From the human T2T-CHM13v2.0 reference genome, Homo sapiens: a stretch of 64,000 nucleotides of DNA. Position 1 is the first letter of the stretch, and every line of letters begins with the position of its first letter. The stretch lies in NCBI RefSeq assembly GCF_009914755.1, contig NC_060936.1; one strand, 5' to 3'. Below, one piece after another: positions 1-64,000 of this stretch. Position numbers and translations under genes: made by a program. The notes beneath the pieces are model-generated. The model was given only the letters and a program-made list of their open reading frames with translations. It was not told the origin of the DNA and ran no database searches.

Positions 1-872
1 AGATCCAGCAGAAATATGGAGGAAGGATGACACGAAGCCCAGGAAGAGTAATACATTTTTAAGAAAGGACGACAGGATGAGAGGTGCACAGAAAAAAGCT
101 TCCGAGTGGATGCCATCTCCTGATTACAATATGAATATTCTGGGGTTGTTAATTTTATAAAGTTATAACCACATCTTTATTACTAATCACATTGAACCTC
201 ACTAAGTATAAAGACAATGAATAGTAAATATGTATGCATTATAAATAACTGGAAAGCTCAATTAAGACAGGCCTTGAGCTTTATCTCAAGTGTCAATAAA
301 ATCAGACTTCCTTGGATCTGAAAGGGACAGTCATTCCAAAACTGAAACTCAGTGGGTGACAGGATGCCCACACCTCTTGGAGGAGGACAGAAAGGTTTGT
401 GGGCTGGTGTCAGATACAAGCTTGGCACCATCTTTGATTAGGAGCTAATGTTAGCAGAAAGATCAAGTGTCAGTCATGACCAGAGTTGTTTTCTACTATC
501 TTGAGAAGGTCACCGGATTGCTGCCCCTTCGTTTTTGAAACCTGATCTGGGGACCACAAACAGCCACAATGAATTGGATTACTGCCATGTGCTCTAAATT
601 GGGCTGACAAGGCTGACTCAGTGCCAGGAGTTGACACAGGATGCAGCTTGAAATATTCACTTGGGGAGAGGGTTGAGATTTCTTTTTAATTGTCAATGAT
701 GTTATTTGAAGAGATAGGATTGAATATGAACACTGAGGAGTGAAATAAATATTTGTCATGCACTTGGATAGAGAAGATCCACAAAGGTCAGAAAATTTTC
801 TGTGTTAAATTTTATGTTCTGGGGATTACTTGGCTATACTGGGAGGCTGCTGTTCCTTTTAAAAAGAGGTGA

Positions 873-1224
<352 letters not shown>

Positions 1225-3112
1225 TCAAATGTCCATAAAAAACAAAGGAAACTCCCTCTTATGTGCAAGGATATGTACAAACATAAACACAGTTTCTTTT
1301 ATTTGTATGTGAATTTGCAAGCAGCACCTCACTAGAGCTGAGCTTTTGTTATATAAATAAAGCCATCTGGTATATCCAAAGAATTTCAGTCTCTAGAGAA
1401 TAGGATCATAAACAATCGATCCTCCACAGACCTTTCAGTATTTTTGTTTGAGTAAAGTTTCCCACAGCTCTGCTTTAATTATTTTATCTGTTTTTAATCT
1501 TCTAAGGATTTTATAATTTATAATTAGCCATGTCTCTCCCTTCAGGTGTCATCCTCCCGTTCTCTCTGTCCTCCCTTTGGTTTAGATCTTCATTACTTCT
1601 CAGATGTCTCTTGTATTATTTTCCTGTCCATGTTTCCCTCTAATTTAATGTCTTTGTGTGAGTGCATAGGGAGAAAGTCTACTCCACCATTTTTTGGCAA
1701 TGTGAAGAACAGTGCATCCTTTAAGGCTTTTTGGTTAATGTATCATAAATAGATACTCAGATTAATAGAGTTTGGAAGAAGGAAGTATAGGATTCCATTT
1801 TTCTGATGGGAAAATGAAACATGGAGAGCTAAGTTCAAGGTCCCATGTCCCACAACTATTAACTGCTAAACATAATCCAGATTTTGTGAATCCCAGTTGA
1901 ATAATCTTTTACTCAACATTGTCTTTAACTTAATGTTTATTTTCTTTTAGGCATGGATATCAAGCATGCCTCTGAGTAAAACAAAGAGAATCCAGTCTTT
2001 GACCAATTGACCAAACAAGACCCAAGCAGCTGGGAAGTTTGTCAAGTCTCATAAGAATGAGGTTGGATTTTTTTTTCTTTAACTTCTCCTGCCCCCTTTA
2101 GCAAAAATTGTTTAGTACTAATTCATTTCTTGGAAGAAGTGAATTTCTAGGAAGCTTCTGAAATGACAATATAGTTATCTGAAAGACCAAAAGAGATAGA
2201 TTGCAAAACTCATATTACTGAATGTTGGGGCAGTTTAACACTAATGCCTGAGCCCCATACCTAGAAAGTAGAATTTCATTGGCCTAGATGGGGCTCTCCA
2301 AGATAAATCGAAATATGCAGGCTAAGTTTGAGAATGACTATTTGATGCACCTGGAGCATATCATTCACAAGGACAGCAGGTCTACAGATTCTCATCTTTC
2401 TCCTAGGGTGGTCTTCTTTGCGCAGGAGTAATTTGAAGTGAAACCAAGAAATCAGTTAGCTATACGGGAGGAAGCTCTGGAGGGACAGAAAACAGCTGGA
2501 TGTAATAAGAAGACTCACTCCAAACTGGTTTCTACTTTGTCAGACTTGACTAGACCTCCATGGTAGCTTGGGTGACTGGAAGTGGGAGACATAGGTTGAC
2601 AGGATCTCCTGACCCTGACCACAGCATCTCCGGCCCCATTTTTGTAGCCGGCTGAAATATTACAGATATTGCATTTTAATTAGGATACATAGCAATGCAG
2701 TAGTTTTTATGATTTATTTTGGCACATGATGGCATTAATAGCAAATTGTATTTGGATGTGACTTTTAGGCTGCTTTATGCATGCTTATCACTGATACTTG
2801 CTGAGTCATTTGTTTGGGAACAGGATGTGCTGTGCATCTTAACTGATAGATGAAAGAGCTTCCCCAGTCCGGTAAAACGCAGATTTTAATTAGCACAATT
2901 TTAAAATATTTTAATGCTTAGAAGCCATAAAATAAATTCAAAGAAGCACAACAAAATAATTAAAGCTGAGTTCTACCTTTTCTTTTGGACACCAAGATAT
3001 CACTGGTATCAAATCACTGTTTGCCATTTGGGAAGAACCTATTCACAGCTTTATCTTTTGCCAAAACCGTGGGCAAAGTGAACACTGACATCTCAGTTTA
3101 AGAGTGAATCCA

Positions 3113-3461
<349 letters not shown>

Positions 3462-3724
3462 TTAAAAATAGTTCTTCCTTTACTTTGTAGTTCATGCTTT
3501 TCCCAGAGTGGTACAGAGGAATTTAAATAATGTTGCAGCTAACAGGGAAAGGCCAACCTTTCCACCTCAGGCAGGCGAATTCACTGATTAGGCTTTCTGT
3601 TATTGCAGAGGAGTGGGATGGGAACAGACAGGAGTAGTGTAACCCATAGGCCTTAGACCACCTTCTCTTTACCTTCTAGGATAGATCAAACCTGGCCATA
3701 TGACATCTTCAAATTTATTTTTCA

Positions 3725-4055
<331 letters not shown>

Positions 4056-5833
4056 TTATTGAATACTGTCCAGATAATGTTTTGGAACAAGGCAGAGACG
4101 AGCTAAGTGAATTTTTATAAACCATATACTGTATTTCTTAATATATTCACATTTACTCAAAATAACCAAATATGATTACATTTTATAAAGTTTTATTCTG
4201 TTATTTGTCCTTTAAAATAAGAATGCAATATTTAAACAGTTGGCCTCTTACTGGGACAGAATATTGAGAATTTATTGACAACAGGTGGTGTTAAACTAGT
4301 GTTATACCAATTACATTGTAACAGAAAGAATGATGGCTGGGGATCAGCAAGCGTAAGGCAGTCCTGGGCTCAGCTTTGCTGCTCACTAGCTCTCTGACTT
4401 TGGACAAATCATCTCGCTCTCTTGTGAATGGCAAGAGAGGAACTAGAGACTGCTGTACCAGCTTTACATACTGTGGTGCATTAGATGAGATTTATATTTT
4501 ATTGAAATATCACTTAGAATTCTAAGCGATATTTCATTCAATTTTGCTTTCAAGAAATCCATATTCACTTATAAGTTATTACATTAGCTATCCCTTAGAA
4601 GAATCGTATTTTCATCTCAAGAATATGTAGAACATTGTGAAAGAGGTATCAAGACTGATCCTAACCACTGTTGTTGTTTTCCTCCTCTTCTTTCCCTGAC
4701 TTGTGTAACTTCCATGTTTGGATACATTGTTTTGTCACTCTTGAATACCTACAGGACATATGGCAAACTTTTTGATGAGATCAGTAGGACAAGTCAGACC
4801 TCAGAGCAAAACTTTCTGCTCAGCAGTTGTTTCTGTTCTCATACACTTTGCTGTGTGGTTCATTTTCTAACTCTGACAAAACCAGTGCAGTTCTAGGAGG
4901 GGCCCCGCCTGCTGGTCCGGTCATGGTCAACTACCCTGCCCTGACTGAGATGGCCATAGCCTAAGATCAGGCAGGGACCCCTCCTCCCCATGGAATTCTC
5001 TTCCAGCTTCTTATTCCTAGCCCCCTTTCTTTGCTCTCACCGTGTGATCTGACTTTCTCACAGAAGTTTGTGGGAAAATAGAGGCTATGTTTGCCCTCCA
5101 TGTGGTTAAAAGTGAATTTCCATGCTGGAAACATTGCTTCACTAAAATAAGGTCCTAGATTTTACATAAAAAAAGGAATTTTCTCCAAGATGCTGTGAAG
5201 CATTACCCAACTGCCACTCTGGTCACTAAAAATAAAAATAGCATGCTGTCTTAACAGGCAAGTCTTTTTGGAGAAAAATGCTGTGTAATTCTAAGTGAAA
5301 AAGAACATGAGTATTTTTGTCCAATGTCTTCGTATATTTAGGGGAAATACCTGTCAAATTAAAAAAATTCTGATAATTGATGAAAATGATTAAGACCTAG
5401 TAAGTGGTTGTTAGAAATCATTTTTTAAATCATAAAAATCCCAGAAGTAAGTACCGTGAGTATATAGTATGTACCCAAATATTTCATGAAAAAATAAAGG
5501 TTACTACTCAGATAATCTTTGGCTGAAACTAAGAGATGAGGGAAATATCCTCTTCATTCTTACATAGTATGGGCTCATTGAAAATACTAAAAAAAAAACC
5601 GAATCAGTTGAATTTGAGAAAATTGTGGAATTTTTTAGCAAGATTTGGAACATTGAACATCTAGATTAGGCTCCCTAAGTCCCTTCAATTGGACAATATA
5701 AAATGTCCTCTAGATGGAGCAGCAGGCTTTTTCTTTAAGACAAAGAATTCTTATTTTTGTGAAAGGAACTTCAGAACTTCATTTTAAACAGAACATAATT
5801 TAAAGAACCTTATTCTTAAGAATAAGGTAAGCA

Positions 5834-6136
<303 letters not shown>

Positions 6137-8304
6137 AATAAGGTTAGCATATATTATTGGGAATATCCATTCTTTGATGAAGGAAATGTTATATTTCAGA
6201 CAATGTAACTTATCCTCATATATGCTGGAGTAAAATGCATTTGATTTAAAAGTTTTCCAAGTGAGATTCACTGAGTTTTGGAGGCTTGCGGTACATGTGC
6301 AAGAGCCAGGAAGCTATGGATGTTCTTTAAAGATGTGAGTATAACTGAGAGGGAGGAATGGTGAGGACTGAGAATGACAAGGGTTAAGGAAAGTCCTTTT
6401 GTTTAGACAGAAACATTTTCCAAAGATGGTTTCAGTGTCTGCCTAAATTGGATTTGTGAATGTGAAATATAGAAAGCTTGAAGTCATCTGACACATCCGC
6501 CTCATTTTACAAAAGAAGATGCCAAGACCCAGAGAAGTAGCTGTCATTCTGTTGTATCAGTGGAGTTAGTGATGGCACAGAACAAAATTGGATAAGCAGT
6601 GTAGTGGACCTTTGTTGTTTTAGCTGCCTCTGACTAACAACACTGATTTTCTTTTGGGAATTATACTCCTCCAAGTGTATGGAATCTTGGAAAGCTAATA
6701 AAGGAAGCCGAGGGGTCCCTAGATACTCCTGTATAGCCAAACGTTAGGCATGTGACCTAGTCAGGCACTCGAGGGACTTCAGATCTTCAGCAGAGTTTTT
6801 ATAAGGAAATATGAAACAGTTGGAATTCATTTATTTTAGATGATAGCCTAATATTCATTTTACTAAGTATGATTCTTCAACCTTCCTGCTAGTTCTGTGG
6901 GATCTCCAATAACCCAATAATTCCCCTTTTTGCTTAATGCTTGGGCAGAGTTAGTTTCTTCCGATACTTGCAACCAAAGAACCTTGAGAAACTCCCTAGC
7001 CCATCAATGAAGCAAGACCTTCTAATTGCAAATTTAAATCACCCAACAGAATCACCATAAGTCACCAAGAGTAATATAAGACTTATTCATATAGGGAAAA
7101 TAAACACACTCTAATTCCATAACCAAAAACATAATCAGAATATTATGCTCTAATTCTTTTGAGTCATGACAAATTTTCAATTATAGAAAGAAGAATCTGA
7201 CAATACTGCTGTAATAAACATTTGTTGACTAAATGAGAAAAAGTTTTCCATTATATAACATTATACTAGAGAGCGCTCTAAAATATATTTAATGTAGCAC
7301 TTACATTTATTTTTTCTGATTATAAAAGTAATACTGATTTATTTTGCCCAGATTTATCTTAAATATTAAAATTTAAAAAAATAAACTTTCGCTTGTTTTC
7401 CTATTAGAAATCAGAAAAGGGGCAAATAAATACCAAACTGGAAACATTGTACAAGCCACAAGCCATATGATATTTGAATCAGACTAAAATAACAGTGGAA
7501 TAATGAGTTATTTACAATTTTTTTCCCTTTCAAATTCCTTCTCAAAAAGCATTTGACTTAACCCTATTACTTAGAAAAAGTGTTGCAAAAGCCTCATTTT
7601 AAAAAAATGTAATTCCTTTTAATGTACCCAGCAAGTGGACCCTCCCTCCCTCTCTCCCTTTTTAATATCTCAGAATACAATTTTTAAAAGGGAGCTTGAT
7701 GTTTATAAGTTTCTTTAGGCTATTATAACTAATCTTTGGAATGATTCAACATTATGTGATTTATAAACTGAAAAGTCTCATATGTCAACAATGAAATCTA
7801 CTAGAAACAGGCCATTCTTATCTTAATAGCATTTTAAGACAGAATTTGCAGTTTGGCTCAGCTTAGCAAGGCAGGGAAAAGAATGGTTAACAGCCTGAGA
7901 GCATGCACACTGACGTTCAGTAGTGAGCCAGCAGAGGGCTTTTCTGTACTTGCAAAAAGCAACTTGTTAATGGCAGATTCCTAGCTCAATTGAAGAATGA
8001 TTACTTTATGGAATATAAGGTCATGCTAAAGGGAAATCAATTTCCTATACACAAGGTAAATAAAAATAAAATAGGCTGGTTAGTAGAATGAAAGCAGACA
8101 AGGAGTTAAAATAGGCTGGTTAGTAGAATGAAGCTTATATGATTTAATTCAGCCTAATATTTGACTTATTAATGAGCCATCTTTTTGAAGATCACAATGT
8201 GTATTACTCAGATAGAAGTCCAGGTAAAAACTTATCAGTCTGTGGGGCCCACTCAAGTTAGATTTTGATATAGACAATGCCCTATCATGGCTCTTTAAGG
8301 GTCA

Positions 8305-8511
8305 CAGTGGTGTGCTGGAGCCAGCTCCTGGTGGCTCCTGAATGCCCATTATTAAATTTGGAGGAATTTTGTGAGCCGGTTGAAATCACATTAGTAGCTT
8401 AAAATTGGCCATAGTGGGAGTATTTATACCATGGACATCTGCAAACACTACAAAGTAGGGTCCTCCCCTTTCCCCAGTGGAGGTTGTTAAACGGTTACCA
8501 GAATATCACTG
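8305..8511. mobile_element. MER63-like non-autonomous hAT DNA transposon
   Basis: About 207 bp with imperfect terminal inverted repeats CAGTGGTGTGCTGG ... CCAGAATATCACTG. Confidence 0.7.
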
Positions 8512-9419
8512 AACATAACAAAAAAGGGGATTTTCTTGAGAACTGTGTCATCTAAAATCATGAATACATTCTCATGCCTGTTCATGCCTGTCTTGTCCAG
8601 CCCAGCTGGTATGCAAAAAATCATCCTTGAAGGTTTGATTTCATCTTTCAAATATTGGGAGTTCAATCTGGCTCTTTCTCTACTAATAAGTGAGTGGGGT
8701 CTGGAGGTGGATTCTGGAGCCACTAGTGTTTGCTGTGCAGGTGGATGAGATGGGGAGCATCTTGGTGTGTCTGTGAGCCTTGGTGTATCCATGAACATTG
8801 AGCTACAGTCCCCCTCCTTTTCTCCATTGCTTAATTTGTACCCTCTGTTTAAAATGCAGTCAATGCAATTTTTCCCAGGGACAGTTATCCTATCTACAGC
8901 CTTTCAACTATGCACCTTACATGACATCTATCATTGTTGATGTGATAATATTGTTATTTATAAATGTAGACGGGGTCTCAGATTTATTAACGCTACACTA
9001 AGATGTACAATGAACAATTAGGTTTTTATTTTTATTTTTCTGTAGTTGACCTTATGACTGTCATTCACTGCTCTGTTTGGATGACTTAGGTAAATGTCTT
9101 TCAGAATTCCAGTCCTTTGCCTGCTGGCCCCTAGGTGTGGGAAGTGGAGGGGGTTTCACTTGTTCTTGTCTGTCTTAGGGAGACTGGTTCTTCCACCTGG
9201 ACATCGTTCCCCGGAGGCATGTTGGTCTCTGCTGCAGGTGTCTGCTCTGGGCTTCTCCTTAGGCTGAGGACCTTTGCTATACAAATGGTCTTCTCCCTAG
9301 GGCTCTGCTGATATCTGCAGCTGCTGATGAAAGCCACTGTAACCCCTGCTTTGTTCCAGTTATTTTCTCTGATGATTTAGGGCTCTATATCAGCTCTTAC
9401 TGGCTTTGTGAGAAGTCTA

Positions 9420-10156
9420 ACTGGATTTCCTCCTCTAGGCCAGGGCCTTCCAAATTTAACCTGAGACTGGTTAAGGCCATGAGGGGAAGGGGGTGGTCGG
9501 ACATGCCTCATTATGCCCTCCTCCATTTTATAATTCAGGAAAAGCCAACCAGTACTTAACATCAATACACACCTTAAGTCTGATAAGAAACATTTACAAT
9601 CTATTTTCTCTGAAGCCTGCTACCTGGAGGCTTCATTGGCATGATACAACTTTGGTGTCCACAACCTCTTATGTAATCTGGGCATTCCTTTCTATTGATA
9701 ATAACTCTTTCAGCCAATTGCCAATCAGAAAAATTTTAAATCTACCTATAACTTGGTAGCCCGCCATTTCAAGTTGTCCCACCTTTCTGGACTGCACCAA
9801 TGTATATCTTAAATGTATTTGATTGATGGCTCATGTCTCCCTAAAATGTATAAAACCAAGCTTTGTCTCAACCACCTTGTGTACCTGTTCTCAGGGTCTC
9901 CTGAGGGCTGTGTCATGGCCATGGTCACTCATATTTGGCCCAGCCTCCCAAGTGGCTGGGACTACAGGCACCTGCCACCATGCCCGGCTAATTTTTGCAT
10001 TTTAGTAGAGACAGGGTTTCACCATGTTGGCCAGGCTGGTCTTGAACTCCCGACCTCAAGTCTCCCAAAGTGCTGAGATTACAGGTATGAGCCACCGTGC
10101 CTGGCCAGAATAAATCTTTTTAAATAATTTATAGAGTTCGGCTATTTTTGTCAACA
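9420..10156 (+). mobile_element. MER4-family ERV1 LTR, interrupted by an Alu fragment
   Basis: MER4-like blocks (CTGAAGCCTGCTACCTGGAGGCTTCAT; GGCCATGGTCACTCATATTTGGC...AGAATAAATC...TCAACA end). The 5' boundary is approximate. Confidence 0.75.
9941..10106 (-). mobile_element. Tail-less Alu fragment (left arm plus part of right arm)
   Basis: Antisense Alu sequence with no poly(T) and a short internal deletion near 10060. Confidence 0.85.
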
Positions 10157-10903
10157 CCACTGAAATCTGTCTATGAATCCCTGACCATGCTATTCAGCCT
10201 GCAGACTTCTGCTACCGAGGTGATTCTTAATTCAGAGGCCCTCTTACAGCTCTGAAGCAGAGGCAGGAAAGCCGATTCCACAAAAGGCACTCTAATGGCA
10301 GAAACAAAGTATGGATAAGCAAAGAGATGAGTCGAGTTCAGCTCTCCAAGGCAGCCCGCAGAGGCGTGTGGTGGCATCTTTCTCCTTCCCACAGTCCCTC
10401 TGGATGTGAGCGATGGGGTTGAACTCCATTCTCCTCTTTCCTCACTGGGGACTCTATCGTATGAAACCCTAAGATCTAGTCCCTCAATCTTTCCTCTTAA
10501 TATGTACAAGGGGGACATAAGTAGTATAAAAATTTCTTTCTTTGGCTTTCAAACTTTCTATTTTTTTTTTACAGGTAAAATACTTCATTTTGTATGTTTG
10601 AAGCTGATTATTATATATTCCTTTCTTCCTCTTTGTTTTCTGGCCAAAATCATCTAAATCCCCAAGGAAGATTTGTGGGAGCAGGCCACAAGAAATTGCA
10701 AAAGAGAAGGACATATTGATATACTTAAAATATTCTCCCCGTTACATATGCTTAACTTCTCTCACCCCCTGGAGTAGAAGCTTTTTCAGAGAAGTCTCTT
10801 CTGCTGTTCAAGAATGGTTCTCTTTTGAGTATCCTCTTTTATCTGTGTCTTCAATATCTCCCTATTTGTGGTAAGCTTCCTATCAGTTTAAAAATAATTA
10901 CCT

Positions 10904-11219
<316 letters not shown>

Positions 11220-11259
11220 CTAAATAAATAAACAAAACAACTCTCCATGGACTTCACAT

Positions 11260-12170
11260 CTATCCAAACCTGAATCTTCTCTGATGTTTCCTATCTCAGT
11301 AAATGACATCACCATCAACTTAATTAGTTGTGCCAGAAAACATTATCCTTTACATCTTCTTTCACCTCATGCCCCATGCCTGATTAACTAGCAAATTCTA
11401 TTACTCTGTTTCTGAAATCTGTTTTGAATTAGTTTCTTTTCTCAATTCCATACCTTCCATCCTAGACCAAATAGCTATCATCTCTTGTGAACTACAGTGG
11501 TTTCCTGTGGCTGTTTTCCTCCATTTAGCCTTGTTCTCCTTGAATACTGAGTGATCTTGAAATTAAAATATACATAACCTGTAATATGCGTGTGCATATT
11601 TATGTGCAATATATTTGTATATGTGTACATATATGCATGCACACAATCCTGTTTATATTACTCCTTTGCTTCAAACTTGCCTTTAGCTTCTGTTATTGGG
11701 ATGAAGTTCAAAATCTTACAATGGCCCAAAGCACTTGAATGACCTCACTTTGCTATACCCACATCCCAGCCTTGTGCAATTCTCTCCCTAGCTTACTTTG
11801 CTCCAGTCACAGTAGGTCTTCTATTTCCTCAAACCTACCATGCTTTTTCCTTCTTAAAACATTGACATAAGCTATTTTCTCTGCTTAGTAGAATCTTGGT
11901 TCTCTGGCTAACTCCAGTTCTCAGTTTAAAACCCTTTCCTAGAAGACCTTCTAGATCCTCCCCTTTCCTGCAAGGCCCTTTCAGGGCATCTTGTATTTTT
12001 CTTTAATAACACACAATTGCAGTTGAATGATTATTTTTATCATGATTTTAATGTTGTTTTCCTCACTGAATTGTAATCTTTGAAGAGAGAGGCCATCTTA
12101 TTCATTGAGCTATTTCTTCTGCTTATCAATGGAATAATAGTGCCCATTGAATTAGTTTAATAGATGATTT
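11260..12170 (+). mobile_element. Degenerate L2 3' region
   Basis: L2-like pyrimidine-rich blocks (CCTATCTCAGTAAATGACATCACCATC...). Boundaries approximate. Confidence 0.5.
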
Positions 12171-13803
12171 GTGTAAGTTTTATTTGTATAGAATTCATAC
12201 CATCTAATGTATGGTTTTACTCATAATAAATATCTCAGAACTTATATTAATAATTATTAATAATTTTCATGATCACTTGTCTTTTTCTCTCTGCCTGCTT
12301 CTAGGAGTCTCTGTTCTCTCTTGTCTATATGAAAAGAGACCTTTGTGAGATATTTGTGTGCAGCTGCATGCAATGTAGCTCAAACCAGGAGGAAAGCCAG
12401 ATGCTGGATGCTGAATTGCAGCACATTACTATCAGATAGCTTTAAACAAAATGACACTGGAAACTTAATGAATCTCAATTGCTTACAGGATCAAGTCCAT
12501 ACAAATTAGTTGAAACATAGGGCTTTGTATCATCTGAACTTTTCCTCCCTTTCTAATCTCATTTCCCATTACACTTCACCCCATGTTCCAATCCTTCCCA
12601 CTGAGCTCTATAAGCACATCAGGAAAAGGAGATGACCATTGGCATCATCATTATCATCATTGTCACTAACAATATTTACTAAGCATTAATCTAGGTCAAA
12701 TACTGCATGTGAGCCTGTGGGGAAATATAAAGATGCATAAATCAAGATCCCAGCTCTTAATCACCTATAAACCTAGTAGAAGTGACAGGTATACACATGA
12801 AAGATAAATAGGAATATAAATTAATTAAATTGTAAGTGCCAAGGAGTAGTTAAGAGTGGGAGCACAATTTCCTAAGATGTGAAATAGTGCTCTGCCTTAG
12901 GTTTATGTGTCCACAAATAAATGTGACTATGGAGAAACAAGGAAAGGTAAGGAGGGGATATTTAATGTTCCACTTTTCTCTATGAAGCAATTCCTGTGAT
13001 TTTGTCCATTGCTTTTGTACTCCCCTTCTCCTTCATCTTCAAAGCTATTGTAACTGCAACCTGAATTCATAATACAAATGAATAGATATTTTTCAATGAT
13101 TGAGAACCCTCATCCAAGACTCCTTGAGCCCTTGGCTTGTGAACTTGGGAGATGTCATTTTACAAGCTCAAATATATTAGCTTGACCTGTGGAGGGCAAT
13201 GCTTAGATTCATCCACATGGAGGAGTTAGCTTCGTCTATTGGATTGAGGACATGCACAAAAACACTGAGCAAGAAGAGGCTTTGGTAACTCTGCTTTCCC
13301 CAGGGTCTTACAGCAGAGGCATACATTAATTTGTTCAGTCAACAAATATTTTTGAAATACTGTGTTCAGTAATGAGGAAAAGAAGATATTATAATGTGTG
13401 TCATGCCCTCAAAAATTCATAGCAGGTAAGATGGACTCATACAGAAATAAATATATAATATACTATGATGAGAAAAATGGCAGTGGTATGAATGATCTAC
13501 ATCACAGAGAAGGCTGAACACTTTGGCAATGGAGGACGCCTACACCAAAAGGATAATGTTTAAATTTAATCTAGAAGAGAAGCAAGAAATAGCTTTGCTC
13601 TGGTGGAAAAATACAGTAGGTATTGGTGCCCCTTTGCCTACAGAGATGCCACAACCCTGTGGCACCTCCCATCTGTTTTCCCAGAGGTAGTAGCCCTTAG
13701 GCATAACCTATGGAGGCAAGTGGAACTGGATGCTTTCTTCTAGGCCTGGGGAATTATTTTTCTTGCCAAAGAAACCTCTTTGAGGTTGTTTCTGGTTGGA
13801 GTC

Positions 13804-14206
13804 TGTGTTGGTCTGTTTTGCATTTTTATAAAGGAATACCTGAGACTGGGCAATTTACAAAGAAAAGAGGCTTATTTCGCTCTTGGTTTTTCAGGCTGTA
13901 CAAGAAGTGTGGTGCCAGTATCTGCTTCTGGTGAGGGCCTCAGGAAGCTTCCAATCATGGTGGAAGGTGTAGGGGGAGCAGGACTGTCACATAGCGAGAG
14001 AGGGAGCAAGAGAGCGAGGTGGGGAGATGCGAGACACCTTTTAGCAACCAGATCTCATGGTAACTCATTACCACAGGGAGGGCACAAAGTGATTCATGAA
14101 GGGTCTGTTCCCCATGACCCAAACAATTCTGACTAGGCCCTGCATCCAACATTGGAGGTCACATTTAAACATGATTTTGGAGGGGACAAACATCCAAACC
14201 CCATTA
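13804..14206. mobile_element. MST (MSTB-like) ERVL-MaLR solo LTR
   Basis: Typical MST sequence (GAATACCTGAGACTGGG..., GGCCTCAGGAAGCTT..., GGGGACAAACATCCAAAC); 5-bp TSD GAGTC at 13799-13803 and 14207-14211. Confidence 0.85.
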
Positions 14207-14780
14207 GAGTCCTCTCCACATGTTTCCTCATTCTCTTGGACTAGTGGCTACCCAGGACATATACTTCTAATGGATTTCATAAATGAAAGAGAACCATCCA
14301 AAACTCTCAATCACATAGCAAGCCTCTGCAGAAGTTATGCCTGCTATCATTACACTGGCCAGAGAAAGTCAGTTGGCCAATTCAAACATCAACAAGCAGG
14401 GAAAATATAATTTTTCTACCTCACTAGGAGGTATAATAAAGGTACCTAGAAGAGCAAAGGCATATCTATAATTCTATGTCAGGGAGGCAATGAATGAAGA
14501 ACTGGGAATAATAACCTAATCAATCCAAAAGCATTCCTGCCTGCTGCTGTCTGCATTCTACCATCTGATTCTTAAATGAATGCTTTTATCCTGAAGCCAC
14601 TCAGTGCCAAAAAGAGCCTGACAGATCTCCAATCCTGTCAGAACTTCCCTGTGTCATTGAAGTTTCCCTGACTCCCACCAATAGAGCACTTAATAGAAAT
14701 CTAACTCACAGGTTCTCTTAGTTCTGACTCCTCATAGCAGAAGAGTGAGCTGGACTCAGCAGAAGGCTTGGTGGTATTGA

Positions 14781-15260
<480 letters not shown>

Positions 15261-15691
15261 TAAATGGATGATTTGGGAACCTTGGATTAGTAGACCCCCA
15301 TCTAATTCATAGTACCCCTCAGCAGAAGGACATGTTATTAGTCAGGGTTCTCCAGAGAAACAGAACCAAGAGTTACTGGATAGAGGTAGTCATGGGAACC
15401 ACCGCTTGTCTTTGCTTCCTTCTGAACATCTGCTCCATTCTCCTACTTCTTTCTGCAGAATAGCTCTTTTTTTGGTTATTTAATAGCATGCACATGACTA
15501 AAAAATAGTTGCCATCTCCACTTCTGCTGGACCACAAAGCTCCAGGGCCCACAACCTTATGTCAACACATGACCTTTATCCCTGTGATTTACATTTCAAT
15601 ACCTGAGAATGAGAATTAGATAAGTGTTAGGACTACTAATATGTTATTTTGCTTAGCATCAAGTGCCTATTCCTGGTGGCCAGAGTGTGAA

Positions 15692-16124
15692 TGCATTCAT
15701 TTTCTTTACTGCTGTAACAAATTACCACAAATTTAATAGCTTAAAACAATGGAAAATTATCTTATAGATCTGGATACCAGGAGGCTGAAATAGGTTTCAC
15801 TGGGCTAACATCAAGAGGTTGGCAGGACTGTATTTGTCTGGAAGCTGTAGTGGAGAATCTGTTTTTGCCTTTTCTAGCTTCTAGAAGGTGTATGCCTCAT
15901 TTCTGACTGCTTTTTCCATCTTCAAATTTTTTTTTTTTCACTTATAAGGACCCTTTATCTGGCCCACACTTATAATCCAGGATAATCTCCCCATCTTGAA
16001 ATCCTTAATCATATCTGTAAAGGCTGTTTTGTTATGTTAAGTAAAATTCACAGATTCTGGAAATTAAGACACAGACATCTTTGTTGAGGGGGTGGAGGGC
16101 AGCACCATTATTCCACCAATCATA
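15692..16124. mobile_element. MLT1 (ERVL-MaLR) solo LTR
   Basis: CTGCTGTAACAAATTACCACAAA...ATAATCCAGGATAATCTCCCCATC...TTCACAGATTCTGG motifs. Confidence 0.7.
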
Positions 16125-19107
16125 GTGAGGGTCATAAAGATGTGTTGCCAATGGAACAGAAGCTGTGAGTGGGAGGAGTTTCTTTGCATAAAGAGCGAGG
16201 TAAGAGTACCAAAATTAAATAACACATCTACTTCATTTTCCTGAACAGCAAACTGCTCAGTAGCGGGTAGTGAGATTTTTCCATCCTCTGTTTCTTTCCC
16301 CTCCAGTGGAATCTGTCAGCACTCTCACATTTGTAATTTGCCTGGACTTCTTTTTCTTACTAGAATGAACTAGTATTTAATTTTCTCAAGAAGCTAGATT
16401 CTCTTTTAATCATAATGCAGATGCCTAAACCCCTTAGACTTGATGAGAAAATATGAGATGCCGTGAAGGATGGTTTGGGAATCTGTGCTTCTAATAGGTT
16501 CGCTAGGTAATTCTTACACACACCAAAGTTTAAGAATCACCTCTGCATTCTCAGTAAAGCTGATAAGCTTATCTTGTTAGAAGAGAAGACTGAAGAAAAC
16601 CTTCCAAGGGAACTAGTATATTTTCACTGCAGCTTTTGGGAGATAATGATAACAATTTTGCATGTAACTCAGTAAGACTCTAATTCACGCTGGGGGTATG
16701 GGAAGAGGTCATGTCAAGATAAAGGGGAAACCTTTTTTGTGGGCTGATCAAGCTTTTTTTGACTCTCAATTCAAACGAAGGGCATAATTCCTTCTAAGTT
16801 ATGTTTTCATACTGATTTGTGCTGTGTTGAATATCACAGTAATGCCATATCTCCAAAAGCAGTTTTCCATATCAATCTTGCCAATATAGGGGAAGCAGAA
16901 GATGATAGGCTAACGTTTGACACTCCAGTGGCTCTTGTCATAAATCAGATTGCCAGGTGTCTGATTTGGAACCTTGGTGTTGTATGAAGTCATCCAATCA
17001 CGACATTTTGGGATTTGACAGGTTTTGTTTTATAGTTTAAATAATTGGATCCAAGTATAGCACGCTTTCTTTACAAATTTACAGTTATTTATTTTGAAGA
17101 ACGTTTGTTTGTAAGTAAGCTAAGTAAGTTGTAATTAAGTTGAAAAAGTAAGAAAGAAAATATATAAAGTAACCTAGAAAATAAAAGCGTGTAATTTTTG
17201 ATGCTTGGTGGTTTGGTTTTAATAATATGGCAGATTACATGATATAAAAATCTTCCAAGTATAAAGTACTTGGAAGTACGGAATTTAATAAAATAGTCAA
17301 CCATGTAAATGGTTGAATAAGTTCACTAGAATGTAAGGAATATTACCAGAGACCAGAAACAAAACAGAAACTGGACTTGGTTTACTTTACTTTATGTTTG
17401 GGATTTGAATTTATATTCTGTGGTCTGTGAACCCTTAAGCTGAGAAATTAACATGAAGCTTCCTGGAGCACTTGGCAGAAGTTGGTACAAAATCTTTTTT
17501 GGAGGGGAACATACTCAACTTTGGTGGTAAAGGATTCCCATATAAAATGCCCTGCCAGACATGGACCCCAAATTCAAAATTACAAAATCCATGAAGTCAT
17601 CTATCCTAAGTGAGAGAAACGAACAACAAACAACAAGATTAGAACCACCCCTACTGCCACTAAAAAATTGAAATAACATTCTTTCTCAACAACTCTAAAG
17701 TAAGTACATAAAAATTATTGAAGATATAAAGGAATTCAAAGCATGAGAAACCAACTTTATGGTATTAAATAGTGCCTTACATTAATATTTTCACTATATG
17801 GTACAAGTGCAAAGTGTTGTAGTAGTTCAGAGAATGAAGATAGCTGCAGAAACTGAACTCGATGCTAAAATGTTGACAAGAGAAAACTTTAGTTGAAGAA
17901 ACATTACTTCTTTCAAGGTATCAATTAGATATTACAAATCAACGGCATCACAGCAAGTTGAAAAACAAATGTCGCTATAAAACATAACACATTAACTTCT
18001 GGGGATGAGTGTTAAATTGAAATCATGACCAACACAGATACTGCTTATGAAATATAATCATATCCTTACTCAGAAAAGGTAAGATAGATGCTACTTCTAA
18101 AATTATATGAAACATCCCAGAAACTGCCAAGCAACACACATCCAGAAAGCACAAATAGAATACTACAAACTATCTTGTAATAAGACAGTTACATTCAGAG
18201 TGGCAAACATCATTTTAAAGATACAAGATTCTATTTGCTGGCTCAAATGATAACATAAATTCTGGATAAAATCTATGAACTTGAAATGTGTTAGGTTTAG
18301 TAACACAAGTAAAGAGTATTTGCATTTCACTAGCAGAATGTGATATTACGGGAGTCAAATGTTATCTACTTTAAATTTGTTGTCAATTGATGAAAAATGA
18401 GTGTTATGTAAATCACCAAAGAAATTAACTTTCCTCAAAAATGATGAGCTTCATTACAAATATCCCATTATTATCATTGACATATATACTCCTCAATAAA
18501 AATTTTCCCATTCTTGCCAGTTGTTTTAATGTGTTGGGTTGAGGCCAATAGGCTGTCAGGTGTCACTTTCTAAAGATCATATTCCATGTGGGAAAATGTG
18601 CAGTGCTTTTGTAGCAGAAAGGGAACTGTTTATTGCTTGTATTATGTAGTTGTCTCAGACTTCTTATGAACTTAATATCACTTCACAAGCTGGTGGCTGG
18701 CTTACTTTTTGCCAAAGTTCTTTTGTCAGGGTGGAATGAAATATAAAAGCTGTCAATTACATTTTGACAGTAATAATTACATGTAGCAACAGTCATAAAT
18801 TCTGTGTTTTGTGGCTCTGAGTCTAATCTTTCATCTAAACTCTCTTCTATTGCAGCTATTTAAGGAAGTCTGTTTTGCTTATTTTCATGCAGGCTACCAT
18901 TTCATATATCGAGTTCATAATGTAGTTAGTTGAAAAAGGACTTGGGATTTTTGTTATTGTTCTCTTTGCCATTGTTCATTCTCCTTTTCTAACATTTTTC
19001 CTACTATGAGCCTGGATGGAAGAGGAGCAGAGAGAAGACATACACCAAAGCTTGCTCTATCTATAAAATAGTAACAACCCTGAGGCTTCCTCTTACAAAT
19101 TCTACTA

Positions 19108-19405
19108 TTTTTTTCTTTATTTTTTGAGACAGGGTCTTGCTCTGTTGCCAGGCTGGAGTGCAGTGGTGTGACCTCAGTTCACGGCAACCTTGACCTCCTG
19201 GGCTCAAACGATCCTTCCACCTCAGCCTCCATAGTAGCTGGGACTACAGGAGCATGCTACCATGCCCAGCTAATTGTTTTGTATTTTTTTTTTTTTTTGT
19301 AGAGGCAGAGTTTCATCATGTTGTCCAGGCTAATCTTAAACTTCTGAGCTGAAGTGCTTCCTCCCAAAGTGCTGGGACTACAGGCGTGAGCCACTGTGCC
19401 TGGTC
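19108..19405 (-). mobile_element. AluJ
   Basis: Diverged antisense dimer with J-type right arm (ACCTCCTGGGCTCAA.CGATCC); flanking AAATTCTAC repeat. Confidence 0.9.
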
Positions 19406-19802
19406 AAATTCTACCAGACAAAACCACTTAACAGTTTTTAAATACATATAGTTCAAAATAGAAAAATAGTCATAAAAACATCAAATAATACAGGCTTGAA
19501 CTTTTCAACTTTATTCAGTGAAAATGACTGTGATGCTTTTGAATAAAAACTTTAAAGATACTATATGAAACTTGAGATGAAAAGTTCAGAGTTACTACAT
19601 TTTAATTAAGTACATACGAATACCAAAGTTTGTATCAGAAACACATAATTTTCACATGACTTTACATTGCTGCTTACTAACTTTTTTTACCAAGTTCTAG
19701 TAGTGTTAGAAATAACTATTATAAAATGTTTATTTTATTGAACTGTAAAATTTAACTTTGGTTTATGCTTGAGATTTTTCCATATGGCTGTTATTTTTGG
19801 AA

Positions 19803-20101
<299 letters not shown>

Positions 20102-20757
20102 CTGACTTTTGGAAATTTTTAAGTCAAGCAAAAAGTCAAACAGTTACTAGATTAGGAAAAATAATCCTGAAGTATGATTTATAGATTTTTCATAGTGTAG
20201 GTTAAGTTATATGGGAAACTGTGAAGGCAAGAGAAACTATTGTAAAATGAGGAGTGGACTTAGTAATGCATATTGGTTATATACATTTCAACTCTTTCCA
20301 GAAAAAGTCAATAAACATTCTGCATAAACTAATTCCCTTAATTAAAAATATTTTGTTGGGGAAAAGTATTGTCTTCTAAACAGATTTCAACCTTAGTCTT
20401 TTAATTTACTTTGTAGTCACATATTCTTAAGAATCTAAAATATTTTATAGTTTTGCCTGTGGTTGAGTAAATATATATTTTTGAACTAATATTTGGAATG
20501 TAATTATACATAAGTTAATTATGTTAGATTTATATGATTGTCTAATTAGTTCAAGAGTAAGAGACTAGTAACCTTTTAATAAATAATATTAAACACATAC
20601 TGTACTTCAATTAATTAAACCTATTCATTAAAAATTCAAAATGAGTGTGAATGTGTGTGTACATGTGTGTGTGCTGGAGGGGGGACAGTCACATAACTAC
20701 TTTATAATTTTAGTGAAATTTGGATGTATTTTCATGCTTAAGCTTTTTCCTTTATAG

Positions 20758-20831
20758 ACAAACATCTGTTGGCTCATGGAATTAGCTATTATTTCGGCAA
20801 TGGAAAGGAATTATGGTTATCTAGAGCAAGA
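20758..20831 (+). other. Candidate upstream OTOGL exon (74 nt) with in-frame ATGs at 20776 and 20800
   Basis: Acceptor tttttcctttatag|A, weak donor AGA|gtaaat. Joined to 22010 it reads open into the 22029 ATG. No transcript evidence available here. Confidence 0.4.
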
Positions 20832-22009
20832 GTAAATGATTATTGGATTTGGAACACAAACAGGAAACTGTTTATATAATGAATGTTGGACCATGTAACA
20901 TTAGTTAGGATGTCAAGAATACTTAATAGAAAAGACTCAGAAGTCATTGCAGAAGAGTTGTCTGGGTACAACAGGATATTAACAACTGCTGTGCCTTTTT
21001 GTTTCATAAAGTACTTCTGTGTGGCTAGACATTCCTTACTACTGCACACTGGTCTGTTAAATGACTTTGATAATAGTGCAGTTAACTCATGGGATCTGCT
21101 GTAGAAATGTGCACCCACTATATAAGCATGGTTTTCACTAAGGTGTGGGGCTCAGATCTATAAATTTCATTATGACATATTAGAGCTCTTTTCTCATGCC
21201 AATGTAAGCAGTCAATCCCTGTTAAAGAATAGTGCCCCTATTGCTGAAGTAATAAGTCTGTTGTTTAATTGGGTATTTGTCACAGAGGATGGAAAAACAG
21301 GGTGTGAAGGGAAAGTTTTCAGGGCTGGGTGAGTTACTTTATTTTCTTTTCAAAGTCAAGTATAGAATATTATCTTTTTTTAAAAATTGCTACTTTTGTT
21401 GCAGGATGTTTAACAGAAATATCTGTGGGCCCATGAACATGTCAAGTTAAACTATACTGTAATGGGACTTAAAAATAGATGCACATAGTTTTAGTGTACT
21501 TTTTAATTCCTAAAGAAAACTTTTAATTATTCAAGAACATGTAGACATCCTAGGAAAGATTGACAGGGTTTTATTTCACCCTTTTTCAAAGGACAGTAAT
21601 TATTTTATGAATAAAATTCTAAAATGCAAAGATTAGATCAACCATTAGGAATAATGGTTATCTCTTGTGGCTTCAGGAGATATCAAGAGATATTTCTTTT
21701 TATTTTAATGCTGCTGTCTTGAGAAGGTAAAAGGTTGATATAGGCTAAAAAGGCCTATGATGTGCAGGTGTGGGTGTAACTAATACGGGCTCAGGTAAGA
21801 AGCTGCCATGCATCACTAATGAGAGACTCAGCCAAAGGGTTGTCTGCAAGTTCTAAAGCTTCAGATGCTGTATGTAGTTGGAAAGCCTGGAATTCCTTTT
21901 TGAATTACTTTATTACATAGCTATATTTATTAGAATTTGAGTACCCTACAAATATGCATACTTCTAAGATGCCATCATAATAAAGACCATCAATTTGGTT
22001 ACATTTCAG

Positions 22010-22107
22010 GGGGAAAGGCTACACTGAAATGAACATTGTAAGAAAACTCAATTTAATGATACCTTGGAGTATATTCTTGCTTCATGTACTGCTGTTTTCA
22101 TTACAAG
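22010..22107 (+). CDS. OTOGL: OTOGL coding exon 1: 19-nt leader, ATG at 22029, MNIVRKLNLMIPWSIFLLHVLLFSLQ (signal peptide region; second in-frame ATG at 22056)
   Basis: Acceptor tttcag|G and donor AAG|gtaaga. 79 coding nt, ends phase 1. Translation matches the recalled otogelin-like N-terminus and joins downstream exons in frame. Confidence 0.93.
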
Positions 22108-22275
22108 GTAAGAACTCAGATTAAATTTTTATGTTAATTTATTGTATTTTTGTTTCTCTTACAATTTATACAAATAGTTTTCCCTTATAAAGCACTTTGA
22201 AGTCATTAGAATGAATTGTACTTAATGATACTCAGATCACCTTTTAAAAAATTCTTAATAATGTAGATAATTTGG

Positions 22276-22441
22276 ACCTTTTGGTTTTCATTTTTTGACT
22301 CTTTGCAAAATGGCTAGTTAAAAATCATGCTTTTATTATGATATGCAATTGTACTAGAACCTTTTAGTTTTCATTTCTTGAATCTTTTTTAAATGACTGG
22401 TTAAAAATCATGCTTTTATCATGATATGCAATTGTATTAGA
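22276..22441. repeat. 83-bp tandem duplication (2 copies, about 10 mismatches)
   Basis: Units 22276-22358 and 22359-22441 align without gaps (ACCTTTT.GTTTTCATTT...GTTAAAAATCATGCTTTTAT.ATGATATGCAATTGTA.TAGA). Confidence 0.9.
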
Positions 22442-23443
22442 AGAAGCTGTGATTCTAACTTTTTTCTTCTAAAAGATGATTTAAAATAATTGTCTATTTG
22501 CAATTTAAACATTTGAAATTTTATAATAAACAGCAATTGAGTACTTAAACTTTCTTCATGCCATCAACCCAAAGAATAGTAAAAAAATGTTTAAAAATAA
22601 CTAACATCTGGGGCTAAAAATTGATTTTAATTATTTTTATGGTAATTTTATTAATAAATTTTCTTGCTATTTGATTTTTTTTATTATGGAAAGCTTATAA
22701 ACACACACAAAATTAAAATGACATAACACACCTTCACGTGCCTTCACCCAGTTCCATAACTATCAGCATTTTGTGGAACTAGTTTTACCCTGTTACACAT
22801 TTTTTCTTGGAGTATTTTAAATTCATGAAATACATATTATATATTTTTAATAGATAAGCACTTTATCACACCTAACAAAATGGGCAAAGAATTGATTTAT
22901 TTTCAGTTGTTGATTTTTAATCCCTGTAAAGGTCTGTATGCTTTGGAGCTTGTAGGGGAAATTGGAGAAATTGCTTAAGTATAAAAGACCACAGAGGTCA
23001 AAGGTGCTATTTTCCAATTCCAGTTGTGACTGAAACCCCAAGGAGAACGATGTCACAGAATCTTGAGAGCTGAGGAGACTTTGCAGATAACTTGTCCAAC
23101 ACCATCATTTTATGGTGTGCTTGGCATTTTGTTTAAGCTTGGCATATAGTAAGTGGTAGGACTAGAACTAAAACTTGGAACTCTGATTCCAAGGCTAGTG
23201 TCTGTTCAGTTGCATGGTGTCTCTGTGTAAATCCATGTACACTGCCCTTTCTTTTTAGCTTATCAGTCATTCAGTGTCTCACAGGAAATTTGCTGGTCAA
23301 ATCCCTCTAAAAAATGCAAAACTAACAGCAAACTTCAATCAGAATTTTAGAATTTAGGTTAAAATGTTCTTTTAAACAACTGGAACATGTAGCCAATATA
23401 TTTGGATAATTTTTTTTCATTCTTATATATTTGTCTCTGGCAG

Positions 23444-23483
23444 AATATATTTGTGCATCGTCTATATTGATGGGAACATCAAA
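23444..23483 (+). CDS. OTOGL: OTOGL coding exon 2 (40 nt; EYICASSILMGTSK)
   Basis: ctggcag|AA ... AAA|gtgagt; phase 1 to 2 keeps the frame. Confidence 0.9.
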
Positions 23484-24545
23484 GTGAGTATTTCTTGTTC
23501 TTCGTGTCCTCTAAAACATAAAGTTAATGGGAATGAGCAAACCTCAGCAGGCAACTATATCTGCTTTTGAAAAAAATAAGTGAAATGTTTTACAAAAAAG
23601 CATGAAATATACTTTAAAAAACATTTCTGCAGATTAAAAATGATCTAGCATTCATTTCCTTATTTATGAAAATATTTCCTTTCCTTTTAATTACAAAGTA
23701 TTTCTTTTCCTTTTAATTATAAAAGGAGTCTTTGATGACTGTTGGTACTAAAAAGATATTACTTTCATTTCAAAAGTTTGTAAAATAAGTTATATTCCAT
23801 AATATTATCCTTTACATTATTATTAATATACATTATTGATAACAAATGTATTATGTTCATTTTTAGCAGAGTAACATTTTTTAATGATAAAAATAAAAAA
23901 TTGTTTTAGCAGTAAATAAAGAAAATCATTTTTTGGACTAAACTGATCTGCTTAATGAAAAGCAGAATTCTATTCACCATTTGATTTTTTAAAAATAAAA
24001 TGTTTATTGATAAATATAACACAAAAACAGAAAACATTATAAAGCAAATATATGCCTTAGTGAATTATTAGCCATTTGATTTTGATAAATTGCAATTTGA
24101 TGTTTTTACTTACATTAATGTTAACTTGCCCTTTATGACATAGCACAGGAGAGAATTAAGTACTGTTTGAACAAAGGGAAGGTACAAATACTGACCTCAC
24201 TAGATTTGCAAAGTCATGTGGGGAAAATATTGCAAGGGTTGGTGCTACAATGTTACACTATTTTGTTTATTTTTCCATCTCAAAGTTCCTTCCTAATATT
24301 CAGTTCACATCAAAGACTGGAGAAATTTGGGGACACTTCTGAATTTTGTAAAATGAGACAGCACCACCACCCAAATCTAACCCCTCCAGAAAGGGGAGGG
24401 AGGACTTTTTAAATGTTAAACCAAGAAAGACCTCTTTGATAAAGTGATGGAAATCAGGAGGAAAACACCAGCTCTCTCTTGGGAAAGGCTTGTTCAGGTT
24501 GCCTAGGGGCCTTTGACTGTACAAGTTCTTTTTGTTTTCTTCCAG

Positions 24546-24594
24546 AAACGGGTTTAATGAAAATCGACAGAAAAGAGCTCTTTTAGCAGCACAG
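24546..24594 (+). CDS. OTOGL: OTOGL coding exon 3 (49 nt; NGFNENRQKRALLAAQ, contains RQKR furin-type motif)
   Basis: Long pyrimidine tract, ttccag|A ... CAG|gtaggt; phase 2 to 0. Confidence 0.9.
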
Positions 24595-25521
24595 GTAGGT
24601 TATGCTTCAGGTGGAGAGAGAGGCAGAGAAATAATCCATTCTGTTTTGGACTCTGCTGTCACTTCAACAATGAGACCTTTGTGGAGGGGAATAAAATGCT
24701 AAGAACAAGACAGGAAGGAGGAGGAAGAAGCAAAGTAACCTCTATTGCTTTTCTACGACCATCGAATTCATGCTTAGGTCACATCGACTTGTTTGGAATA
24801 AAATACACATTTTTTTTTTGCTATTCAGCTCAGTTACCTACTAATAGGCTTGAGGCATTTAATTCCATGCACTTGCCAGAAAATTAGAAGTAGTTTAAAA
24901 ATTAAGCACAATATCAGTTAGGACAATGACAACAGTATAATGTACATGGAAAAAGGGGCCGAAAAATGTGTAAATAATATGAGTTAAATACTGCAAAAGG
25001 GCATCAGATATGTCCTAATGTCCTGACAGAAAGTTTTTATAATGTCTGATAAATCTAAATTGTGGGTGTCTCTGAATAGGTAACTTTTTTTTGGAGGGGC
25101 AGCGTAGCACTGCATTTGAGGAGACCTTCTTGCCCGGGTGCCTTTATATGAAGGATAATTGCAATTTCTTCAAACTGGTTGGAATGCTCAAATGGATGGG
25201 TTTAAAAATATTTCTCTATAAAAGATGGATGGTAAAATACAGAATCCTAACTTAGTAAAGGCATTTCTTTGAAAAGGAATATGATTTGAGTATTTATGTA
25301 GCAGACAGCTTGAATATTCAAGGAAGCCTTTGTTAAATGTTGAATTGCAAATAGTTTTTATTAGCGTTTTGTGATAGATGTCTGAATTTGTGTATTTTAT
25401 AGTGTTAATTGAAGATAATTAGTAGTTAAATAGAAGACAGATCTGATATGCTGTTGTGTCTGGTTAGAAGACAGAACTGATTTATTCTTATCAAGAGTAG
25501 AGACCTTTTTTTTTGTTCCAT

Positions 25522-26150
25522 TGTTACTGGAAAGGGGTCCTGACCCAGATCCCAAGAGAGGGTTCTTGGTTCTCATGCAAGAAAGAATTTGGGGCAAGTC
25601 CACAGAGTAAAGTGAAAGCAAGTTTATTAAGAAGGTAAAGGAATGAAAGAATGGCTACTCCATAGGCAGAGCAGCAGCATAAGCTGCTTGACTGAGTATA
25701 CTTGTAGTTATTTCTGACCATATGCTAAACAAGAGGTGAATTATTCATGAGTTTTCCAGGAAAGGGACAGGAATTTCCCAGAAATAAGAGTTCCTCTTCT
25801 TTTAGACTATATAGGGTAACTTCTGGATGTTGCCAGGGCATTTGTAAACTGTCATGGCGTTGGTGGGAGTGTCTTTTAGCATGTTAATGCATTATAACTA
25901 GAGTATAATGAGCAGTGAGGACAACCAGAGGTTACTTTCATTGCCATCTTGGTTTTGGCAGGATTGGGCCGGTTTCTTTACTGCAGGGTCTTTATGACCT
26001 GTATCTTGTGATGCCAGTCCTGCTGACCTCTTATCTCATCCTGTGACGAAGAATGCCTAACCTCTTGGGAATGCAGCCCAGCAGATCTCAGACTCATTTT
26101 ACCCAGCCCCTATTCAAGGTGGAACCACTCTGGTTGGAGCACCTCTGACG
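25522..26150 (-). mobile_element. MER41-family ERV1 solo LTR (MER41B-like)
   Basis: Reverse complement begins (C)GTCAGAGGTGCTCCAACCAGAG...TTGAATAGGGGCTGGGTAAAAT and ends GGACCCCTTTCCAGTAACA; 4-bp flanks CCAT/CCAG. Confidence 0.88.
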
Positions 26151-27764
26151 CCAGAATAGGCAAAGGGTTGTCTATGGAATGGAAATACATTTTATTTTTC
26201 TTAAAAAGAGTGTTTTGTGTACTGATATACTTAAGTGTCAAATTGGGGTTATACTGTTGTCCATTTAGATGTTTTCAGCATTTGTATACTTTACTCCCTT
26301 TTAGTGAGAATGAAGAGCAGGAGACTTGTACTACTTCCTAAGGCTAGAAAACATGTGTCAAAATCACTTATTTTCTGAACAATTTTTAAAAGAAGAGCGG
26401 GCAATGAGGTCATAATCTTGCACTGAGCTGTTTAGAATTGGAATTTCATGTGTTACAAGGCCATTCTTATCCATACATTCACTCTTCTGCTCTAGGAAAA
26501 CAGAGCACCAATGGGTAGATAAGTGCGCAAATAAGGACTCAGAAATATGTTGGCAATGAGGTGAGCAAGAAAGGGTAAACGCAGACTTCTGTAAATAGTG
26601 TATTTGTGTGCTGCAGTGATTTCCCATCTAAAGACTGTATTTCCCTGGGCCTCTCTCCGTCCTGTGGAGATGTAATCAGGAAGGAGGAAGGGTGGGCTGT
26701 CCTCTTATCAGTCATGTGAATACATGCACCTACTGCCTGGGACTTTTTTGCATTGGCATTACATTCCAAAAGTTCCTTTCCTGAAAGCAGGCCCTAAGAC
26801 ATAGACTTAGGTGCAGGTCATTTATTTGGAAAGTGTACAAATAAAGGAGAAAGGAAAATGATGTGAAGAAGGGAGAAAATAAAATATGGGGTGCATTAAT
26901 GAGGGGCTTTCTGCTGTAGGCAGCTGGAGCTCAGTCTTATTGGAGACTTTCTGAAGAACCATGTAGAATGCGTCCTAGAATAATTTCTAGGTTGAGGGAA
27001 ACCTCTGGAGAGCCTAAAATCTCCAGGAAGGCACTTTCTATAGTCTTTTCTGCTTGGACTCTGCCCTCAGGCAAAGACAGAAAGAAGCTAGTGCTGAAGT
27101 TGCAGGCTTTCAGTGTGCACAGAAATCCAGATGAATTCCAAGGTGAATTCAGAGGTGGGCTGAGAGGATGTGGGGAGAGGCATCAACAAAGTCTGCTGCA
27201 GTCGTGGCTCTAAACACCCTTGGGAGACAGATTCCCATTTGAACCATGTCTCTTTTTTCAGTTCAGTTGGTATTTGTTGATGACATACCAAGGACAGTGA
27301 GATATAAACAAGAATAGCAGTGCCTGTTATCTAGAAACTCCATCTGTTACGGAGGTAGGCTTATGAAGAAGTCATTTCTGTGCAATTGGTTCATTGAATC
27401 CAAGACAACCTCAATCATTTACCATTATTTATATGACATAAAAAATAAATATGCTCCAATTATAAATGTAAGATGCCATTCTGAGTTCAAATATGTCAAT
27501 AAATAAATAAATAAAATCTGCATGTCACACCTTAGCCTTGGTGAAATGTATTATGATGTATGGGATGCTGGATAAATAGGATGTTGTTGTAGCCAGAGAG
27601 GTGGTGTGCTAGGGAGTCATTCTAATTTCCATAAAGGAGATGTGGATTGAGTTAGGTCAAAGGATATGGAGCAAGAAACAAATTATATATTTTTATCTTG
27701 CTTGTGTTATCCAATGTTTTCAGTTTTTGCCTAACAATAAAAACAGGTAGCATGTTTACAAGTC

Positions 27765-28182
<418 letters not shown>

Positions 28183-28630
28183 TGAACCTGAGCGGGTTGA
28201 ATAATTTGTTCAAGGCGATAGGCCCTATAAGGTAGAAGTCATTATAGAGTAGAAGTCATTATACACTTTTAGTGAGTATCAGAGATGATTGGCTTCCATT
28301 AAAGGGATAGACATAAATCATTTTGGAGCCAAAGGAAGAAGGTTTTGGTGTCCAGTAATATCCAGGGCTGTGTTAGATTTAGGCAGCCAGAAGCAATGTG
28401 GCTGAAGAGAGAATAAGACTTGCCATCTTGAGGGAATTGAGGTCATAGACTGTTGTTGCATCTAATTTAGTTTGAAGGCAGAGGCAAGAACAAAAAGGGG
28501 AGATTGAACAGTGAGGATAAGACCTGGGAGTATTGAGAACAGGAGACAATGAACTTGAAACCATTGTGTGGGGCAAAGAGATTAGAAAGAAATCTTCAAA
28601 TAGTGAGAGAGTGTGTCTTTTATATAGCAT

Positions 28631-28757
28631 GGGCTGACATGATGGCATGCGCCTGCAGTCCCAGCTACTCAGGAGGCCGAGGCAGGAGGATCGCTTTGAG
28701 TCCAGGAGTTAAGCCCAGCCCAGGAAACACAGCGAGACCCCATCTCTTAAAAAAAAT
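28631..28757 (+). mobile_element. Alu monomer (FLAM-like)
   Basis: Single ~125-nt monomer with A tail, flanked by ATATAGCA repeats. Confidence 0.8.
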
Positions 28758-29189
28758 GATATAGCACGGGTAGATTTTCCTGTTGAAGTAAAAAGTGCTG
28801 AGATGGAAAATGTCAAAATAAAACTTCACGTAAGGGAGACTAGAATCTGCTGAGAAACAACTCTGTTCCTGAAGTCACATGGCTCATTTTCCCATCCTTC
28901 TTATCTTTCCCCCTTCTTCAGTTTTTCTAATATCATCTGCTACTTAATTTGACAATTATTTGGCAAGTTTGGGTGTGTTTATTCTGGTGAAATATAAGTG
29001 CTATTGGAAAGAATATTGCCCCAGCCCATACACTCAATTGGTATGGAGTTGGAATAATAATCCACAATTGATTAGTTTTAGTAAGCCACAACTATTTGCT
29101 ACTTAGCCATATAGATCTTTTAAAAACCTTAAAATTTCATCTGGATTGCTTAGATTGATTGACATAAATCTCTTTTTTGCTAATTTTCT

Positions 29190-29410
29190 GTGTGAGGCAC
29201 TATGTATGTAAGCTTCACGTACATGGCTTTAATTCATTATCCTAACTATACAACGAGGGAAGTGCCATTGTTGTTCCCCTTTTACAGATGAGTAAATAGA
29301 GGCACTAAGAGGTTAGGAAACTTGCCTAAGGGTAAGTAATTACGGAGTCAGGATTCTAATCCAGCTTTGTTTGATTCAAAATTCATGCTGTTTACCACTA
29401 CTCTGAACTA
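29190..29410 (-). mobile_element. MIR
   Basis: Core TTTTACAGATGAGTAAATAGAGGCAC..AGAGGTTAGGAAACTTGCCTAAGG. Confidence 0.7.
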
Positions 29411-29437
29411 CCTTGGGCTCTATAAAAAGATATATTT

Positions 29438-29583
29438 AAATGCTAAATGACGAGTTAATGGGTGCAGCACACCAACATGGCACATGTATACATATGTAAC
29501 AAACCTGCACGTTGTGCACATGTACCCTAAAACTTAAAGTATAATAATAATAAAAGAAAAGAAAAAGAAAGAAAGAAAAAAAA
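29438..29583 (+). mobile_element. Severely 5'-truncated L1PA (about L1PA4-5) 3' end with A-rich tail
   Basis: ATGCTAAATGACGAGTTAATGGGTGCAGCACACC...AAAACTTAAAGTATAATAATAATAAAA. Confidence 0.9.
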
Positions 29584-30195
29584 ATGTTCTATGAACTTTA
29601 CAGTGTCAGTCAGCTCTTTGGAGCCTGAAGGTGACACACTGGCACCGAAACAGCAGATGCTTCTGTGGATGTTTTCTTTACCGATTGGTGTGCAGGCAGG
29701 CAGGACATCACCATCTGTTGGTCTGTCAGCCCCATGCATTTTTTTTTTCCAAACCTATCTGCGCCTGGAAGTGTCAGAGAATTGCTATTTCTGCAGGCAA
29801 AGCAGTCAATTATTCCAAAGGTTAGACTCCAACCAGGCTCCTTTCATGAGGTTGCGAGGTGGGTGGAGGGATCGGGGGCTGGGGGGAAGACTGGATGATG
29901 GGAAGGGGAGGGAGGATGGGAAGTGAGAACAGAACAGAGAGCAGACAAAGTAAATATAGACTTGTCAAAGTCATGTAAGAGGCAAAACCAAGACTTGAAT
30001 CAGGTCTTCTAACCACAACCTCAGAGGAACCCTTTCTGCCTCATGGAGATGATAAGCCTCAATAACCCCAGAAAATATAAAGTCAGCACTTTATCATTTC
30101 TGTATTTGTAGTTATTTTCTAGATTTGCCAATTTGCATGTTTGGCTTGAATTAAATAATTTAACTGTATTGCATTCTCATTTCTTTCTTTCAAAG

Positions 30196-30262
30196 TTTGA
30201 AGCTACTTCTCCGAGATACTTTTTCCATGATGCTATTAATTGGGGTGAGAGCAAAATAAAAG
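30196..30262 (+). CDS. OTOGL: OTOGL coding exon 4 (67 nt; FEATSPRYFFHDAINWGESKIK)
   Basis: ttctttcaaag|TTT ... AAG|gtcagt; phase 0 to 1; lies inside ORF 30133..30327. Confidence 0.9.
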
Positions 30263-31334
30263 GTCAGTGTTTATACTTAGGTTTTCATATTTGCTTTCTC
30301 AGAAAATCCCTTTGGGGGATATATTGAATCAAGTATTTATTGTTTCCGTATACCACATGAAGGAAAGTGAGCCAGGATGGTAGTAATACTTAGTAATAAT
30401 TTAAGTTCACTTCTTAGAGAAATTTGAATTGTTTCTGAGAATAACCAGGGCCAAACATTTAGACAAACCTGATAACTGCATGACCAGGGAAGATGTCACT
30501 GGATGTAAGAAACTATTTTTTTGTGAATAAATTACTTGCTCTTTGATCCCTGTTTTTTGTTACCAATTCCCCATTTCCATTAAGCAGAATGCTGATGGTA
30601 GTTTGAAATTTAATTTGAGTGGTAACTATGAAATAGAAACTATCACTGTTGTGTTTAAAATAACAATGATCCTCACTAGTTTTCATTTGATATTTGTTTT
30701 CAGGAGAATAAGCAGGACTGTAAATACATTTTTAAAGGCAATACATTTGTTTATCTAAATATTTAACATCTCTTCATCAGAAAAATGCAAGACTGTTGAT
30801 CTAAGATAAAGTGCAAATACAGATGTGCACCTAGTGGAAAAAACTGCATTTAAATTTATGAAAAACATCATTTTTTTTCTACCCGTATTTATGGACTAAG
30901 TTAAAACAGCATATTTTTTCCTCACTGAAGATATAGTTGGAGATTTGTGCATTTTGAAAAGTAAAGAGACATTTTAGATCAGTGGATCTTAAGGTGGAGA
31001 GGAATCATAAAGGTTTTTGAATTCTTGCCTTCGGCAGAACTGTGGTCAAATGATCAATTATATAACTATCTTCTGGGAATTAAGATGTTCTGTGGTTCTC
31101 CTCATGTGTTAAATTCTTCCTGCTTGAGTTTTGCCAGTTGCCTCTTGTCCTCTCCTTATTAGAGGAAATTTTTTCACTGATTCATTTGCATTTTTAAAAC
31201 TCACTCAGGAGATGATGGTAAAATTAGGGTTAGAGCTCACAGTTACTTGCTTTCTCTTTTTAACATAATCTGTTGGAACAATTTTATAACTTTTCTTTCT
31301 ATGAAAGAAAGAATATTTTTGGTGACAGCAGTGA

Positions 31335-31556
<222 letters not shown>

Positions 31557-31683
31557 AGCAAAGGTTTCAAAGAATGTGTCATTTGTAATTGAGCCTGAGG
31601 ATTAATATACAAACCTCAAATGAAATGTTTAATCATTCTCTTCAAAAGCAGGAGTCTCCCTTTGAGTTTTATGCTTTGCCTGA

Positions 31684-32007
<324 letters not shown>

Positions 32008-32411
32008 TAATAGAGTGTTTGCTCCTGGAAGAGGAGCTGATGGGATGTGCAGCCAGCGCCAAACTCTGTCAACGGAATCATCTGCAGCTTGTGTATTTCT
32101 GGTTCTCATCATCTGAGACAGAGATTCCTTACATGGGAACTTGACCTTTGAATTGCTTGAAAGGAGCTAACCTTTGCTCTCAGGGTAGTCTGAGATGTGA
32201 AAGCCTGCCTTTCTTGCTTCACAGCACACATAATAAAATGAACTAGATAGAGACTTGTTGGGTTTAGTTCTTTAGCTTAGCAAGGCAAGAGGCTGAGAGT
32301 TCTGTTTAAGTTAATAGTGATTACAATTTGTCCAAGCTATATCTTGACATATTATGCTTAAAAGAACAAATGGATGCCAGAAGATAACTTTTTTTTTTTT
32401 TTCCCCCTCAG

Positions 32412-32510
32412 GTTCTTGTCCTTATGAATGCCTTAATGGAGCTTTCTGTTCTAAGACTGGAACATGTGACTGTCAAATATTTCAGGCTCTTGGGACAAGA
32501 TGCCAGATCA
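32412..32510 (+). CDS. OTOGL: OTOGL coding exon 5 (99 nt; EGF-like module GSCPYECLNGAFCSKTGTCDCQIFQALGTRCQI)
   Basis: Poly-T/C tract, cag|GT ... TCA|gtaagt; six cysteines in EGF-like spacing; symmetric phase 1-1 exon. Confidence 0.93.
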
Positions 32511-32704
32511 GTAAGTTTCAGGGATGCTTGTGAGATAATTATGAGATACCAAGGAGAAAATTAAGGCATAATTTGCTATAATAATGTTCATCCATTGGGA
32601 GTTGTATATTAACTAGAGAGCCCACAATTCATTCTCAGTAATTTGATGTAATTTAGAAACAAAGTAAAACAAAAGTAGATAGGGCCACTTTCCCTTCTCG
32701 TTGA

Positions 32705-33102
<398 letters not shown>

Positions 33103-33844
33103 TTATAAAACAGATTTATTATTTGGAGCCAGTCATTCTTTTGGACCTTTAATTAACTGGACACTTTGTATGTAAAAAAATAGTACTGAGACTTCTTCGA
33201 GGGCAAGGGCTTTTTTTTTTTTTTTAAATCTTTTATCCACAGTGTCTAAGATAGGATTCTATGTCAATAATAATCAATAAATATTCATTTGTTTAATCGA
33301 TGTTTACTGGCATCTAGATCCCAGGCTAGGCATTGGGGATGCAACGGTGAATAATAGAAACATGTTCCTGTCCTCTTGGAGGCTGCAGTCTAGAGAAGGT
33401 GATAAATACACAACAGATACACAATAATTAAACTTGTTACAGGTGCTGTAAAGTACAAGATGCTATGAAAAAATGAAGCAGAGGTGGGGCATACTGTCAG
33501 GGAAGACTGCCTGAATAATGAATAATTCTATGTTTTTTCCTGAAAAGGCCACAGTTGTCCAAGGCTAATAAATTTAGGTGGGAATCACAAAAATACAAGA
33601 TGTAAAGAGTCACCCTTACCTTTATGCCCCCCACCCAGAGTGTATCAAAATGTTTTACATGTATTGAGTGCTCAGTGAATGTTACCGGTTTTCATATTAT
33701 TCTAAAGAGAAGAATTTAGAAAACAAAAATTGAATAGAAGATTATCTACAAGGGTAAGAAAAAAAGGTAGGCATGACAATAGGAGATACAGTTGCATGAT
33801 TTAAGATAAATATTGCTTGAAATTTGGCCAGTTTGAGGTCATGA

Positions 33845-34164
<320 letters not shown>

Positions 34165-34686
34165 AAATTCCAGCATACTTTGAATGACTAATGCTCCCCA
34201 CATCCAGGTCCCAGACACGTAAATATGACTTTTTTTGGTCAATAGTTATTTTTCTCTGTGGATACCATAAAAAGACGTTTTGAAAGACTAGAACACTCTG
34301 ATGCTGTATATGCTAATCTTTAGGACACTCAGTGGTGACATTTCTCTTTTTTCTGAGCCATCTTACTTGCTTTATTACTATCACCTTTTACTGAATTATT
34401 TTCCATACTCCTTTTTTTCTTCTAGAATCTTTCTTTGAAAACAAAAGTTAAGAAACTTTCTAACATAAATCTTTTCTTCATAACTACTTGGAGACCCTGT
34501 TTTTCTTCAGGGGAGTTTGATAGTTTTGAGAGCAACTGTTAATTTTATGTTAGTTATTTCTTCCTGTGTTATAGACCAAGGAAGGAAATTTGAATGAAAA
34601 TTAGAATCATTTACCATGACTGACTGAACATTGCTAGAAACGTGTAATTTATTTTGCCTACAAAATATTATCCTGTTTCTTTTCAG

Positions 34687-34841
34687 TCCCAAACATGGGC
34701 AACGGCAGAGATGGGATTTGTAAAACCTGGGGACAGTATCATTTTGAAACATTCGATGGCATCTACTATTACTTCCCAGGAAACTGTTCTTACATTTTTG
34801 CAAAGGACTGTGGTGATTTGGAGCCTCGGTACACTGTATGG
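34687..34841 (+). CDS. OTOGL: OTOGL coding exon 6 (155 nt; start of VWD1, [32 protein letters not shown])
   Basis: tttcag|TC ... TGG|gtaggt; canonical VWD motif CxxWGxxHFxTFDG...GxCxY; phase 1 to 0. Confidence 0.95.
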
Positions 34842-35503
34842 GTAGGTGATTGTAGGACATGATTAACTTAAAAATATTATCTCTGGAAAAGTATGTATTT
34901 TTAAAGTACTGGGAAAATGATGCAAAATATATACTAATAATAGAATGAATACTTATTTTGAAGAGGGTCTGGGTTCAGTTACGAACCATATTACTCACAC
35001 TTCCTTCCTTCCTGATACTTCCAGTGAGATATGTCCAGCTGGTTTAGTTTTTTGAAATGACACCCTCAGTATGAACCAGAGGCTAACATTTATAAAATGG
35101 AGTGTATGAGTTACATAAGCACAGGCTATCGGATGTGAAGACTGACAGCTAATTGCTAGGTAGTTTGATACTATATGACTGAACTCAGAGAATTAATTCT
35201 TAGTTGCAGAATTCTTGATTCAAATGAATTCTTAGGAGACCTCTCGAAAATATAAGCTTCAGAGTGGCTCTAGTTGAATAAGGATGTCAGGGACCTCTTT
35301 CTTTGCCTACTATCTTCTGAATTTCTAGGTATTTCAATCACTACCAGGAAACTGCTATGTTGTTGGATTTAAAAGCTACAACTCTCCATAGTCAAAACAT
35401 ATTTGAATCTCTGTTATGCTTTCCCTTTTTACTTACGTTGGGGCTGCCTACATTCTCCTCCTTTCTAAGGTGATGCAAATATTAAAAGTAGGCCCTGAAA
35501 CTT

Positions 35504-37378
35504 CTTTTTTTTCATAGGTTTTTGGGGGAAGAGATGGTGTTTGGTTACATGTTGATTTCTGAGATTTTAGTCCACTATCCCCTGAGCAGTGTACATTGTA
35601 CCCAATGTGTAGTCTTTTACCCCTCATCACCCCCCAGCCTTTCCCCTTGGTCCCCAAAGTCCATTGTGTAATTCTTATCCCTTTGCATTCTCATAGCTTA
35701 GTTCCCACTTACGAGTGAGAACATATGATGTTTGGTTTTCTATTCCCAAGTTACTTCACTTAGGCTAATGCTTTCCAATTCCACCCAGGTTGCTGGAAAT
35801 GCCATTATTTTGTTCCTTTTTATGGCTGAGTAGTATTCCATGGTGTGTGTGTGTGTATGTATATATATGTATATATATATGGCATATATGTATATATATC
35901 ATATTTTCTTTATCCACTCATTGATTGATGGGCATTTGGGCTGGTTCCATATTTTTGCAATTGTGAATTGTACTGCTATAAACATGTGTATGCAGGTATC
36001 TTTTTTTGTATAATGACTTCTTTTCTTCTGGGGAGATACCTAGGAGTAGGATTGCTGGGTCAAATGGTAGATCTACTTTTAGTTCTTTCAGGAATCTCTA
36101 TACTCTTTTTCATAGTAGTTGTACTAGTTTAAATTACCAACAACCGTGTGAAAGTGTTCCCTTTTCACCACATCCATACCAACATCTATTATTTTTTGAT
36201 TTTTAAATTATGGTAATTCTTGCAGGAATAAAGTGGTATTGTATTGTGGTTTTCATTTGTTTTTCTCTGATAATTAGTGATGTTGATAATTTTTTCATGT
36301 TTGTTGGCCATTTGTATACCTTCTTTTGAGAATTGTCTATTCATGTCCTTAGCTCACTTTTTGATGGAATTGTTTGTTTTTTTCTTGCTAATTTGTTTGA
36401 GTTCCTTGTAGATTCTGTATATTAGTCCATTGTTGGATGTATAGATTGCAAAGATTTTCTTCCACTCTGTGACTTGTCTGTTTACTCTGTTGATTATTTC
36501 TTTTGCTGCATAAAAGCTTTTTAGTTTAATTAAGTCTTGTCTGTTTATATTTGTTTCTGCTGTATTTGCTTTTGGGTTCTTGGTCATGAATGCTTTGCCT
36601 AAGCCAATGTCTAGAAAGCTTTTCCAATGTTATATTCTAGAATTTGTATGGTTTCACGTCTAGATTTAAGTATTTTATCCATCTTGAGTTGATTTTTGTA
36701 TAAAGTGAGAGATGAGGATCCAGTTTCATTCTTCTGCATGTGGCTAGCCAATTATCCCAGCACCATTTGTTGAATAGGATGTCCTTTCCCCACTTTATGT
36801 TTTTGTTTACTTTGTCAAAAATTAGTTGGCTGTAAGCATCTGGCTTTATTTCTGGATTCTCTGTTGTTCTATATGACTATTTTAATACCAGTACCATGCT
36901 GTTTTGGTGACTATGGCCTTATACTATAGTTTGAAGTCGGGTAATGTAATGCCTCAAACTTTGTTCTTTTTGCTTAGTCTTGCTTTGGCTATGTGGCTTT
37001 TTTGGTTCCATATGAATTTTATGATTGTTTTTTCTAGTTCTGTGAAGAATGATGGTGGTATTTTCATGGGAATTGCATTGAATTTGTAGATTGCTTTTGG
37101 CAGTGTGGTCATTTTCACAATATTGATTCTACCCATCAACGAGCATGGGATGTGTTTCTATTTGTTTGTGTTGTCTATGATTTCTTTCAGCAGTGTTTTG
37201 TAGTTTTCCTTGTAGAGGTCTTTCACCTCCTTGATTAAATATATTCTTAAGTATTTTAATGTTTTTTGCAGCTATTGTAAAAGGGGTTGAGTTCTTGATT
37301 TGATTCTCAGCTTGGCCACTGTTGGTGTATAGTAGGGCTACTGATTTGTGTAGATTAATTTTGTATCCTGAAACTTTT
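35504..37378 (-). mobile_element. 5'-truncated L1PB-like element (~1.9 kb)
   Basis: ORF2 C-terminal fragments (ORFs 36354..36587, 36954..37139), L1PB-type 3'UTR; TSD AG(G/A)CCCTGAAACTT at 35490-35503 and 37379-37392. Confidence 0.88.
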
Positions 37379-37430
37379 AGACCCTGAAACTTTTTAAGGC
37401 TACAAATCTTCGTGACCCAGAGAAGAAGCA

Positions 37431-37700
37431 CAACTGGGTGACTATAGTCAATAATATCTTAATTGTACATTTTTAAATAACTTAAAAAGTGTAATTGGAT
37501 TGTTTGTAACACAAAGGATAAATGTTTGAGGGGATGCATATGTCTTTCTCCATGATGTGATTATGTAACATTGCATGCCTATATCAAAACATCTCCTGTA
37601 CCCCATATATATATGTATATACACCTACTATGTAACCACAAAAATCAAAAATAAAAAACTAAACAAAATAACAAATGTATTTAAAGTAAAAAAAAAGAAA
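37431..37700 (+). mobile_element. L1MA (MA2/MA3-like) 3' end
   Basis: GGGTGACTATAGTCAATAATA...GTAACACAAAGGATAAATG...CACAAAAATCAAAAATAAAAAA. Confidence 0.8.
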
Positions 37701-38771
37701 TGAGATATATTGAAAGTTCACTTATGGGGCATAAGAATAAAAATTTAGAGGTCTCTTTAGATAGGGCAGTTGGTGAAATGCATCTTCTGTGCTTGCAGGT
37801 CTCCTGTTCTCAGTTCTCTCATTGTCTACTACTCCCCCACCCCTCACTTGTTTTCTCACTTGAATACCCTTTGACCTTCTCTTTAAAATGTTCTTGTTCA
37901 GTGTCCCACTCTTTTGAGGACTGAGGTGTCAACGAGATAACCTGTCCTTTGTTAGTAACACACAATGCTGAACTATGCCTCTGGAGTTAGTAGATATTGT
38001 TTCTACTTGGCCTTGTTTTGAGTAGTAAAATTTTCTTTCAAATAAATACATCAATTTACTTGAAATGTCACTTTCCCCTTGATTATAAAAGCAGTTCATT
38101 TCTTTTGTAGAAAATTTGGAAAATTCAGAGAAGTCTGAAAAATGTTAAAATTATCACTTAAGAGTTACCATTGGTTAACAGCTTCACCTATTTCCTTCTC
38201 AACATTTTGCTCTGAATTTTATACATACTTATAAAATTTAAATTATAGTTTTCTGTCCTACACTTTCAATTAATATTATGTCTTCAACTTCCTTCAATGT
38301 TAAATATTCTTGATACATCCAAATACAGTTAGCTGTATTTTTTCCAACTTCTGTAATACTCAAATAAGTTAATGATGTCCTATATTGGAAATTTAGATTT
38401 TTTTAAAATAGAATTTCAAAGGATATGTTGATAAACATTATCATACAGATATCCTTATCTATACCCCCGACTATTTTTTCCATCTTTAAATTCTATTTTA
38501 TTTTTATGAAAATAATATATGTGTATGGTGAAAGATTTCATCCCAGAATATATGGCAAAAAATAGCCTCTGCCTTCCTTCATCCTCCACCCTAGCAGAAG
38601 CCTGGCTCACAAGAGACAATTACTTCAACTAATTTAGCTGTTTCTTCTGGTTTTTATCTTACACATCAAAATATGCCATTATCTCTTTATTTTTCAAAGT
38701 TAGGCCTTATTCCTTCACTTCCTGTTACGGAAAATGAGAAATTATCTTAGTTATGCCACCCTTCCTGCTCC

Positions 38772-38773
<2 letters not shown>

Positions 38774-38835
<62 letters not shown>
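38774..38835. repeat. (AC)31 perfect microsatellite
   Basis: 62 nt of uninterrupted AC repeat. Confidence 0.98.
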
Positions 38836-38837
<2 letters not shown>

Positions 38838-40770
38838 CCCTTCACTCCTCCTAATAGAGTTATGTCACCATTTTTGGTTAAATAATTTATATTTTTTATA
38901 TTATTGTCACTATGTAAATATTGTTTAGAGCTGATCCCAATAGGTTATGATGATTTTCTGTCTCTACTTGTATATTTTTCTAGAGTAAACAGTTATCCCA
39001 TTTTTTCTTTGCTGTATTCTCTTTACTCCAGTCACTAATATTTTTCCTAACTCTCTACCTCTATAAAACTCTTCAATATGGTCAGATGCATTAAGCAAGT
39101 TATCAGCTTCTCTTTTCCCTCATGAGACAATCCTTCCTCAGTTTTCCTTCCCATCTTTCAATCCAGACTAGTTGCTTTTGAAGTCTACTGTACACCTATC
39201 ACTTGGGTTTTCTTTTTGTCATCCTACTGGAGAATTTTATTCTTCTCTCTCACCAGTTTTCCTCTTTCTTGGTTCCCACCGATGTCTAGTGGTCCTTTAA
39301 CTTTGTTCATACTAGAGAGATAGGTTCTGAAAAGCTTATTGGATGCTCTGAATGTGTGGCCAGTGTTTGTAGTGGTGATTAAGCAAGAACCCATTTCCTC
39401 TTTGTTTAGTCACTTATTTTAATTGACTAAGTTGGTTCCTGGAAAGGGAAGATACTTTCCTGGAAAGTGTGCATGGGAAGAGAATTTTTGAAGCCTTGAT
39501 TTTAATTTAAAAATCACTTTCAGAATTTTAAATTTCAATTCACTCTCATTTCTGATCATTTTACATATAACCTTACTCAACCTCCAGAAGTTTTTAGATC
39601 TTTTAATTCCCAGAGTTCTGAGATTTTGTAATTATGTGAATTTCCTTTCCCATTCTTTTGTGCTGGGCACTTGATGGGCTTTTATATTGGAGCTAATATA
39701 TTGGAGCTCTGGGGTGGAGTGATCCCTTAATTTTCTCACTGATTCTTGCCTATTTTCCACTTTTTTCCTTTTTTGTTCTACATTTCGGGATATTTCTGTC
39801 CAATTCTGAGATGTTTATCTTCTCACCTTTCTACTTCAGTTATACATTTCTCCTTTTATATTGTCAGTATTCAATTATTTGTTTTTATTCTTTGAATTTC
39901 GTTTTCAGCAACATTTTATTCTCAGGTCAAGGATGGCATATATAATTTTTCTCTCAGAAGATATCAACTATGTATTTTTAAAGTTTTTGGGTTTTTCTAA
40001 ATTGTTTTTTATTTCTTTGATTCCCTTTCTTTTGTTTATTTGATGTCTTTCATGTCGCAGACTTTCATCAAATGACTAATGATTCATGAATATTTGTTCA
40101 CATTAGAGAATAAGGCTCTAAAAGCGAATTGGAAACTCTGGATATATGCATGGGAGCTTGTTGGACTACTGTGAGAGTGAGCAAGGATCTGCTTGTTTCA
40201 TTAGATAAACCCCCAAATATTAGGATCTATATGTCTTTTTTTCCATTTTGTTTCCCGAAAGAAGAATCCTCCAACATCTAGTCTGGCATCAGACGCTTGG
40301 ATTCATGGATCCTGAGAACATTTTAGGCCTACTCTTCCCTCAGACTTTTATACTTGCTATTTCCTTTGCCTAGAATGGTATTCCAGATATCCCATATGGC
40401 TTTCTCTCTCTCACGCTCCATCTTTACTAGAAGTTCATCTTTTCAGCAAGGCCTTCTTTGACCACTCACTCTGAAATTGCCCCCAGACCTTGACACATAC
40501 CCTATCCCCTTTCCCTGCTTAATATTTCTCCTTAATATCATTTAACATAGTATATATTTTAGCTTCACATAGCTATATTTTCTATTAGCCGTTTTCCTCT
40601 AATAGAATACAAGTTTCATGAGGGCAGATAGTTTTGTCCGCTCTGTTGACTGCTCTATCCCCAGTACCTAGAACAGTGCCTGGTACATAATAAATGATCA
40701 ATACAATTTGCTGATTAAGCATAAAACTAATATACATTAAATTACTACAATATTAAAACTATATTATTGA

Positions 40771-41120
40771 GGCTGGGCGTAGTGACTCACACCTGTAATC
40801 CCAGCACTTTGGGAGGCTGAGGTGGTTGGATCACTTGAGGTCAGGAGTTTGAGACCAGCCTGGCTAACATAGTGAAACCCCATCTCTACCAAAAAAATAC
40901 AAAAATTAGCCGGTTTGGTGGTACACGCCTATAGCCCCAGCTACTTGGGAGGCTGAGGCACGAGAATCACTTGAACCTAGGAGGCAGAGGTTTCAGGGAG
41001 CTGCAATCACACCACTGCACTCCAGCGTGGGTGACAGAGAGAGGCTCTATCTCAAAAAACAAACAAACAAACAAAAACAAACAAAAAAAACCCCAAAACA
41101 AAACCAAACCAAACAAAAAA
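40771..41120 (+). mobile_element. AluS with (CAAA)n-derived tail
   Basis: Full dimer; flanking TATATTATTGA repeat. Confidence 0.92.
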
Positions 41121-41868
41121 CCCGTATATTATTGACAATTTTAAAAGTCACTTTTAGGCTTAGAAAGTTCTTTTCCACCTCTATAGTTGTAATCTCTGTT
41201 TTCTTTCAGTTATGTCATGGTTTAGACATTTATACTTTACTTTTTGGACCTTTTGAAATTAATTTTGGTATAGGGTAAAATAATCTAAGCTTCCTCTTCT
41301 CTTTTCTTCCTTTCTTCTTTTCTTCCTTTCATTCTTTTTTTTTAAACTAATTTTCCTATTAATTTTTTGAAAAATAATCTCTCTCTTCCCTAATGTGTCT
41401 GGCAATAAATAAAAATAAAATCAATTTTATTTTTAGTGAGTTCATGGTCACTTTTCAACCTTTAAATATTGCTTTGTGTAGTGCTCCATTCAAAGCTCTG
41501 TTTTATGATTCTCTAATAGGTAAAAAATACGGATGACAAATGTGCTTCTTTGTGGCACTCCAGAGTTTTACTATTAGAACTAATTTCTCCCAAAGCATAC
41601 CATGTACCTTGAGAATATTAACATCCAACATGCGAAGATTCAAATCGTTCAAAAATATGCTGATTAACTTGTATTTTAGGAAGTTAATTTTGTTGCCCAA
41701 TTTCTGAGGTAAATATTTCTTTTCTCTCAGAAATCCCAAATGTAGTTATAACGTTGTAAAGTGTCATGGGACTAATGAAACTATATGATTGTAAACATAC
41801 ATTGTGGTTTTAATAACTCAGATTTATTGTTTGTTCCTATGCTTTCTTTTTGTTTTTCTCCCTTTAAG

Positions 41869-41990
41869 GTTCATAACAGCCCTAAATGCCTTGGTTCGGT
41901 GTATTCTTGTTATCGGTCAATCAGCTTGTTCTTTTCAAACCAAGAGGAAATTCGAATTTATGGTCATGAAATAAAAAAGAATGGAATCAG
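41869..41990 (+). CDS. OTOGL: OTOGL coding exon 7 (122 nt; VHNSPKCLGSVYSCYRSISLFFSNQEEIRIYGHEIKKNGI)
   Basis: ccctttaag|GTT ... CAG|gtagga; phase 0 to 2; inside ORF 41785..41994. Confidence 0.93.
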
Positions 41991-44211
41991 GTAGGATATG
42001 GGAAACAGTGAAATGTCAGTAACACCACAAATTAATAGAATTTCCAAACATCACATGCTGGAAGTGAACTGTGGAGAGTAGGAAGAGAGGATTTCTTCAA
42101 CAATACTCTTAAAGCTATAACATACAGACATCAAAACTTCGGTAGGCTCTGAGGCCAGCCAGGTGGTCAAGAGTACAGTAAGTTTACCCTTCCTAATGCT
42201 TGTGTGCAGAATATAAACATAGTATGTTTACATGGGTGGAGATGAGAGTCTCTCTCTCTCTTTTTTTTTTTCTGAGAGATTCAAGAGATACCTTAAGAGT
42301 ATCTTAAGAGTTCAACTCTTGATTCTTTTTGCCCTCTTTCTTAAATATTTTCTTCTTTCTTTGAAGCAGAAACTTAAAAATCTATTTTCTTTTATTTGGA
42401 AAGGATTCTGGAAGTTCTTTCCAAGTTTGTGTGAATGGGTTTTGGGTGTCACTTGAGATTTTCCACGGAAGTTCTGACAGACTGAGAGCCAACAACTGCC
42501 TGGCCTCGAATAGATCAGAGAGAAGTCAACTTCTAGTTTCCTATCTGCCAAAAATATGACATGAGAATTTTGGGGCAGGGGATGTTTTCGTATTTGGTGG
42601 AAGGTTTTTTTTTTTTTATGTTTTAACCTAGAAATACTGTGGAATAATCTACCTTCCAATCTAAATAATTATAGAGAGACTCAGTTTTTATTATTTCCTG
42701 GCTGGATTATGCCAGAACAAGTAAATTGTGGGCTGGAACAATTCTATTCATTCAGAATTCACTAACAAGTGTTTGAACCATAGGAATTCTTTCCAGCGCA
42801 ATGGCTTTATCAACCCGTGTTGCTTTTTCTGGGCTTAGATTCCTCAAAAGGCAGCAGGTGGTAGCAGAAAGGGCAGTGGAAAGAGCACCAGGGGAGCCTT
42901 GAAACAGCCAGACAACCCAGAGCAGCTTCTCCCCTTGTCTGAGGCTTATTTTCTTGGTCAGTTGGGTTCTGTACTTCTCATTTTCCCATAAAAGAAAGTT
43001 TAGGCATTTGAGTAAGAAGATAATGCAGTTACACGTGTATTTCCTAGAGCTGAATTTAGATAGTCATTTAGGATTCTCTATATGGAATTTTGGGTAATAC
43101 AATGGGCATTTAAAAAATTATCATGTTTTGTAAAACAGACTTGCCATTCAGATTGATTTTCAAGAATATTATTTCTTTATTAAAGGAGAAACATAATATT
43201 TAATTTTAACTCAGAGAAAGCATTTCTATGAGGATTTCAGATTGTGTGATAGAAAAAGGGTGGTCTTCTTATTCAGCAATATTGCTTACACAAATGCTGT
43301 TCCTGGCTTGGGGCCTAACTCATAGCAAATGCTACAGAAATATTTGCCATAATAAAATCAAACATGTGGCTCTGTGCATGAAGCTTTACTTCTCTGGATT
43401 TCAGTTCTTTCACCTGTGAAATAAGGGGTTTCAGTACAAATGAATCCCTGAATACTTTTCAGCATTCAGTTCTGCATTCATTTAGGTTTACATTTTAATG
43501 TTTCCTGCCTAGGTTGCATGCTTTTCTTTGACCTATTGAATATTGTCTAGTTTAAACTATTATTTCCCATCTCCACTGGCATCCTTCTGTGTTATAAACT
43601 TCAGGATAATCACAGTTTTCCACCTTTATTTTCAAAAACTGAGTATTTAATTAAATTTACTGTTAAAGAGACCAAATGACCAAGTGTCAAATGACCAAGC
43701 AAAAAATACGCATAATAGTACAACTATACTTCCATAAGATTAGCTTTCCATTACTCTGAAATATATTTATAAACAAGATTCACTTCTTTTAAGTATAGTT
43801 TTTATAAACTTAGAAACTTAAAACAATTGGTATTTCTTTAATGTTATTTCATATTGACTTTTACTATGAATTCCTCATATTTATAATTTTTAATAAGAAT
43901 GCATTATGGCAGTAGTTAGCTAGAGTCTTTTTTATGTATTCTCCAATTTAAACATTTAGCTATTTTTCTAGTTTTGTAAATAATTTTCTGTAAATAAGTA
44001 TCTGTAAAAAATTTTTTGTGCAAATGGCTACAGATATTTTGAATTGTTTCTTTGGGGATTATCCCTTTGTTAATTAGTATGCTCAGTTTTGTAGTTTTTG
44101 GTCCATTAAGCCATGCTCTTCCTGGAAAGGAACTCACTAATTTGCAATTTTTGAGAGAAATGTATGAATATACCTATTAACTACCCATATTATTCACATT
44201 ATGGTATATAA

Positions 44212-44548
<337 letters not shown>

Positions 44549-45503
44549 GACATGACTATCTTAATAGAAATGAGTTTTTTCCAATTTCTGTAATTATTAG
44601 TACTTACTCTTTTTGGCAGTACTGATGGATGAAAGGATAATTGTGTTCTTTCAAAAGTATTCTAGGTGCTTTTAAAATATTCAATTGTTTAGTTCTCTTC
44701 AGTTACCTTATGTCACCCACTTCCTTTATATGTGCATATGCTTGTGAAAAATGGAAAAATTAGACTTTGTATCAGGAGCTTAAATATTTTATGTGACCCT
44801 TGTTTAAATAGCCCAAAAGGTATCCAATTTAAAAATTTTGAGTATCACCTCTATGCAATACTGTATGACAAAGTACATTATATCCCTAATATTGTACTTT
44901 GTGGCATTAAATATGTAAGTTATAATACGTCATCCTTTGATTTTTTTTAGAAAACAATGACTTATGTCAAGGTGTCATTTTAAAGATAGAAACTCATATT
45001 TCCTTATAGCCACGTTTAAAATAAAATTAAACAAAATCAGAAAACTCAAGCATCATGTTTGTATATTTTGATGATTGTCTTTGCTTCAAAATTGTTGAGC
45101 AGCATTTTTAGATCACTTTAACTCTCTAGATAAAAAATAATAAACATGTTTAAGCTCTAAGTATACTAAATAGGCAAGGTTATTTTCCAGGTTTAACAAA
45201 TCACCAGTATTTAGCAGCTGTGTGTTTTTGGTTGGTTCAAAGAAGCATCTAATTGTAAGTACAAAATCTAAATCAGTATAAGAAAGCAGCATCATTTTTG
45301 TTGTGTCTTTATTTCAATACTGAAGTTTTCAAAAATGTTGAGATTTTCCAGAGGATGGTTGCTTTGGAGCTCTTGCTGCACAGCTTATTCAATAATTTCA
45401 AGTAATCATTTTCTTTTAATTGTATCTCAGTCACTTAAAAATATGTCATCTGTAATTGAGACTTTATCATCATTCTTAGATAGCTTTTGTTCTGTTTTTC
45501 AAG

Positions 45504-45709
45504 TTTAACATTGCCTCAGACAATTGGACAGATTTTCATTGAGAAACTAGCTGACTACATTCTTGTGAAAACAACCTTTGGCTTTTCATTGGCTTGGGAC
45601 GGGATATCTGGGATCTACCTCAAGCTGTCTGAGGACCATAAGGGGAAATCATGTGGCCTATGTGGAAACTACAATGACATTCAATCTGATGATTTCATAA
45701 TTCTGCAAG
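45504..45709 (+). CDS. OTOGL: OTOGL coding exon 8 (206 nt; VWD1 C-terminal half with CGLCGNYN)
   Basis: tttttcaag|T ... AAG|gtaagt; VWD hallmark WDG...CGLCGNYN; phase 2 to 1. Confidence 0.95.
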
Positions 45710-46689
45710 GTAAGTGAAGCAGAATAAATGTGTGGGTACCTTCTAAAGCCTTCTTCTTCCCCTGACCAAGTTGTTTGTACCCAGAAGACTTGTCATAGCT
45801 TGGGGAAAATTTGTGGCTGTCACTTGCCTGCTTTAGTGATTTTAAGTAAAGGTTGAATAGGAAAATATTTTGGTGTAATTCTTGAAAACCATGAACTAGT
45901 TTACCTTTGCTAAATTAGCATGAAGCACTTACTCACATAACACATTTTAATAGAGCATTTGCTTTGGGTCAGAAGGTCGGGATACCTCTGTATCCACTGC
46001 TTTAGGAACCTGGAATACATCAGTGAACAAAGCCTTTCACATCTTCAAGTTTATATTCTAGTGGTTCAAACCCATTTGGGTCAGATATGTCTATGTTAGG
46101 TCAAAAACTATTTTTGTATCCCTTCTTGATAGGAATAAGTTGAATAATTGACAAATAATAGTTTTGCAAAAATAATCAACTGTGAGCAGGAAAGTTGAAT
46201 AGTAACTTGGAAAGGTTTTATATACCTACCAGATCATGTATTAAATCTAAGTTATGAAACTAAAAGTGAGTTATAAGAAATAGGTTTTGTATCAATTCAG
46301 ATACTAGTGTGCAATGGTGATAGAATAAGAGAATCACAAACCATAATCATGACTTAGGTCCATACAAGGAAGTGCAATAAGAAGAGAATACTGTTCTTAG
46401 TACCAGTGAACTTGGGTTTGAATCTCCTTTCAACTTTTATAAGTTCTGTAATTTGAGGAAACTCATTTAATCACTTTTATGCTTAGTTTCTTCAGCTGTA
46501 AAATGGGGCTATGCTAATTTGGAACTCACAGAGTAGTCAGTAATAATAATAATATACTTTGATAATATTTATAACAATAGTTAGTTTGAGCACATAGCTA
46601 TGTTATTCCCAATCCTCACAACATCCTGTAAGGTGAGTAGTCTTTTCTTTCCTCTCCTTTCCTCTCCTTTCTTTTCTTTTCTTCTGTTC

Positions 46690-46833
46690 AAGATGAGGTC
46701 TTGCTATTTCTTTTCATTAAGATGGGGTCTTGCTATGTTGCCCAGGCTGGTCTTGAACTCCTGGGCTCAAGTCATCCTCTGGTCTCAGCCTCTCAAGTAG
46801 CTGGGACTACAGGTGCACCCTTGCACTCAGCCA
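46690..46833 (-). mobile_element. Alu monomer (FLAM-like) with a locally duplicated end
   Basis: AAGATG(A/G)GGTCTTGCTAT occurs twice, followed by monomer body. Confidence 0.75.
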
Positions 46834-47798
46834 GTATTATTTTCTGAATTTTATGATGAGAGCACAAGGTGATGTGTCCAATGTAACACAGCTTGTAACT
46901 GATACTGTCAGGGTTGGATTACAGACCTGACAGGCTCCCTGTGCTTAGATAAGTGTTTGAGTAATTGCCATTGAAGCTGTAAAGTGCTATATAATACTTC
47001 CGTTTTATATTATAAAATTAATAGAGATGATTTGCCCCTATGTTATGTTTTAAAGGATGGTGAAAGGACTACTTAGAGCATGGGCTCTGGAGTCAGACTG
47101 TGTGATTCAAATTCAGCTTTATCAATTATTAAATTTTATAAGTTTAAAGATATAATAAGAGCATATACTTCATAAGGGTTGCAAGGATTAAATGAGACAA
47201 TTCGTGTAAAACAGTACAGTACCTGGCACATAGTAATACTCAATACATTTAATTTAATTTATAGTCATCTCCAAGTATTTCTCCATAAGCCTATAATGGG
47301 GCTGAAATAAAAACGTGTGAAAATGTCTCTACATTGCTTTGAGAAGCCTTTATTAAAATGCAAATGTTTTGCTCAAGATAGATAATGCATCGTCAGGATT
47401 AGTTTACTGGTAGCTAGAGTAGAGAGCAGGGCTCCAAAAAGTCAATTTCCTCATATGTAAAATAGAGATAATGATAATGACTCTGGGAGCTTCCCAGCCA
47501 GTGAATATTGAATGAGAAAATGTAAATGAAAGTGTTTAAAAGTTTCTGAGCACAATACAAATGTATAGTACTGGGATCATCTCGAAATGGTGTTTTGCAC
47601 CCAGTTGGCATTTGCAATGAGAGGGGTCACAAATCTGGAATCTTGAGACTGTATTAGGAAGCAGGGTTTTGGATGCAGGCAGAATGAGTCAGATGGTAAT
47701 TGCTGATTTATTTTTCTTCTGTATCAAAGCTTCACGAAAAAAAAATAATCCTTAGTCCAGTTCTCTGTGGTAGAGTTAGAAAAGACTGCTTTGGGGTA

Positions 47799-48103
47799 GG
47801 CCAGGTGTGGTGGCTCACTTCTGTAATCCCAGCACTTTGGAAGGCCGAGGCAGGTGGATCACCTGAGGTCAGGAGTTCAAGACCAGCCCAGCCAACATGG
47901 TGAAACCCTGTCTCTACTAAAAATACAAAAATTAGCCAGGCGTGGTGGCAGACACCTATAATCCCAGCTACTTAGGATGCTGAGGCAGGAGAATTGCTTG
48001 AACATGGGAGGTGGAGGCTGCAGTGAGCAGAGACCATCATGCTACTGCACTCCAGCCTGGACAACAGAGCAAGACTCTGTCTCAAAAAAAAAAAAAAAAA
48101 AAA
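47799..48103 (+). mobile_element. AluSx
   Basis: Full dimer; flanking AAAGACTGCTTTGGG repeat. Confidence 0.93.
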
Positions 48104-49387
48104 GAAAGACTGCTTTGGGCAACTTCTCCTGGGATGCCCAGGGAACATGGTATGGAGGTCAGGATAGAAAATAACATCTGCTCTAGTTAGAGGCAGGAAG
48201 ACTTAGATTTGAGTTAAGGGCCAGACAGACTTATATGTTCCAGATAACCTGGAACATAAAATGGTTGTTCATAGTGAGCCAACTGGGGCAGCATGCACAA
48301 GGGTGTCAGTCTGCCAGAGGAAGACTGGCAGAAGGCAATTGAACGGAATTATAGCTGAACTGGCAGAAGGCAAGAAGGATTCCGGAAAGTATATGGGAAA
48401 GACCTAAGGAAATATTTCAGCTTCTTCACAATGTTATTTGCTTCACAGTATAAGGCAGAGTAATTTTTTAAAAAAACCTAACTTAAAACAACTTTGACAA
48501 GAAACTGCCTTTCTATTTCCTCCCATAGTATAATAATGCAAGAAAATGTCTATAGATGAGCAGTATTACCTTTAGCTTTAAGAAGCCTGATATTTTCTTG
48601 AAACTCAACCTGTATTTTGCTGATTAGAAAAATCTTTAGAGAGAGTGAGTTTGATTGAATGCCAGTGAATGCATAGTTTCTTAATGGTGATTAAAATTGC
48701 ATTTCTCTCTGCATTCCAACTCATCCTTCAGGGATGACTTCACAAAGAAATTAGACTTGTCAGAATTTCTGTACACATAGGAAGAAATATAATTTGTTGT
48801 CTAGTTGAGAATTCTGTTTCCATAATTCATGTCTACATCTAGCTATGTGACAACATAGAAGTCCTGGTCTACTTTCATTTTTTTCCCAGCATAATAATTA
48901 ATAATGCCTGCCTTTCTCTCTCAAAAATGTCCCAATATGGACAGTAAATTACTCTACTTAGAGCATATTTTATACAAAGCATTTTAATTTTAGTTTAGCA
49001 GGCTCCCACACCACCATTAGATATGGATTGAAAAATCTCCTGATAAACAACTTTTAGGACCCTTGATGCAGTATAAAATAGCTAAATACTTGGTTCAAAA
49101 GCTGCAATTAAAGTGAACTCTAAGGGATTGGCCAGGTTGTTTAGTCACATTAAAATTCGTGTGTAAGTATTGAAATAAGTGGGTTTCTAGAAAATGTTTT
49201 TGTTTCTTTAGACCTCTAAAAAATGTTTTGAAAGGAAATGTAACTATAAGTGTACTTAAAAAGGACATCAGTTTTTCCATTTTTAAAAAGTATATTACAG
49301 CAGGCCCATACTTTCCTCAGTGTGCAACATTTCAGTGATATCAGAGACAAAGCAGCAGGCCAGACAAATTAGAAAGCCCTAGGATTC

Positions 49388-49728
49388 TTTTCGTTTTTGT
49401 TTTTGTTTTTCTTTTTTTCTTTTTCTTTTCTTTTTTTTTTTTTTTTGAGACAGGGTCTTTCTCTGTCGCACAGGCTGGAGTGCAGTGGCGCGATCTTGGC
49501 TCACTGTAACCTCCTCCTCCCGGGTTCAAACAAGTCTCGTGCCTCAGCCTCCTGAGTAGCTGGGATTACAGGCGTGCACCACCATGCCTGGCTAATTTTT
49601 GTATTCTTATTAGAGATGGGGTTTCACCGTGTTGGCCAGGCCAGTCTCGTACTCCTGGCCTCCTGTGATCCACCCACCTCAGCCTCCCAGAGTGCTGGGA
49701 TTACAGGCGTGAGTCACCGCACCCAGCC
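49388..49728 (-). mobile_element. AluSx with long mixed T tail
   Basis: Antisense dimer; TSD GAAAGCCCT(A/G)GGATTCT. Confidence 0.93.
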
Positions 49729-49784
49729 TGAAAGCCCTGGGATTCTAATAATCTCTTTAATAAATTTCACAAATTCCCCTATAT

Positions 49785-50340
49785 GTATTCATTCACTTAT
49801 TTAGCAAATATATTTTGAGTACCTACTATATGCCAGATACTACACTAGGGATACAGCAATAGAACAGCTGAAACAAGCTCTCTGCCTTCATATAGTATGT
49901 ATTGTAATGGAAAATAAAATAAACAGAGCAAAATATAATTTTTGTGAGCAATAGCAGCCATTAAAGAAAAAGGTAGAGAAAGAAGGTAAAGAGTGATGGA
50001 GCAAGTGTGTGATTGGTGCTAGTCTAGATCACATGTCAGAGAAGGGCTCTCTGAGGCATACATTAAACAGGCCTATATGAAGTAAGGGAGGCAACAGTGA
50101 GAAGATTTTAGGAAAGAGTGGTTTTGAAGGAGGAAGAACAAGAGCAAGTGTTCTGAGGTGGGAATGAGTTTGAGTGTTTGAAGAACAGCACAAAGTTAAT
50201 ATGACTGGAGTAGGTTGAGCAAGAAAAGGTGCAGAAGATATATGAGGGGCAGAGCGGGTTGGGAGTAAGGGGAGAACAGGGCCCAGCTCATGCAAAGTCT
50301 GCTAGGCTATGGTAAAGTTTAGGATTTTACTCCAAGAGAG
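49785..50340 (-). mobile_element. L2 3' end
   Basis: ATTCATTCACTTATTTAGCAAATATATTTTGAGTACCTACTATATGCCAG start and purine-rich L2 body. Confidence 0.7.
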
Positions 50341-51430
50341 CAAAGCATTCTTACAGATAATAAAGTCTCTCATCTTCCCGGCGTTTGATAGTGGAATGCA
50401 CACATTATTTTTCTACTTTGAAGATATTCAGAGAGAGTGGCAAACATTTGGCTGGAGATTTCTGACTCTAGTGGTGCAATAGATTGTCATCAGTTGTTGA
50501 CTTCTGACCATGCAAATCTGGGTGGTGGAGAACTCCAACCTCAAATCTGAAGTCTGTCTTACATGGAACTTTGAGATGTCATCTTGTTTGATTTTGCCAA
50601 GTCTTTGAGCTTTGAGATTCAGCCTTTGTCTGAATGGAGGAGGGGAAGGATTAATTTTTGCATCATTCCCTGAACTTGTTCTCAGATCAGGTAGAGAGAC
50701 AACTTAAAAACTTGATTTAGAACAGAGAGCACTCTGTTGAGTCAGAGCACTCACTACCAAATATCTGTTTGTTGTTGCCCACACATTAACTCCTGAATCT
50801 TGCCTGAGATTAATGCTGGATTAGCTTTAGGGTTCTCAGTAGGGATGTCTTTCCTGAGCATGTTTCAAAACACTGTTCATCATATTTAGATGAAATAGAT
50901 ACACTTCTTAGTCTTCTCTTCTATTGATGTGTTTTCCAGTCTTTCATTGCCTATGTGACTGTCCTCTGAAATGTCCCAAAGAATTTGACAAGTTTTTTTT
51001 TGTGTGGACCCTGTCCACCAAATATAACTGCAATTTTAATAAGGTTCTTACTAATATTAAATATAATGAGAGAGCTGCCTGATAATTTTTACACTAAACG
51101 TTTATATTTTTTCGTTTTACGCATATTTTTTCTCCTTTCAACAGCACTGATTGAACATTGGCGATAAATGCTTCACTGGTGTGTACGTTGTACTCACTCA
51201 CCTTCAATCCTTCCCCATGTTGTTTGAATGCAGTTTGCTTTTTCTTTCCAATGGAACTAACTTTTATTTGGTACCCACATTTTGTTCAATTTGTTTTTAT
51301 TATGATAAAGTAATGTTATTATCTAATATCACATTGGTAATTATAATGTTACTGAGTTTAATGTTTTGACCAGGAAGTTTGTGTTGAAGAACCATGTCTG
51401 TTTGTGGAAAATGATATGATTACACCTATT

Positions 51431-51458
51431 TGTGTGTGTGTGTGTGTGTGCCTGTGTG
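51431..51458 (+). repeat. (TG)10-CC-(TG)3 tract at the acceptor of coding exon 9
   Basis: TGTGTGTGTGTGTGTGTGTG CC TGTGTG AAATAG| read directly. Confidence 0.95.
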
Positions 51459-51464
51459 AAATAG

Positions 51465-51592
51465 AGGACTATACAGAAGACATCGCTATGTTTGCAAATA
51501 GTTGGTCGGTGCAAACTCCAGATGACACCAAATGTGTACTCACACCCTCAGATTTTCCAAATCCGTGCTCCAGTGGAATGCCAGCATTTGAG
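51465..51592 (+). CDS. OTOGL: OTOGL coding exon 9 (128 nt; EDYTEDIAMFANSWSVQTPDDTKC...MPAFE)
   Basis: aaatag|AG ... GAG|gtaaat; FANSW motif typical after VWD; phase 1 to 0. Confidence 0.92.
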
Positions 51593-51946
51593 GTAAATTT
51601 GATGTGAGAAATGTGGGCATGTCAGACAGAATACACATATATCTTATTTGTATAATTAACTAAGCATTTTTTAGTGTAAACACAACATAATTTAAAAATA
51701 TTATATCCAGGAAATGTAATTGCAATAGGAAATCACCTTAATTTTAGAAATAGTGAATGTAGTGAATTTCATAAATGCAGTACTCATGAAAATAATGTAG
51801 TCAGAAAAATGTTAGTTAAAATGTATAAGTTACCATCTTTTTCCTTGTGAGAACTGAAAATCTTGCAAATAGATCTGTAAAAATAATAGAAGACTATACA
51901 CATACCATGAAACATAGTCTAGTGACTGCCATCTTTTTTTGCACAG

Positions 51947-52053
51947 GCAATCTTCTTCAAGTGTCAGATACTGTTGCAGTTTCCTTTTCTGAGCTGCCAT
52001 GAGTATATCGATCCATACTTATATATTGCCAGCTGTGTTAATGATCTTTGCAA
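51947..52053 (+). CDS. OTOGL: OTOGL coding exon 10 (107 nt; C8 domain start, AIFFKCQILLQFPFLSCHEYIDPYLYIASCVNDLC)
   Basis: tttgcacag|GCA ... CAA|gtaagt; C8 motif FxxCHxxxxPxxYxxxCxxDxC; cumulative CDS is 1052 nt, phase 2. Confidence 0.94.
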
Positions 52054-52222
52054 GTAAGTGAAATGACTTGTAGTTGTAATAAAATTTTCTTTATGCAAAA
52101 AGAAGACCCACAACTACTTCTGTTACTTAACCATTTCAGCTGTTCACAAAATATTATGGGAAATGTAAAATATAAACTGCAAACAGCTATTAAAAGTTTG
52201 CTATATAACAGTCACCGTCTAA

Positions 52223-52893
52223 TTTTTTTTATTGATACATAGTAGATGTACATATTTTCAGGGTATGTGTGATAATTTAATACATTCGTGTAATCAAATA
52301 AAGGGAATTGGGTACCTGTCACCTTAAACAGTTTTCTTTATGCTAGGAACATTCAAATTATTATCTTCTTGCTATTCTGAAATATACAATTGATTAATGT
52401 TAGCTATAGTCCCCCCTACTTTTCTATCCAACACCAGGTCTTATTTCTTCTACATGTACATTGTACCCATAAGTAATCTTTCTTCACCCCCACCTCTCTC
52501 CTACCCTTCCTGGACTCTGGTAACCACCAATCTACACTCTATCTTCATGAGATTCACTGTTTTAGTTCCCACATATGAGTGAGAATGTGTGATATTTGTC
52601 CTTCTGTTTGGCTTATTTCACTTAACATAGTGACCTCCAGTTTCATCCATGTTGTTGCAAATTACAGGATTTCATTCTTTTTTATGGCTGAATAATATTC
52701 CATTGTGTATATATACCACAATTTTTTTTATCCATTCATCCACTGATGGACACAGGTTGATTCCATATTTTGTCTATTGTGAATACTTCTACAATAAACA
52801 CAGGAGTGCAAATATCTCTTCCATATGTTGATTTTGTTTTTTGGGGGATATATACTCCTTAGTGGATTGCTAGATTATATATGAATGGTAGTT
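52223..52893 (-). mobile_element. L1MA (MA4/5-like) 3' end
   Basis: TTTTTATTGATACATAGTAGATGTACATATTT...TCCCACATATGAGTGAGAA...GGCTGAATAATATTCCATTGTG. Confidence 0.8.
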
Positions 52894-52927
52894 ATAAATG
52901 TTTTACCTAACTAGCATGAACAAATAC

Positions 52928-53400
52928 TGTGGCTCTTAAGCATTTTTATGCCGTGAATCCCTTTTGGGAGTCTAGAGAAATTCATAGACCCTTTTCAAAA
53001 ACAATGTTTGAAATGCACAAAATAAAACACATAAGATACCAAACAAAACTAATTCTAATAAAGTAGTTATCAAAATAATTAAAAAATGAATTTCTGATAT
53101 ATATGCTTTTAACACGCATTTCAAATCTAATAACTACTGCAGTTTGACATAGTGATTAGTGTAAACAGTGCTTTGTGAGTCTGTAACAATGGAAAATGAA
53201 AATATAAAAATATGAAAAAAGGACATATGAGACATGTGACAAAGTCACTGATATCACTAAGAATATTGTGATGTGTTGCCTATAGGCACAATTGAAGGAA
53301 ATGCTAAGTTTCCATTGGAAATTAATGAAAATAAACATGTAATTTTCTTCTACCTAAGGTCACAGATTCCTGCATTCTATCTCAGGTTGTGAACATCTAG
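52928..53400. mobile_element. hAT-Charlie fossil (MER119-like)
   Basis: Resembles recalled consensus start (CTGTGGCTCTTAAG...CCCTTTTGGGAGTCT...AATGCACAAAATAAAACACATA) with a CAGGTT.TGAAC end. Confidence 0.5.
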
Positions 53401-54289
53401 GATAGGTGGTTGCATAAGCAACAAATTTAGTGAGACTCATCATACTATGTTCATGAATGGTAGTTCATTGTAGAACCTACCATAAATTACTCATAATTAA
53501 AGTTTTTTAAAATTATTTTTCTTTCAAAACATCACCAAGTATATGTGATTACTCATCTTGAACCTTCAAGAGTAGCTAAAGAAATTTTAATATGTCTGTA
53601 TATTTTATGAATCCCAAGAAGTATAAGTGATACATAGAAACTTTTAAAATAAAAAACCAGACTAGTTTTTAGTTTAGTAAAACCACTTAAATGACGTCTT
53701 GAGTAGCTCATTAAGAGGTTTATCAAAGGTGAGAACAAAGAGGAAAGGTTGAGGTAGTATGAAATTGTGTTGTTTATAACTACTCCTCTCTAATTAAATT
53801 GAAATTATTACAAAAATAACAAATGTAATATTTTCCAGATACTAAAATAAGCTTATTTGTGACATCTCTTACTTTTGAATAGAGTGCAGTTATACCTAGA
53901 TTTATATGTATAGTCTCTAAATTGCAAGGATTCCTGAACTAATGCAGGAGCCTTGAAAGAACCCCCACTCTGCCTAAAATATTGGCTAGTGACCTTACTA
54001 TATATTTTTTAAAATTCTATTCCCTATTTGGTTTCATTTTTAATTTAAGAGCTACTTGCTATAGCTCTTTGTTGTTGTTTTTTTTCTCTTTTTTAAGGAT
54101 GGCTGTAGGTAGGCCATAGTCCTTATTTAGTCACATATATGGAATTAAAATTGTTCTTATTCCACAGTGTCTCAGTCTTGGACTATTCTCCAGTCATCTT
54201 TTCAATTGCCTTATCTTTAATATCTTTAGCACCCATTTGTCAAGTAGTCTGAGATAAAATATTGTTTTGTAGGTCCAGGAAAATCATTC

Positions 54290-54780
54290 TGCATTTTTTA
54301 GTTCAGGATGTTGTTTAGCCGCTTCAACAGCTAAAATGACTGTGACTTAAATTAAATGGAATGTTTATATTTCTCTTACATAAAAATCCATGCCGGTTAG
54401 TGGTCTTGGATTGGCATCGTGGCTCTGCTCCATGAGTTTTCCAGTGACTGAATGATCTTGTTGCTACATTTTTCCTTTTGTCGAGGTTATTATTTTCAAT
54501 TTCATGGCCCAAACTGCATCACCACTATCATGTCCACATTTTAGCCCTTAAAAAGGGAGAAAAAAAACCAAAAGGACTGGCATCTTTTGATCTGGAAGTT
54601 TCATGCATGCTTCCACTTTTAACCTTTTGGCCAGAACTTGGATACATGGCCACACCTAGGTGCAAGAGAAGCCGAAACATGTTGTCTTTGGCTGGCAGCC
54701 ATCTACCTGGCAAAAACTTGGATGTTCTGATACTAAAAAGGAGAAGGGGGAACTGGAGATAAAAATCAGTCTCTGCTACA
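54290..54780. mobile_element. Old MLT1 LTR
   Basis: TTGGCCAGAACTTGGATACATGGCCACACCTAG.TGCAAG.GA.GC motif typical of old MLT1 subfamilies. Confidence 0.55.
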
Positions 54781-55641
54781 CCCACTTCATCTGAAATTTC
54801 ATCATTGAGAAATTAACATTTTTGTCTTTTGAAATGTTGATAGTTTTTAGACTTTGACTTTTGAAACTTTGATGCTTTCTCCAGGGAAAACAAAAATAGC
54901 AGGATAGAGAAGCAACTTGTGCTGGCTGAAATCAGCTGACACCTTAAGAGATACCTTTGTGGTAGAGAGGCTGGGTTTAGGGACAAAGCAGGCATGTAAT
55001 AACAAAGGAAGGACATTATAATTAAGTGGACGTTGATAAAATGGAAGTGAGAAGCTGCCAGAGCCAGCCTTTCACTCCCCTCAATATTTCATTCAGGGCT
55101 AGACCTATTTACATTCTTTCTTCCATTCTGTAGGAAATGAGTGATTCTCTTCATTTCCTGTATTAGGGGACTGCATCACAAGGGTCCCATACTATGAGAA
55201 TGAAAATGTGAATTGGTTGAACACAGATTAATTTCCTGCTTGGGTTATGATAGTGTATTGAATTCAATTCAACACACATCTTTTGAGTATCTATTCTGAG
55301 CTGAGTATTTTGTCACTCCTTGGAGAAAGAGAAAAAATTTAGACATGATCTCTGTCCTAGGAACTCATATTCTAATAGGGCAGAGAAACAGGTCTCTAAC
55401 AATGACACAACGCCCTAAATTCAAAGTGCTTTAAATGTAGAGGACAGAACTATTAACTTTATCAGAGAGTGCCTACACAGGCTCCACGGAAGAGATAACA
55501 TTTGACTTGGAACTTGTGTGATACTCCACCAATCCTTGAATTATGCCGTCCTGTTTCTGCTTCTAAGAATGCCAAACCCAGCAGCAAGGAAATGATTTTA
55601 ATTTTGCGATGCCAAAGCCAATTGATGTGAAAACCAAGATT

Positions 55642-56771
55642 TTTTTTTTTGCTCTTTAATTGTTTATTAAAAATGAAAGAGTGGAAATTATTGAGCAAAT
55701 CCAAATAGAACAAATCTAAAAAATCCATACCAAGACACATTGTAGTCAAATTTCTAGAACCTAAACAAAGAAAAATTCTTGAAAGCAGTGTGAGAGAATG
55801 ACACCTTAACCTACAGAGGAAAAGTCATTTAAATGAAAGATAATATCTCATCAGAAACCATGGAGACCAGAAGGAAGTGGCTTAAATTTTCTTTAAAGTA
55901 CTGGGAAAAGAAACCCTACCAATAAGCATTCAGTATCCAGTGAAAATATTTTATGGGGATGAAAGGAAAATCAATCATTCTCAGATGAATTTCAGAAATC
56001 ATCATTCTCAGATGAAGTAAAAACTAAGCAAAATTTTTACCAATACTCCTACCCTAAAAGTATGGGTAACGGACATTCTCTCAATATAAAGGATATGATA
56101 AAAATAAGAAATCTTGAAACATTAAAAAAAAGGTGAATGGGGAGAGTAAAAATATGGTGAATACAATAGAATTTCCTCCTCCTCTTGAGTTTTCCAAATT
56201 ACGTGTGATATTGGAGCAAAAATTCTGACACTCTGATATTGTTCTCAATGTATGTTGAGAAAATAATTGATATAATCATAAACTGGAAAGGATAAAAAAT
56301 ATGCTAAATAAAGGAAAGTTTCTACACCTAATTTGAAATGACAAAATGTCGAAGCCCTTAGACTATAGAATTATATATATAACAAATATATAATAAACAC
56401 ATTTTATATATAAAATATATATTTCCATATATAATGCAATTCTATATATAATATAATCATATATACATATATATATATATATACGATTCCATTATTGATT
56501 TCTGCATTGCAGAAATTTGATCCTCCTTCTCTGAGATGGAGCCGGTTTACATTTCCTTTAGTCTAAAGGCTTCAACATTCCACCAGTACAAACTAGGCGC
56601 AGAAATCCTCCCTTCTTCATCATGGCACCCAGGAAGAGAATTCCAACTCAGAATATCTTGGCTAAAACCACAACATTGAGCATGGAATTCATTCCTGTGC
56701 AGTTTCTCCATGCTAGTCTGTGCCACTAATGATGGTATCTAAGAAGCTATGGAAGAAGGACGAAAGTCCTA
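55642..56771 (-). mobile_element. 3'-transduced segment carried by the L1 (second poly(A) and AATAAA)
   Basis: T11 at 55640-55650, TTTATT at 55663-55668, and TSD TGAAAACCAAGATT at 55628-55641 and 62806-62819. Confidence 0.88.
55690..56400 (+). mobile_element. Old L1M-type ORF1 C-terminal fragment inside the transduced segment
   Basis: Degenerate ORF1-like coding: PRHIVVKFL..., ..KILKAV.., SSETMETRRKW. Confidence 0.65.
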
Positions 56772-57001
56772 TTTTTTCTTTTTTTCTTTTTTTTTTTTTA
56801 TACTTTAAGTTTTAGGGTACATGTGCACATTGTGCAGGTTAGTTACATATGTATACATGTGCTGTGCTGGTGCGCTGCACCCACTAACTCATCATCTAGC
56901 ATTAGGTATATCTCCCAATGCTATCCCTCCCCCCTCCCCCCACCCCACCACAGTCCCCAGAGTGTGATATTCCCCTTCCTGTGTCCATGTGATCTCATTG
57001 T

Positions 57002-60834
<3,833 letters not shown>

Positions 60835-60882
60835 TCATTTTGCTCGTTAGTTGATGCAGTTTCTTCCTAGTCTCGATGGTCT

Positions 60883-61899
60883 TTACATTTTGGCATGATT
60901 TTGCAGCGGCTGGTACCAGTTGTTCCTTTCCATGTTTAGTGCTTCCTTCAGGAGCTCTTTTAGGGCAGGCCTGGTGGTGACAAAATCTCTCAGCATTTGC
61001 TTGTCTATAAAGTATTTTATTTCTCCTTCACTTATGAAGCTTAGTTTGGCTGGATATGAAATTCTGGGTTGCAAATTCTTTTCTTTAAGAATGTTGAATA
61101 TTGGCCCCCACTCTCTTCTGGCTTGTAGGGTTTCTGCCGAGAGATCCGCTGTTAGTCTGATGGGCTTCCCTTTGAGGGTAACCCGACCTTTCTCTCTGGC
61201 TGCCCTTAACATTTTTTCCTTCATTTCAACTTTGGTGAATCTGACAATTATGTGTCTTGGAGTTGCTCTTCTCGAGGAGTATCTTTGTGGTGTTCTCTGT
61301 ATTTCCTGAATCTGAACGTTGGCCTGCCTTGCTAGATTGGGGAAGTTCTCCTGGATAATATCCTGCAGAGTGTTTTCCAACTTGGTTCCATTCTCCCCAT
61401 CACTTTCAGGTACACGAATCAGATGTAGATTTGGTCTTTTCACATAGTCCCATATTTCTTGGAGGCTTTGCTCATTTCTTTTTATTCTTTTTTCTCTAAA
61501 CTTCCCTTCTCACTTCATTTCATTCATTTCATCTTCCATTGCTGATACCCTTTCTTCCATTTGATCGCATCGGCTCCTGAGGCTTCTGCATTCTTCACGT
61601 AGTTCTCGAGCCTTGGTTTTCAGCTCCATCAGCTCCTTTAAGCACTTCTCTGTATTGGTTATTCTAGTTATACATTCTTCTAAATTTTTTTCAAAGTTTT
61701 CAACTTGTTTGCCTTTGGTTTGAATGTCCTCCCGTAGCTCAGAGTAATTTGATCGTCTGAAGCCTTCTTCTCTCAGCTCGTCAAAATCATTCTCCATCCA
61801 GCTTTGTTCCGTTGCTGGTGAGGAACTGCGTTCCTTTGGAGGAGGAGAGGCGCTCTGCGTTTTAGAGTTTCCAGTTTTTCTGTTGTGTTTTTTCCCCAT
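60883..61899 (-). pseudogene. L1 ORF1p (338-codon frame) broken by a single nonsense codon, R130*
   Basis: ORFs 61510..61899 and 60883..61443 share one frame spanning 1017 nt; TGA at 61510-61512 where consensus has Arg (MNEMK-R-EGK). Confidence 0.93.
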
Positions 61900-62798
61900 C
61901 TTTGTGGTTTTATCTACTTTTGGTCTTTGATGATGGTGATATACAGATGGGTTTTCGGTGTGGATGTCCTTTCTGTTTGTTAGTTTCCCTTCTAACAGAC
62001 AGGACCCTCAGCTGAAGGTCTGTTGGAATACCCTGCCGTGTGAGGTGTCAGTGTGCCCCTGCTGGGGGGTGCCTCCCAGTTAGGCTGCTCGGGGGTCAGG
62101 GGTCAGGGACCCACTTGAGGAGGCAGTCTGCCTGTTCTCAGATCTCCAGCTGCGTGCTGGGAGAACCACTGCTCTCTTCAAAGCTGTCAGACAGGGACAT
62201 TTAAGTCTGCAGAGGTTACTGCTGTCTTTTTGTTTGTCTGTGCCCTGCCACCATAGGTGGAGCCTACAGAGGCAGGTAGGCCTCCTTGAGCTGTGGTGGG
62301 CTCCACCCAGTTCGAGCTTCCCGGCTGCTTTGTTTACCTAAGGAAGCCTGGGCGATGGCGGGCGCCCCTCCCCCAGCCTCGCTGCCGCCTTGCAGTTTGA
62401 TCTCAGACTGCTGTACTAGCAATCAGTGAGACTCCGTGGGCGTAGGACCCTCCGAGGCAGGTGTGGGATATAGTCTCGTGGTGCGCCGTTTTTTAAGCCG
62501 GTCTGAAATGCGCAATATTCGGGTGGGAGTGACCCGATTTTCCAGGTGCGTCCGTCAGCCCTTTCTTTGACTCGGAAAGGGAACTCCCTGACCCCTTGCG
62601 CTTCCCAGGTGAGGCAATGCCTCGCCCTGCTTCGGCTCGCGCACGGTGCGCGCACCCACTGACCTGCGCCCACTGTCTGGCACTCCCTAGTGAGATGAAC
62701 CCGGTACCTCAGATGGAAATGCAGAAATCACCTGTCTTCTGTGTCGCTCACGCTGGGAGCTGTAGACCGGAGCTGTTCCTATTCGGCCATCTTGGCTC
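61900..62798. promoter_or_regulatory. L1 5'UTR bidirectional promoter (sense promoter on -, antisense promoter on +), CpG-rich, YY1 site intact
   Basis: YY1 motif CAAGATGGCCG on - strand at 62784-62794; highest CpG density in the window outside Alus; promoter function is established for primate L1 5'UTRs. Confidence 0.75.
62355..62570 (+). pseudogene. L1 ORF0 frame (antisense to L1), truncated to 24 aa
   Basis: ATG at 62355 reads MAGAPPPASLPPCSLISDCCTSNQ then TGA at 62427-62429; the normal 71-codon stop is still in frame at 62568-62570. Confidence 0.85.
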
Positions 62799-63685
62799 GA
62801 GAGTCTGAAAACCAAGATTCTTTAATACCCATTTTTCCTATTAAAGTTATCATTCAAAATGGAAAAAATAAACTTATTTTCCCCTTAGTAAATTATAATT
62901 TTTTTCTTGATAATAATTTCTTTCTTGCCCAATTATTGTGAGTTTTCATGAGGTGTCACATATTAATGTGCCTGTCATGGTTCCTAGAATAACATAAACA
63001 ACAAATGGTGAGTATTATAGTAATAGTTGCATTGGGCTGGAAAACCAATATTCAGTTGCTTTGCTAACTTTTAAAACCACCGTTAATGTAGGAAAGAATG
63101 CACATATTAGAAGGTAAATCATAAATGTAATGTCTTTCCAGGAATTTAGCAATTTTAGCCTAAACTGTTTTGAAAAGACTTTTCTTATTTGTAGGTTTAG
63201 AATATTTTCTGAGCCTCTAGAGTTTATATGCTCAGTCCTTTTTTCGTTCTAAAGTTCAGTTGATTGGACTAGATAAGCTGCAGGACTCCCATTACAGTAG
63301 CACAGGATAAGGGCAATTTGAGATGGTGGCTTTTACAATAGTGACACTGAAAATGTTAAGCCTCACAAAATGCAGCATTCTTAAGACCATTATCTCCTAA
63401 GATATTTAACTATTCAATTTTGAGTTTGGATTAGGTTGAAAAACAAGCCCTCTACCTTGGTGTAAATCTGCTTACTTGATAAGTGCCTTGTTAATCTGCT
63501 TTGGGAATTTTCAGAGCTCTAATAGGAAATTATTTTGGGGGGAAGCTCCTGAAGTGATTATAAGAAAATAATTAAAGATTATTTAGTCTTGGCAATGTTA
63601 TAAAAATAATTAGCTTTAGTAATTTAAACTTGAAAGAATTCAAAATCCTCTTTTAAATCTTAAATGCCATTTATTCAATCTTTCA

Positions 63686-63755
63686 AACAACCCAATTGCC
63701 CATCAGTGATAGACTGGATAAAGAAAATGTGGCACATATACATCATGGAATAACT
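63686..63755 (+). mobile_element. Isolated ~70-bp L1PA ORF2 3' fragment
   Basis: AACAACCCAATTGCCCATCAGTGATAGACTGGATAAAGAAAATGTGGCACATATACATCATGGAATA. Confidence 0.8.
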
Positions 63756-64000
63756 ACGTTTTGGATTCTTATTGCAAGAACTGCTGAGGAACCATTAAAA
63801 TACTTTTGATTACTATAGATTATTGGTATTGGTTTTATTCCAGTATGTGGATAATCAAGAGTATGATCTTTTGGAAACAGCTTTCATATTTATTGTTTTT
63901 GTGGTGATAGAATTTTATCTGTTTTAACAGGACTTATTAAATTCTAAAAGGCCTGGAATGTTTTGTGTGTGAGTGAAAAAATACACGGATTATGGGGAAA

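What the first reader, a model, noticed from the sequence alone, without database searches (positions are those of the whole stretch)
55628..62823. Full-length L1 with a 1.1-kb 3' transduction: the real insertion is about 7.2 kb
Seen: the genomic flank beyond the L1's 5' end is not repeated beside its own poly(A) (56772-56799). Instead TGAAAACCAAGATT at 62806-62819 recurs exactly at 55628-55641, abutting a second tail (T11, 55640-55650). An AATAAA on the L1 strand (TTTATT, 55663-55668) sits 12 nt from that tail. The 5' flank has an endonuclease-type site CTTT/AA (62820-62825). Established: this is the signature of L1 3' transduction. Inference: 55651-56771 (old L1M fragment, TA-rich tract, ~280 nt of apparently unique DNA) was copied from another locus into the OTOGL intron. 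Standard repeat annotation would not show this.
Basis: partly seen in the sequence, partly recalled or inferred. Interest (0 to 1): 0.8.

Follow-up and report, generated by a model that had tools for sequence, protein, structure and literature searches.

The report
L1 transduction carrying fossil RNA editing
A 7.2-kb jumping-gene insertion in an OTOGL intron is a full-length L1 that dragged along 1.1 kb of chromosome 9 DNA, and that passenger piece carries a cluster of A-to-G changes in a hairpin that looks like RNA editing frozen into the genome.

Summary
TGAAAACCAAGATT occurs only at 55628-55641 and 62806-62819, bracketing a 7,164-nt insert (55642-62805). On the minus strand this reads: 7 nt filler, L1 body (62798-56800), L1 A-tract, 1,132 nt of non-L1 DNA (56782-55651), an AATAAA, and a second short A-tail.

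The extra DNA has exactly one other copy in the assembly, G000:C9:100998724-100999876. Homology starts at the poly(A) cleavage site and ends in an A-rich endonuclease-type site. Chr9 has no L1 there or within 10 kb, so it is an empty source site. This is an ordinary partnered 3' transduction.

A new point came out of the comparison. Of 29 mismatches to chr9, 18 are chr9 A to chr12 G on the L1 sense strand; the other three transition classes number 2, 2 and 1. Of 13 sites that could be polarised, 11 changed on the chr12 lineage. Thirteen of the 18 lie in one long hairpin (z = -16.3). The adjacent L1 body shows no such excess.

The best reading is ADAR hyper-editing of the read-through RNA, copied into DNA. 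My 10 literature searches found no precedent.

The parts
55628..55641 (.). Left (3'-side) copy of the target-site duplication, TGAAAACCAAGATT
   Evidence: Exact 14-mer present only here and at 62806-62819; 0 of 100 shuffles reach 2 matches.
55642..55650 (-). Terminal poly(A) tail of the retrocopy (T-run on the + strand). It has 8-9 untemplated A; the last base is ambiguous with the chr9 template.
   Evidence: chr9 reads ...GAAAA|TGCTC at this point, with no T-run.
55663..55668 (-). AATAAA polyadenylation hexamer used by the read-through transcript. Cleavage falls 12-13 nt downstream, at a CA.
   Evidence: The hexamer and cleavage site are present at chr9, followed there by a U/GU-rich stretch that is absent from the window copy.
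55651..56782 (-). The 1,132-nt 3' transduced segment, copied from G000:C9:100998724-100999876. It contains an old L1M-like fragment (~55690-56300), a TA-rich core and two-copy DNA.
   Evidence: one paralogue only, 97.4% over 1121 aligned nt plus a 20-nt TA-repeat length difference. About 40 scored hits at 66-79% to the 55690-56300 part.
56301..56623 (-). Long hairpin (arms 56301-56368 and 56556-56623 around a TA-rich core) that holds 13 of the 18 A-to-G-type differences
   Evidence: inverted repeat I1; chr9 RNA version -131.4 kcal/mol, z = -16.3; window version -121.6 kcal/mol, z = -11.3; 13 of 128 A inside versus 5 of 235 outside, p = 0.0012; outer arms 10 of 48 versus 8 of 315, p = 1.3e-5.
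56783..56799 (-). Internal A-tract inherited from the donor L1 (A13 G A3 on the L1 strand)
   Evidence: it lies between the L1 3' end and the first chr9-templated base.
56800..62798 (-). Full-length L1PA2-like body (5,999 nt) with broken coding capacity
   Evidence: 97.4-98.1% identity over 1-5999 to 7 of 8 full-length copies (the eighth aligns in two pieces); longest minus-strand ORFs are 1156, 129 and 113 aa; the 5' UTR matches other copies up to 62798.
62799..62805 (-). Seven nt of filler (GACTCTC on the L1 strand) in place of the usual first 7 nt of L1
   Evidence: 8 of 8 relatives read G-rich ...GGAG before GAGCCAAGATGG; the window does not.
62806..62819 (.). Right (5'-side) copy of the target-site duplication

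Best explanation
An active full-length L1 of the L1PA2 generation once sat on the minus strand of chromosome 9, immediately next to G000:C9:100999876. That allele is not in this assembly.

Its transcript ran past the element's own weak 3' end, which in this copy lacks AATAAA or ATTAAA. It was cleaved and polyadenylated 1.13 kb further on, at a genomic AATAAA-N12-CA site.

Before reverse transcription, a roughly 330-nt hairpin in the passenger RNA was hyper-edited by an ADAR enzyme. Inosine is read as G, so the edits became A-to-G on the L1 strand.

The L1 machinery then inserted the whole 7.16-kb RNA copy, antisense, into an OTOGL intron on chromosome 12, making a 14-nt target-site duplication.

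Shown: the architecture, the single chr9 paralogue, the exact boundaries, and the strand-, lineage- and hairpin-specific A-to-G excess.

Inferred: the former presence of the chr9 L1, ADAR as the agent, and an age of roughly the human-chimpanzee split.

My odds are about 0.9 for the transduction and about 0.75 for ADAR editing as the source of the A-to-G cluster.
For: Architecture:
- The 14-nt repeat brackets L1 plus the extra DNA and appears nowhere else in the window.
- No repeat flanks the L1 alone.
- As a method control, 5 of 7 related L1s have their duplication directly after their own A-tail.

Source:
- There is one paralogue only, on C9.
- Homology starts at the poly(A) site, where chr9 lacks the A-run. 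It ends in AAAAGAAAAAATAGG, which corresponds to a TTTT/G nick site on the other strand.
- Both chr12 flanks are single-copy.

Read-through:
- The window L1 ends GTATAAAAAA, without the hexamer that 6 of 7 relatives have.
- The one relative that also lacks it (L026) has its own duplication 116 nt beyond its end.

Editing:
- 18 of 29 mismatches are window C / chr9 T on the + strand. The other transition classes number 2, 2 and 1 (chi-square p = 1.3e-7; 18 versus 2 gives p = 4e-4).
- Polarity: 9 of 10 such sites in the inverted-repeat arms have the chr9 state equal to the other arm. With 8 L1M relatives as outgroup, 2 of 3 are chr12-derived. In all, 11 of 13 polarised sites changed on chr12.
- Three of the 11 create a CpG in chr12, so they are not CpG decay in chr9.
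- 15 of 18 sites pair with U in the minimum-energy fold of the chr9 RNA.
- 13 of 18 lie in a hairpin with z = -16.3.
- All 9 stem changes turn A-U into G-U and none gives A-C (p = 0.004).
- Control: the adjoining 5,999-nt L1 body has 61 private differences, of which only 5 are A-to-G (G-to-A 12, C-to-T 11, T-to-C 4). Transduced segment versus body gives p = 3e-12.
- Reverse transcription reads inosine as G (passage in PMC5224506).
Against: - No L1 is present at the chr9 site or within 10 kb of it in this assembly, so the donor element is inferred, not seen.
- No outgroup primate could be examined. The empty chr12 site and the ancestral state at 5 of the 18 sites (56400, 56426, 56466, 56644, 56723) are untested.
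- Two of the 13 polarised C/T sites (56080, 56325) changed on chr9, so they are ordinary mutations.
- Five of the 18 sites lie outside the hairpin, and 3 are unpaired in the fold.
- The ADAR 5'-neighbour preference is only a trend (U 8, A 5, C 3, G 2, against a background of U 124, A 104, G 69, C 65).
- The fold and the arm alignment both use the chr9 sequence, which leans them slightly towards pairing its bases.
- Cell-culture work found no editing of L1 RNA (PMC5224506 and PMC8677026, passages).
- The nick implied by the exact duplication (GATT/CT) is a poor match to the usual TTTT/AA.
Confidence: 0.72

Rival explanations
1. The transduction is real, but the A-to-G excess is not RNA editing. 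It comes from chance or from an unknown strand-biased DNA mutation process at chr12 or chr9 after insertion.
For: It is a single locus with 18 sites. Five sites are unpolarised. Two of 13 polarised sites changed on chr9. The neighbour preference is not significant.
Against: - The four transition classes number 18, 2, 2 and 1 (p = 1.3e-7).
- The L1 body in the same locus, of the same age, shows 5 A-to-G among 61 private changes.
- Biased gene conversion would raise both A-to-G and T-to-C.
- The excess is T-to-C on the OTOGL coding (+) strand. As I recall, this is the opposite of the usual transcription-linked bias.
- Cytosine deaminases cannot make A-to-G.
- Arm-to-arm gene conversion in chr9 fails on two counts. 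Unconverted arm differences are interleaved with the changed sites, and all 9 stem changes are A-U to G-U.
Confidence: 0.17
2. This is a template-switch chimera rather than a read-through. A separate 1.15-kb polyadenylated chr9 transcript was reverse-transcribed at the chr12 nick. The enzyme then jumped from its 5' end onto the poly(A) end of an L1 RNA, so no L1 ever sat on chr9.
For: Chr9 has no L1 at or near the junction. The A-rich junction could favour a switch onto poly(A).
Against: - It needs an unknown promoter firing exactly at an A-rich, endonuclease-type site (TTTT/G).
- It then needs a complete 6-kb copy after the switch.
- As I recall, known chimeras usually join small RNAs to 5'-truncated partners and are far rarer than transductions. 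About 25% of L1 insertions carry transductions (abstract of PMC13009371).
- Source L1s absent from a reference are documented (passages on 'proxy elements').
Confidence: 0.06
3. There were two separate events. Either a DNA-level duplication or an earlier retrocopy of the chr9 segment was already at chr12, and the L1 landed beside it later.
For: None beyond the adjacency.
Against: - The L1 alone has no flanking duplication.
- The only duplication spans L1 plus passenger.
- The passenger ends in an untemplated A-tail at a poly(A) site and starts directly at the L1 A-tract.
Confidence: 0.02

Closest known systems
L1 3' transduction ('partnered' type: L1 plus downstream genomic DNA)
   Same: L1 with an internal A-tract, downstream non-L1 DNA ending at a genomic AATAAA with a second A-tail, and one duplication around the whole unit. 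The passenger maps to one other locus. The category is as described in PMC13009371 (passages). The founding papers are recalled only and were not read here.
   Different: The donor L1 is not present in the assembly (empty site). The element is full-length with a rather long (1.13 kb) passenger.
'Proxy elements': reference L1s that carry a transduction from a source absent from the reference (PMC13009371, passages)
   Same: A reference copy preserves the passenger sequence of a source L1 that the reference lacks.
   Different: Those described are truncated and tied to currently active, polymorphic sources in tumours. This one is full-length, coding-dead and about 1% diverged, so its source is probably long lost.
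ADAR hyper-editing clusters in long hairpin RNAs
   Same: Clustered A-to-G changes on the transcribed strand, inside a long, tight intramolecular duplex, with few G 5' of the sites. The hallmarks are as stated in PMC2873906 (passages). PMC3197674 and PMC4365171 were seen as listings and abstracts only.
   Different: Here the changes are in genomic DNA of a retrocopy, compared with its donor locus, not in cDNA compared with its own gene. The substrate is a locus-specific inverted repeat with a TA core, not an Alu pair.
APOBEC3 'DNA editing' footprints in retroelements (G-to-A clusters)
   Same: A deaminase mark made during the retrotransposition cycle and then fixed in the genome (PMC2873906 passages).
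   Different: The base change is the opposite one. APOBEC acting on first-strand cDNA would give window T / chr9 C on the + strand, which is seen at 2 sites against 18 of the reverse kind.
Template-switch chimeric retrocopies (U6-L1 type; recalled, no paper read)
   Same: Two RNAs' worth of sequence within one duplication.
   Different: The order and completeness (a full-length L1 with its tail 5' of the passenger) and the endonuclease-type junction fit read-through better.

Membership tests
L1 3' transduction | Target-site duplication encloses L1 plus extra 3' DNA, with none around the L1 alone | tested here: met
   Control: 5 of 7 relatives have the duplication right after their own tail.
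L1 3' transduction | Extra DNA ends in an untemplated A-tail just downstream of a polyadenylation hexamer | tested here: met
   AATAAA at 55668-55663, then 12 nt, then CA, then the tail. Chr9 has the hexamer and site but no A-run.
L1 3' transduction | Extra DNA maps to a unique locus elsewhere, starting directly after an L1 insertion point | tested here: met
   There is one paralogue, C9:100998724-100999876. The junction falls at TTTT/G on the priming strand.
L1 3' transduction | A source L1 is present at that locus | tested here: not met
   No L1PA-like DNA at the junction or within 10 kb either side in this assembly. An empty allele of a lost polymorphic source remains compatible; other haplotypes and species could not be examined.
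L1 3' transduction | Insertion absent, with a single copy of the target site, in species that predate it | not testable with these tools
   No primate genomes are held, and the chr12 flanks have no paralogue to stand in.
ADAR A-to-I hyper-editing | Excess of A-to-G over all other changes on the transcribed strand, derived in the RNA-borne copy | tested here: met
   18 of 29 mismatches, against 2, 2 and 1 for the other transition classes. 11 of 13 polarised sites are derived on chr12. The L1 body control has 5 of 61.
ADAR A-to-I hyper-editing | Sites lie in long double-stranded RNA | tested here: met
   13 of 18 lie in a hairpin with z = -16.3. 10 of 48 A in the outer arms changed, against 8 of 315 elsewhere (p = 1.3e-5). 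15 of 18 are paired with U.
ADAR A-to-I hyper-editing | G depleted at the 5' neighbour | tested here: inconclusive
   G precedes 2 of 18 sites, against 69 of 362 in the background. The direction is right but the sample is too small.
ADAR A-to-I hyper-editing | Inosine or editing seen in RNA from the donor locus | not testable with these tools
   No RNA data are held.
L1PA2 subfamily | Subfamily-diagnostic positions | not tested
   Only indirect evidence: 97.4-98.1% identity to 8 full-length copies and about 6.0 kb length. No reference subfamily sequences were on hand.

The most novel reading that the evidence does not exclude
The chr12 copy is a molecular fossil, a few million years old, of one ADAR-hyper-edited L1 read-through RNA. 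If so, it is natural evidence that an edited L1 transcript can complete germline retrotransposition. It would also mean that every transduction or retrocopy with a surviving donor locus can be read as a record of ancient RNA editing on retrotransposition-competent RNAs.
Probability: 0.7. Interest if true: 0.65.

Novelty: new variant of a known kind. Interest (0 to 1): 0.55.

Why it matters
The transduction itself is routine; roughly a quarter of L1 insertions carry one (abstract of PMC13009371). It matters mainly for correct annotation: 1.1 kb of this OTOGL intron is chr9-derived, and the insert is 7.16 kb rather than 6 kb.

The A-to-G cluster is the more useful part. Cell-culture studies detected no editing of L1 RNA and concluded that ADAR1/2 restrict L1 without editing (PMC5224506, PMC8677026; passages). 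A 2016 review called the role of ADAR editing in retroelement evolution 'not yet determined' (PMC4982230, passage).

A donor/offspring pair such as this gives a direct, countable readout. It suggests a simple genome-wide screen comparing transductions and retrocopies with their donors, counting A-to-G against T-to-C clusters. It is a single locus, so on its own it is an anecdote.

Tried and rejected
1. APOBEC-type editing of the cDNA. This predicts window T / chr9 C on the + strand; 2 such sites were seen against 18 of the reverse kind. Rejected.

2. CpG decay on chr9 as the source of the C/T sites. Only 3 of the 18 involve a CpG, and all 3 are polarised as gains on chr12. Rejected.

3. Double-stranded RNA between the old L1M fragment and the L1 body. 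blastn found only one 28-nt match. Rejected as a substrate.

4. An in-genome stand-in for the empty chr12 site. Both flanks are single-copy, so there was nothing to compare.

5. A source L1 near the chr9 junction. There were no hits within 10 kb either side.

6. Sibling copies carrying the same passenger. The own-genome searches found only chr12 and chr9 for the two-copy part. That search skips very common words and scores only the best candidates.

8. Ten literature searches. None returned a paper describing ADAR-type clusters in an L1 transduction or an L1 in OTOGL. The library lacks most subscription papers, and no supplements were opened, so published transduction lists may still contain this locus.
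Full report
**What is in the sequence**

The 14-mer TGAAAACCAAGATT sits at 55628-55641 and again at 62806-62819. It occurs nowhere else in the 64 kb, even with one mismatch allowed, and none of 100 shuffles gave two matches.

Between the two copies lie 7,164 nt (55642-62805). Read on the minus strand, they are:
- 7 nt of filler (62805-62799)
- an L1 body (62798-56800)
- an A-tract, A13 G A3 (56799-56783)
- 1,132 nt that are not young L1 (56782-55651)
- an AATAAA (55668-55663), then 12 nt ending in CA
- a short A-tail (55650/49-55642)

The 5' flank of the L1 is not repeated next to the L1's own A-tract.

As a control on the method, I read the ends of 7 related full-length L1s. L024 was left out because its alignment was split. 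Five have their duplication directly after their own A-tail. One (L025) has a matching 14-mer displaced by 12 nt at the 5' side. One (L026) has none within 60 nt.

**The L1**

The body aligns over positions 1-5999 at 97.4-98.1% to 7 of 8 other full-length copies taken from the same assembly; the eighth aligns in two pieces.

The longest minus-strand ORFs are 1156, 129 and 113 aa. As I recall, an intact element has about 1275 and 338 aa, so both genes are broken.

All 8 relatives begin with a G-rich ...GGAG before GAGCCAAGATGG. The window has GACTCTC there instead.

**The donor locus**

The 281-nt 'unique' part (56490-56770) has exactly one other hit in the assembly, at G000:C9:100999584-100999864 (95%). 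There is also a 44-nt fragment 2.4 kb away from that hit.

The whole passenger aligns to C9:100998724-100999876. Identity is 1092 of 1121 aligned positions (97.4%), plus a 20-nt length difference in a TA repeat.

The boundaries are exact:
- At the low end, homology begins at the base after the T-run. Chr9 reads GAAAA|TGCTC there and has no A-tail. On the L1 strand it goes on with a U/GU-rich stretch after the CA. Both features suit a real poly(A) site.
- At the high end, homology runs through TATTTTTTCTTTT to 56782. Chr9 then continues with unrelated DNA. On the priming strand this is a TTTT/G nick site, and the passenger begins with what would be the donor's duplication (AAAAGAAAAAATAGG on the L1 strand).

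Chr9 has no L1PA-like DNA at the junction or within 10 kb either side. The donor is therefore an empty site in this assembly.

Both chr12 flanks are single-copy, so no in-genome proxy of the empty chr12 site exists.

**Why read-through is the best account**

The structure meets four of the five testable hallmarks of a partnered 3' transduction. It fails only on 'source L1 present'.

Sources missing from a reference are documented for active elements (PMC13009371, passages on 'proxy elements'). They are also expected for an insertion this old. The ordinary (non-C/T) divergence between the two copies is 11 of 1121 positions. The L1 body has 61 private differences in 5,999 nt. By my recalled human-chimpanzee figure of about 1.2%, that puts the event within a few million years of that split.

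A template-switch chimera cannot be excluded, but it needs three things:
- an unseen promoter firing at an endonuclease-type site
- a jump onto the poly(A) end of an L1 RNA
- a complete 6-kb copy afterwards

Two-step models fail because the L1 alone has no duplication.

A hint about the cause of read-through comes from the L1 3' ends. The window L1 ends GTATAAAAAA, without the AATAAA or ATTAAA that 6 of 7 relatives carry there. The one relative that also lacks it (L026) has its own 12-nt duplication 116 nt beyond its end, after a second A-rich tail. So 2 of 2 hexamer-less copies read through, against 0 of 5 with a hexamer and a clear adjacent duplication. The sample is small, and the window's loss could post-date insertion.

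**The strand-specific excess**

Of the 29 mismatches between the passenger and chr9, 18 are window C / chr9 T on the + strand. On the L1 strand that is donor A, copy G. The other three transition classes number 2, 2 and 1, and there are 6 transversions. Four equal classes are rejected at p = 1.3e-7, and 18 against 2 gives p = 4e-4.

Polarity was tested in two ways:
- In the inverted repeat (arms 56301-56368 and 56556-56623), I aligned each arm to the reverse complement of the other. At 9 of the 10 C/T sites the chr9 base equals the other arm in both loci, so the change is on chr12. The exception is 56325.
- In the old L1M fragment, 8 relatives serve as an outgroup. Sites 55814 and 56202 are chr12-derived, and 56080 is chr9-derived.

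In all, 11 of 13 polarised sites changed on chr12. Five sites are unpolarised (56400, 56426, 56466, 56644, 56723). Three of the 11 create a CpG on chr12, so they are not CpG decay on chr9.

**Where the sites are**

The chr9 minus-strand RNA folds into a roughly 330-nt hairpin, at -131.4 kcal/mol against -62.0 for shuffles (z = -16.3). The window version still folds, at -121.6 kcal/mol (z = -11.3), because A-U pairs became G-U.

- 15 of the 18 sites pair with U in the minimum-energy fold of the 1,153-nt RNA. Among all adenosines, 240 of 363 are paired.
- 13 sites lie in the hairpin: 13 of 128 adenosines changed there, against 5 of 235 outside (p = 0.0012).
- 10 sites lie in the outer arms: 10 of 48 adenosines, against 8 of 315 elsewhere (p = 1.3e-5).
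- All 9 chr12-derived stem changes give G-U, and none gives A-C (p = 0.004).
- The 5' neighbours are U 8, A 5, C 3, G 2. That is the ADAR order, but it is not significant against the background.

**Controls and alternatives for the excess**

- The L1 body is next door and the same age. Of its 61 private differences, 5 are A-to-G, 12 G-to-A, 11 C-to-T, 4 T-to-C and 29 transversions. Passenger against body gives p = 3e-12 for all 18 sites and 6e-7 for the 11 polarised ones. A regional mutation bias is therefore unlikely.
- Cytosine deaminases cannot make A-to-G. The change expected from APOBEC acting on the cDNA is seen at 2 sites, not 18.
- Biased gene conversion is strand-symmetric.
- Arm-to-arm conversion on chr9 would have erased the arm differences that remain interleaved with the changed sites.

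The remaining explanation is adenosine deamination of the sense RNA before reverse transcription, which reads inosine as G (PMC5224506, passage).

**Comparison with what is known**

The transduction is an ordinary member of a well-known class.

For the editing mark I found no precedent in 10 full-text searches.
- Two cell-culture papers report no editing on L1 RNA (passages).
- A review states that the role of ADAR editing in retroelement evolution is undetermined (passage).
[quoted passage not shown] It is not held here, so I did not read it.
- PMC12941027, seen only as a listing and abstract, argues in general terms for deaminase-plus-reverse-transcriptase write-back.

The library lacks most subscription journals, and I opened no supplements.

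The nick implied by the exact duplication is GATT/CTTT (62819/62820), which is a poor endonuclease site. It would fit only if 55642 has mutated from C to T, giving an 18-nt duplication matching at 17 of 18 and a tail of 4-5 A. I cannot choose between these two readings.

**Verdict**

The transduction alone is routine. The hairpin-confined, strand- and lineage-specific A-to-G cluster is most likely ADAR hyper-editing preserved by retrotransposition. That raises the interest to moderate, pending outgroup sequences.

Noticed in passing
window 56800-56812 (minus strand); L026 (G000:C11:43500300-43507700): The window L1 ends GTATAAAAAA, without the AATAAA or ATTAAA that 6 of 7 relatives have. The one relative that also lacks it (L026) has its 12-nt duplication 116 nt beyond the L1 end after a second A-rich tail, so it carries a short transduction of its own.
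   Followed up: partly
window 61958-63142: The two RefSeq 'enhancer' features in the hub's table lie on the CpG-rich L1 5' UTR (to 62798) and the first 340 nt of unique flank. The L1 part matches thousands of other copies at about 97% (4,483 first-look candidates).
   Followed up: no
window 56459-56485 vs L005 (C9:100999533-100999579): The TA repeat at the hairpin tip is 20 nt longer on chr9 than in the window.
   Followed up: no
L003, G000:C9:101002217-101002260: A 44-nt stretch, 89% identical to window 56513-56556, lies 2.4 kb from the chr9 donor segment on the same strand. It is a third, partial copy of unknown origin.
   Followed up: no
L002 2690-2810 (about G000:C9:101000773-101000893): A long (TCCC)n/(TTCC)n tract lies about 0.9 kb beyond the chr9 junction.
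   Followed up: no
window 57349-61899 (minus strand): The L1 reading frames are broken: the longest ORF2-frame stretch is 1156 aa, and the ORF1 region gives only 129- and 113-aa pieces.
   Followed up: partly
L025 (G000:C19:40638900-40645300): This relative's 14-nt flank match (AAAAAGATAGGAAT) is separated from the L1 5' end by 12 extra nt. That could be filler or a short 5' extension.
   Followed up: no
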